From Monocercomonoides exilis PA203 (lineage: Eukaryota > Protista > Preaxostyla), in assembly GCA_001643675.2 (NCBI GenBank), contig LSRY02000069.1, forward strand, positions 62,001 through 126,000: DNA of 64,000 bases, read 5' to 3'. Under the pieces are notes generated by a model. It did no database searches, was not told the DNA's origin, and saw nothing but the letters and a program-made list of their open reading frames with translations. The position numbers and the translations under genes were made by a program. The number at the start of each line of letters is the position of its first letter. The first letter of the stretch is position 1. This document shows positions 1-64,000 of the stretch, piece by piece.

Positions 1-2
1 AG

Positions 3-3000
3 AACGTATCAGGAAGAATCAGTGGAGACAGAGTGGATGACAAAAGCGATGGAGCAGATAACGGAGTCAGGAAGAACAGTGCTGAAAGGATTGGAGTTGC
101 TTCGACAATATTTGAGAGGGTGGAAAATGGAGACAGCGGGATGCTTTATGATGGGTGTCACACACAAGAATGCTATTTTGTGATGAACACATCGTTTGAG
201 AGGTGCGAACAAAATGTGAACTCGACGAGGCAAGAGAACTCAACAGGAGATGTGATTCTTGAAGACTCGATTTTCACAGTGCACACAACTGGGAATTATG
301 GAGGGGCAGTGTGCATCAGAGGGAATGCCACACTTTCAATTTTGCGAACAACATTCAGAAATTGTTCATTAGAATCCATATCAGGAGAAACTCGTGGAGG
401 TGCAGTGTATGCAACTGGAACGGGTTTCATAAACATGGTAAATAGTTCTGTTATTAGCTGCTCTGTTGAAGAAAATGGTTCTTGTTATTGTGCAGGTATT
501 GCAATGGAATCAAAGAATCAAGGTAACATTCATATTGTACAATCGATTTTTGAAGAAAACACTGGAAGACACTTTTCTGGAATTTTGGCAAAAACCATTA
601 GCGACATATTGTTCATTGGATTTTGCATATTTCTCAACAATTGCGCCAACCCAAGATACGGAGGGTGCATTGGAATTTGGGACACAACATCAATAAATCA
701 AACTATTTCCAATTGCTTTTTTTCAAAAAACACCGCACACTACTATGGAGGAGCAATCATGTTTGGAGGAAATAAAGATATCGTGAAGCCAGTAAAACTC
801 AGATTTTTGCTATTTGAAAACAATACATGCACATTGGGTAATGGAAATGATATGGCTTTCCGAACAGATCATGAGACATTGTACTCCGCAAATGATTTTG
901 CCACATGCAGCTCCACGAGTGCTGAACCAAGGGTGTGGAATTGCTTCACCCCGAATGAATGGGAATGTCCAACATATGAGAGTAGGCCAAACTGGATATC
1001 GAACGCCATAAGAGGGGAGATAAATGTGAATCCAATAAAGGAAGACCAGATTCACTGTGGGACAATGGAAGATGAGTGCAAGACAATAGGGTATGGGGTG
1101 ACGAAGTGGAATCCAGAGCTGAAACAGAAGATATCGCTGAGCAGAAGCACTTTTGCAGAGCGAGGGATTGGGGTGGAAGATAGGATGATTGTGATTGAGG
1201 TGAAGGGGAGCGGAGAAAGACCGATAATACGATGGGCAGCAGCAGGGGATGCGCTTGTCTGGATCACATGCGGATCAATTGAAGCGGACTCGATTGTGTT
1301 TGTGATGGATGGAGGGGCATCTGGAGAGGGGTCGCTGATGAGTGTGAGGGAAGCAGGAGGGAGGGCACGGTTGGTGAGGTGCTGTGTGAGGAGTGAAGCA
1401 GCAGGAGTGTTTTGCAGAAGATCGATGTTTGTTGTTGAAAACGGGGTGTGTGAGATTGAAGACAGCGAGATAGAGGGGATACAGATGGAAGACTGTGCGC
1501 TGCTTGAATCGAGATATCCGGGAGAGCTGAGGATTGCTGGGGGAAGCATAAGGAACATTGTGCGAAGCAGAGGAAATGGAGCAGTGATGAGCAAAACGCT
1601 GAGGGAAGGAGAGACTGTGATTGTGTGTAACACCACAGTGAAGGGGTGCAGGTGCAGCAGTGGGAATGGGGGCGGAGTGTATGTGGGGGTTGTGGAAGGG
1701 AGTGTGGCAGTTTTTGGGGGAAGTAGCGTGAGCACGAAAATTGAGGGTTGCAAGGCAGAAGAAGGAAGCGGCAGCGGGAGCAGCGGAAGAGGAAGGGGCG
1801 GAGGGCTGTATGTGGAGATGAGGAATGCGGAAGACGATGTTCGGATGGAGAATGTGGAACTTGTGGGGAACGAAGCGAAAAGCGGGAAGATGATGTTTAT
1901 CTGCTCTGCAGATCTGAAGGAGAGCTGTGTGAAGAAGTTTGGGTTTCTTCGGGGAGGAGGATGGGGATGGGAGGATTATGCGGGGATAGGAGACAGAGAG
2001 TGGAGGTCACTGGTGATTCCGTTGAAAGTGTATTTTGAGGAGGTTGGGGAGACTGTGCATGCGAGCAGAGGAGGGGCTGATCACGAAAACTGTGGGTTTG
2101 AGTATTTCACATGCCGAACACTGAAGTATTCGCTTGAGCGGCAAGGGGGTGAGACGCACAAAGTGGAGGTGCACGAGTTGGTGGAAGTGAGCGAGCAGGT
2201 GGAGATGACATCGGGAAGCTATGAGGTGACTGGAGACGAAGGGCTGACTGTGCTGTCAGTGGTGGACAATGCAGCAAGGAGAGAAGGAGAAGGAGAAGGA
2301 GAAGGGGTGTTTTGTGTGTGGAAGAGCACGGTGCTGAAGAGAGTGAAGATGTGGATTCCGGCGATTCTATCAGGAAGAGGAGCATTGATTGAGGTGAGGG
2401 GAGGGAGCTTGAGTGTTTTGGAGTGTGCGATTGATCTGAAAGCTTCGGGGGTTGTTGTGAGGTTTTCGCTGGTGAAAGTGACATGCGGGAGTGTGGTTTG
2501 GCCGTCGCTGAGACTGGAGTCTGTGCACTTCGACAGGGATGGGGTGTTAATTGCAGCTGGAAGCGAGGCATCAATTGTGCTGGAGGATGCAGAACTGAGG
2601 AACGTGTCGAGGGTGTCTGGGGATGGGCTGATTGAAGGATCAGATGGGTCGAGGGTGGAGTTGCAGAATGTGGGGATGACAGGATGCAACGAGAAATCAG
2701 GGTCAATGATTGTGGTGAAGAGTGGAAGCAGACTGGAGATGAACAATTCGAATGTGGACGAATGTGAACTAAGAGATGGGGCAGTTGTTCAAGTTGTGGA
2801 TGGTGATGCTGGAAACGGTGATGAGGGAAGTGTGGTTGAAATGGAAAATTCGACGTTTTTGTTTGTGTCAGGGCAAGGGAACAGGCCAAGCATTATTGAG
2901 TGTAAGTGCGATGGCGGGATTTGTGTGAATGTGAGCGGGTGCGTGTTTGAGTCGTGCAAATCGTCGGAAAGCGAGAAAGGAGGGGTTGTGTATTTCTCAT

Positions 3001-6000
3001 TGAACGAAGGGGGGTGGCTGCGGATGAGCGAATCGACAATAAAGCAGGGTGGATGTTCTGCAGAGAGAGGAAAGGGAGGAGGGCTATATCTGCACTCTGA
3101 AGTGACAGGGGAGCTGGACTTTGAGCTGCGGAACATGAAATTTCATGAAAATGTTGCAGCATCAGGGAGGGATGTGTTTGTGGAGTGCTTAAGTATCGAG
3201 AACCAGATCAACGAGACACAGTTCCGGTTGGATCTGCGGGAAAGTGTGTATGTGCGTCAAAACGGGATGTGTGGGATGGACAGGACACAGCACACAGTGA
3301 AGCCAATTGATCTGATGGACGTCATCACGATATTCCAGTCAGATACGATTGTGGTATCAAGCATAAAAGAGAAAGGAGGAAAAAACGAGAAATTATGTGG
3401 AACGCCTCAAGTTCCATGCCGATCGATCGACTATGGAATTTTGCATGTGTCAAAGGATTATATAAGCCTTATATTTGTTGAGGAAGAAAGTGTGATCGAA
3501 AGGGAGTGCGATTTTGTGGAGATGATGGTTCTGTCGAGCGGAGGCGGTATGGCGCAGATAATTGTGAAGGGAATTGAAGAGCAGAGAAGGGAAGGGGTTA
3601 TTGCGACACAGAGGAGTGTTGAAGTGACAGGGTTGGGGTTTGTGTTTGCAGAAGGAGCAGAATGGGGCCATGCAAGGCTGATTGAAGTGCAGAGCGGGAT
3701 GCTCAGGATACAGCTGTGTTCATTCAGCACGATGCAAAATGGGGAGGAGGAAAATGGGAAGGCGAGAATTGGGTTCTCGCTGATATGGATTGGAGGCGGT
3801 GGCTGTGCTGTGTCAAGCGTTCAGGTTGCAGGTCTCAGATTCTTGGAAACAGTGAAGGGAGTGATTGAGGCATCAGGGTCGGAGCAAGAGACGAGCGTGA
3901 ACAATGTGAGCGTGGCGGATATTAGCGTGGAAGATGGGAGCATCATTTGCTCTGGAGCAAAGCTGTTGCAGCGAATTGGACTGTGCAGCTTTGCAAACAT
4001 CACACGCCTCTCTGGAGGAGCATCGTGCATATTGCTAAGAGCTGGGGAAGGGAAAGAGATGGGAGAAATTGTGAACTGCACATTCCGAAGATGCACATCA
4101 CTCTCAGCAAGAGGGAGCGGAGTGAAGGTTTTGTGTGCTTCGAGCATTGCATTTGACAGCTGTACGTTTGATGGATGTGGATTGTTCGAGAAGACAAACT
4201 GGGAGGGAGCGGAGGAAGGGATATGCTTTTGGAATGGATCGGTTGTTGAGATGGAGAATTGCAGCAGCCGGATGAAAGACACAGTGATTGCAAACAGCAG
4301 CTGTGGAGGGGCTGGGGTGGATGGTGGGGATGTGAGGATTGAGATGGGGATGTTTGAGAACAACAATGGGACAGTGGAGAAGTACAGATCCATCCGGCGG
4401 AATGTGGTGTGCAGCGGTTTGGGAAAGGTTAATGTTGTGAGCCTGAAAGGAGGGGATGGGGCAAAGGAGAACAGCTCGCTGTGGATTCTGAGTGAAGGGT
4501 GCACACTGGAAGGGATTGCAGGGGAAAGGGGATGGGCACTGTTTGTGCCAGTTGTGGAGGAGGCGCATATGAGGGAAGCAGAGGAGGAGCTGGAGGTGAG
4601 GTTTGTGGGGAGACTGCTAATTCCGTGCAATCTTTCATTTGGGGTGAGCGTATGGGATGGGAACGCAGAAGCAGTGGAGCGGCATGAGTTTGTGGAATCT
4701 GACTATGTGTCAGAGGAGGAGGTGTGCAGCAGAATAGGAGCATCAGCAGCTCGAGGAGCGGCAGAGACAGCAGAGGTGAGGGTGAGGATTGAGTTTGGAG
4801 ATGCAGCCAGGCGGCAGGGCACGAAATGGTTTGTTGTGAAGAACAGAACAGAAGCACAGGTGAATGGAAACGAAAAACTTGTTGAAGGAGGAAACAAAGA
4901 AAAATCATCGTGGGCATTAATAATTGCAGTCACATTTGTTGTTCTGTTCTTGATTGTTTTGTTAATTGCAGTTGCTTTTATTGTTCGATGGAGAAAGCAA
5001 AAGAGAAGAACAGAAGAACTGGAGGAGATTGTGGAAGATACAGTGAGGAAGGATCCGAAGCTGGTTGAGATGATGACGATGGAGATGTCTCCCGAGGAAC
5101 AATGGAAGAGAGCAGAGAGAGATGCAGAGAAGAAGAGCGAAGAGAGGATCAAGAAGAGAATATATGATACGAATATGCAACATTCTGAATCATCTGAGCA
5201 TTTGTTAAGTGAGAGTGGCTCCACCGAATACATACTTGGGAGAGATTCAGACAAGATTCCGGAGTGGGCACTGGAGAAGGTTGAAGAAGAAGAGATTCAG
5301 AAGCGAACACCATCACCATCCATCTCATCCACTTCAACAGCAGACACTTCGGACACAGATTCAACATTTGTTCGATCAGAGAGTCTGTGCCCAACCACCT
5401 CGTCAATGTCGAATCTGGTGGATGGAATGGCATGCTCGTCGCCGCATGAGAAGCTGATAGCGGATCTTCGTGACTCGCTATTCATGCTTCTGCATGGGAA
5501 GAATGAGAAGAAGGAGATGGCGATTGGTTCATTGAAGGAGCGGGAGATGACAGCTGCACAGATCCTGTTCTGGGTGGTGAATGGAGCGCTGCACTCTTTC
5601 AATGAGATGGAAAACCCGCTTCAGTCATTGGCGAATCTGAGTCCTCACATTGTGCTGTTCTCTGAGCAGATGGTGATTGTCATAGCGCTTCACTCTGACT
5701 GCTCTGATGAGTCGGATTCGGACTCCTCATCCATTGCTTCATCATGCACGATTGCCACATCATCCTCTGATGTTTCATTGATGAGTGAGCGATTCGTAGA
5801 CTTACCGCCACCCTCATCGGCATTTGAGGATGATGAAGGCTGCAGAGACGAATACAAGCGATGGAAGGCGCCGGAGCTGATGGGGAAGAAAAAGATGAGA
5901 GCGACAAAGGAGTCAGTTGTGTTTTCTGTGGGGATGATGTTGTGGGAATGCCTGACTCTGAAGATCCCGTTTGGAGACTATTCTGCAGAAGCAGCCGGGC

Positions 6001-6266
6001 AGAAAATTGTGAATGGGGAGAGGCCGAAACCCGAGAAAGCAGGGAGTGAGGAATATGGAGAAATGATAAAAGCATGCTTGTCTGCATCGCCATCGGAGAG
6101 GTGGGGCTTGATGACTTTGAAGCGAGAATTCTTCAGTCGGTTTCCCGCAGGAGCTGTGTTTGTCACAGCATCAGACGCCATCGATTTTGAAGCAGGGAGC
6201 GATGATGGAGGCAGCGAGGCTGCGACTCGACAGAGCAGAAGCTGGAGTGGATACAGCAATAGATGA
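3..6266 (+). CDS. Large type I membrane protein: Cys-rich beta-helix/Pmp-like ectodomain, one TM helix, C-terminal TKL-like pseudokinase; 5' end lies outside the window
   Basis: Intronless ORF of >2077 aa, open to the window edge. GGA(V/I) and FxxN motifs; three CGxxxxxCx(T/S)xxY modules; TM WALIIAVTFVVLFLIVLLIAVAFIV followed by RWRKQKRR; kinase C-lobe WKAPE and VFSVGMMLWE, but no GxGxxG, HRD or DFG. Confidence 0.8.
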   Translation, partial: NVSGRISGDRVDDKSDGADNGVRKNSAERIGVASTIFERVENGDSGMLYDGCHTQECYFVMNTSFERCEQNVNSTRQENSTGDVILEDSIFTVHTTGNYGGAVCIRGNATLSILRTTFRNCSLESISGETRGGAVYATGTGFINMVNSSVISCSVEENGSCYCAGIAMESKNQGNIHIVQSIFEENTGRHFSGILAKTISDILFIGFCIFLNNCANPRYGGCIGIWDTTSINQTISNCFFSKNTAHYYGGAIMFGGNKDIVKPVKLRFLLFENNTCTLGNGNDMAFRTDHETLYSANDFATCSSTSAEPRVWNCFTPNEWECPTYESRPNWISNAIRGEINVNPIKEDQIHCGTMEDECKTIGYGVTKWNPELKQKISLSRSTFAERGIGVEDRMIVIEVKGSGERPIIRWAAAGDALVWITCGSIEADSIVFVMDGGASGEGSLMSVREAGGRARLVRCCVRSEAAGVFCRRSMFVVENGVCEIEDSEIEGIQMEDCALLESRYPGELRIAGGSIRNIVRSRGNGAVMSKTLREGETVIVCNTTVKGCRCSSGNGGGVYVGVVEGSVAVFGGSSVSTKIEGCKAEEGSGSGSSGRGRGGGLYVEMRNAEDDVRMENVELVGNEAKSGKMMFICSADLKESCVKKFGFLRGGGWGWEDYAGIGDREWRSLVIPLKVYFEEVGETVHASRGGADHENCGFEYFTCRTLKYSLERQGGETHKVEVHELVEVSEQVEMTSGSYEVTGDEGLTVLSVVDNAARREGEGEGEGVFCVWKSTVLKRVKMWIPAILSGRGALIEVRGGSLSVLECAIDLKASGVVVRFSLVKVTCGSVVWPSLRLESVHFDRDGVLIAAGSEASIVLEDAELRNVSRVSGDGLIEGSDGSRVELQNVGMTGCNEKSGSMIVVKSGSRLEMNNSNVDECELRDGAVVQVVDGDAGNGDEGSVVEMENSTFLFVSGQGNRPSIIECKCDGGICVNVSGCVFESCKSSESEKGGVVYFSLNEGGWLRMSESTIKQGGCSAERGKGGGLYLHSEVTGELDFELRNMKFHENVAASGRDVFVECLSIENQINETQFRLDLRESVYVRQNGMCGMDRTQHTVKPIDLMDVITIFQSDTIVVSSIKEKGGKNEKLCGTPQVPCRSIDYGILHVSKDYISLIFVEEESVIERECDFVEMMVLSSGGGMAQIIVKGIEEQRREGVIATQRSVEVTGLGFVFAEGAEWGHARLIEVQSGMLRIQLCSFSTMQNGEEENGKARIGFSLIWIGGGGCAVSSVQVAGLRFLETVKGVIEASGSEQETSVNNVSVADISVEDGSIICSGAKLLQRIGLCSFANITRLSGGASCILLRAGEGKEMGEIVNCTFRRCTSLSARGSGVKVLCASSIAFDSCTFDGCGLFEKTNWEGAEEGICFWNGSVVEMENCSSRMKDTVIANSSCGGAGVDGGDVRIEMGMFENNNGTVEKYRSIRRNVVCSGLGKVNVVSLKGGDGAKENSSLWILSEGCTLEGIAGERGWALFVPVVEEAHMREAEEELEVRFVGRLLIPCNLSFGVSVWDGNAEAVERHEFVESDYVSEEEVCSRIGASAARGAAETAEVRVRIEFGDAARRQGTKWFVVKNRTEAQVNGNEKLVEGGNKEKSSWALIIAVTFVVLFLIVLLIAVAFIVRWRKQKRRTEELEEIVEDTVRKDPKLVEMMTMEMSPEEQWKRAERDAEKKSEERIKKRIYDTNMQHSESSEHLLSESGSTEYILGRDSDKIPEWALEKVEEEEIQKRTPSPSISSTSTADTSDTDSTFVRSESLCPTTSSMSNLVDGMACSSPHEKLIADLRDSLFMLLHGKNEKKEMAIGSLKEREMTAAQILFWVVNGALHSFNEMENPLQSLANLSPHIVLFSEQMVIVIALHSDCSDESDSDSSSIASSCTIATSSSDVSLMSERFVDLPPPSSAFEDDEGCRDEYKRWKAPELMGKKKMRATKESVVFSVGMMLWECLTLKIPFGDYSAEAAGQKIVNGERPKPEKAGSEEYGEMIKACLSASPSERWGLMTLKREFFSRFPAGAVFVTASDAIDFEAGSDDGGSEAATRQSRSWSGYSNR

Positions 6267-6846
6267 AAAGGAGGAAGCAGAGAAAGAAGATGATTAGCAC
6301 AACTGCCTTGAAACAACAGCTGGGATGGATGAACGGATATGGAGCGTTGGATACGATGCTTCACTATTGACGGATCACTCGATGAATTTAACGAGTATTC
6401 CGATGAGTAAGGGAATTTTTTCTCGTGTTAGCTTTGGATAATATTTTTTTAGTGGTAAAAGTGATTTTTTAATTTTTTTTTTCAGAAAGTCACAAATAAA
6501 AAATAAAGAATCGTTACATTACTCATTAAGCATAAAATTTTTAATTCATATTCAATGAGCGCGAATGAACAAAGAGAAAAATTGTGCAAACAAAATATAG
6601 GTTCAAATAAATCTCGTATCATTTAAATATCAAAAACATAAAAGACAATAAACACAAAAACTGTAATTTCAAACTATCAACTTTGAAATTATAAAAATGA
6701 ATTATGTTCAAACTATTTCTTAAATGATTCAAAAGGTGAATAAAAACTAACAGGACAAAATGCAGCATTTCATTCAAAACATTGGTAATTTTTGTGAATA
6801 TAAGCTATCCTGAAAAATAGAAATTCCATTGAATTCAAATGCATTT

Positions 6847-9800
6847 TTAATCAGCAGGAAGAACAGAATGGAATAGATAATCATCCATCAATTGAGATGA
6901 ATTTGGAGAAGTTGAAAATAGATAAGAAGTACTGTTGGCGGTTTAATGACGAAGATGAGAGAAAAAAGTAAAAACAGATGAACGAATAACAAGAATGAAA
7001 AATTCAATGTAAAAAATTATTTGAACAAAGGATTTAAAGTCATACTTAGTCCAACACAAGCGTATTGTTCCATTGTTCAATCCAATTGCGATGCAAGGCC
7101 AGAGCCGATGAGTTGATGTGGATAAAGCAGGCCTGAATATTAAACAAACGACAGCATGTTTTGTGTGATTTGAAAAATAACAAGTTCAATTATAATTATT
7201 AGAATAAATTATCTTAATCGTTAATAAAAAAAGGAAAAACAAACGGAACGCTGACAGCAGTTATTGAAATGCTCTTTTCTAGCACTTCATGTGCTATTGG
7301 TTGCTAAAGTTACGAGAAATATAATTTGAGACAAAATATTTTTTTATTTTTTTCAAGATTCATACAAGAATAAAGAAAAAACAAACAAGATCACTCTTTG
7401 CCAAATCCCAAATAGAAACGATGCAAGGGCAATGGACTGTAAAAAATTGAGACGAGACCCAAGGCGAAAAGAAGGAGGAAAACGGAGGAATCGGAGAGAC
7501 GCCTTTCTGTACCCATGTTGTGAGTGGATAGGGCTGTGATGATGAAGACGATGTGTTGAAAAGGCTGATTGATCCATCTGCATAAGATGCGAGAAGGATT
7601 GAAGGGAAGTAGGGAGAACAATTCAGTGACAGAACAGATGCCCCGTGTGGTGACAATGTTGTTGATGGAGCGGATGAAAGCGAAGTAACTGATGTTGGTG
7701 GCTGTGCAATAGAAATGACAAAAAAATAAAAATATTTAGTTTTTAAGCAATTATAATTTCATTCATTCAAATTTCAAAAAATCAGAAAAGAATTTAATAA
7801 ATGAAAATGTGTGCAATTATCACTTCATACATAAAATATTTGTGGGTACTGAGGCCTTCCAGCACGTGTCATTCTTCTGATAAAGCCGTTTGAAAACCCA
7901 ACAAAGAACTGATTATCATCACCAATGTTCTGAGTAACACATGTCACAATTCCAGAGTCTTCAACATTTTTCTCAGAAAGAATAGCACTTGATGAAATGT
8001 GCGAAGATGTCGCAGACGAAAGAGAATTTGTGGAAGATGAAATGTGTGATACAGGAATTAACGACACCAATGAGCCACCATTTAGCCCAAGATCGGTGTC
8101 AGAACCAGACCTGGAAAAAAGAAAAAGCGAAAAAGAAATTTTTTTGATTATGAATAATAACAATAACAACAAATTGTTTTTTATTTTGATTAGAATTTGA
8201 AAAGATAACATCATTAGAAAAATGAGAACAGACAGTAGGTTAATCATTTAAGAGGTGGTATAAAAAATAATGTTTAAATCACACCAGAAAGATAATGCCC
8301 TCTCATCAGCCGAGTTCGCTTTGAAGGGAGCACCAGTGTCTCTGTCAAAAGAGACTTTCGATAGCTGCACAAGAAATGCATCGACTGTTGCTGAAGCGCT
8401 GCTGCGTGAGGCAAGTGCAGAGGAAGCAGACGTTGTGGTGTTCGACATCGAAGATGCAGCAGAAAGCGTAGAAAGCGACGCCTCATTCATCAGCCAAACC
8501 TTCCCGTTGCCAAGCTCGTCCACACTGCAGAACTGAAATGGAGCATTGACAGCTGACTGTGTCTGAGCAGCAGAAGAAGAGGAAGAAGAAGAAGATGATG
8601 ATGATGATGATGATGGTGAACGAGAAGACGATGAATTGTCCAGTGTGGGAAGAAGAGAAGGTGAAATGAATGCGAAGAGAGAAGACGATGAAGATAGAAA
8701 TGAAGTGTGATTTCCCTTTGGGCCAGACTCCATCGATGTAGTAGTAAAAGACGGCCACTGAGTCAAAACATAAAAATCTTGAGTGGCGATAGCCTGAGGT
8801 TGAGCTAAGCCCGGTGCAGGCGAACCAGATGCAGCATTCTGCTTCAGCACAGCAGACGGTGTTTTGGCTTCATCGATTGCTGTGAATGTTGTGTGGAAGT
8901 GTGTCGATATGGTCTCTCTCAAATCCCACACGCACAGAGAGCCTGTGACCAGAGTGGCGACAACAACAAGAGGGTTGAGCGGAGACACGGCCACAGACGA
9001 AACAACGCCAGGGACAAGGAGAATGCGAAACGGAACACGCTGTGACAATTCATTCTTTTGGGTCACAGAATATGGAGTCTGACGAGGATTTAGTTGATTC
9101 AGGCTCCACACAAGAATAAACCCATTTTCAACATCCTTATTTTCATGTTACAAGCAAAGCGAAATATCCAAGCATTTCATAGTATTACAAAAAATAATGA
9201 AATAAAGTCAAGCAAAATTCAAAATTATATAATGTCAATGTAACGTTTCTGCATATTGCACACTTCATTTGTCAGAGGAGAAGGAAGTGGTGGAAATGAT
9301 GATGGACTGCGCTTTGCATAAGATCGAGGTGAGTACGCAGCGACAAGATACTGCGGCTCAGAAGGAGCGAAGGTCAACGCTATAAAAATAGCAGCAACAA
9401 TAATAAACATGTTTTATTGATATTAGCATTTGAAAATTTCATGAATACTTTATATCATACCATTCACGGTTCTTCCATTTGTCAGATTAGACCACTTTAG
9501 AATAATTGTTCTGGCAAACATTTTCGCTGCTTCTGTAGGAGTGCTTGCAGCGTGTAGTGCATTTTTTGGCTTTGAATCTGCCTCAACAGAAAGGCCTTTT
9601 TCTTTCCTTTCTTTTTCAATTTTGGCTTTCCAAGCTTTTTCTTCCTTCATTTGAGATTCTTGAAGCGCAACCAGAACATTTTCGTTTAATACAGATTCCA
9701 TAACAATTGATGCACTTCTCAGAAATCGTAAAAATCTCGGGATTTCTTGTGTGTTAAGTGAGCTCTCATCGCTCTGTTGCTGTCCTGTTGATGTTGGAGA

Positions 9801-10341
9801 AGTCAACGCATTGGGAAGTTGCGATGAATCGGGTATTTTTGAGGATTTGGAAGAAGATGCAGATGCTTCTTTTTGAGAGCGATATTGATCCCAAATTGCA
9901 ATACCTGTATCTGGTGCTTGCATTCCTTGGTCAATTGTTTGTACTGGTGCAGTTTGGACTTCTGATGTTCTCTGTTGCTCCGAACTTTGGATGGCTTTCT
10001 ATTAAATTTCAAAGTTTATGAAAACTTGAATATCAAATACAAAATGAAAAAAACATCTTTAAATTTGCTTCCAGTCGCTTGTTGATATCGCAAAAGAGCT
10101 GCTGAATCACTTGGGGTCATGTCTAACAAAAAAATAGTCGAATCCATTGAGGTTATTTTTTCCTTTATGTTTTTTATATGTGAAAATAATTTTTGCAACT
10201 GAATAATTTAATTGATTTATAGCACACAATTGCAGCTTCTATTGGGGATTTTGTCCTAACGCCTGCTGAAGATATTTTATGTTGCGTTGAAATTTGCTTT
10301 GAAACGGCTTTTGCAGGCCGCTTAGTCAAAGGTTTTGACAT
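6847..10341 (-). CDS. WDR60: WD-repeat dynein-2 intermediate chain (WDR60/DYNC2I1-like), multi-exon
   Basis: Spliced from ORFs 10174-10410, 10016-10198, 9450-9923, 9225-9410, 8248-9111, 7825-8247 and 7360-7656. RFLRFLRSASIVMESVLNEN, CVWDLRE, QWPSFTT and SPYFPSILLASYADGSISLF resemble WDR60 motifs. GT-AG introns; the last exon is tentative. Confidence 0.7.
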
Positions 10342-10624
10342 TTTTAACAAAATGCAAAAAAACAGATATTTTAATGGGAGAAAAAACATTTTCAAAATTG
10401 TGACATTCAAGAAGTGAACAACTTTCTTTTGTTATTTATTTAACAAAGAATAATCTCGAATCTGAATAAGTTATGAATATAAAATTTAATGTGAATTTTT
10501 TTTAGAAAAGCAAATATTTAAGTTACAATCTTATCAAAAATAAATTCAACTTTTCAATAATTGATAAAGCTTTAAAATTATAAATTGAAAAAAATAAATT
10601 TATGTGAAGTGTCTAAAAAATTGT

Positions 10625-11062
10625 TCAGATTGGAGCTTTCCATATATAAAGTCCCATTTCCTTCAATTTACGATCCCATTCTGCCCTTTCAGCATCATAC
10701 AGTTCTTGCATCTTCTGCTTCCTGACTTGTAGCACAAGTTGTTCTTGGAAAAAATAAAGCATTATTTGTTTTTTTAAAAAGAAAGAATAGGAAACTGCAA
10801 ACTTGCAACTTTCAATTCAGAATCTGCTCCTTCAGCAACCCTTTTAGCTTCTCTTGACTTGATTTTATTTGTAATATTTTTCTCCCATCCAGCTTAAAAG
10901 AAATGCAATTTAAAATACATTTTCAAAAAAAATCGTACCAAAATTGGATATTGTTTGGTTTTCCTTAACAATGCGATCAGCTTCTTCGTATTTAGCGCGC
11001 TCAACGATCAGTTTTTGAACATGCGAAGGTAGAGTTCGGTGAACGGTTGGAAGGATTGACAT
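10625..11062 (-). CDS. CFAP141: Small ciliary microtubule inner protein, CFAP141/FAP141-like; 3 exons, about 110 aa, absent from the ORF track
   Basis: Manual splicing with two GT-AG introns gives MSILPTVHRTLPSHVQKLIVERAKYEEADRIVKENQTISNFAGWEKNITNKIKSREAKRVAEGADSELKVAKQLVLQVRKQKMQELYDAERAEWDRKLKEMGLYIWKAPI*. The C-terminal half resembles the CFAP141 pattern EL..AK......R...L..L...E.......L..MG. Confidence 0.65.
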
Positions 11063-11220
11063 AATAATATATTATATAAATGATCAGTACAAAAAATGAT
11101 TTCTCAAATTATTACAGAATTATTTATAAAAAATAAAAATATTTCATTAAAACAAAATTTTTGAAATGATGTTATTCAAAGTATTAGTGGTAAAGATGTT
11201 CAAATTTTTCTTGACTTAAT

Positions 11221-12757
11221 TCAAGTTTTCATCAATTTTCCTTCAAGCTGCTTTGCAATCATAGCTGTATCGAGCAAGTCGCTCCATACTTTCTCCACAG
11301 TATATCCTTCTGGAAGAGCTTCTACGGCAAGACCTAACGAAGGACAGTAAACTGGAGGACGATCTCTTTGAAGCGAGGAGTCAGCATAATATTGAGAAAT
11401 AACATCAAGAGCTGCATCAAAATACAATGTCGCATTGCAGCAATCGCAGAAATTGCAATAAAAAAAACAGTTAAAAGTATAACTGTATCCAAATTTCTCA
11501 TGCAAAGAATTCAAACCTTCTTCTTTTTCCATCACAAAATCTTCTTCTCTGCGCTTTATTGGAATTTTTGAAGTGGGCTTATCTGCATCATCAATAATGT
11601 AATCGATTCCAAATATTGGCCTCTCAAAATATAACTTACGAAGCTGCTGAATTTCCATTGTTAGCGAGGCAAGGCGTTCCTGTGGTTCAACACGAAATCC
11701 CATTGTATGCCCTTTTATGAGTTATTCAAATAAATGATATATAAAAATAAACATAAATAATATTACGAATAAAGTTAAAGGCAATAAAATGCAATATATT
11801 TCGTTGATATTTTAAAAAGTTAAGTTAACGTATTTTTTCAAAAATAACAAGCACAAAGATTGAGATTGAATGTTTCATGAAACATACCACCAGAGTATTT
11901 TGTGGCCTGGATGGCCAAAGATAATCCAACTTTGCTCTGTTTGGTATTTACATCTTCCATCTGTAGATAAGGGATTGAAACATTGAAATTTGGCATGGCA
12001 TTTGCGTGCCATACAACGCGTATGTTAGTAGTATGAATAGTTCCAATGTTTCCAGCTGAGCTTGATACATTCCATACTCCAGGTACTTTTGATATTATCT
12101 TTTCGTGTTTTAAAAGTTTTAATTCATCATCCTTAATAACTGTCCCTCTCAATCTAACATCTCTGTAAGTTCTTGATGTTTCATAAGCCCGAACTACAGT
12201 TTGAGCTGTTGAAAAAAGTCTTGGTGAGTCAACTCCATAATTTGTGAAGATAAATTCAAATTTATTACTTTCATATTTGGTGACAACATATAAGGACTTG
12301 TTATAAAAAAATAATATTGTCATTCAGCAATAATTTGAGGAATATTTTTCGAAATGCAAACTTGAGTTGCTCCTTTAAGAACAGAGTCAGCCGTTCGAAT
12401 GTACATATCCTTTACGCAATCATGTCCTATTGCTAAAAAAAATTTTTTTTAGGATAACAAAAAGTTGGAAAGCAAACATAAATTTAGCGAGGGGTCATTT
12501 TGGCAAAACCAAATAATTCTGAGATTTGTGACTTTCAAGCCACCTTTTTCACCATTATTACCTTTTGTATCCTCCACTTGCGGGATGAAATCGATTTCTT
12601 CCTCTCCATTTATGCATTTTAGTTGCCTTTTTTTCAAAATACGCAAATTTTCATAAAAATCAAAATAGAAAATAATTTCAAACGATGCAGGTATGTCAAA
12701 TCTTATTTCACGATCAAATTGAATGAAATCTTCTTCTTTCATAAAATGAAGCGGCAT
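11221..12757 (-). CDS. BBS5: Bardet-Biedl syndrome 5 protein (BBSome subunit), multi-exon
   Basis: DREIRFD, VEDTKGNNGEKGGLKVTNLRIIW, KFEFIFTN, GVWNVSSSAGNIG, RVVWHAN, FNVSIPYLQM, PIFGIDY and PVYCPSLGLAVE are BBS5 hallmarks. GT-AG introns join the ORFs in frame. Confidence 0.95.
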
Positions 12758-13748
12758 TTTTTATTGCTCCACAATACAGCTTTCTTTGCTGTTTATTAAA
12801 ATGATCGAATATATTATTTTTGTCATTTGAATAAAAATTTTTTTTCTGAACGTAGATTTCTTTTCTTATGAAGATAATTAATGATAATAATTCTTGATAA
12901 TATCTTTTTTTTTCATGATTTTATATTTTTCAACCAATTTTACAAAAAATAACATATGTTCGAAATTTTCAATAAAGTGTGGAAATAGATGAATTATAAT
13001 TCGAAGAAGAATTTTTTAATTTCAAATTTATTATGACATTATTTTATTTCATTTTCATGATAATAACTTTCAGATAACAAAATGTAGTGATTTATTTTCG
13101 ACAAATAATTATTTTTGAATCAATATTGAAATAAAAAAACAAAAAGATTTTATCAAGATTTGGGGAAAAATGCGTTCTTTTATACTTTTTTGCACAAAGC
13201 ATGGAAAATAATACAGATAGAAGAAATTGATTTTTTCGTTATTTCCAACAGTGAATGAAAATGGGTGATTATTACTGAATTCAGAATTTTTCAGTGATAA
13301 TTTTTTGTTTGAAATTTTGTTTCGATTGTCTATGAATGAACACTGATCAAAGATAATGTTAATGTCTAATATCTCTTTCAATCTTTTTTGATCTCAATAA
13401 TTTGTTTGTATTACAATTGCGAAACATTGAACATCAAAAAATTATTTTTTTGCAGGTGACGAAACACTTTTGAAAATAATCTCCTATCTGAAAACTGTTA
13501 GGATTTCAAAATTCATAACCCATTTATAAAAACTAACATGTATGTGTGTGGTGCATAATTCTTTCATTTATGAGATAAACAACAATTTGTTCCAAATAAT
13601 TTCCACAACCTTTTCATGAGAAAACTTTCATTCTCGTGTTAAAAAATCATTGGAAATATTTCATAATTGAGGATTAAATTAAAAGTGCAGAATAGAACAA
13701 AATTCACGAAGCAAAAATTATCGTCCCATGTCTGAAATTTTGAAATAC

Positions 13749-14663
13749 AAAATGTGCACAAAACTCCGGACATCGCACAAAAAATCGGGCAAGATCGATA
13801 TCTCAATAACTTAAAGAGGAAAAATTCTGATAATTTTTTTCTAAATATATATCATTTGTACAAACTCGTTGGAAATATAAAACATTCAAAACTTCCTCGT
13901 TTATGGTCAGAAAAAAAATTATTATTCAAATGGGTGATTATTTTTGAAATCATATCCTTTTTCGGGGAATGGGATTTTTTAATTTTTTCTGTCATTGGAA
14001 AGAATTTTTGAATTCAGATTCTAAATTCATCCCAATTGTTTCATAAACCAATGTCTTTGCAGAAATAAAGATGATGACTTCTTCAATAAGTCATTTCATT
14101 TTTCAGTGTTCATTTTTGAATGTTCAATGAAAATTTTCGATTCAAAAATTTAGAAAGAAAAATTATGACATCAAAAATAATCACACAAATCAAAGAGAAA
14201 CTCAAAACCCTATTTTTCTTTGATTAGAATTTAATATTTTTCTGAGTACAATTGAGATAATTTTGGTAGTTTTGTTTATCAAATTAGTTTGTATTAATGG
14301 GGTATATGGGTGATTATTTTTGCAATCATAACTTTTTTCGTGGTGTTGATTTTTCAAAGGTTGTTTGTCATTCAATAGAGATTATGTATTTTTTTTGAAA
14401 ATTCCATCAAAACCATATTGAACATAAATGTTAAAGCTTAAACAAAAATGAAAATAATTTTTATTTGATTTTTCAATTTTTAGTATATTGTTGTTAATAT
14501 TTTTGAAAAATTTTCGAACCGAATTTTTTGAAAGAAAAAATATAATTTCAAAAATAATCACACATGTTTTGAGGAAAGTGAACAGATTTTTTCTTCTGAC
14601 AGTTATTGAGAAATCGATCTTGCCCGGTTTTTTGTGCGACGTCCGGAATTTTATGCACATTTT
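13749..14663. mobile_element. Non-autonomous TIR element (MITE-like), about 915 bp
   Basis: 63 bp terminal inverted repeats at 13749-13811 and 14601-14663 (58/63 identical); internal repeated GGGTGATTATTTTTG motif in both orientations; no coding capacity; no clear TSD. Confidence 0.65.
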
Positions 14664-14666
14664 ATT

Positions 14667-14873
14667 AGTTCCTTTTGGAACCTTTTCTGGTAAAAATGAG
14701 AAATAAAATTATTTTTCTTAATTTCATTCCAATTTACCAGATTTCACCTTCATGAAAATAATAACGTTTCCAATTTTTTGTTTCCATGACGGTGAATTTT
14801 GGTGAATTGGAATGAAATTTTGTAAAATAAATTCATTTCTCATTTTTTTCATAAAAATAAAACAAAAAGAACT
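14667..14873. repeat. Imperfect palindrome of about 200 bp (small MITE-like hairpin)
   Basis: AAAAATGAGAAAT...ATTTCATTCCAATTTACCAGATTTCACC pairs with GGTGAATTTTGGTGAATTGGAATGAAAT...ATTTCTCATTTTT. Confidence 0.55.
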
Positions 14874-15091
14874 TTTCAAAAATATTTCACAAACTTGAAT
14901 AGTATTTTAAAATTCGAAATAAAATAATTTTTAGCGTATTCGTTTTGATAATAAATGAAATTTCCATTATTATATAAATATTTTAAATAAATAACTTATT
15001 TGAAAAAAATCGAAAAATTATTATGAGCGAAAAAAGAATGGAAAAAATATATCAGTTTTATATTATAAATGAAAAATTTCTCGTTTTGAAA

Positions 15092-15163
15092 GCCCTTGTA
15101 GCATAGTGGCAGTGCGTATGCCTCGTAAGCATAAGGTCGAGGGTTCAATTCCCTCCAGGGGCT
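15092..15163 (+). tRNA. tRNA-Thr (anticodon CGT)
   Basis: Cloverleaf: acceptor GCCCTTG/CAGGGGC, D-arm with AGTGG, anticodon arm TATGC-CT-CGT-AA-GCATA, T-arm GAGGG-TTCAATT-CCCTC. Followed by a T-run Pol III terminator. Confidence 0.95.
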
Positions 15164-15297
15164 GATTTTTTGAAAAAAATCCTTTTTGTTTTTTTTAAAA
15201 TTTTTGAATCTTTTATTTTCCTGATATGAAGAAAAATTAATGAGAAGTTGTTTGCTTTGAAATCGAACTACCATTATTTTTTTAATATTGACAAAGA

Positions 15298-17315
15298 ATG
15301 ATCCCAAGAGAAAAGAGAGGCAAACTTGAAGGTTACGATTTTTGGAATGCAATAGGCAAGCCGCGAACAGTTCTTGCTCCTATGGTGGATGTTTCAGATC
15401 TTCCATATCGGCTTCTATGCTTGAAACATGGAACAGAACTGTGTTATTCGCCAATGTTTGTATTTTTTATTATTTTTAATTTTTCTACAAATCCTTTAAA
15501 TTTGTTTGTGCTATTTTATTCAGGTTTAATGTTAATACCTTTCTTTCAAGTGTTCCCTATCGAAAGGAATGCATGCTTACATGTGAAGAAGATAAGCCAC
15601 TTTTCATTCAATTGGCCGGAGATGATCCGTGTAAAATGCTTGAAGTTGCAAAAATGGTTGAAAAGCAATGCGATGCAATTGATATTAATTTTGGTTGTCC
15701 TCAAGTTTGCTTTCACATTTTTTTTTCAAAAAATATTAATTCCTTTGATTCAAGAATATTGCGAAACGTGGGCACTATGGAGCATATTTACAGGACGAAT
15801 GGGATCTTATGCGTTCTTTAGTATCAACATTGCATGATCATCTTACAATTCCAGTTACTGCAAAGTATCGAAAGCAAAAGGATACTCAACGAACTATTAA
15901 GCTGGGAGAAATGCTTGTTGATGCAGGAGCACAGGTTATTTGTCTGCATGGAAGAGTTCGTGAACAACGAGGCGTTCTTTCTGGTCACGCAGACTGGGAT
16001 GAGATCAAAATTGTGAGGTATATTGCTATAAAATGTTACCAAAAGAACAATTAAGAAATAAATAATTATTATTTAACTCCTATATTCAGGGAATATATAC
16101 ATGTTCCTTTTATTGCCAATGGTGCCATTTATTCTATGAGGGATGCACTTTTATGCTTGCGACATACAAAAGCAGATGCTGTGATGAGTGGAGGTATGCT
16201 TATTATTATAAAAGGAATAATTATTTTTTCAATAAACATAAAATTTTCATTTGTTGGACAATATCAGTTGGACTAAGAAATGATCCGCTTACTTTCTCTT
16301 CGTTGGATTACACTCCAGAACGGCCTTCGTACGCAATGGACTATCCGAAAGGGTGGGAAAATTGCGACTCTTTTACGGATAAAGGGGATATTCCTCATTC
16401 TTTCCATTCATCTTCTTTTTCAATGTCATCATCATCATCATCATCAACATCATCAACACTTTCTTCTTCTTCTTCATCTACTTCAGAGATTTCATCACCG
16501 ATATCTTCAATCACCCACTTCAATTCCACAGATCCTTCAGCTTCTCCCATCGCAACCTCATCTTCTAATCCTTCTTCCTCGCCACACACACTTCCTCTTT
16601 CCCTATTTCGCGAGCCTCTCATTCCGCTCGAGCGAACTCCTCTTTCCGAAGCCATCTCTGCCTCGTTTGCATCAACAGGCACAAATTCACTGGCCCCTCT
16701 TTTTGCTGTGTTCGCAGCCGACAAGCAGATTGCAGCTGAAGACTGGAACCCCTTCGAAGGCCTGTCGTCTGTTACAAAGACTGACTGCGCTGAGTCAACC
16801 GCTTGTGGCTCTTCTTCCACGGCGGGGTCTTCTGATCCGGAGGCTCCTTCACTCACACTCGATTCCATTGCAGTGCCTCCGGTCTCTGCTCTGATGGCAG
16901 CCTCTTTCGAGTTCCTGTCGCTCTGCCAATCGTTCCACACCACTCTCGCCTTTGCTCGCGATAGAGTGCTCAGAATGCATCTTTCTCAGTATGATTATTT
17001 TTTGGTTTTGCCTCTTTTTTTTGTTTTAATTGAGGAATATTCGATGAATGTTGATGCTATTTTGACTTCAATTTTTCCCCCTTCCCCTCCGTCTCATTTC
17101 TTTGTTCATTCGATTCCATTTGCAGATTATCAATCCATTACGACATCCGCGACCGTCTTCCATTTGCGCCTACGATTTCTGGGGTGGCAATGCTGATTCA
17201 GATCCTCAACAAGCGCATCTCCGAAGGCCTGGTTCCGAAGCCGGCGCCCCCGCGTGTGCGGACTGAAGACATGAAGGAAGAAGAGCTGCTCGATGGAGTG
17301 AGCCTTTTTGGCTGA
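15298..17315 (+). CDS. DUS1: tRNA-dihydrouridine synthase (DUS1-like), multi-exon
   Basis: VLAPMVDVSDLPYRLLC, LCYSPM, DKPLFIQLAG, AIDINFGCPQ (catalytic Cys), GHYGAYL, LHGRVREQRG and ADWDEIK. Ser-rich insert before the C-terminal helical part; stop TGA at 17313-17315. Confidence 0.9.
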
Positions 17316-18315
17316 AGAATCAGCATTCTTTTTGTATTTTGTTGTCGACTTCTTTGCAGATGAATCGAGTTTCGTTCAACTCCTTTCCTGCTCTTTCAAT
17401 GGAATTTTAGAGAAAGATTAAGTTGAAATTCTGCTTTTGGATTTGTCTCCTTCATTGCGTTATTGTTCAACATGAGGAGTAATAAAGCAAATACTTTCAA
17501 ATGCATTATGAAAGAAGCTTGAAATCATTCATATTTTTAACCAAATTTATCTGTTTCATTTATCATTATAATTTTTGTCAATTCATCGATTACAAAATTT
17601 ATATTGAACTTAAACAAGGATCAAATATCAATTTTTCTATTTTCTTGTTCAAAATGGAAAACGGATGAAAAATAGAGTTAAACGATGTAGTTCTCCATCT
17701 TCAATAAGTGGGAGTTGCAAAAAAGTACAATGATTGGAGTTTGATTGAACAAACGCGTTTGTTGAAGTCATGAAATGAAAAAACAAAGACAAAAATCGAA
17801 ATAGCCTGCTTAAAACCAAATATCCCTTTCGGAAAGTCAACTTTCTCGCTTTTTTTAAAAGAAAAGGATAAGCAACATGAACATAAACATAGCGCAATTT
17901 CTATGAAATATAAGCAGGTTAAATTCAAAAAAAGGTTGTAACTTGATAAGTCAATTGTAAAGTAATAACCTAAAATATAAACTAAAACTCTGTACACAAA
18001 TACAGTAGCATTATCCATCAATGAAGAACAAAGAATTCTGCATATTTTTTGTTGCAAACTTTTAAATGCATAAGCTTTTTCCCTCGAACACACAACATCA
18101 AAAACTGAAAACAAAATTATGTGCATCTCCCAATGACATAATTGAAATTGAAAATTTCACATAAAAGTTAAAATTACTATGTCAGAAACACAAGGAAAAA
18201 CAACTTTAAAAATACTTGAAGTCAAATGTTGGAAATGATAAATATTCAATTTCACCAAAGTTACAGAAAGGAACAATTTCTCATATTTAATTGCACCACA
18301 ACAAAAAATAACTTT

Positions 18316-19926
18316 CTAATCTAAATTGAAAAAAATAGTCCTGCATTTTAGAATTCGTGCAGCACATCTGGGAATATCGTTGAAAGGATAGCTGTGATGC
18401 ATCAGGGCAATAAATACATCAGAAAAACCGTCATTTTCCAATAATTCCACAAATTCTTTACAACTCCAAAGTTCCGTAGATCTTTCTGTCACAGGTTCAT
18501 ATTCTGGCATTGAAGAAATTGAAGAGGCATTTGCAGATGCAGAAGATGGCTCAGCAGAAACCTTTTCAGATTCAGCTGTCACTTTCCGATAAACGCGAAG
18601 TTGACACACTTCAATTCCCCGCAACGCATTATAAATGGCTGTGTCATTCTCCTCTCTAAACTCCATCACAACATTCAGGATGCTACCAAACAGATAATCG
18701 CAGTTAACTTTGCCAACAACATCATCAGAAGAGTAGCCAATACATACATTCACCGAACGCACAAACCAGATGAGAAGCGATACACGCTCCTCAGAAAAAG
18801 CGCAAATACATCTGTGAAGCAGAGAATGAATGGATGGCCTTGACAAAAAAGAGTGAATTTGAATCTTTACAGCATCCAGAATGGTATAAATGAGATAGAA
18901 ATATTGAATTATAACTGAGTCTGTTGCCAGTTCTGCTTCTTCCGGAAGCTCGCCTGTTTGAGTCATTGGAGCTTCTTTCGAATTGTCTGCTTTCCCCTGA
19001 AGTTTGCGAATTGATTTCGCAGATAAACTGTTTTTTCCATTTTCCTTCTCCTTTAAGATAATTTCTAATTCACGTTCAATCAGCCTCATCGCTCCAACCC
19101 TTTCCAATGACTCTGCCGCCAGTTTATTATCGACAAATGACACTTTTGCCAAAACACGCAAACTCATACACAAAGATATATGAGTCAGATTGCGATATTG
19201 ATTGTGATGATTCAGAATACGCTCCATTGCTTTTTGGATAGTATCTGTATTAAATATATTTCTGTTTGCTATTGTTTAAGTAGATTAGTCACTTATTTTG
19301 TAGCATCGAAAAAACGATTCAAACCTCTTACACATCTATGATTCAGAGCAAGAAGAGCATTTTCAACTCGTTGAGAGATTTCCTTTGATGAATCAAAAAG
19401 TGAAGCTTCTTTAAGAAGAATAGGTAATGCTATTTCACTTAGTTCATTTTTGCATGTCCTGTGAAATGGTTGAAGAAGTGCAAACGCGACAACAATGTCG
19501 TTATAGTTTGATGGAGGAGATGAAAAGTTCGACAAAATAAAAATTTCCAAAAACGGTCGTAACTCCGAAATGAAAACGCAATCCTGAACACCAGATTTCC
19601 AATTTACAGATTTTCTTCCGATTGTTTTTAAAATAGATGTAACTTCCTGGACGTTTTGTTCAGTTGAAATGCATTTTATTGCAACTTCCGAAAGAAGTGC
19701 AACAAATTCATTTTTAAATAATTTTTTGAATTCTTCTTTGGGCAATTCTTGAATTGAAACTTCAAATTGCGTTAGTACTTTCTTTTGCTCTTCACTTTCT
19801 AATAAAGTCAATTTTCGAAGTAATGCTAATGTTCATGGCTAAATTATTGCGAAATTATTCTATACACAAATTTGACACACATTGAGGATGTGCAATACAA
19901 CTATCGCTTCTTCTGTCATCCTCCAT
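18316..19926 (-). CDS. Hypothetical helical-repeat protein of an expanded lineage-specific family (3 exons)
   Basis: ORFs 19293-19811 and 18316-19227 plus a short first exon (MEDDRRSDSCIAHPQ). RVENALLALN, NLTHIS and LENDGFSD motifs are shared with the genes at 37849-39300 and 39625-41110. Confidence 0.7.
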
Positions 19927-20069
19927 TATCACTTTGAAATGAATTAAAAAAATATATTGGGCAGAGATAGAAAAACATCCAAATTGAAGTTTAAAGATGA
20001 CAAAGGATACGTTATGATTGATCTATTATTTTTTTAATAAAAAAAGAATAGAAATAGTTTCGTTGAAAA

Positions 20070-23000
20070 TTATGAACCACGTTTCGTAAAATGAACAAGA
20101 ATTAATGGAAGAGAATCAATAATTTCAGATGGAATGCTTCGCTTTGTTGCTGTGCAAGTGAATAAAACAGAAAACTCATAATCATTCTTCAAATGAAAGT
20201 TCCATTTATCGTCTTCATTCACATCATCTATGATATCAAAAAGACTTTTTGAAAGTGCAGTGCTTTTCATATCTTCTTCCCAAATATCAAAATACTCGAT
20301 TTTATTTCCTGTTGCCAAAATTGATAGAATGCAATCAAATTCATTCTCAATGTAGTTCTTCACGTCGCCGAGTGACTGATGTGATGAGTTCAAACAAACG
20401 TCCTGAATATTCCAACAACTCACTCTCAATGAAGAATCCAGCTGTGTTGGAGGTTCTGGAATTGAATAGCCATAAATGCATCGGGCCTGATTCACGTACC
20501 ACACTCTGAAGCAACAGCGAGCTTGAAGTCTTTCCTCTTCGTTCATTTGTTGCAGAATTTTGGATAATTCAAAAGAAAACTTACAGTCTGCGACTGATTC
20601 GACATTTTCCTCATCATCTTCATTTATACTCATTCTATTGTTCATATCATCAGTTGAAAGCTCATTCTTTGTTCTGAATTGCATTTGTTCCAAGCATTTG
20701 TCAAAAACGAAGCTTGCTAATGAAAAAAGCTCCACAGAAGCGAGTGACGAGACAAGGGCAGTGGTTGTGCAGACAGCAGGTGTTATGCGCCTGGCAATCA
20801 TCTTTGTATGCAGCCGAGAAATGTTTTGGATGGAATAATTAGTTGCTCTCAAAGATGAGCACGAATAGATAAAGTCAATATGAAGCTTGTCATCATCATC
20901 TTTTTCAGACGGTGCTGGAATAAGAATATTTGAAAAGATGCGCGAATCCATCGAACCAAGTGAATGTTGTGGGGATACAGAAGAACCTTCAACTTTCAAT
21001 TGATTTTCTTTAAAAGCTAAAATGCATTCTGATAATAATCCCAACTCTTCTTCAACATGTTTCTCTCTGAAAACTGTTGAAATTTGTGTTTCATCTTTTG
21101 ATCTGTTCAAAACTTCCATTATTTTTCCCCAATTCCAGTTGCCTTCCCAATCCACATCTTCTCCAAAGTACAATTTCTTTTCTTGATCAAACATATTATC
21201 TTCATCACATTTCTTTTGATTGAATAATTTTTCATCAATTTTTCCACGTTGACAATCCAAGTCATTTTTTTCATGTTTTTGAAAGTGATTGAAAGGAATG
21301 CCTAAGCATTTGGCCTTTAGTAATGCAGTTGTAATCAAAAACTGGAGATGGAGTTTGTTTTCTGAGTCAAATTCGATTGGAACAGGAACAAAACGAGTGC
21401 CTCCCCAAAATAACTTTCCTGTTTCGGAGTCGATTTCATCCAGCGGATGACGCTGAAGAAGCCGCTGTATCTGGTCATGGAACAACTCCTTAAACAAGCA
21501 CATCGACTGAACTAAACAGTCGTCAAACGACAAAGAAAAAGGCGAAGGTGGATGAAGAGAAAGAATTTCTGCAGCAGAATATGGGTGTAGATCAGACAAT
21601 AATTTTAGAAGTTTCAATTTTCTTTGGATTTCGAATTCATTCGATGTATCTGCATCTGACGCTAATTGCATATGAAAGTCAGAACTTGAGGAGGATCCTA
21701 TTTCCGCTGAAGGAGTTGCACTGTCAGTTGAAGAATTGGCTTGCTTGGGTCTGTCTGCTATTCGCTTTGTGTTTTCACAGAACTGGCGAATAAGCAAAAT
21801 ATTATCATAAAACTGTTCCTTAAACACTGAACGTGCATATTGAATTGTGTGCTGAATGAGATATGGATGCTCCTGTAGTGTGCAGATTGGAATTGCACTT
21901 TCAGATTCCTCTGCTTCATTCATTGTCAGAACTTCCAAATTATCTTCATCAGTCACAACATTATATCCTGTTTTTGAACCATCTTCAAGTTCTTCTTGTT
22001 TGTTTCCTTCCTTCTGTTTGCTTTTTCTACCTTCTCCTCTTCTTTTCCTGACATTTCTGCTTCTTCCATGTGAACTGTATGGAGCTGTCACCCACGGAAC
22101 AACCGTTTGTGTTGTTCCTTCTGTTCCCAAAGTTCCGCAATCAATCATCGCAACTCGATGCACCACGCAACAAGAACTCACAAATTCTCTTCCTTCGTAA
22201 TTATCCAATGTTGTGAAACAGATGTCAACATTCTTCCAAAACAAGGCATTAAATATGTCTGCTGTTTCAGATCCAACGCGAAGCTGGTATGTCTGCAGTG
22301 CAATTGATGGATTTATTGACAGAATAGATTGTGCAGCTACAATTGCCTTTGACTTATGAAGATCTTTCTCTCTAAACAGAAACTGCCTGCTTAAATTTGA
22401 GCGTTCGATGCCATCCATGTCTGTCATAATCACTTTTCCTTTCTTCAAAGTCTGCGACAGTAAATCTTTTGATTCTTTATTCATCTCTTCCATCTCGGCT
22501 GCTTCACCTAACAGTTCTTTTCCGTCTTTAACTTCATCAAAAGTGTTCTCATTTGCCTCTGGAAAAGGACAGCCAACGCCCATCAATGCAAGCTGCTTCA
22601 GCACTTCTCCTCCAGTTGCACCACATCCAACAACAAAAACAGACAGAGATGACAGAATTCTTTGAAAAGTGCGTCCAAACACAGCAATCTGACCGTCATA
22701 GCGGCAGTTCAGAGGAAGAAACTCAGATTTTGGCAGCGAAATAAGAAAGTCACTTAAAGAAGAAGAATTTGAAGTTCTCCCTTCACATGTTGGAAGTGCA
22801 TTATCTATTTCTATTTTTACCATCTGCTTTAACCTCTCATAACTCTGAGAATGCTCCAGAAACAGCCACTGCGTCAGAGGAGTTCCATTGCCAGTCAACG
22901 CTTTTACGACTTCTTCGGCAGCCACTGCACCCACGGCAGAGGAAACAGGCGAAAGCTGACCATTCAATGAGTGAATGAATAATGCCACAGTGTCTGAATC

Positions 23001-24417
23001 ATATGAATTAATGCTGTAATTTCGTTGAAAAACTTCTTTTTGATCATCCAATGTGCTATTCTCAGAAGATGAGAGATAAACTGGTTCTGAAGATGACGTT
23101 GAAGAAGATTGTGGATATGAATTCTCAATTTTGTATCCTCTCTTTATTAAAATTGGCTTGCTCGTCTTGACTTCAGCCTTTGATGCAATCTGTTTGTTTG
23201 ACGAATTCATAGAATTCAATGTGGAAGTAATTGAGAATGAAGCTAAATTAGAAGTCGATATATTTAAAGAATGAAATGAGGCAGATTTGCAGGTAGCGCA
23301 AACATCTGTACCACCATGAACGATATCTTCTTTTTCTTCATCAGAAATCGAAGAACAGAATGTTGTTTCGAAGATGGTTTTTGATAGCAGCTTAATTTCA
23401 TTCAAATCTTCTTCATTCAGAATTTGCATCCTTCTTTTGCTCATCTCATGTGACCCATCACTTGCTAAATTGCATGCTTCTTCAAGTTCGCAGGCATCTT
23501 CAATTCTCTCATTCTTTCTCACTCTTTTCCTCACAAGCACATCATCAACTGCTCTAAATGCTGAAAAAAGTGTTGGAGATCTTCCAAAATTATGACTTTT
23601 ATCAAAGCACGTAATCGTTGGCTGCTTTAATTCTTCTTTTAGCGAGCGATGATGCTTAAAAATTGTTGTGCTATCTTTCTGGAATTGAGCTCTTACATCA
23701 ACAAATATCTTTGAAAAGAGGCCAAATGAACAACAGTAGATAAAATCAATATTAATTTCCCTACATAGCTCATTCAACTTAACTGCCTCAATTTCTGTTG
23801 CTTCACAAAGTATGAAGCACTGAACAAATTTTAAAATTATTTTTCATGAAAAACAATTTGATGATTTCAAACTGATGATTGACTTAGAAGTTCTTTTGAA
23901 ATAATTCTTTCTTGAATAAAAGATATCTGTGATTGCTCACCAAGTTCTAAAAATTTGTGAAAGCATGATGCAGCTCTATTCTTACCGATATCAGATTCCT
24001 CAAGAAAACACTTTTGGATAAAATAAAAAAAAAGTTGCAATTAAAGCATTTAAATCACAAATATGCGTTTAAAATAATAAGAAAATACATTACTTGACAA
24101 ATCCGCCCAGGTTACAACTTCTGAATCATGAAGCTGGACATTACCAATCCCAGACAATATAAGATTCTTTGCTATATATTAATATAAAGTGATAAATCAT
24201 CTAACAAATAAAGATCAAATACCAACTTCTGCTCCACATCCAGATAAACCTGAAATGACTACTTTACACTCACCAAGTTTTTGAAGAGAATTCTCTCTTT
24301 TTGAAAAACATGATTCACGTTTATATAAAAAAATTTCCTCGTTAATAATACAATGTAAATATACCCATATACGTACAACTGTCTTTCATGTCTTTGATAA
24401 TCTTGATATGTGCTCAT
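20070..24417 (-). CDS. Ubiquitin-activating enzyme E1 (UBA1-like), divergent
   Basis: Start MSTYQDYQRHERQLYVYG in small 5' exons, then a 1235 aa exon with VGCGATG, DMDGIERSNLSRQFLFR, LDN, catalytic IPICTL, EKDDD..LHIDFI and RITPAVCTTTA. Confidence 0.9.
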
Positions 24418-24493
24418 TTTTTAAAAATTTTTCATCAAGAAAAATTGAATCATAAGTTAATGGGCTAGATCTTAACTGAAACAATCTTTTACC

Positions 24494-25977
24494 ATGATTT
24501 CTCTTCTTATAGCCTTTCTGTGGATCACTTCAACATTCACTGAAGTTTATTTTACTGAAGAATTTGATTGTTTGCGATATTCTTTGATTTTCTTTTGTTT
24601 TTAAGTTTTATTGTTTATCTTTTTCTAACTCTATTGTTCCAAATCTAAAAACGCTTTATTTGTTTCATTTTAGACACATGGAGATCTAGATGGGTAGAAG
24701 GAAAATATTATGAAAAAGATGGACTTCAAGGGAAATGGGGATGGCAAATACCTTTATATTACAATAAAAAGGAGCTTGATTTCTGTCTATCGACAATTGA
24801 AGATAAAAAATATTATCAAATCAGTTGCGATATGGGGAAAACTTTTTCTACAAAGGATAAAGATTTGATTGTAGCATTTACAGTGAAAAATCAAGAAGAA
24901 ACAAGATTTGCAGGTGGTTACCTGAAGCTGTTCCCAGAGGGTATTGATCAGGAGCAACTAAATACGCAAACCCCATTTTATTTGATGTTTGGCCCAGACT
25001 GGAACGGAAAACTGAACAACATGCTTCGTGTTCTTATCCGATATAATAACCGAAACTTTGAGTTGCGCTCACATCACGCTTGCCCACCAGATAAGAACAC
25101 ATACTTATACACTTTCATCATCCATCCTGATTGGACATATGAAATTCATCTTAACGATCAGTTGGAAAGAAAAGCTCCTATGGAAGAAGAATTTGATTTT
25201 GTTAGACCTCGTCTGATTCCAGATCCAAATGCGAAAAAACCTGACGATTGGGAAGACGAAATGGAGATATACGATCCATCTGATAGAAAGCCAGCCGACT
25301 GGGATCAGCCGATGGTTGTTGACGACCCAACTGATGTGAAGCCTGAGGATTGGAACGAGACAACGATGGGTGAATGGAAGCCACGCAGAATAGCAAATCC
25401 CCTGTACAAAGGAACGTGGTATCCTCGCATCATCCCCAACCCGAAATACAAAGGGCCATGGGAGCCTCCGCTGGTTCCCAATCCGCTCTTTGAGAAAGAA
25501 AAAGAGACATACCACTTCTCGAAAGTCAGATATGTTGGGTTTGACGTGTACCAAGAAAAATGCGGCACACTCTTCGATAAAATATTCATTGGGGATGACT
25601 GGGCAGAGTATCGTGCGTATTTAGCTGTTACATGGGATCCGTTCCACCGCGCAGAGGTGGAAGGCGAGAAGAAGAAGTCTGGATCGGCAGATGTGAGAGA
25701 TGCAAAGCCGATGGGAGTGGCTAATCTGAACTCTCGGCAGGAAAGAGAGAAGAGGAGGAAGGAGGAAGAAGACAGAATGATTGAAAGGAAGCGGAAGGAG
25801 CTGGAGGAAGAGGCAAGAAGGAAGAAGCTTCTGGAAGAGGAGGAGGAGGAAGAGGAAGAAGAGTTCGAAGAAGATGAAGAAGACGAAGAAGAAATTGATG
25901 TGGATGAAGATATATCTACAAAGAAAGAAAAAGCCACTGCAAAGAAAGGGAAAAGCGATGAGAAATATGAACTCTAA
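24494..25977 (+). CDS. CALR: Calreticulin-family ER chaperone (2 exons)
   Basis: Signal peptide MISLLIAFLWITSTFT then EVYFTEEFD; GGYLKLFP and YLMFGPD; P-domain repeats (DP..KKPDDW, G.W.P..I.NP.YKG); acidic tail; C-terminal KYEL. Confidence 0.9.
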
Positions 25978-26521
25978 GAATGTGTTTGCATTTCAAGTAG
26001 CATTGCTTGTCTACAACACAATCATAAGAGCATTGATGTTTTATTCTTCGCAAGCATCTTTGTAATCCTTTTAACATTTTTACTCTACCTTGTCACTTCT
26101 TGTTTATTCTTTCTCGCTTTTTGTTTTCAATTGTTTGTTCCATCTTTTCTGAATTTGTCTATTTTTCATCTTTAACTCTTCCTCTTGCCATGACATCTCC
26201 TCACAAATTTGCTAGTTTTTCATTTTGTTGTTTCGTGTTCTTAAAATACTTGCGTGTTGCTAAACAAACTCATTTTCAATCTTTCTTCCTCCTGTGAATT
26301 CAAAAGGCATTTGTCTAAATAATAATTATTGGAGATACTGTTATCTCTGAAATGAATGAAAATAACTAAATAATATCAAAATTTGCAAAGCAACTCAAAC
26401 AAAGTGAGAATTGATGCAAAAATTTGCTAAAATGAATAAATGGATAAGCATTGCAGAATGCTGTGAAAATGTTCCAGTTACTCATCTCATTCTTTTGTAA
26501 CAAAATGAATAATGATTTGAA

Positions 26522-28351
26522 TTACTTCTCTTTCTTCTGTCCTGCTTGTGCTTTCTTGCTCTTCAAATCCATTTCTTCAACTTGTGCCTTTGTGAAGCGA
26601 TATGGAATCAGGTCAGCACCAACAAATGGCTGAGAAGGTGGAAAAAAAAGGAAAGCATTCAAAATAAAAAAAGGGGCATAATACAAGGGATAGAAAGGGG
26701 ATAATTAAGAAAATATAAACATTAAAAAGAAGAAAAAAAAATCTTTTGTATAGCGAACCTTCAGAACCTCAGGAACTTTTATTCCTTCGGGTGTCTGGTA
26801 AGTCTCCAAGATGCAGCACATTGTTCTTTGAATAGCACACAGAGTGGCATTCAGCATGTGAACATATTTCCTTTCACTTCTGTCTGCTCCTCCAGTCTGT
26901 CCTAATTTAATTCCCAGACGGCGAGCTTGATAGTCCACACAGTTTGAGCATGAAACAAGCTCACGGAAAGCCTTGGATCCAGGGAACCACGCCTCAAGGT
27001 CATACTTGGCTGCTGCGGCATTGTTCAGTGCACCAGCAACGATGGCAACAACACGATAAGCAAGTCCAAGCTAACAAAGTTGACATATTGTGAATAGTTT
27101 TTTGTATAAAATATTTTTTGTGAATAAGTATTTGAAGATATCAAAAGCATAATTGGCATTAATAAAAGAAAATGAATGGCATCTATTTCAAACTTGTTGG
27201 TTCCATTCTTCAGAGTTGCTAATCATCTCTTCCAACATTTCCCAGCTTTTGTCAGGAAGAACATACACAAATTGTTCGATTTTTTCAAACTGATGTGTTC
27301 TGAACACGCCACCTTGATCTTTTCCATGTGATCCGGCTTCCTTTCTGAAGCATGAAGAAACACCTGCATATTTCAATGGCAGACGTCCAGGATGAATACC
27401 TTCTCCTCTATGCAGGCAAGAAAGAGGCTGCTCAGCTGTTGCAATCAAGTATTTGTCATCTCCTTCTCCAGTCACTTTGTACAGTTCTTCATCAAACTGC
27501 TCCAATTGTGCGCATTCTTGCATAACTTCCTGACGCATGAAAAATGGAGGAAGCAATGGAGTGAATCCTTTTTTGCGCAAAAATTGCATTCCAAGATTCT
27601 GAAGTCCCATCCACATGAGCACCATTTCATTTTTCAAATAATATCCTCGCTCTCCTGCAACAACGCGTGCTAATTATTCAAATTTCCCAAATCATATAAA
27701 AAGTGCTAATAAATAAAAAATAGACAATAAAAATTTATAATACCTTGGTTGTATTCAACTCCATCAATCATTCTGATCAGATCTGCATGAGAAAGAAGTC
27801 CTTCACCTTCTCTAATTTCTCCTTTGATCCTCAAGACTTTGTTGTCATTTTCATCGTTTGAAGCAGGAGCAATTGGTGAAACAATTGCTCCGATCTTGTT
27901 CACTGCAGCTGCAAGTTTTGGTTCGATTTCTGCAATATCTTTGTGAAGCTTTTCAATTTCTCCTTTGAGATCAAGTGACTGCTTCCGCATTTCTGTTGCA
28001 TCTTCTTTTGCCTTATTTATTTGAATCATGAAGAATGATAAGTTATCACAATAAAAAAACACTATTTGCATGCTTTCATTTTTTGTCCAATTGCTTTGTC
28101 CAAAGCGTTTTTCTCGCGATTTTTTTGATCAAGTTGAAAGCGCACTTATTGTTATTTGCAAAATAACATATTAAATATATTGAAAATATTAAGACATATA
28201 AAAAAAAGTCCTTCAAACATTGTCTCCATTGCTCATCCAAAGATATAACATCATCGACGAATTCCTTTGGTTTAAATCTTCGCTCTTGTGACTCTCTAAC
28301 GATTTCTGGTGTTTTTCTGAAAAGATCAATGTCAAGTGCAAGTGAATCCAT
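26522..28351 (-). CDS. SARS1: Cytosolic seryl-tRNA synthetase, multi-exon
   Basis: [75 protein letters not shown] and [11 protein letters not shown]. Confidence 0.97.
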
Positions 28352-28492
28352 TTGTTAATCTGATCAACATCATAATATTTTTTTATTAGAATACCAATAT
28401 TTGCATTTTTATTTTTTTCTTCTGTTTTTATTGTTGATACTTGTGTTCGACAATTTATTGAATCTGCTCTTGTTGTATCTTAATTACTTATT

Positions 28493-29908
28493 ATGTCAGA
28501 ATCTCAATCTTTTTCAACTTCGCGATCATTAACATGGGAATATCCAGCTCTCAACGAAACATGTATTTTTTTTAATTTTTGAATATTGCATAAATCTAAA
28601 TGTATTTTTTTTTAAATTGATTAAGTTATACGAGATGAAGAAGGAGATTTGGATATTGAAGAAGCATATGTTAAAGCTTGTAAAAAATTGAAAATTCTTC
28701 CATCGGTTCATATTAAACGTATGTTATTTATTCAACAGTTTCAAATTATTAAATTCAAAAAGAATCTTTGCGAAATCCTAGTTTGGATTTATCGATGAAA
28801 GGACTTGGAACAAAAGGCCTAGCTGCAGTTCTTGAAGCGCTTTTGGCATGCGTTTCATGATATCTGTTCATATTTAATTCATTTCAACATATAATTTATA
28901 GATATATCAGCAAACTATAGAATTAATTTTAACTAACAATTCAATTGGTGTTGAAGGCCTTGAAATTCTGCAACAATTTTTAACTTCACCTTCTATCAGA
29001 GTAATGCAACTAAATATCAGTATGAATCAGTATGAGGATAAATAATTTATTCCTAAAATAACTTATGCTTTTTGAAAAATAGATTGAAAGGTGGAGGATT
29101 TAAACTTTCGGAAATAATTTTAACTTCTCCTTGTCTAACCGAGATTGATTTGTCAAATAATGGACTTCTTGATAGAGATATAACAGATATTTTTATTGCT
29201 CTTGCATCCACTCCCTCTGTAGTGAAAGTTAATTTGTCTCACAACTCAATTACGGAGAGAGGTGGACGCGACATTGGGCGAATGCTGAATGACACGAAAC
29301 TGAAGGATTTAGATATTTCGTGGAATGAACTCAACGACAAAGGAGCTATTGCCATAACAGATGCACTTAAACAGAACACAACGCTTTCAAAAATTAATAT
29401 GGGGACAAATGGCCTCACCGGACTGGTCGCCCTTCAAGTGGCTCAGATTCTCACTACAAGTGAAAAATACCAGACACTGACATCTATTGACCTGTCGGGG
29501 AATTCTCTGTTTGACTCAAAAACAGGTGACAACGGCATCTGTGCGATATTCACAGCGTTGCAGGCAAATTCTGGGGTTATTTTGAAGGAATTGAAAATGA
29601 GAGGGTGTGTTCTTGGAGCGAAAAGCATTCAGTTGATACCAACAGCGCTTTCTCATTGCGTAGTCCTAAAGTTGCTCGATCTTCGGGAAGCGAAGTTTTG
29701 CTCACAAGCAAAGGCTATTGACGTTGAAGGGACAAAAGCAATGACACTTATATCTCCTTTGGAATCGCGCGAGGAGGTGGAAGAGCTGAGGAGAAGTACA
29801 TCAGAGCTGGCAAAACATTGCCAAGTGCTATTTCGTGAAGAAGATGTCACTGTGAGTTCTGCATACAAAGAACAGTCTTCTTCTTCTTCTTCTTCTTCTC
29901 TAACTTAA
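28493..29908 (+). CDS. Leucine-rich repeat protein (RNI-like), multi-exon
   Basis: Repeated LxxLxLxxNxI motifs at about 28 aa spacing (IDLSNNGL, VNLSHNSI, LDISWNEL, IDLSGNSL). 5' exons inferred from GT/GC-AG sites. Confidence 0.8.
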
Positions 29909-30502
29909 CTGTTTTCCTTGTGCAATAATTGAAATTTATTCAGATACCCATTTCTGTTGTGCTTTCATTATGGGATTCTTCACTTGATTGAATTCTAAAG
30001 CTTTATTCCATAAGCAAGAAGGTGAACACTCGTTGGCTATGTTCAAAGTCATGGAATTTGTAAAATTGTTATTCATTTGTCTTGTAAGCATTGGCTAGTT
30101 GTTGATATCATTTTCACAGTTTGGTTGCAGTTATTTCTCAGATGAATTTAGTTCATCCGCACAAATATTACAAGAACAAGATCATTGAATTTGAAAAATA
30201 TGAACAATTGTTTCTCTCTATGGTTGCGTTTATATTCAATTGCTTTTTTGCATTACTTTTTAATTAGAATTATTCTCGCATTAGCATCAACACAAATTTT
30301 TTCAAAGAATCAAAATTATGAAACAATAATTTTCATTTAAGGATTGCTTTTTTACTCACACATTTGCACTTTAAGTGAATGACTTATGAAAAATTGAAGT
30401 GGTGGAAGAAAAAAAACTCTGTCAAATACATATATAATGGGTGAACAGTATCGGATCACAAAAAAACTATTTTATCTCTTGTAAATAACTTAATTTCATT
30501 AT

Positions 30503-33383
30503 ATGACCGCAACAAGAATTGAAATATCTGAACTTGCCTCTCAAATGAAAGGGGCTCCTTCATCTTCTCAAATTTTAACTGTTTGGGAAGGATGCACACA
30601 GTTTTTGGATTCTTCCATGTCACAAGGAAAAGTTTGATGTAAATTTTTTTTATTATTCTGTTGTATTTTTCGTTGTTGATGGAATGTTATTAATTGCTTC
30701 TTTTTTTAAACTTAATTTCCATGAAAAGGGAGTTGGATTTCCAGATTTTGGAATATTCACCTTTTCTGTTGAAAAATCTGATATTGGAACAAGAGGAGCA
30801 TTGTGCAATCGCCGACCTACATTTCACATGAGTGCTGCGTTTTCTGGAGCTCATGGAGTTACGACTAAGGTTGCAGTGCTTGACACAAGCAATGTTCCTC
30901 ATGTTCCTCTTAATTTTTCTGCCGTCGGAGCTGTTTGTGGAGTAACACGTGAAGAGGCATCACAGGGATATAAATATTTTCTTCTTGGATTGGGGCAAGC
31001 AATTCATCAAAAGCGTTCAATAAGGCTTGATTTTCGCATTGCAACATTTACACTTAATGCTGGTTCAACTCAAGCAACAATGTCATTCAAGGGAAACAAC
31101 TCTCTTCGCGCACGTGAACTAATTCCTCATACAGAATCCACTTACAAATTCCAAGCTACAAGATCTTTTGGAAGCCCAATTGCTGAAATGCGACGCCAAT
31201 ACATGGCCGAGCGCGGATTGGATATGTCTGCAACGCATCCAAGCACTGCTGCAGGAACAACTCGCAGAAGAGCTAGCAACAGAATGTCTGACGGATGGGA
31301 TGACACAATGGGTAGTGGAGTGAGCACAAGGCCATATTCAAAAGGAGGATCAAGAGATGGAAAGAGGTGGACAAATCCATATGACGCACCAAAACCCCGT
31401 GCTCTCACAAAACGAGAGCAGCAGGATATGCGGTATAAGCAGCAACAGCAGATTCAATACATCCGCCCAGAACGGCGCGCTGTCTCAACTTCATCGACAA
31501 CAAGAAGCGGAACCAGAACATCTCTTCCAAATTTTGGAGAATCCGATCAGTCTGCTTACACTCAGTCATCAGACTCCACAGGGCAGATTGACGCCTTTGG
31601 TGCTAGTCTGCGGAGGTCAGGAAGAAGACAGCCCCAGGGCATGACACAGACAGCCCAGAGAGAAGGAGATATGTGGCAAAGTGGGAGGATGAATGCTTCG
31701 GGTTATACTCCCAACGCTTCAGGATCATTTCAACAGAACCCACAAAGGCCATCTGTCCGTGTTCCTCAGAGGAAACAGCAACAGATCCAGTCGCTAACGT
31801 CAACATACCCTCCTCTTTCCTCCACTGCATCGTCAACTCTTTCTAATCCTGATCTTTCTGCAACTTCTCCGTCATATGCCAACACATGCACCAACACACG
31901 CACTCTTTCATCTTCACTCCCAACACAAGGTCGCTATGTACCCCCCAAACAGCAGATCTTGAGTCTGCGCTCGTTCGGCGGCACCCAGACGCTGAAGCCT
32001 GTGGAAGGGCTGGATTATCGCATCTGTCGCATATGCCACCGCTACTCTGAATGCCTTCCTGCTCCAAACATGTGCTCGATGTGCATTGCGCGGGCGACGC
32101 AGATTGCAGAGAAGGAGAAAGCGAGGCTGAGGGAAATAGCAGACGATGAAGCGTATCAGCAGTTTGCGAAGGAGAAGGACAGCACTGCCTTGGACAGCGA
32201 CAAGGAGATGGCACGCATAGCGCAGATGAAGCGAGACGAGATGGACAGGTACAACCACGACAAGGCAATGCAGAAGACGCGGGATTTGCAGTCGACGGGG
32301 CAGGATGCCTTTCTGACGGGGACTGTCCCGATGGGAGATCCCTTTGCGCGGAGGCCGGAGGATGGGCCGGTGTCGGAGGAGAGGAAAGCGCAGCTGAGAA
32401 GGGCGCTGGAACAGCAGATTGTGGAGCAGAAGGCGCAGAGAGAAGCGGAGGCAGCAGAAGAAAGGGAATATGGAGCACGTGCGCGCGAGATCGAGATTGA
32501 AGATTTGAAGCGGCGGACGCTGAGGGAGCAGGAGGAAAAGCAGCGGAAGATTGCTGAGCAGGATCTGATTCTGAAGAGGCAGATGGCCGAAGAGCGGATG
32601 GAGATGCCTGCAATTGTAGGGTATCCGAGCGAAGGAGACCCGTTCACGCTGCATGAAGACGAAGCGCCTGAGATAATTGCAGCGCGGAAGGAGACGCTGA
32701 GGCGCGTGCTGCAGCTGCAGATGGACCAGCGGAAAAAAGAGCAGAAGGAGCAGATCGAGAAGGAGCAGGAGAGAGAGCTGATAACTGCACAGCTGATGAA
32801 AGAGGAGTTGGAGAGGGAAGCTGACGAGAAGTTCGCAAGAGACGCGCAGATGCAGGCAGAGCGCAAGGCAGCGCTTGAAAAGCAGATCAAAGAGAGGAAG
32901 TACGACAGCGGTATCGTCGGCTACGAGGCTTCGGGTGATCCATTCACGAAGGGAGAAGCAGAGGCAGAAGTGCAGCAGCGGAAGTTGGCCACGCAACGAA
33001 AGCTGGCAGAAGACTATCGCAAGCAGCTGGCGGCTGCAGAGAAGAAGAAAGACGACGAAAGGAAAGAGATGGAGAAGGAGACCGAGCTGGTGAAGGCAGA
33101 AGACGCGGCGCAGCTTGAGATGGACAGGCTGATGGAGGAGGAGCACAAGCAATTCACTGAATCGTATGGGAAGCTGCTTGCAGCGCAGATGGAGGAGCAG
33201 AAGAGGCGCCGGGAGAAGGAGTCATACCAGGCGCAGGCTGAGGCTGAGCGGGCGCTGTTTGGAGGAGAAGGAACGCTTCTGTCGCCGATGATTGGAGAGG
33301 CACCAGACATGGTGGATTGCGAGCAGCCGTACTACAGAAAGAGAAAGATTACCAAAAGGGAAAGACTGACTTATGGATTTTAA
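30503..33383 (+). CDS. CCDC81: CCDC81-like protein (N-terminal HU/IHF-like domains, long coiled coil)
   Basis: Exon 1 MTATRIEISELA...TVWEG...SMSQGK, then GVGFPDFGIFTF...RRPTFHM...HGV...PLNFS, resembling the CCDC81 N-terminus. CxxC/CxxC motif; E/Q/K/R-rich helical C-terminal half. Confidence 0.75.
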
Positions 33384-34173
33384 TGTGAAGCAGCGATGAT
33401 AAGAGAAGCAAATTCGAAGTGTGTCTTTCATCTGAATCTTTCTGTGTTGTCAAAGTTATCACAGACTTGTGTTTCTGCTATTAATCGCTTTTTTATTTAA
33501 TAAGTTTATTTCTTTTTTTTTACAAAGCTATTTTCTTTCTACTAAAAGTCAATTCTTTTTCTCTGCTTCGTGATTTTGTGTACTTGTTTTATCTGTGCTT
33601 TGTTGCATTTCTTTCTATGCACTTGCAAATTGTTTCATTCAGAAGTGTTTTCATTATGCAGTTATAATTTTTACAAGCGAAATGTATAATAACCATTTTA
33701 TTTGCTTCTCAAATTCATCACATTCCCTCATCTTTTTTTGTCTTTATTCACCTCACATTAATCTGCTGAATAAATAATCCAAAAATGAATCCTTTATATT
33801 TCTTGTTTGTTTGTTTCACATCACTACCAAAGTGTGTTTTATTTTTTATTTTTATTTTATTTTATTTTTTTTTCCATTTTCTAATTTATTTAATTTTTAG
33901 GAAAAAAATAGACCAAAGGAAACTACTCTCAACGATGTTGGTGAATGAAAAAAATAAAATAATTAATTTCGAAAATAACAGCATCAAAAAGCACAATTCA
34001 AATTGACGCAAGCGAACAAACAGAAAGATTCACTTATTCTTAAACAATTACTTTATTGGAATTTCATGAAGCAAATCATGAAAAATAGTCAAATAAACAC
34101 AATAAATTGAACAATCCGTTACGCTCTCAAAGAGAAAGACTATTGCATTCCAAAGAAAATAATGTTAAATTTT

Positions 34174-35772
34174 TTAATGAATTTTCTCCAAAACTGTTGT
34201 CAAAAGTTTATATGATCCAGGAACGGTATCAATAAATAATGTCTCCTTTGGTGAGTGAACATCAACCATGTATGGTCCAACGGAGATGCATTTCAGGCCT
34301 GGATGTGATGCTTGGAACATACCGCATTCCAAACCAGCATGGATTGCATAGATTTCAGGCTCTTTTCCGTGAATTTCCTTGTAGGTCTCGACAGAAAGAG
34401 TAAGCAATGGGTTAGCTGTATCGGGAAGCCAGCCAGGGAAGATGTTAGGCATGTCAGTAATGTTTGCACCCACAGTGCGTGCAAGTGCTTTCAATTGTTC
34501 GTGAACAACTGGCATGTAATCGTTGTCAGATGAACGAGGGAAGAATTCGAAGCGAGCAGCGTGGCATTCTGGTTTGTCGCAAAGCACAGCCTTGCAGAAG
34601 TTGATTGAAGTCTCCACAAGACCTTCAACATCAGGGCTCATTCTCATAACACCGTGTGGTGCAATCAAAACAACATCCAAGAACTTGCGGGTTGACTCAT
34701 AATCATATGAAACATGTTTGTCGATTGCTCCTTCAGTCTCAATAAATTTCATATCTTTCTCAATTGTTTTCCATTCTTGTTTCAGCAATTCTTCTTGTTT
34801 CTTCAATTCAGTCATAAATTCAGCTTTTGAAGCAGCTGGAACAACTATTCCGCATCTGGCATTCGGTGGAATAACATTTCTTTTATCTCCTCCAACAAAG
34901 TATTGCAATCCGAATTTTCCTTCCAAGTTGCAGTGCAGAGTTGTCTGATGGATCAATTGGCCAAGAAGTTTCAGGGCATTTGCACGTCCTTTGTGGATTT
35001 CCACTCCGCTATGCCCACCCTGCAATCCTTTTAATTCAATACGAATTGCTGCTCCTTCAATATTATCTTTCTTAAGTGGTAATGTTAACTCATCTTCGAA
35101 TCCACCTGCGCATCCGATTGTAATTCTCCAATCTTCCTCTGAATCAACATTGATCAAATATGGACTTTTGATAAATCCCTTCTTGATGTTTGTGGCTCCG
35201 TACATTGTTGTCTCTTCATCAGTTGTAAATAATCCTTCAATTGGTCCATGTTTTAATGTTTTGTCAGCAAGAATAGCCAAAACAATTCCGCATCCAATTC
35301 CGTTATCAGCTCCGAGTGATGTATCTGTTGCCATAAGTGCATACTGTCCAAAAGCTTTGTCTGGGCTTTCGACAATACGTGGAACAAGTGGTTGCTTTGT
35401 GAAATCAAAAGTTAAACCTTCTGCGGCAACTGTAACCATATCATAGTGGGCTTGAAGGCAAACGGATGGGCGAGATTCATATCCTGGTGTAGCTGGTTTC
35501 CTGATAATAACGTTTCCGGCTTCATCTCTTTCGGTTTCCAAACCAAGCTCTTTTCCAAAGCCAATAATTTTTTCTCTTGGAAGATCAGGAAATCCTGAGC
35601 CACGCGGAGTTTCGACCATTGCAAGGAAATAGTCCCAAATTGCTTTGGGTTCAGGAAGGCGTCCCTGTGAATAAATTATTGATAAAATAAATTCTGCATC
35701 AATATAATTTGCAACATATCATACATCAGCTAAAACAGATTGAGCAGCAGCAGTTGTCAAATGTGATGACAT
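34174..35772 (-). CDS. pepD: Aminoacyl-histidine dipeptidase PepD (peptidase M20C), bacterial-type, one 5' intron
   Basis: DEAGNVIIRKPATPGYE, LQAHYDMV, TSLGADNGIG, TTDEET, INVDSE, GGHSGVEIH, IHAGLECG and VHSPKE. Exon 1 MSSHLTTAAAQSVLAD is joined by a GT-AG intron to GRLPEPKAIWDYF. Confidence 0.93.
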
Positions 35773-36037
35773 CTTTGATTTGATCATCCTATAATTTCAT
35801 TAATGTTCACAACCTCTTGATTCAATGAAAATTGAGTCATTTTTGAAATAAAATTAAAATTTTATTATTTTCAAAGAATGCACATATGGATAATATCGTT
35901 TTTGCCACATGAAGAAAAAAATAAAAAAAATTAAGCCAAGATCGAGTTAGATTTTTGTTGTTTTTGTGTGTGTGTAAGTGTTTGAAGATTATATTTTTGT
36001 TGGCGTCGCATTATTCTAAAAAATATATTATTTAGTG

Positions 36038-37212
36038 ATGGCAACGCTTTATGGTTTGTTTTCTTTTTTATGAATATTTGATAAAGTGTTTTCATTCAAA
36101 AACATATTGTTATAACAGTGGGAAATATTCCATATGATGCAACTCAGCAAGAAATTTATGATCTTTTCAAGCAGTGTGGTACAGTCACAGATATAAAGTT
36201 TGATTTTCTTTTTATTCAAAATTAATAGACATATTTATTCACATATTCATAGGATGACTCAAGATCCACAAAATCAAAAAGGATATTGCTTTGTTTCTTT
36301 CAAAGATGAACTTACAGCAGAATCGGCTCGTCAACATAGTTTGTATATTCATATATTTTTTTATCCTTTTAATTAAAATATATAGTGAGCAACTATGAAT
36401 TCAGAGGGAGAAAACTATTAATTAATTATTCGCAACGAACTGCAGCATCTCGGGCAATTTCTTCTGCGATACCTTCTTCTGGACTTTCAACTTCATCAAT
36501 GATGTTGCAATCTGATCAAATGTCGCATGCTCATGGAATGGGTTTTGTTCCTGCTTCTCATCCTCAGATTGATATAGAAGTTCAAGAAGGTCTTGAAACA
36601 TTCACATTGGAGCAATTGCATTCAATTATTACTGATTTTAAAGTTTGTATTGTTCTATAATTTGAATATAGTAAATATTTTTTTGGTTCTATTGATTCTA
36701 ATAAGGGATTAATACTTCAAGATCCTGAACAAGCTAGACAGTTGCTGATTGAGTATCCTCAATTAGCACAAGCTATTCTACAGTCACTTTTAATGATAGG
36801 AATGCACCCGTCTCTACCAGCGCTGATTCTTGCTTCTGTGACTGGTTTGTCCCAGTCTTTGCAAATGCAAGCTCCGTCTGTTTCTGCTTCGCAAACGCCT
36901 TCTGCTTTAACAACAGCTGCATTGTCTGCTGGTCCTTCATCTTCTTCTCTTGGCCAGTCCGCTCAGCCCGGAAGAAATTCTGGATCTGCTCCTGCAGCTT
37001 CTCGAGATTTAGTGATATCTCAAGTTCTTCAGACAATTCGAAATATAAAGAAAATTGCTTCTGAGAGGAAAAACTTACAAGAAGCTTTAGCTTCCGTAAC
37101 AGACGCGCAGTTTCAACCATTTTTAAATATCAGAAGTGAACATTTACCTTATATGTCAAAAGAGGATCAGCAAATAATGAAGGCTCTTTTACTGAGCCGT
37201 GTTAAGAAATGA
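36038..37212 (+). CDS. CSTF2: Cleavage stimulation factor 64 kDa subunit (CstF-64/Rna15), multi-exon
   Basis: RRM exons LYVGNIPYDATQQEI, KGYCFVSF and YEFRGRKL; hinge domain PEQARQLLIEYPQLAQAILQSLLMIG. Confidence 0.85.
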
Positions 37213-37848
37213 AAAAATATTTTGCTTTATTCATGTGGAATGTTTTTTGTTATTAATTATTCTAAACAAAAGTCAGTTAAAGACAGAGCTTTGTGAAATT
37301 TTTGAACAATCTATTTCAATTACTAGATAGTCTTGTGTTATTAATGTGCAATAAAAGCTTTCATAAAGAATTCAAAAATCCAAATGCTCGCTATCAAATA
37401 TAGTGCGTTGTTGTGTTTTGAAAACATGAAAAATTGAATATGAATCAAAAAAGAATTTAGAAAATTACAGGAAGATCAAATTATTATCAAAATATATTGA
37501 TTACGTAAAATATTCAAAAATGATAATTATTCGATGTATTTTCTATTGATGTGAAAATATATTTGGAACGTTTACTTGATTTTCATGTTTTTATGTAATA
37601 ATTATTTCATAATGAATCAGTATTTATTAATTTGGCACATAAAGTTATTGAAATATCAAAAATGGCACTCAAATGAACAATATATAAATAATAAATATTT
37701 TTAAAAAGAAAATAATAAAGAAAATTTTGTCAAAATTTAGAATGAAACCCATTTTTATATATTTATTAAGTGGTGTGGATTGAAAGTGTTATAATTGTTG
37801 TTTTTCAACAAAAATTTTCGTATATTACATTAAAAAACTTTATGTTAT

Positions 37849-39300
37849 ATGGGAGAAATACATTCAAATTTGCATTTAAATTCAAATAATGCAGCTGTTC
37901 AAAAAACCAACATGCAAATGGTTAAGAAAAGAGCTTCAGGCTGGTTATTTATTTAAGTGATAAATTAACATTTTCAAAAATATTTGTTTTTAAGAAATGA
38001 TATATCAGGCAAATCATTTCAAAAGCACTGAACAAGAACAGATTTTTGATGACTTGAGGACTTTGATGGACGAAATGAATAAAGAAAACCATGGAAATAA
38101 ATTTCTTTCGGAAATGTATAATGAAATGAACAAATTGATAGAGAAAAGAAAAATGAGATTGGATAATATGCTTCAGTTGTTGAAGCATTTAGGATATTAC
38201 ATTGTATTGAGAAATATGTGGAGTAAAAGTTTTCAAAATTCTTTATTGTGCAAAAGATTTGAGAAGATGATTACTGATGAAGAACAGAAAAAAGAAGAAA
38301 AGAACGAAAAATTGTTAATTGATCTTAGTGAATGTTATTTTTTGAATTATAATGATATTTTGCCAGAAGAAATTCTTACGATTTGTTCACGTTGCCTTCT
38401 AAAAAATGCTTTGATTAAAGAAGAAAGTGAGAGTACACAAAAAGAAGCGGAAGCAGCATTACTTTCTTTGAGTAACATGCATTATCTTCAAGTTAGGACT
38501 GTATGAGCTTTTAAATAGAAATTTGCTAATATTTATGAGAACTTTTAATTGTGCAATAGTTTGTTGGTAGTTCTTTTCATTTCAGAGAAATTTCGGAAAT
38601 TATCAAATGTCATCAACTGAATCATAATCTAACACATCTCGGATATCAATCTGCTTTGTCATTATTATTCTGTAATTTTTATGAAGGCAAAGAATTTGCA
38701 AGCGAAGATCTAGAAAATTTGCATTTTTTTCAAGAAGTAATAAGAGAATTGAAAGAGCTCATAAATTATGTGAATTGGAAGAAAAAAGAAAGGAAAGAAA
38801 AAGAAAAGAATGAAGTGTGGATTATAAAAAGATGGCTGAGGTTGCTTTTGAAATACTTTAATGAAGTATACTTGAGAGAAGAAAATGAAGGATTGATTGA
38901 GTGCATTGTGAAGTTGTGTGATGTGTCAAATGAGAATCATAGAGATATTAGAAACAATTGCATTTGCCTCATCGGAAGTATAATGCGAGTGGCTTATGTG
39001 GATGCAGAATATTTGCTGAGATGCAGAGCTGTTGATGTCATTTTTGAAGACATTCATCAAACAGTATTACATTTTGATATTTGCTATCAATGCCTGAAAA
39101 TTTTACTCGTAATTACAAATAGATTGAACGAAAAGACGAAAGACGAAAAATTGGAACATAAACAAAAAATAATAAAAAGAGAAATATACGAAAAGTTTGA
39201 AGAAGAAGGATATGATGATATTTCTTTGAGTTTTTATGGAATTTCAAAAAAGATGCATTCTTTTACAAATGCAATCATTGATAATGTGTTTCAACACTAG
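37849..39300 (+). CDS. Hypothetical protein of the expanded lineage-specific helical family
   Basis: ORFs 37997-38506 and 38656-39300; EEKNEKLLIDLSECY, KEAEAALLSLS, NLTHLGYQSA and FEEEGYDD. The first exon is uncertain. Confidence 0.7.
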
Positions 39301-39624
39301 ATTATCATTAATAATCAATTGAACCTCTTTAAACGATCAAATGAATCCACTTATTGCATAACACGACATTTTGACAAAATCTATCTGAATTTCTTCTATT
39401 ACTGATCACAAAGTTTTTTTTTCTTTTAATCCAAAAGATAGGTGCTAATTTTTAATGTTTCATGAACAAATTTTTATGTCTAATAATCGTCTCAATTGCA
39501 AATAAAAAGATTATCAACCACATTCATTTTATTAAAAAAATTTTTTTTTATTAAAATATTATTAGTGTTTTTAAAAATTAAACTTATAATTTTACTGTTT
39601 AGTCCAAAAATTAATAAATACAAA

Positions 39625-41110
39625 TCATTTCAGATTCACCCAAAATAGAATACTCCTAATTTTTTGAACCAGGCTGCTTCGCAGGAAATACGGAACTTTC
39701 AAATATAACTCTGCATAACAGCAATCACACGCGCCTTCATTTTCCATTTCTTCGCGAAGAATGTTATTAAATATTGCCTTTGTTCCTGATTTACCGCGAG
39801 TCAGGTGAAAAGGATTCTCAAATATTATTAACAGCAATTGGCTCCAAAAGGTGTTTGTGTCTATTGGTGTAATACAGGGAAATAGGTTGCACTCACACTT
39901 AAGAATGGCTCTTAAAAAACAAGATTCACTCAAAATGGCAGGTGCTAAAATGCTTCCACTGTTAACAATACTTTCAAATAAAGAGATAGCATTTATTTGA
40001 GTTGCACTTGTGAGGTAAAACGGATGCTCAACAAAACTAGCAATGCTAGATAATAAAGATTGCTTTTTTAGTAGCTCTTTTATCAAAGATGGTGATATTT
40101 TCAGCAACGAAGATAACAAAGACAACCATTCGTCCAAAATCCATTTTAACTTGTTTTCTATCCAATTTTCTGTATCTTTAAGTTTGAATTGAGCAAGTGA
40201 CAATTTAATTTCATCTAGCTTCATTTCCATCACTTGAAACAGTTCAATATTTCCAGCAATTTTTCTCATTAACTTTTTCTGATCCTTCAACATTTGAGAT
40301 AGCACATGTAGATATTCAACTAAAATTGCATTTTTCATGTTCAATGAACTAAGATGATGAGAAATATGAATCATATATTTTGGCAATGCTGGCGTACAAA
40401 AAATCGTGTTATCTAGATTGAAAAAATATCACCATTTACAGGTATAAATATCAAAAAAAAGTTGCCATTTTATGAGGGCGTGCACAATGTTATTGAAGTT
40501 CATACAATCAAATTCTGCAACGCGCAATGATAATAAAGCATCTTCGAGCCTTTCTTTCTCAAGTTCACTTTCGCATGACAGCTGTATTTCCATTTTAAGA
40601 ACATTCATCATTGCATTAAATTGAGATTGATCTTGCACAAAAAATCCAGGGCCATATAGTAATATCATCGTTTCTAACAGAAGAGCCGCTTTTTCTTGCA
40701 ACCCAAGATTTTTTGAAATTCCCAAAAAATCACCAAAGTTTTTCCAAACAGCCAAAAATAAGTTATGCAGTATGTCAATATAAACTTTACTAAATGAAGT
40801 TCTATAAAAAATTGCAAGTTTTCCTACATGCTTGAGGAATGGAAGCAAAAGTTGATTTAATCCATTGTTTTTCTTCATAAAGTCGAAAATAATTTTAAAG
40901 CAATAATTATTCATTGATTCTTCAAAATATATTTTCGAAATATCATTTGCAGCTTCAATAAGATCCAGAATAATTCTTTTTTGATCTTTTTTCGGAGCAT
41001 GCTTCAATCTCTTCAATTGTTCTTTAAAAATATTAAAATATAATAAACTAATAATCTATACCTTCCAAAAAACAATAAAAATTTAAGTTTTTGCAATGCT
41101 TTCCTTTCAT
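39625..41110 (-). CDS. Hypothetical protein, distant member of the same helical family (3 exons)
   Basis: Exon 1 MKGKHCKNLNFYCFLE splices to EQLKRLKH; ORFs 40429-41016 and 39625-40386; RLEDALLSLR and EMENEGACD motifs. Confidence 0.65.
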
Positions 41111-41238
41111 ACATCCCGAGCAAATAAGCGATCATAAATATATTTAAAATAATTGGTTGAAACAATTTTTTTGTTATTTGATTATGATTATATTTTTTTC
41201 ATTATCCTAAATGATTTATCCACATATAAGCATTCGAA

Positions 41239-43053
41239 GGCAAGTCACAACTTTAAGTAACATTCAGAAACTCGTTTTTTTTCGGATTTTTTGTGATAGA
41301 ATGATTTAACATCAAAAAATAAAACATTCTAGGGGTGAATTTTCCATTTTAAGAATACTTTTTTTCGATAAAAAAAATCAAATTTTCGAAAATATTATGG
41401 TTATGATCAAACAAATATCTAATAATTTAAATAAAAATCAACTTTTTAAAAGAATTATTTTCATAAATTTTATATAATTCTTAGCTTTCTTTTTTTATTA
41501 TATAAAAAGAAAATAACATAAGTTCTCAATTCATTTTTATATTTATTTTTTTCTCATTTCATCTTGTGCAATTATTGAAACACACGTTTTTTGTGTGTGA
41601 AAAAGTGATTTATAGATTAAAACCCTAACCCTATTAATAAAAATATGTACAAAAATAAAACGCAAACCTTTAAACCTAATATTTCGATTCGAAGGAAAAC
41701 CCTAAAGCAGAACGAAACCCAAGAAGTTCATTTTCACTACACCATTTATTATTCAATATTGTTAAACTAATTATTCGAAATTAATAAACTTATTATTCGA
41801 AATTAGTAAACTTCTTATTCAAAATTAATAAAATTCGGTATTTTTTATAAAAAAATTTTTTGATATAATATGATCACTGGCCGATTGTCAGAAAGTGATT
41901 AAAAAGTTTTGTTTTTTCATTATTCTTAAAAAGGATGAAAATTGAACCTTAATTTTTATTATATGTGAATAAATTAGAAAAATTTTGATATTTCAGAAAA
42001 AAAATTATCATCCTTGAAATCGAATAATTTTCAAATGAATTCACCTCACATCGATAAATATTGCAAAATTCAATCAAATAAAGTTCTTGAAATTTAAATT
42101 TACTCAGATGAACAATAAAAAACAATTAAAGATTTTCTAAAGTGTATTTGCAGATTTATTCAGTTCCGAAAAATATTAGTATTTTGTTTGAAAAACTGAT
42201 GCGAATAACTTTTCTTGATTGAATTTTGCAATATTTATCGATGTGAGGTGAATTCATTTGAAAATTATTCGATTTCAAGGATGATAATTTTTTTTCTGAA
42301 ATATCAAAATTTTTCTAATTTATTCACATATAATAAAAATTAAGGTTCAATTTTCATCCTTTTTAAGAATAATGAAAAAACAAAACTTTTTAATCACTTT
42401 CTGACAATCGGCCAGTGATCATATTATATCAAAAAATTTTTTTATAAAAAATACCGAATTTTATTAATTTTGAATAAGAAGTTTACTAATTTCGAATAAT
42501 AAGTTTATTAATTTCGAATAATTAGTTTAACAATATTGAATAATAAATGGTGTAGTGAAAATGAACTTCTTGGGTTTCGTTCTGCTTTAGGGTTTTCCTT
42601 CGAATCGAAATATTAGGTTTAAAGGTTTGCGTTTTATTTTTGTACATATTTTTATTAATAGGGTTAGGGTTTTAATCTATAAATCACTTTTTCACACACA
42701 AAAAACGTGTGTTTCAATAATTGCACAAGATGAAATGAGAAAAAAATAAATATAAAAATGAATTGAGAACTTATGTTATTTTCTTTTTATATAATAAAAA
42801 AAGAAAGCTAAGAATTATATAAAATTTATGAAAATAATTCTTTTAAAAAGTTGATTTTTATTTAAATTATTAGATATTTGTTTGATCATAACCATAATAT
42901 TTTCGAAAATTTGATTTTTTTTATCGAAAAAAAGTATTCTTAAAATGGAAAATTCACCCCTAGAATGTTTTATTTTTTGATGTTAAATCATTCTATCACA
43001 AAAAATCCGAAAAAAAACGAGTTTCTGAATGTTACTTAAAGTTGTGACTTGCC
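41239..43053. mobile_element. Foldback-type DNA transposon: 839 bp inverted arms, 137 bp spacer, 8 bp TSD
   Basis: 41239-42077 is the reverse complement of 42215-43053 (equal length, identical at all spots checked). Termini GGCAAG...CTTGCC; CATTCGAA is duplicated at 41231-41238 and 43054-43061; no ORF. Confidence 0.92.
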
Positions 43054-43212
43054 CATTCGAAAATAACCAACAAATAATATATTTATAAAAATTTTTTTTT
43101 CGAAATTGCATCTTGAACACATCGAAAAAGAGTTGTGTTATGGTTATTTTTTCTGTAAAAAATGCATTCAAAAGAGAAACTTGGAATAGCGAAATTCGAA
43201 ATATGCTTATTT

Positions 43213-46200
43213 ATTTGTGAATATTTGATGAATTGTGAAATAAAAAAAAATTTCAAAAATTTTGGGTTATCTTGAAATTACCCAATAATTTTGAAATTGT
43301 CTATGGAAATTTTGAATTTTTTGGGGAATTTTGCAATAACTCAGGTGGACAAGTTTTTTCTGTGAAAAAATATATTATGTTTATACATGAAGTTTTCAAA
43401 ACATTTTATCGAAAAATACGCTTATGTTTTTTAAATTAAAATAAATTGAAAAGACTAATAAAAGATATTTTTTTGTGATTATTAAAGATAATTCAAATAA
43501 AACCTTTTTTCACTACTGTTTTTTGATAAACAATTGGGATAAAATCACAATAAACGATATTCAATACAATTTCAAATATTTTTTTGCGGGATTTCTTTAA
43601 AAAAAAATTTGACAAAGAAATTTTTAAAAAAAAAAAGATCTCATTGATGTATTTCAACAGCACAGCGTCTTTTCTGCAATTTCTCAAAGTTTTTGCAACA
43701 ATAAAAACAGCTGTTTCCCTTCATTTGTCTTCAAGCTTCAGGAACAGCATTATTTCCTCTTTCTTTATATTTTTTCTTCTCTTCTTTTTTATTTCTTGCA
43801 AAATATCCATTCAAAACAATTCTTCGGACATTGCCTCATAATCATCATTGATAAAAAATAATTTTCTGATGCCACCATTTTTCCACATCCATTTGCTCTT
43901 TATTCAAGCAAAACTCATTTTCATCATATTTCTATCCATTGAGCATGTTTAGTCCAAAATAAGTAATATGAATATTTGTAACAAAATACATTCAGGCTCT
44001 GATATATATGAAAGGAAATGTTTGTCTCTCTTCTTCGCTGTTCTCCTCTGCTTAGAATTTATTGATTTTAAATATTAATCGTCTGAATCACGACTTTGGA
44101 GAAAATTCATATAATAATGTCTTTGCAATCAATAGAACAATGTAAAATACATACATTAAAAATTCTGCATTTCCATCGAAAATATTGTTGCTCCCCAGCA
44201 TTCCATCAATCAAAACGCACAATTTCATCTTCCATCAAACAGATATCGTTTTTGTAATACCCAACCTTTTCACTGGAAATATTTCACTTGGTCAACCTGT
44301 TTTTGTTTTAGCTTCGGAATCTGACCCCGTTGAAAGTTTCTGAGCATTTGACATTGCTTGATCATGTTCCATAACGAATAAGAGCAACAAAAGAAAAGGG
44401 GCACAACTCGATGTGTCGTGGCTGAATGGGTACATGGAAACAATGTGATAATAAAAGAATAGATTGATGGTGTGGGGTGATGGAGTTGAGAGTTTGGAGG
44501 AGTCAGGGTTTTAAAGGAGAATGGAACTATAAAAGAATGTTTTTTTAGAGGGGAGAGAAAGAGGCATTTTTGTGTGTTTAAGAGGCAAAACGGATGTGCG
44601 GGGGATGGATATGGATGAGGTTTGGAGGGGTTGTTTTTTTGATTTTTGTGAGTTGGAAGGAGTTGGAGTTGCGTTTATTATTTGAGAAAAGGAATTTGTT
44701 GTGAAGGAGGTGGTTTGAGGAGGGAATGGAGGAGTGGAAAATGCGTGAAGCGAATGGAATATGCTTATCGGAGGGGAGGATGAGAGATGGATTGGAAATG
44801 GAGAAGAAATGGAAAAGGGATTGTTTTTTTTTTCAAATGTAGGGAGAGAGAGGATGCATATGAGGTGGAGCTGGAGGGAGAGTATTTGTGGGCTTATGTT
44901 TGATAAGAAAGAGAAGTGGGATTGAAGAAAAAAAAGTGAGAGAGATTTTGTTATCTTTTTTTATTTTTTATTGAAAGGACAGTTTGGCCGCGCCAGGCAT
45001 TTGCAGGGCAAGTGTTGGAGGCGGAAGCGTAGGAAGATGAGAAGAAGGAACATCAGGCGCAACACTTTGCAGTGAGGGTGTGGAGATGGTTCGCGACAGG
45101 GATGGATCGAGATGAGGTGCTGACGATGAGAGGGTGTCTTGCACCAAAGAGAGGCAAAATATGGAGATTTGTTTATTTTTTATTTTATTTGAAAGAGGAC
45201 GATGGAAAATGAAGTGAAATAGATTTTGCATCGTTTGTGGAAGAGATGGAGGATGCGTGGCGGAGAGGCGTTGATATTTTGGAGGAAATGGAGAGAAGAA
45301 AACGATGCAGTGGTGGGGGATGGGAAGAGATTCTTCAGATGGAATCTTCTTTTGAAACAGTTATTTTTAATAGAATGGAGTTTGTGAAGTTATTCAAGTG
45401 GAAGCAGAACAGAGGATTAGGCTTTGATGTATTTTTTTGGAAGGCAGAAAGGAGGCGATGAAATTTACATTGTAATTAACAAGAGAAATGGATCAAAATA
45501 ATTTTGAAGATAAAAAGTTAAAATACATTGAGAAGAAGAATATGAGGAAAACGAAGAAACAATAAGATTTGCAAAAAGCTTTGAATAGTGTTAATATTGA
45601 ATATAAAGTTGTATTATGAATATGCTTTATCAAAATCTAACTTGATTTTCTTTTTCGGTTTTTTTGCCTTATTTTACAAGCAACAGGAACATTTTTTTTC
45701 TCCAGGAAATATTCATTATTGCGCATAAAATCAATATTTGAAACATTTTTGATTTCTTTTTTGCTCTCTTCATTTATTTTTGATGTTTTTTAAGGAAAGT
45801 GCAATTCAGCAATTCTTGAACATTTAAAATTGTAAATTTGAAATGTTTTGTATAATAACAATCATTTATTGTTCATGGAAACATTTCAATAATCGTATTA
45901 AACAAAAAATATTGTTATTTTTTCTTTTCGGTTATCACAAAAATACGAAAAATGATTTATATCGCATAATTTGTTGGTGAATGTTCAGAAAATTATTCAT
46001 AAAATATTCTATAAATAGATGAGATAAATTAACAACTATTTTTGAGTGCCACAATTTTTAGGAGAAAAATACAGATCTTCCCACAATTCAATTAAACTTG
46101 AAATTTGTTGGTGAAACTTAAAATAACTACCTTATTTTCAATTTTTCTGAAAAATTTCAAAATTACTTGATTATTTCAAAATAACATATACGAATTTCAA

Positions 46201-46252
46201 ATTTTTTCAAAAATTTCACAATTACACAAAAATTGTGCAATTCATCTATTTA
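43213..46252 (-). mobile_element. Probable decayed Mutator-like (MULE) transposon
   Basis: Degenerate inverted repeats at about 43230-43320 and 46140-46230; ATGCTTATTT direct repeat at 43203-43212 and 46253-46262. Broken minus-strand frames give SDKH...SSNH, RYG..SN..SETFNGV and a SWIM-like WNAGEQQYFRWKCR. Confidence 0.4.
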
Positions 46253-46649
46253 ATGCTTATTTGATACAGTTGGTTTTATGAATAATAAGAAAGAATAGTT
46301 TGCTGCACAAATTATTATTATATTTTTAATTTATTCACTATAATAACAAAACTTTTTTAATTTTTTTAAACCAAAATTTTAAAACGAATGAAAAGAAAAA
46401 ATATATTATTTTTTAAGATTGGAAAAACGTTTTTTTTAAGCAAGTTTACATTTTCCATGATCATGCTCAATATTTTAAGTAATGTTTCAAAACACATCAA
46501 ACAACCATTCCCTTACAGTTCGCTTTTGGAAATTTATAAATGATTATGCTTTTAAAGAAGCTTTCGTTGGACAAAAGCCGTGTGAACACAATCAGAAATT
46601 TGTTTGTTCTTTCATATTTTTGTTTTTTGTGTGAGCAATTTTTGTGTTT

Positions 46650-49600
46650 CCATCAGCACTGAGGATGAAAATAAACAAAAATGAATAAAAATTGGATATC
46701 TCATTATGAAGGATGAGCATCGAGTTGGGTGAGCAAATTCATATGGAAAGTGTGGATGATAAAGGGATTGGGAAGGAAATAGGAGATATTATTTTTTGAA
46801 GAAAAACAATCTGTTTTGATGGATAATGAGAGTGGAATTGAAAGGAAATCATAAATTTCACATTTCCCCCAAGAAGAACAAGAAATCGATGCATTTGATG
46901 GAGAAATTACTTCTGGAAAGGATTATTTGCGAATCATATGATGAACCACTTGAAAATGGAAGGAATAATTAATACTTGTTGGAGGAAAACGGATTCTAAC
47001 GAAAAAAAAAAACAGAAAACTGCTTATAAGAATGTTAAGAAGGTTTGTTGATATATTATTTTTTTGAAGTGATTATTTTATTTTTATTCAGAATGTTGAA
47101 AACCCCAGGGATTAGATGACTCTGAAGAAAAAAGAAAATATGATGAAAGTTCACTTAGAAAGAAAGGCAGAAAGGCAGAAAGAGATAGAGATAATAAAAA
47201 TAGGATTTGAATGAACAGCACAGAAAGACAATGGTGGAAGATTGAAAACGGAAATCGAAGAAGACGAAGAAATGAATTTTTTAGCCAACAAACACAGTTA
47301 CAAAATATCTCCGAGCACTTTGAATTGGATGCCAAATAATAAACAATTTGGAGATATATTTTAATTTTGTTCGTCATCTCTGTTCTCACAGGCGGAGAAG
47401 GCAAAAAAATAAATCCTAACAAAAGGATCAATACCCCACTTTCGGTTCAAGCAACAGAAATCATTCTGGTAATTTATATATCGAATATTCATCTGCACCA
47501 ACATTATCTCATCTGATCATTCAATCAATTTACTGTCATGCTCAATGGCAGAGCATCTTTCAGAATTTTAAAAAACAGTGTGCAATTCAACGACTCCTCT
47601 AATTGCAGCAGAAAATTCATTATAGAATATTCTTATTTACAACCAGCCAAATGCGATATCGATACTTCAGTGCAACTGATGCAGCTACATTTACTGAGTT
47701 TATAACCAGAAGCAAATCCAGCTTCTGTACACTCAATTCGACTTCACCATAAGACACATAAACAGAACAGAGTATTTCATTCACAGTGTCTTCTTTCCTT
47801 CCTTATGCTTTGCAATCATCCATCTTTTTTGGATATTATTTTCTGGTTCATCTTTTGCCTTCTGTTTTTGCACAGCCAAAGCACATATTAGGAATTTTCT
47901 ATCAAAAGCTGTCCTTTTGAGCATTGTTCGAAAAAAATGAAGCATTTGAAGATGCTTTTCAGAAATCATATATGAATGCTTCCTCATTCCAATGAATGAA
48001 ATAACAAAGGATTGCAACTAATTTGGAAAGTTTCTTGGAGAAGACAGGCATGTTCTCCAATGATCCGTCAATGTCAGCCGAAAGGAAAGAAAGATTGCCA
48101 TCAGAAATGCCCCTTCCTCTTCTTCCTCTTCTTCCTCTTCTTCCTCTTCTTCCTCTTCTTCCTCTTCTTCCTCTTCTTCCTCTTCTTCCTCTTCTTCCTC
48201 TTCTTCCTCTTCTTCCTCTTCTTCCTCTTCTTCCTCTTCTTCCTCTTCCTTTTCATATTTTTATCTTGAAATTCATCTGCACGTTCTGTAACATCCACTT
48301 TATTATTTGCAATTTAATTGGAATTAAATTCAGTAGCGGAACATTTGAAGCAGATAGTGGAGATTGACTACCAGATGGTATTTGCATCATCATTATCTTC
48401 TTCTTCCCCATCAATCAGATCATTTCAATTACACTTTTCAGACACTTCTTTATGCCATTCATCTTCTAACATTGTTATTCATTTCTCATTTCTCATCCAC
48501 ATCGCCTGAAATCAATTTCTTTCTTTCACTGTTATCGTTATTCGCCTTCTTCATATTCAAGAAACACCTTTTATTCTAATTCTCCGCAACATGCCAGCCA
48601 ACTCACATGAAAGACCTCATTCTGATTTTCCTTCTCTCCACTTTCTCATTCTCCCATCATCATCTTCTTCTTCATCAAAGAAAGCACAAAAATGTTTATC
48701 AACATTTTCCCCTTCATCTTCTTTGAGATTAAACACTTTATCAAAATCAAAATACAACAAACGTATTTTCTTTATCCGCGGAACGGGAAATATTGAAGAA
48801 TGATGAAAAAGTCAAAAGGAGAATTTTTCATTGAATGTTTTAACCTCTTTTCAGAAGTAATTCATTTGCTTTTCTTCGCCTTTTCATGCATTCTTTGTGA
48901 GACAAGAATAAAAGCGTGATAAATGAATGCAATGCTTTTGCATTGTGCTTCCACGAAAATTGACTTCTATTCAACGAATTATGGAGGAATTTCTCATGAA
49001 TCAACCGAGATGAAAGGATGATGAGGAAGACTGGCAATGGAAAGAGGAAAATAAGGACAAGGGTAATTTTGAGCGAGGATGACATGGGAGAGCTCAGCCG
49101 AAACAACAGAACAATCATGAGTGGTTTTCGTCGGTTGATGAGATCTACATTTGCGTGAAAGAAAAGAAACGAAAGAGAAAGAGAACGCGATGAAGAAGAA
49201 GCAGAAAGAAGGGAAAGAAGAGAAAATGCAAATGGAGCACCGCTGGTGGATCATCGTGTTTGGAAGGAAAGCTTGTGAGCAGTTTTTAACTTCTTCTCTA
49301 TTTGATAATACGGGTGAAAGAGGAATGAAGAAGAGAGAGAGAGAGAGAATGGGAGAGAGAAAGAGAGAGAAAACAATTTGAATGAAAATGGAAGAGTTGG
49401 AGATGGAGTGAAATAAATGGAGCAGATCCTTGTTCACAAGAAGAAAAGATTGATGAAATAAACAGAAATACAAAACTTTCTTCGCATTCAACACTTTTGG
49501 CAAACGAAAAAGAAGAAGACGAGGAGGAAGAGAGCAAATCATCCTTTTTGCAAATGGACTAAAACAGAACAATATACAAACAAAAAGAATTCATTGCAAT

Positions 49601-51320
49601 GTTGATGAAATGACTACGATAAGCAGACGAAAGGAAAGAGTTAGCAGAACTCTGCTTGTGCGGAAGAAGGAATTCTGCTGAAAAGGTATAATAATAAAAA
49701 GAAGAAGAAGGCCTTTTTACGATTGCGTTGGAGGAATGATTGGATTAGGAAGAATATGCTGGCGAAAGAGAAGAAGCAGACAAAGATGAAGGTGATGGGG
49801 TATGAGATCACAGATCAAAATCTTGCTTTTCATCAGCAACGATTCTAAGAAAACAATTGTCGTCATCATCTTCACCATGAGGGCTTATTCTGACAACATC
49901 TTCACATTTATCACGATCACTTTGGTTGCAATTTCTGTTTCTATCATCATGCACATGCATTAATTCTTAATTCCTCTTTCTCAACATCATTGGTTTCTGA
50001 ACAATCAATGTCGAATTCACTTTCTGGTAAATGTTTTTGCATTTCATCTGTGCTTTCTCCATTGTTCGTCTTTTGAATGACATTATTGCGAAATTCACTT
50101 TTCCGTCTATGAAGAATCTCGATTTTCTGACTGATTGAATCTCTTTCCTTTTGAATTCTTCATTTTTGGAGTGTGTTGTTAAAGGAAGAAAAAGAGAAAC
50201 AAGAAAAATAGGAAGAAGAGGGATGAGTGAGAATCTTTCGAGACAGCAACATCAAAAAGTTTGAGGAAGAGAAAGAAGAAAGGAAGGAAGAAAAGGGATA
50301 GAAGACAAAGAGAGAAGGAGGTCGATATTAAAACAGAGCAATGAAGAGGAGATGCCCAACAGAAGTTGATTGGCAAGAAAGAAGGAACAAATAGAAAGGA
50401 GAATTTCCAATGAAGATATTCCAGGGCAGAATTTAGTGTTGGAAGAAAGTTCTTGAAAGAAATGCAGTTGGTGAATAGAAATACATTGAAAGCCAACTAG
50501 TTTTGAGGCACTGAAATGCAGGAGAAAGAATGCGAAAGAGAATGAAAATGGTAAAGATGATTGAACAACATTTTTGGAGGATAAAAGAAGGCAAATAAGA
50601 AGATCTTTTCATAAATCGAAGTCTAATATTTCCATCGCAACAATTTACCTCATTTACTCCGCTCTTTTTTGCTCGACTCCTCACTGACCCCATTTTCTTC
50701 TTCCTCTTCCTCATTTTCTTCTTCTTCTCTCTTTCAAAAGAAAGAAACAGTTCAATCAAAACCTTTTCCTCTGAATATTTCTGCCTTTTTACCTTCTCTC
50801 AGAGAAACATTTGAAACTGTGGCATTTCTGCCTATCGGAGATTCAATTGGAGAGTAAAATTTGTAGTGGGAATTTCTTCATCTTCCTCTTCTTCTTCATT
50901 TTCTTTCCCTCTTCTTCCTCTTCTTCTTCAATCACAAACAACAGTTACGCTAACAACAACAGTTGCTCAGACGATGGCACATCGAAGAAAAATGCACTGC
51001 CAGCAACAGACCCATCAATGGACGGTGCACCACTTCTCCTCCTCTTCCTCTTCTCCATTCTGTTCTCGAACCTTCTTCTTCCCCTTCTTCATCTCCTCCT
51101 CCTTCTTCATCTCCTTCTCTTTCGTCTTCGCTTCTTCTTTCCCTTTCTTCATCTTATTTTCCTGAAATGTCATATATTCCGCCTTCCTCGCCCTGCTTAT
51201 AATCACATGCTGGGACAGCAAAACCTTTGCCTCTCTGCAATAGTTCGTCCATTTCACATTCTTCTTCATCTTCTTCTTCTCCTTCTTCTTCTCCTCCATT
51301 TCCTTCTTTTTAATGGAAAA
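46650..51320. pseudogene. Degraded coding-like DNA (fragmentary pseudogenes)
   Basis: Codon-like GAA/TCT-rich composition with frequent stops and frameshifts; only short low-complexity ORFs; no recognisable domain. Confidence 0.4.
48113..48250. repeat. (CTTCCTCTT)n tandem repeat, about 15 copies
   Basis: Perfect 9 bp unit; reads as poly-Glu (GAG GAA GAA) on the minus strand. Confidence 0.95.
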
Positions 51321-51879
51321 TAAATTGATAGAAGACAATATTTCCCAATGTTTATAAGAAAATTTTTCTTTCAAAATATTGTTTGAAAGGAATTGAATGA
51401 GATAAGAAAAATGAGATTGAAGAGGAAGAATAAGGAAAAGAAAAAGGTTACGACGAGATGAAAACGCTGATGAAAATATTGTTTTGAAAATTTGATGATT
51501 GATCACATCCAATATCCGCCAAAAGATTGGAGCACATTGTTTATCTCCATCATTTTCCATTCAGAATTTGTTTTCAAAGCGCTGAAGAAACAGATGATGA
51601 TGAATTATTGCGAAATATGACTTTTTCTCCATCTTCAATGTCATTGCCTTGTGTAGCTTCATCCCTCATTATCTATCTACAAGCACACGCTCCCCTTCTT
51701 TTTTCATTGCCATCGACTGCACAACCTCCGCAGCTGCAGCCCCACCATCCCTTCCAGCAGCCGCACCAACTGGAACAGCGCCTGCACCCTTCTCAAATTT
51801 CCACCGCTAACTGCACAGTCTCAACTCGTTACTTTGGCCCAATTCCTACCCCCGCTTCCTTCGATAATGTATAAAGCTC

Positions 51880-54270
51880 CCATTCCCAGTTGTCCAGCAC
51901 CATCTCATCGTCTTAACAATCTCATATTTCCAAGACTGCGATAGAGGCTCTCTCCGGTCAGCTTCAACGCAAATATCCGGAAGCTGTTTCTGCCCAGAAG
52001 TTGTTCAGTAGAAACACCAGAAGCATTGATGCATCTGCACACCTCTTCTCCGACTTTATTCCCTCAAATTACGAAAAATCACTTTTATCTCTTCTCTGAC
52101 ACCCCTTCAATCACCTTCCAGCTGTAACAAAAACAAAAATTCACATTAAATTAACTCCTCCCTCACAAATTCCCCAAACGGCTTCATCTCTGTAAAGTTC
52201 TTCCGGAACAGCTCCCCACCACGTATCATCGCACACGACACTGCTTCACTCTTCTTTTGCTCTAAATGCTTCTCCTGCAGCCATATATACACAAAGCCCT
52301 CAAACATTTGACTCTACACACCCGCTCCAACCAAAGACTGCCCCACCCTGGTCTGCCGCTATCTTGTCCCTATTTACTCCACTGATTATCGATAGCTTCC
52401 GCACCAGCAATAGCTGAAGCCATTCCTTCATTATCATCTTCAACCGCTGCATTGGTGCAGGCCACTGTCTTGTGGACTGAATCCGAAGCGCATGCGCCAT
52501 TTCGTACTCCACTTACACCATCGACATTGACACTGTTCACACAAGCCGCAACATCTCCATCAACCCCATCAGCAAAGGTCCAGTTCCTGCTCCTATTTCC
52601 TCTGCCGCTTTTTCCCTTCTCCCACTAAAGTTCGACAACTCCACCTGCTCTTCCAACTCCTTTGCCTGTTCAGCCCGTCGTTGCACAGTCTCTTCAATCA
52701 TCGCATTCATTTTCTTCTGCTCCTTCTTCAATTGTGCAAACATCGTCTGCAGCTTCTCGGTTATCTATTGAACAGCGCCTTCTGCATGTGTTTCTTCTTT
52801 TCCTGCACTTTCGTCAACGCCATTCTTTTCATTTCTTTTTCTGATCCCAGATCTCGATCCCTCACTTCCACCGCAGCCAAAATTCTTTCCACCCACCGTT
52901 ATCTGCTTCCCACAACACTCATCCCACTCCCAACTTTCACTTCACCTACCTTCCAATTCAAGTTTGGTAATAGCTTTGCAATGCTGCATTTTTTGATGAT
53001 TGCTGCAAGCTTCTCATAACGCTTTTCACAAAACCCAGAAGGCAGAATCAACAAAGAAGAAAACGGAATCATCCCTCTTTCCGCTGAGGCCAACTAAGAA
53101 GGCGTGGCAAGCGTTACCACCGATACATCAGTTTCCGCTTGTCATCCACACTCACCACCCCACTCTGCTGCTTCTGCTGCTTCTTAACCTTCTCAATCCC
53201 CACATCAGTCAACTCTACCTTCTCCTTTATGGCCACCAGCTGCTCCTGCAGATCCTTTACTTCCTTCACCTTTGTGTTGTATTTTTCACTCAGCTCCAGA
53301 ATCTTCCTCTGCTGCATCCAAATGATCTTGTCTTTCTCGTCCAACAGCTCCACTAGAACGCTCGTCCGCTTCAATATCCGCTCCTTGCCTCGGATCTTCA
53401 GCAACATTTTGTTGAACTCCTGAAACTTCATCTCCTTCTCCGTCTCTGTCTCTGTTTCCTCCTCCTTCTTCTCCTACTTCCTCATCTCTTCTCGATCCTC
53501 CAGAACTGCCAGCGCAATCTCTGCTGGTGACAGAACCACATGCTCCATCCTCAGCCCCGCTGCCGACAGCCCCTTCTCCACAATCTCCCCTTCTTCTCAC
53601 ACTTCATCCTCTCTCTCCATCACTTCACCACCACAAGCCTCGACTGTTGTGATCTCCATATCTGCAGCGACGGGTAAAACAGATCGTAGATCGACGGGAA
53701 CGCATTCACGTCTGCCGCTGCAAAGATCCGCTTGTTTCCCGATTTCGTGCCCACCGATGCTGCAAGCAACGGAAGCAGCTCCACCAGCGGAACAGAAAGC
53801 ATCGCCAAAAGCGCAACATCGTAGGCACACACAACACACCCATACAGCACTTTCCGCCGAGCCACAGCATATCCCCACAGCGTCTGTTGCTCCCTCAGTA
53901 ACGAATATCTGTGATTTTCATACACCCCAGCCACCTCTAGAAGTCGTCCATCGCTCCAGCCGACGAGTTTGACGCCGCCACCGCAGAGGCATCCGAAGGT
54001 TCAATCGCAGTTGCTGATGATGGCTTATCGTCTTCTGCTGCCTTCTTCTCTTCGCTTCTCCGCATCCGGAATGGCGAAGTTGATCGGCGTGCTGCTCCAG
54101 TTGAAGAAGAAGATGAGGAAAAAAAATAATTATAAATGTGCGGAGCGAAGCGAAGACTGCTGCGAAGGATCAACATCGAGGAGCTTTTTCAGATACCCCA
54201 AAACGTCTATCGGTAGCTTTTCCGATAAGAAAAACACAGCATTCACATCAGGATCAGAAATATAGTTCAT
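51880..54270 (-). pseudogene. Frameshifted pseudogene of a large coiled-coil protein
   Basis: ATG at 54270 (MNYISDPDVNAVFFLSEKLP...) meets an early TAA. Successive protein-like ORFs lie in different frames (53937-54176, 53620-53934, 53114-53431, 52899-53093, 52537-52743, 52300-52512) with no AT-rich introns between them. Confidence 0.6.
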
Positions 54271-55310
54271 CGGCCAATTCTCACCGTTTTCGAGCGATAT
54301 AAACTTTTTAACAATAACTTCTCCTTACAATGTCTAAAAGAGGAAAAAAAAAGATGAGCAAAAAGAAAAATAGAAAATAACATAGACAAAAAACGTGATT
54401 CGTCATTTGATTCAAAAAATGATAAATATCATTTTGAGTTTTTGATTTCAAGCCTTTTGATGTTGAAATTGCAGGTAATATAAAATCTTTTAAAAACATA
54501 TGTAATCAATTATTTTGTTCAAATTCTTGAATATAGTTTTTCATTCATGAGTATTATAACATCAAAATTTTCATGTTCATTAACTTTCAAAAAATCATAC
54601 AAGATATACGACTTTTAACCTTTTTGTTTTTTCAACTCATTGAAATGTTGAAATGTTAATAAACGTTCAAAAAATCAAAATGTCTATTCAAATGGATGAA
54701 ACAAAAAAGCAAATATTAATGGAAATAATTGTATCCCACAAATAACAACTAATAAATTGATTTTAAAATCAATAATGAATAGTTTGTTAAAAATTTCTGT
54801 GAAGTCGATTTTACAGTCAAAACAAGATATAATCACATCGGGTTTTACACAACTTGTTGTGACTATATCCGATTGTGATTTGACACGATGATGCTTAACA
54901 CAGAAAAAAATAAAAATTAACTTTTGAAACAATTAATTCTGGGTCAATTTTTTAATTCTTGGAAATTCTTCACAAAAACACATTTTTCAATAGAAATAAC
55001 AATTTTTTTGTTTTATTATGTTATTTCGTTAGAGAACTAATTAATATAACTCCTCTTTCTATTTGGGGATAGAGCTCCGTTTTATGGGCTCAGCCGATCA
55101 ATGTGACGTGAAATTTGTGGTGTTTGCTGATGTGATGAAAAAGTAAAAAAGAATAAAAAAGTTTGCGTCCAATAACAGGCTGTGCAAATTTGCACTGAGG
55201 AGTTATATCTTTCTTTTATAACGACAAAACACGAAGACCTTCAAAATGCAAGAAAAGGTTTTATTAACTGTAAGTTCCATGGGTGGGAAAAGCTTCGCTT
55301 TGTGGAGGGA

Positions 55311-55411
55311 AAAGAGGAGTTGTGTATTAATTAGTTCTCTAACGAATTAAAAAGCATTAGCTTCTTAATTCTCGAGAACTAATGAAAATACAACTCCTCT
55401 TTCTATTTGGG
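55311..55411. repeat. DIRS internal complementary region (ICR)
   Basis: 55311-55346 is nearly complementary to the terminus 55025-55058, and 55346-55411 is nearly complementary to 59953-60018. Together they spell the circle junction ...CTCTAACGAATTAAAAAGC... Confidence 0.9.
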
Positions 55412-55417
55412 ATATCA

Positions 55418-58400
55418 TTAATTGGGCATGTTTTGTGTCTCCTGTTCCATTAATATTGCGTAGGCTCTTGTAACCACTCTCTCTGTTCGTGTGCAAATAT
55501 TTCTTGATTTCTTGACAGTTGAATGGGAACATGATCGCTTCGAATCCTCTTCCTGATCTATACAAGTGTTTTCCTTATTGTGCAGTTTATCTTCAACTTT
55601 TTTGACTTCCTCATTTTCCTTATTGATATCCTTCTCCTCTCCAACGGTCTGCGATGATTGCGACTCTTCGATGTCCATGTCAATGCTCTGTTCTGTGAGA
55701 GAGGGAAGCTGTTGTGTTGGAATGGAACAATTTGCCTGTAAAGATAGTTGAGGGGAATTGAAAGTTTGTGGTTGCGCCAGCGATAATCCAATTGAATTTG
55801 AAGGTTGCAGGCTTTGAAAATACTGAGAGGAGGGCTGAAAATTAAACGTCTGAGGTTGTTGTTGATGCAGTTGCGAAGGATGTGGTTGAGGTGAAAGGAC
55901 CATATCATGTTGAACAGGAAACACGTTTATTGCAGATTGGATTGGAGCTTGGATGTTTGCAAAAGAAGATCCTTGAGTTATTTGTGCACTCCAAGGTTGT
56001 ATTTGAGACCCCGTTTGTGGGAATGGTTGGTGCTCTGTCAGAACCTGGGCCATCGCTTGAGCAGTGTTTGTTTTGAAGTAAGAATTAGTTGGTGTGTGAG
56101 CTGTGGGAGACAATCTGGCAAAGTGTGCTACCATAACCTCCGGAACTCCAGCGGCAAGGAGAGCAGACAAAGCTGCATGCTTTATAGTGTGAGGCCGAAA
56201 CGAGGGGTTGATTCCTGCCTGCTTCATTGCCTCCTTTGCGAGTTTACGAATACCATCCTTTGACATTCTTGATCCGGTTCTCGTGTTTATTATGAACGTA
56301 TCTCTTCCTGGATACAAAACTTTAATGTGGTTCCAAAGTTCCAATACCGCACGCACTGGACAAACATCTGACTGGATCTCCTTCAGTTTAGGGACTGTGA
56401 TGAACGATCTTGCGAGTCTTGTTTTCAATTGCACTGAAAGATGAATTGCATTCTCAGAGATTATCGAATCGTTCATTGAAATGCTCGCCAGTTCTGAAAA
56501 CCTGCATGCAGTGAATAACATACACAGAGTTATTGATTTCAATGTCAGAGAGTATACGCTCAAAGTCTCGTTGGGCCACAGAGTTCGGAGATAATTGAAA
56601 AGGACCTGTGGATCCCATATTTCCTCGTACGGAGCTCTTTTCTTTTCCTTTCTCATGATAGATCGAAAGAATGTCTTTATTATCGGTACTGTTCCTAAAT
56701 CGAAAGAGAAAGCACTTCTAGTGAATAGCGACACTGCGGACCTTGTTTGCTTTAAGCACTGAGGAGGAAAACCCTCATTATCTAAGCATATGAAAGTGTC
56801 CAAGCACTTCCTCACCCAAATCACAGGATCTGACGGTAACTCCCCCATATTCCCCTTGATCCAAGCGTTTGCGAAATGTGCGAATCCAAATGTGTATGTT
56901 GTCCATGTTGACGTGGCAACACTATTTTTAATGTGTATTATCATGCTGTCCGGAACATTTAGTTTTCGTAGGCCGTGCTCAAACCACTGTTCACCCGCCT
57001 TCTTGACTAGGGAAAGCTTATTGCCAGGTAACCTCCTGAAGGAAGCGCTGCTCCTCTCGCCTTCAAACCCTGCCCTGGTAGTAATATCATTCGTGAACAT
57101 CTCCATCTCATGAATCGTCTTTTCCACAGTTGAAGTGTCTGGCTCCAAATCTGATTCGTCCAATCCGGTATCAGAAGAATCATCTTCGCTCTCTCCTTCA
57201 ACGCTTTCCTCATCGTCTGAAGGATCAGTGGAATTGGCGGATGGGCAAGAACCACCTCGCCCTTCCACGGATAGCTCAGACCGTCCTGACATAATCTGCT
57301 GCCTGGCCCGCACCACCGTTGCAGCTTTCTGTTCTTTGCACTGGCAAACGCATCTAGAGTCGGTTTGATCCTGAGGTAGTTGAGTGCCATCTGAAGAGCC
57401 TGATTTTTGATTTCGTAATCTCCCGACTGCTCGAGTCTTGACAGGGCATCTGCCTCCACATTTCTTTTTCCTGCAATATGAACTGCTTTGACCTGGATTC
57501 CCTGACTCTCCACAAGTTTCCTGATCTCTTTCAATAGAGGTCGCAGATTCTTTCCTGCTCCCCATCTGTTTATGTTGTAAACTACAGATGTGTTGTCCGA
57601 GCATATCAACACCTTCCTTTCCGACAGTTTTGCGATATCCTGAGAAAACCTTGCTAGCGCAATCTTGACTGCAAGTAATTCCCTGAAGTTTGACGTTTGA
57701 TTTTGAGCAACTCTGTTCAAAGGGACGTGAAAAATCTTCTTGAGTTGTCCTGATATCTTTACACTTCCTCCGCATGCCCATGGCGAGGCATCTGTTGTGA
57801 TCGTCACCTGAGGGGAGCCAAAGGATTGAAGCGTTCTTTGTTTTCTCTTCCTGACTTCGCTTATCCAGAATGTCAATTCTGGAATGATTCCATAATGAAG
57901 TCGACATAGTCCGTTCCATCCATTGATGTTGACATTCTTCATTAGGCATTGATAAAGGTTTGTCATGTGTAATGATGCATCTGTGTGGACAAATCTGGCA
58001 GCGCTTATTTGTCCCACAATTGAAGCAAATTTTTTGACTGAGATTGGACGCCTCTTCATTGTGTTTATTAGTACCATGTAACACTTCTGAACAATGGAGG
58101 CAATTCTCTCTTCGTTCAGAGCCACTGTCGACTGAATCGAATCCCATTTCCATCCCAGAAAGTTGAATCTTTGTTTTGCCTGAAGTTCGCTTTTCTCCTT
58201 GTTGACCATCAGACCAAGTTGGGAGAACCAATCCATAACCTCCTTTGTTATTTGCTCCAGCTTCTGTTTGTCCTTGTGAAGAAAGAGGACATCGTCCAGA
58301 TAAGAGATGCAACGAACTTTCCATTTCATTCTCACCAGCTTTATTATTGAACGCATGATCTTCGTAAAGATTCTTGGGGCATCCTTCATTCCAAATGGAA

Positions 58401-58825
58401 GGCATTGAAACGCTATTGTTTCTTGATGAAATTTGAAAGCCAAAAACGGGATGAAATCTTCGCGAACAGGGATTAAGAAATATGCTTGAGAGAGATCCAA
58501 TGAGGTTGCAAAATCTCCCTTTTCCATCAACTTTTCCACAGTTCTGTGATCCTCCAGCTTGAACTTGATTGATTTCAGGGCTTTGTTCAGAGGTCTGCAG
58601 TCCAATATTTGTCTCCATTTCCAGTTCTTCTTCTTTACGAAAAACAGTTTGCTCAGGCTTTTTGCATCTTCGAACTTGATCCTCTTCAATATTCCACAAT
58701 CCAGTGCTTCCGTTATCCACTTCTCGCACTCCCTCTCCTGCTCCTGGGATCCAATAAAACCATGTCCTGCTTTGACTTCCTTTTTCAGCTTGTCTCGTGC
58801 CTCTCTGCTTCTCCAAACAGGACAA
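55418..58825 (-). CDS. DIRS tyrosine recombinase ORF; its N-terminal 600 codons overlap pol, and the frame is open from 59101
   Basis: C-terminal half has a phage-integrase-type fold: TWTTY, LFTACRFSEL (Arg), LKT (Lys), VCPVRAV, PHTIKHA, TNSYFK (Tyr); Q/P/S-rich tail. Confidence 0.9.
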   Translation of the reverse strand: MSCLEKQRGTRQAEKGSQSRTWFYWIPGAGEGVREVDNGSTGLWNIEEDQVRRCKKPEQTVFRKEEELEMETNIGLQTSEQSPEINQVQAGGSQNCGKVDGKGRFCNLIGSLSSIFLNPCSRRFHPVFGFQISSRNNSVSMPSIWNEGCPKNLYEDHAFNNKAGENEMESSLHLLSGRCPLSSQGQTEAGANNKGGYGLVLPTWSDGQQGEKRTSGKTKIQLSGMEMGFDSVDSGSERRENCLHCSEVLHGTNKHNEEASNLSQKICFNCGTNKRCQICPHRCIITHDKPLSMPNEECQHQWMERTMSTSLWNHSRIDILDKRSQEEKTKNASILWLPSGDDHNRCLAMGMRRKCKDIRTTQEDFSRPFEQSCSKSNVKLQGITCSQDCASKVFSGYRKTVGKEGVDMLGQHICSLQHKQMGSRKESATSIERDQETCGESGNPGQSSSYCRKKKCGGRCPVKTRAVGRLRNQKSGSSDGTQLPQDQTDSRCVCQCKEQKAATVVRARQQIMSGRSELSVEGRGGSCPSANSTDPSDDEESVEGESEDDSSDTGLDESDLEPDTSTVEKTIHEMEMFTNDITTRAGFEGERSSASFRRLPGNKLSLVKKAGEQWFEHGLRKLNVPDSMIIHIKNSVATSTWTTYTFGFAHFANAWIKGNMGELPSDPVIWVRKCLDTFICLDNEGFPPQCLKQTRSAVSLFTRSAFSFDLGTVPIIKTFFRSIMRKEKKRAPYEEIWDPQVLFNYLRTLWPNETLSVYSLTLKSITLCMLFTACRFSELASISMNDSIISENAIHLSVQLKTRLARSFITVPKLKEIQSDVCPVRAVLELWNHIKVLYPGRDTFIINTRTGSRMSKDGIRKLAKEAMKQAGINPSFRPHTIKHAALSALLAAGVPEVMVAHFARLSPTAHTPTNSYFKTNTAQAMAQVLTEHQPFPQTGSQIQPWSAQITQGSSFANIQAPIQSAINVFPVQHDMVLSPQPHPSQLHQQQPQTFNFQPSSQYFQSLQPSNSIGLSLAQPQTFNSPQLSLQANCSIPTQQLPSLTEQSIDMDIEESQSSQTVGEEKDINKENEEVKKVEDKLHNKENTCIDQEEDSKRSCSHSTVKKSRNICTRTERVVTRAYAILMEQETQNMPN

Positions 58826-58932
58826 GCTCCCTTCTCTATAATTCTCCTGGTCCCTATTTCGGACCAGTTCTTGAGAAAGAGTCTTGTTCTTCCTCCAACT
58901 TTCTTCGAGGATCCCATTGGTTGGAGCTCCAA
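57007..58932 (-). CDS. DIRS Pol: reverse transcriptase, RNase H and DNA adenine methyltransferase-like domain; frame open from 59022
   Basis: RQILDCRPLN, SLDLSQAY, LPFGMKDAPRIFTK, YLDD; RNase H TTDAS, RELLAV, SDN, NVEADALSR; MT-like LDAFAS...W...LAHPPIPLI. Confidence 0.95.
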   Translation of the reverse strand: MELQPMGSSKKVGGRTRLFLKNWSEIGTRRIIEKGACPVWRSREARDKLKKEVKAGHGFIGSQEQERECEKWITEALDCGILKRIKFEDAKSLSKLFFVKKKNWKWRQILDCRPLNKALKSIKFKLEDHRTVEKLMEKGDFATSLDLSQAYFLIPVREDFIPFLAFKFHQETIAFQCLPFGMKDAPRIFTKIMRSIIKLVRMKWKVRCISYLDDVLFLHKDKQKLEQITKEVMDWFSQLGLMVNKEKSELQAKQRFNFLGWKWDSIQSTVALNEERIASIVQKCYMVLINTMKRRPISVKKFASIVGQISAARFVHTDASLHMTNLYQCLMKNVNINGWNGLCRLHYGIIPELTFWISEVRKRKQRTLQSFGSPQVTITTDASPWACGGSVKISGQLKKIFHVPLNRVAQNQTSNFRELLAVKIALARFSQDIAKLSERKVLICSDNTSVVYNINRWGAGKNLRPLLKEIRKLVESQGIQVKAVHIAGKRNVEADALSRLEQSGDYEIKNQALQMALNYLRIKPTLDAFASAKNRKLQRWCGPGSRLCQDGLSYPWKGEVVLAHPPIPLILQTMRKALKERAKMILLIPDWTNQIWSQTLQLWKRRFMRWRCSRMILLPGQGLKARGAALPSGGYLAISFP

Positions 58933-59906
58933 GTTCTGCTGGTTCTCTGGGAGCTTCTTCTGCTGTTTGAACTGAATTTTCTTCTTGTAAATGGGATCCT
59001 TCTTGTCCGAAAAAACTGGTTTTTAAGAGAGAATGTATTTGTGAACGGTCTGATCCATCCCTGCGATCGAGGAAGCAATTTTTGTTTCGGCTCAGCGATC
59101 TTCAACGTTTCAAGTTGCCTCTTGGAAAGCAATTGGTCTCCATCTTCTTCTTTTAATGTTCTTGCGGCTCTGAACCCATAAACTGCTTGGATCCTTTGTG
59201 TTCTCGCTTCCTGGAGTGCTTTAACCATCATAAAGAAAGAATCAGCCAAAACTGCACTTGGGTCCAATCCCTTATCTACCATATCTTTTCCAATTATAAG
59301 CGCTTTTATTGCCAATATCAATTTTTCTTCGATTTTGAATCCATTTTGTTCTAGAGCGTCGTAGCACCAATTTGATGTTCTTTGAATTGGGTGGATAGCC
59401 TCTGGAATGAACGGAGGTGCTGAGAAATTCGAGTAAATTGTGGAATTTGAGCCTGCTTGTTCAGGAAAATGCATTTCGAATATTGAATCCTTTGTTTTAT
59501 CTCCGAAAAGCGAGAAACAAATGCATTTGAAGTTCGGTTGATAATTGTCTTTCTCCATCAGGTGTTCTTGCGAAGTGTCTATCGTTTGAAGAATATTCTG
59601 CTGCTGCGTCGTTTGTGGAGAATGGATTGGGTTTTGCTCAAGTGTTGTTGGATTTGGAAATATTTGGGGATGAGAAGAGCTTGAAGATTGTTGGAAAGGT
59701 GGATGGAGCAAGTTTGTAACATTGTGATCTTCTCGGCTTGATGCGTTTTCAAGGCTCATTGCAATATTTTGTGTTGGAATAGTCGCGGCTGATGAGGAAA
59801 ATGTGCTGGAGGTGGATTGCGTAAATCCCACACTGCTCGGAGGTCCGCTGATATCCTGAGATAAGGAATTCAGACTCGACTCGAGTCCAGGCTGAAGTAC
59901 GCTCAT
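58854..59906 (-). CDS. DIRS Gag-like ORF1
   Basis: 350 aa ATG-initiated ORF starting 11 nt inside the 5' ITR and lying upstream of pol; helical core and Arg/Ser-rich basic C-terminus. Confidence 0.8.
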   Translation of the reverse strand: MSVLQPGLESSLNSLSQDISGPPSSVGFTQSTSSTFSSSAATIPTQNIAMSLENASSREDHNVTNLLHPPFQQSSSSSHPQIFPNPTTLEQNPIHSPQTTQQQNILQTIDTSQEHLMEKDNYQPNFKCICFSLFGDKTKDSIFEMHFPEQAGSNSTIYSNFSAPPFIPEAIHPIQRTSNWCYDALEQNGFKIEEKLILAIKALIIGKDMVDKGLDPSAVLADSFFMMVKALQEARTQRIQAVYGFRAARTLKEEDGDQLLSKRQLETLKIAEPKQKLLPRSQGWIRPFTNTFSLKNQFFRTRRIPFTRRKFSSNSRRSSQRTSRTWSSNQWDPRRKLEEEQDSFSRTGPK

Positions 59907-61099
59907 TGTTTATAATTATTGATCGGCTGAGCCCATAAAACGGAGCTCTATCCCCAAATAGAAAGAGGAGTTGTATTTTCATTCGTTCTCGAGAATTAAG
60001 AAGCTAATGCTTTTTAATCAGACTTATTAAAACTTAATTTTGAAAAGCGAAAAATTGAGATCTTTGATCAAAAAATCGATTTTTCAATGAAAAAATCACC
60101 CATAATAATAAAAAATGCGATTATATATTTTCAGCCCTGTGATTATATGAGATGGAAAATGAATGAAAAATAGGTTAAAAATGACGGAACATTGAAAAAT
60201 GTGACTATAAACGAATGTGATTATATCCGACGTGATTATATCCGGTTTTAACAGTATTAAAACAATATATGGGCGATTCTTTTTGATATCCTAAAAAATT
60301 CCGACGTTTGATCATAAAAAATTTTCATTAAGGGTGGGGTTGATAAGAAATTATTTTTGTTTAATAATACAAAAATATACGTTAATATATTGTTTATATA
60401 ATTTATTTGTTGATTTTAATTTGTTTCCAATTGTTTTTATTTCATATTTTGAAAAAAAATATAAAAAATCATACAAAAAAATCGATAATTCAATAAACAC
60501 AACAAAACAAAAGTTCACTGGTTCAAAAAGCATGATAACTATAATCACAATACGTAATCAATCAATGTCTAAAGCAAAAAACTGTTAAATAAAGTTGTTG
60601 CAAAGAAATTTTTATATAAATATTGAAGATCTTAAAATATTCGTTGAAATTTAACAATTCACATTAACATTAACGCAAAAATATAGCAGTATAACAAGAT
60701 ATTTATCAGATACACAACAATTTGTAGTTGACATTTGCTTGGAAATAAATAATACTTTTAAGAAGTTATTTTAATAAATTGATCAAAGTTTTTTAAAAAA
60801 TTTACAAAGAAATAATGAATAAATGAAAATAAATACGAGAATTTCTGCTTTTTTCACTTAAAAAGCTCGTAACTTTTATGATCTCATCTTTTTTATCATC
60901 TGTTTTTCTTTTTAGCATTGCCTAATTTGCTTGGTGAACATTCCATTCAATTATTTTTCTGAATATATTTCTCTGTGCTATTTCTTCCTCTTCGAAAATC
61001 ACTTTTAAAGCTGGACAGATATGTGAATAATTTTTTTTGCATTTTTCAACAGCCCTGCATGGTTCAGTTTCAACCTTGATTTGAGGATGCAAAAATGAC

Positions 61100-62350
61100 T
61101 TCAGAAAGTGGAGATGATGGTTTTCGAGCTGATAACAATAAGCTCTTTATATACTGTGCTGTGCGAGTTCGAAATCCTGGGCGAAGTTGCGAGCATAATG
61201 TTTTCACAGATCAAGTGCACTGCGAGCAGCAGCGTGGTGGAGTGCAGGGGGTGTATGATTGGAGGTAAGGAGAAGGGGAGCGGAGACGGGGGATGTGTAA
61301 AGATCGCAGCGAGGCCGGAGGCGGCGAGGCCAGGCATAGACCCATGGATTGAGCAGCTGGGTGTTCTTGGGGGAGGCAGACGCTATTAGACAGTTGACCC
61401 TCTAGCGCGTGGTGTTTGCCATCGATGAGCTCAGCGGATTCGTGCTGGCTGCATCTGTTCCCACCTCCCCCTCTCATTTTCAACCTCCACTTCGCTAACC
61501 ACTCCTCCCACCAACCCCAACCTCGATGTCGACCTCCTCCCCTTCATCACATCCTACCGCGCCCACCAGATATTCGTCGACCAGGACACCTGCTCCTCTG
61601 CCCGCCAGTGCGGCTCCCTGCCTGCTCCCTGCGAATTCATCTCCACAACTGTGTTATACATCTGCCGCTCAATAGAAAACTCCCTCTGGATCTGCCCACT
61701 CTTCCCTCTTCTCCCTCCTCGACGGATAACTAGCTGTGTCCTCCTTCCTCTTTTCAGCGGCTGACCAGCTCGTACGCCTCAACTCCACACTCCTTTGTTC
61801 TTGCCTAGGAACCCTTCGCCTCTTCAACATATCTGTCCATTCCCTCCCCCCTCACCTGCCCTGCTCATCATGCTCTCCCCGCTTCCTCCCTCTTCCTCTC
61901 TCACGACAACCTTTCCGCCCTCAGTGCGCCTCGCCTGTGCTCCTATTCGACGATGGCTCCAGCTCCTCCCTCGAGCATCTCATCACCACGGATCTCCTTA
62001 TCGGAGGTTTCAGGGTTGTTATTCTCATCTCATCGTGTTTTATCAGTCAATAAGCTTCTTCAGCATGATTCATTTCGTCTTCACTGCCATCTCGCTCGAC
62101 AAACTCTGTTGGAGTGTGCATGCCGACAACTTCCAGCACACCAGCAATATCCTTTCCATTTGTATATTTTCTTTCACCACCAGCTGCAACCTCATCTGCT
62201 CCAACTCCAGTGCACTCAATATCGCCTCGTTCAAATGAGAAGGCGGAGTCATCCTTCCAGGCACCTCTTAGTGACTCCTCAACTGTTGATTCACTCGGCG
62301 CTGCATCAACAATCAACTCTCTCCTCAGCATTTCGTATCGATGCTTTCAG
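61100..62350. pseudogene. GC-rich pseudogene fragments; 61108-61389 resembles the surface-protein family of the ORF at 3-6266
   Basis: CRGCMIGGKEKGSGDGGCVKI resembles the GxGGGxY-type motifs of the first ORF. The remainder is stop-riddled coding-like sequence on the minus strand. Confidence 0.35.
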
Positions 62351-62567
62351 GCTTTCGTGTTAAGGAAGAAACAGATGACAAGACACACCTTGAAATCTGT
62401 CATTCTTTGCTCGGAGAGAAAGAGAGATAAGAAGTGGATATGGGGGAATTGAAGAAGGGGTAGAAGGAGAAGGAGAAGATGAAGATGAATCGAGTTATGA
62501 AGATAAAATAAGAGGATAAGGAAGAGAAAGTTGAAAAAGGGAATACGAAGAAGAGGAAGAGGAAGGA

Positions 62568-62568
<1 letters not shown>

Positions 62569-62598
<30 letters not shown>

Positions 62599-62651
62599 AA
62601 GAAGAAGAAGAAGAAGAAGAAGAAGAGGAAGAGGAAGAGGAAGAGGAAGAG
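62569..62651. repeat. (GAA)n / (GAGGAA)n microsatellite
   Basis: Uninterrupted GAA run followed by GAGGAA units. Confidence 0.95.
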
Positions 62652-64000
62652 AAAAAGAAGAAGCAGAAGCATATGAGACAGAACAAATAAAATCAGAAGG
62701 CTTAGCAAAACTTCAGCTTCACTTCTATTAGCAGAAGAGATTAAAGAAGAAGCCGAAGCAGAAGAAGAATTATCATTTTTGCTTGTTTGTTGTTCTTGAA
62801 AATTTTCTTTGTATTTCTAAAAATACATCAAACAGCATGATTTTCTGCAAAGAAGTGGAAGAAGAAGCAAAATGAGCTCACAAATTAATTATCGAAATAC
62901 GCCTTCGCATTTTCGCTTCGCTTTTGCTCCGAATGTTTTTGTTCTTTTGGAGCATAATTTTCTTCTTGTTCTTCTTGTTCTTCTTCTTTCGTTGTTCTTT
63001 TGAAAAGGATAAGTTTTCCGAATTGTCATTTTCTCCTTTTTCTGCAGCTGAAAATGTGCTTTTATTGTGAAACACATCTCCAAAGCTTCCAAATTGAACA
63101 GCCTGCCTGTCAAAATACAGATCATCTCGAATTTGAAAAACCTTCATCCACCAAACAACAAGAAAGCGATTCAACATTCTGCTTGATACACACTTTCCTC
63201 TGCTTCGCACAACCTTTGAAAAATGAATCACTTCTTTCAATCTTCTTCTTCTTCAGATATGAAACAAACGCATCTTTCTTCTTCTCAACCTGCTCCAGAG
63301 CCTTCTTCTGCTAGTCTTCGAGCTTTTTACGTTTTTTCTCAAAGTTCTTATTCTCTTCCTCCAGCTGCTCTTTTGTCTCCTTCTGTGTCTTTCATATGCA
63401 TCTTCTCCATCTACTGTTGCATCGCTTTCTCCAACTCAACTCGTTCGATGCGGCTTAAATTAGCCATCAATTTTGGCTCGGGAAAGCACAATAACGAAGA
63501 AGAAACTGGATGCTAAATTTGATTGGTGAAAGTTGGGGTGTTGGTGGAAGAAGGAGAAAAGATCACATTGAAAAAGGAGGTGAAAGTGAATGAGGTTTAG
63601 AAGGAAAAGCATTGACAATATGATTGTTATCAGATGGAATTTGCGAGGATAGAGAAGAAGGAAATGATGATGAAATCACTGAATACGTGTCATGAGCATG
63701 CCTGCCTTTCAACGAAGCTGACTTCCATGCTTCAGAATTGCTGCAATTCAGCTCGCTCAGCTCGCTTTTCTATCTCTCTTCTTCCTCTTTATCTTCGACA
63801 ATAAATTGCCCATTTCCTCTTATGTTTTTCCTCATTGCATTCTCCCCTGCTGCTTCTGCTTCCTGCTTTTTAACAATTGAACATAAAAACTCTTCCTCTG
63901 AAACGACTTTTCCAGACAATTGTTATACTTCAAAATATTTAACTCTAAATGATGTTCTGCTTCCATCAAATGATTCCAAATGGATCATTCTATCAACTTT

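Follow-up and report, generated by a model that had tools for sequence, protein, structure and literature searches.

The window analysed here, a stretch of 64,000 nt taken as a whole, carries on its minus strand, at 60018-55021, an intact DIRS1-like retrotransposon that is about 5.0 kb long, and self-blastn finds one copy of it within these 64 kb. Its termini, internal complementary region (ICR) and open reading frames are as follows.

59918 to 60018, minus strand: left inverted terminal repeat, starting near ATT (self-blastn).
55021 to 55102, minus strand: right inverted terminal repeat and right extension (self-blastn and sequence).
55311 to 55414, minus strand: ICR, left and right parts (self-blastn and sequence).
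58854 to 59906, minus strand: gag ORF, frame 0, 350 aa, from the ATG at 59906 to a TAG, with an Arg/Ser-rich C-terminus.
57007 to 59022, minus strand: pol ORF, -1 frame, 671 codons, with reverse transcriptase (YLDD at 58302; PF00078, E 9.8e-28), RNase H (PF13456, E 1.5e-4) and a weak methyltransferase match.
55418 to 59101, minus strand: YR (tyrosine recombinase) ORF, +1 frame, 1227 codons, overlapping all of pol (PF00589, E 8.6e-12, residues 851-994).

The inverted terminal repeats (59918-59977 versus 55043-55102) are 98% identical over 60 nt, and the ICR is complementary to both termini, with 55414-55346 matching the left end at 97% and 55350-55311 the right end at 90%. A Pfam search of the element ORFs recovered reverse transcriptase, RNase H and tyrosine recombinase, and no integrase (rve) or protease family at E 0.1. 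A methyltransferase after RNase H is indicated by a weak PF05869 match (E 0.094, 12.8 bits versus a cut-off of 28.1), and DAFAS and HPP motifs, which we take to be those of a methyltransferase, are present. The nearest relatives of the element are gene models of Monocercomonoides exilis, 94-95% identical for gag and the YR frame, which agrees with the oxymonad origin supposed in a sequence-only reading; gag, which has no Pfam match, is 95% identical to the M. exilis model P0176. Beyond the catalytic domain, the YR ORF continues for about 200 codons (55900-55418, minus strand) that are rich in Gln, Pro and Ser and then acidic, likewise without a Pfam match. The recombinase reads HTIKH at 56191-56177 (minus strand), versus HSTR in the distant DIRS recombinases P0116 and P0133, and its Lys presumably stands where the second catalytic Arg is expected. 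Very AT-rich sequence flanks the element for about 1 kb on each side (55050-54000 and 60020-61100), both flanks contain repeated words resembling GGATATA(A/G)TCAC (60240-60120 and 54870-54830), and several contigs break at about 60043-60094, which hints that the target sequence is itself repeated or that a second family of repeats is present. In its gag, its pol with reverse transcriptase, RNase H and a possible methyltransferase, its YR, its inverted terminal repeats and its ICR, the element resembles DIRS1-like elements such as Dictyostelium DIRS-1 (PMC3266345). It is of a known kind; what is new is the proposed bidirectional switch at the junction of its three frames, where the following features lie.

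59023 to 59025, minus strand: TAA behind which the pol (-1) frame opens, three codons ahead of the U tract (sequence).
59009 to 59016, minus strand: candidate shift site G_UUU_UUU_C, with gag codons TTT TTT at 59015-59010 and CGG at 59009-59007 (sequence).
58908 to 59000, minus strand: predicted stimulatory stem, with arms 59000-58990 and 58918-58908 and an inner 6-bp stem, 58955-58950 with 58930-58925 (folding).
59016 to 59106, minus strand: 91-nt GT..AG stretch, 44% GC, whose removal joins gag to the YR frame, as implied by model P0022.

A sequence-only reading of this DNA had placed pol in the -1 and YR in the +1 frame relative to gag, with gag reading CTT AAA AAC CAG TTT TTT CGG at the junction and all three frames open together for about 165 nt. 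The ORF coordinates bear out both frame assignments, the gag codons are indeed read at 59027-59007 on the minus strand, and gag, pol and YR are all open from 59022 to 58857 (166 nt), within a stop-free gag frame that spans 59909-58854. That the pol frame opens just before the tract is true of this element, through its TAA, but proved to be family-specific: among the families that we label A (this element), B, C and E, the position of the TAA is not kept in B and E, and in P0002 and P0045 the open pol frame reaches further upstream. The first pol ATG lies at 58917, and the 33 open pol codons that precede it are weak evidence when taken alone (P 0.09). Each of the four families has a pol-frame ATG between the tract and a conserved GGRT motif, so that pol could start at an ATG of its own. 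The first ATG of the YR frame lies at 58618. Gag ends in AAA TAG in this element, and its last codon is Lys here and Gln in families B and E.

The sense strand of the 4.5-kb coding region contains no T6 run other than that of the tract. Over the 82 gag codons from 59099 to the gag stop, four re-pair synonymously after a +1 slip, all of them within CTT AAA AAC CAG TTT TTT, and among the five -1 sites that keep the A-site residue, in the same gag stretch, the tract is the only one with a homopolymer heptamer. An in-phase UUU_CGN, reportedly the amalgavirus +1 motif, is combined with an open +1 frame in this element and in family B; family E, with UUU_CA, lacks the CGN codon that PA-X-like sites favour. 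The CGG codon is not very rare in the host (22 of 226 Arg codons in the seven host ORFs of the window). Upstream of the tract, CUU_AAA_AAC at 59027-59019 (minus strand) adds further slip-compatible codons (U_AAA_AAC for -1; CUU and AAA for +1), and was not found in the other families. As a -1 heptamer, G_UUU_UUU is not a strict X_XXY_YYZ, XXX being GUU; G_UU is listed among the exceptions, with equine arteritis virus (PMC5009743). The exceptions given in the available part of the same review do not include A_UUU_UUU, the heptamer of families C and E.

The downstream stem of 11 perfect base pairs after a 9-nt spacer, described in the sequence-only reading together with an inner stem and a buried pol ATG, is predicted as claimed: the arms are full complements with a mean pair probability of 0.93, the enclosed 6-bp stem has a pair probability of 0.91, and the ATG at 58917 sits in the 3' arm. 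It is the only perfect 11-bp stem with a span of at most 100 nt in the 4.5-kb coding region. Shuffling produced such a stem anywhere in the coding region in 5.7% of 300 cases, and one starting 4-9 nt past the tract in 0 of 3000 shuffles of the 120 nt that follow it. Folding of the whole region gave an energy only modestly better than that of shuffled sequences (z -2.17; 7 of 200 as good). In a longer fold, the tract (59016-59008) pairs with 58907-58899, just past the 3' arm, a predicted pairing by which the helix would also cover the slip site when the RNA is not being translated.

Whether the stem is conserved received a divided answer from the reconstructed relatives, with recurrence at -1 spacing in family E but none in family B. 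In family E, two arms pair as 9 bp, a bulge and 5 bp (about 14 bp), starting 6 nt after the tract, and 13 of the 14 pairs are fixed by the gag and pol frames together (P0177 with P0045), pairing not having been assumed; P0179 of the same family has one mismatch in the stem and diverges beyond it. The sequence of the family E stem is unrelated to that of the stem here, while its position and long loop are alike. The family B reconstruction gave no stem at 5-9 nt spacing, with helices at +38 and +97 only (z -0.5), and the poorly determined reconstruction of family C gave a 6-bp hairpin at +10 (z 0.0). Both the presence in E and the absence in B are provisional, since the reconstructions combine different, decayed copies.

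Over the 671 codons of pol the YR frame contains no stop, whereas three randomisation schemes of 5000 each average 34-41 stops, with minima of 17-24; these nulls, like the others for this frame, preserve the pol protein but take no account of the gag constraint. Between the tract and the first YR ATG lie 133 codons with 0 stops where 8.2 are expected (0 of 20000 randomisations), and the 79 codons from the gag stop to that ATG are stop-free as well (P 0.002). Between the tract and the gag stop, 54 codons have no YR-frame stop versus 3.4 expected, with the gag constraint again left out of the null (P 0.010), and in P0003 and P0038 the YR frame is also open for about 40 codons in this interval. 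The 133 stop-free codons ahead of the first ATG suggest that the YR frame is entered near the tract, and ribosomes likely enter it between 59101 and the tract region by a route other than an ATG.

Conservation was read from protein gene models, and the DNA of families B, C and E was deduced from these, often from different and decayed copies. There are 23 proteins labelled as M. exilis, 11 of which start after, end before or skip the tract; all 12 that cover the junction show the tract, in one frame or another, in a sample biased towards open frames because gene models exist only where a frame is open. Read in this way, U6C stands in gag phase at the same place in four families, which answers, through protein models, the earlier call to look for conservation among relatives. 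In family A, P0176 reads NQFFR in gag and P0022 reads FFGQ. In family B, gag reads RRRFFRG (P0178, P0180), pol KAVFSGG (P0002) and YR CFFGG or GFFW (P0003, P0182), and together these frames force CGG TTT TTT CGG; the family B DNA was first deduced from two of the frames, and the gag models found later matched the predicted third. In family E, HRFFQA in gag (P0177, P0179) and QIFSC in pol (P0045) force AGA TTT TTT CA, and in family C, RRRFFSSS runs from gag into pol (P0081) with DFFGF in the YR frame (P0038). The two-frame compatibility is 51 of 70 codons in family B (control mean 18%), 32 of 34 and 29 of 34 in family E (control 12%) and 31 of 38 in family C (control 18%), the controls of 12-18% being wrong offsets. 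P0081 joins gag directly to pol as FF-S, which is the predicted -1 junction. A query with the gag/YR junction of P0022 returned P0022 alone. A further model, P0043, on a 6.4-kb metagenome contig, has 1012 aa and is gag-like, with GKFFRSG followed by pol in the same frame; it is either a Gag-Pol fused in frame, with the FFR motif retained, or a copy altered by mutation.

The gag cores are 34-41% identical between families with FF aligned at the same place, and apart from FF the junction flanks gave no alignment between families. Six T followed by C, without synonymous change, between such diverged gags and unalignable flanks, point to a signal at the nucleotide level. Judged from these sequences, the DIRS elements of oxymonads have a conserved signal of the recoding type where their three frames meet. 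The proposal that one site, G_UUU_UUU overlapping UUU_CGG, serves both shifts is partly supported, the core of the site being kept but not its edges: the tract is preceded by G, G, A and A in the four families, and CGG follows in A, B and probably C but is replaced by CA in family E, so that the conserved unit is UUU_UUU_C and not G_UUU_UUU_CGG.

How could one message serve three frames? We propose that the stem, 6-9 nt ahead, would pause ribosomes that hold two tRNA-Phe on UUU_UUU. A tandem -1 slip with re-pairing on XUU_UUU would yield a Gag-Pol of 966 aa with the junction NQFF-SDK, a +1 slip with re-pairing on UUU/UUC would yield a Gag-YR of 1495 aa with the junction NQFF-GQE, and the majority of ribosomes would remain in frame and make the Gag of 350 aa, so that a single mRNA would provide Gag, Gag-Pol and Gag-YR. 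In Gag-YR, the first 820 or so residues from the YR frame would be a linker, open only to reach the recombinase. The invariant C after the tract is what +1 re-pairing on UUU/UUC would call for. We consider a -1 slip at the tract into Gag-Pol probable, and a +1 slip at the tract into Gag-YR is also favoured, if with less confidence. That both slips occur at UUU_UUU_C, giving three proteins from one message, seems to us a nearly balanced question. The fullest version is put forward tentatively: one site and one stem may direct opposite shifts that deliver both enzymes as Gag fusions, the 800-codon frame may be held open for the +1 ribosomes, the pol/YR overlap of DIRS elements may be the footprint of this arrangement, and UUU_C sites may be of wider use in the group. 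Entry into YR by a -2 shift was rejected, as it would set the P-site tRNA-Phe on AGU.

The main rival keeps only the -1 shift: tract and stem would drive Gag-Pol, and YR would be reached separately, by splicing across 59106-59016, by a +1 shift on the AAA_UAG that ends gag or from a shorter RNA. Stem and spacing do have the standard -1 layout, CGN is not kept in family E, and the AAA TAG at the end of gag resembles the Euplotes +1 motif. A shift at the gag stop, however, leaves the open YR frame between tract and stop unexplained, and the last gag codon, Lys here, is Gln in families B and E. Splicing is suggested by three gene models with GT..AG introns at or close to the tract, which connect gag with the YR frame in P0022 and P0038 and with pol in P0029. 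In this family an AG does precede the tract, so that a splice at this AG into the YR frame is a live rival here, and another AG lies 7-14 nt after the tract. Yet family B has CGG, not AG, before the tract, the donors and acceptors differ between models of different copies, and the would-be introns have 42-44% GC, with 44% in the 91-nt stretch versus 25% in host introns (PMC6759080). Spliced DIRS-1 RNA can be retrotransposed (PMC7192593), but no DNA contig joins across the 91 nt in any of four runs, all from one sample and assembled into contigs, which drop rare variants. For these reasons we read the spliced models as stitching by the gene predictor. Host intron ends were read by eye in seven flanks, and window-wide counts of GT hexamers gave no usable splice consensus. 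Taken together, a -1 shift with a separate entry into YR is possible but unlikely.

The converse reading, in which the tract is a +1 site for Gag-YR only and pol starts at its own ATG at 58917 by reinitiation, internal entry or a spliced RNA, with the stem gating the ATG or stimulating the +1 shift, appears distinctly unlikely to us. The invariant C and the variable first base suit +1 better than -1, a pol ATG precedes GGRT in four families and is buried by the stem here, and the open pol frame ahead of the ATG carries little weight. But the distance from ATG to GGRT differs in the four families, in all of them the pol frame has no stop between the tract and the reverse transcriptase, and both UUU codons are kept, which a tandem -1 slip needs and a single P-site +1 slip does not; reinitiation would moreover have to run backwards by 60 nt, as the ATG lies upstream of the gag stop. 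Still less probable is a junction free of frameshifting, with alternatively spliced or subgenomic RNAs as the source of pol and YR and with the U run as a splice pyrimidine tract or the result of Phe-Phe selection in Gag. The host is rich in introns (31,693; PMC6759080), P0022, P0029 and P0038 are spliced near the tract, and an AG lies 7-14 nt beyond it; against this stand the tract of exactly six T plus C in four families, which nowhere shows a synonymous TTC, the unconserved acceptor position, the GC-rich would-be introns, the lack of intron-less joins in the DNA contigs, and a family E stem at frameshift spacing. Finally, RNA polymerase II might slip on T6, and mRNAs one base longer or shorter would then open all frames, as in the paramyxovirus P gene. 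A single homopolymer run would indeed give both other frames, and P0081 may come from a copy in which the tract has changed in length, but six T are short for Pol II slippage. Three-frame editing is known in parainfluenza virus (PMC5009743). Polymerase slippage would, however, need neither a codon phase nor a 3' RNA stem set at the distance of a ribosome, copying of the slipped RNAs would give broken elements, and no tract indel occurs in the DNA contigs, which makes it a very improbable source of the three frames.

The reading that we prefer, a bidirectional ribosomal switch, has partial parallels in known systems. In the nsp2 gene of arteriviruses (PRRSV and simarteriviruses), a single U-rich site opens the way into both alternative frames, and one RNA yields three products (PMC6675879); there, the shifts are -2 and -1, nsp1beta and PCBP act on a C-rich motif, and the products are accessory nsp2 variants (PMC6675879), whereas the DIRS element would use an RNA stem and a predicted -1/+1 pair to make two long essential enzymes. 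Features of the arterivirus type are lacking at the tract, where a -2 shift would misplace the P-site tRNA-Phe and the downstream sequence is purine-rich with a stem instead of a C-rich motif. The -1 half resembles Gag-Pol shifting in retroviruses and LTR elements in its in-phase heptamer, 9-nt spacer (6 nt in family E), stable stem and pol in the -1 frame (PMC5009743), a review that also describes 5-9 nt spacers and G_UU heptamers; it differs in that XXX is GUU or AUU, the stem closes a loop of 55-70 nt and a third frame is open. For the +1 half, influenza PA-X provides a UUU_C site that is about 1% efficient (PMC3498833). Both this element and family B share with it UUU_C with a CGN codon in the A site, whereas its UCC_UUU_CGU (PMC3498833) has UCC in the E site where the tract has UUU, family E has UUU_CA, and a 3' stem is present here.

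A long pol/YR overlap occurs in half of 28 annotated DIRS elements (Piednoel et al, 2011; PMC3266345), and Dictyostelium DIRS-1 is reported to have one 4.5-kb mRNA with three overlapping ORFs (PMC3950715). The literature searched, in the parts available, offered no explanation of how the second and third ORFs are translated from one mRNA, and reports the pol/YR overlap without a mechanism. No frameshift signal or translation route for pol or YR of DIRS elements was found in what was accessible of PMC3266345, PMC7192593, PMC5633606, PMC6681497, PMC3783388, PMC8547959, PMC3950715 and PMC9210276, nor any mention of DIRS in the accessible part of a frameshifting review (PMC5009743). The remark in the sequence-only reading that it knew of no such description for DIRS elements thus agrees with the literature searched, as far as its text was available, although older work by Goodwin, Poulter and Butler may raise the idea. 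Compared with the DIRS1-like literature, so far as accessible, a conserved site is here located at the three-frame junction, and the exact site, the stem and the predicted junction peptides can now be given for it. If both shifts are real, the tract would act as a natural switch in both directions (-1/+1) and determine how much capsid, reverse transcriptase and recombinase are made relative to one another, of relevance to recoding and to transposon biology, and the recombinase would be made as a Gag fusion that current annotations miss or mis-splice.

At the DNA level, the main contigs from the four runs differ from the window at four places in 58840-59200, none of them in the tract or stem. 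A 90%-identical contig has lost the CGG and has a pol-frame stop at 59004 and a gag stop at 59135; with stops in both gag and pol it was taken for a dead copy and rejected as a test of conservation. DNA of the relatives was not found in viral contigs, bacterial genomes or a first metagenome scan; a second metagenome scan gave three distant DIRS loci (L001, L002 and L003), matching the query at 27-30%. The three-way layout is absent from all three, and L003 is decayed and lacks a TTT_CGG-type motif, while the other two have TTT_CGG in gag phase near the gag end, with unremarkable folds past it. L001 has both TTT CGG and U_UUA_AAC in gag phase (the latter at 128-134), pol in the -1 frame and a short YR ORF, and at 66-134 its pol frame opens directly past a TAA at AAT TTT CGG, with no ATG before the conserved N-terminal motif. 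On this layout, L001 likely uses a -1 frameshift and starts its short YR ORF at an ATG. A GC-rich stem after its U_UUA_AAC was dropped as a candidate, being no better than shuffles (z +1.67). In L002, at 1807-1872, gag reads CCC TTT CGG with the start of pol in the +1 frame, although an indel near 2095 clouds the frames, and its gag ends in TGA CTA, which we take to be a readthrough-like context.
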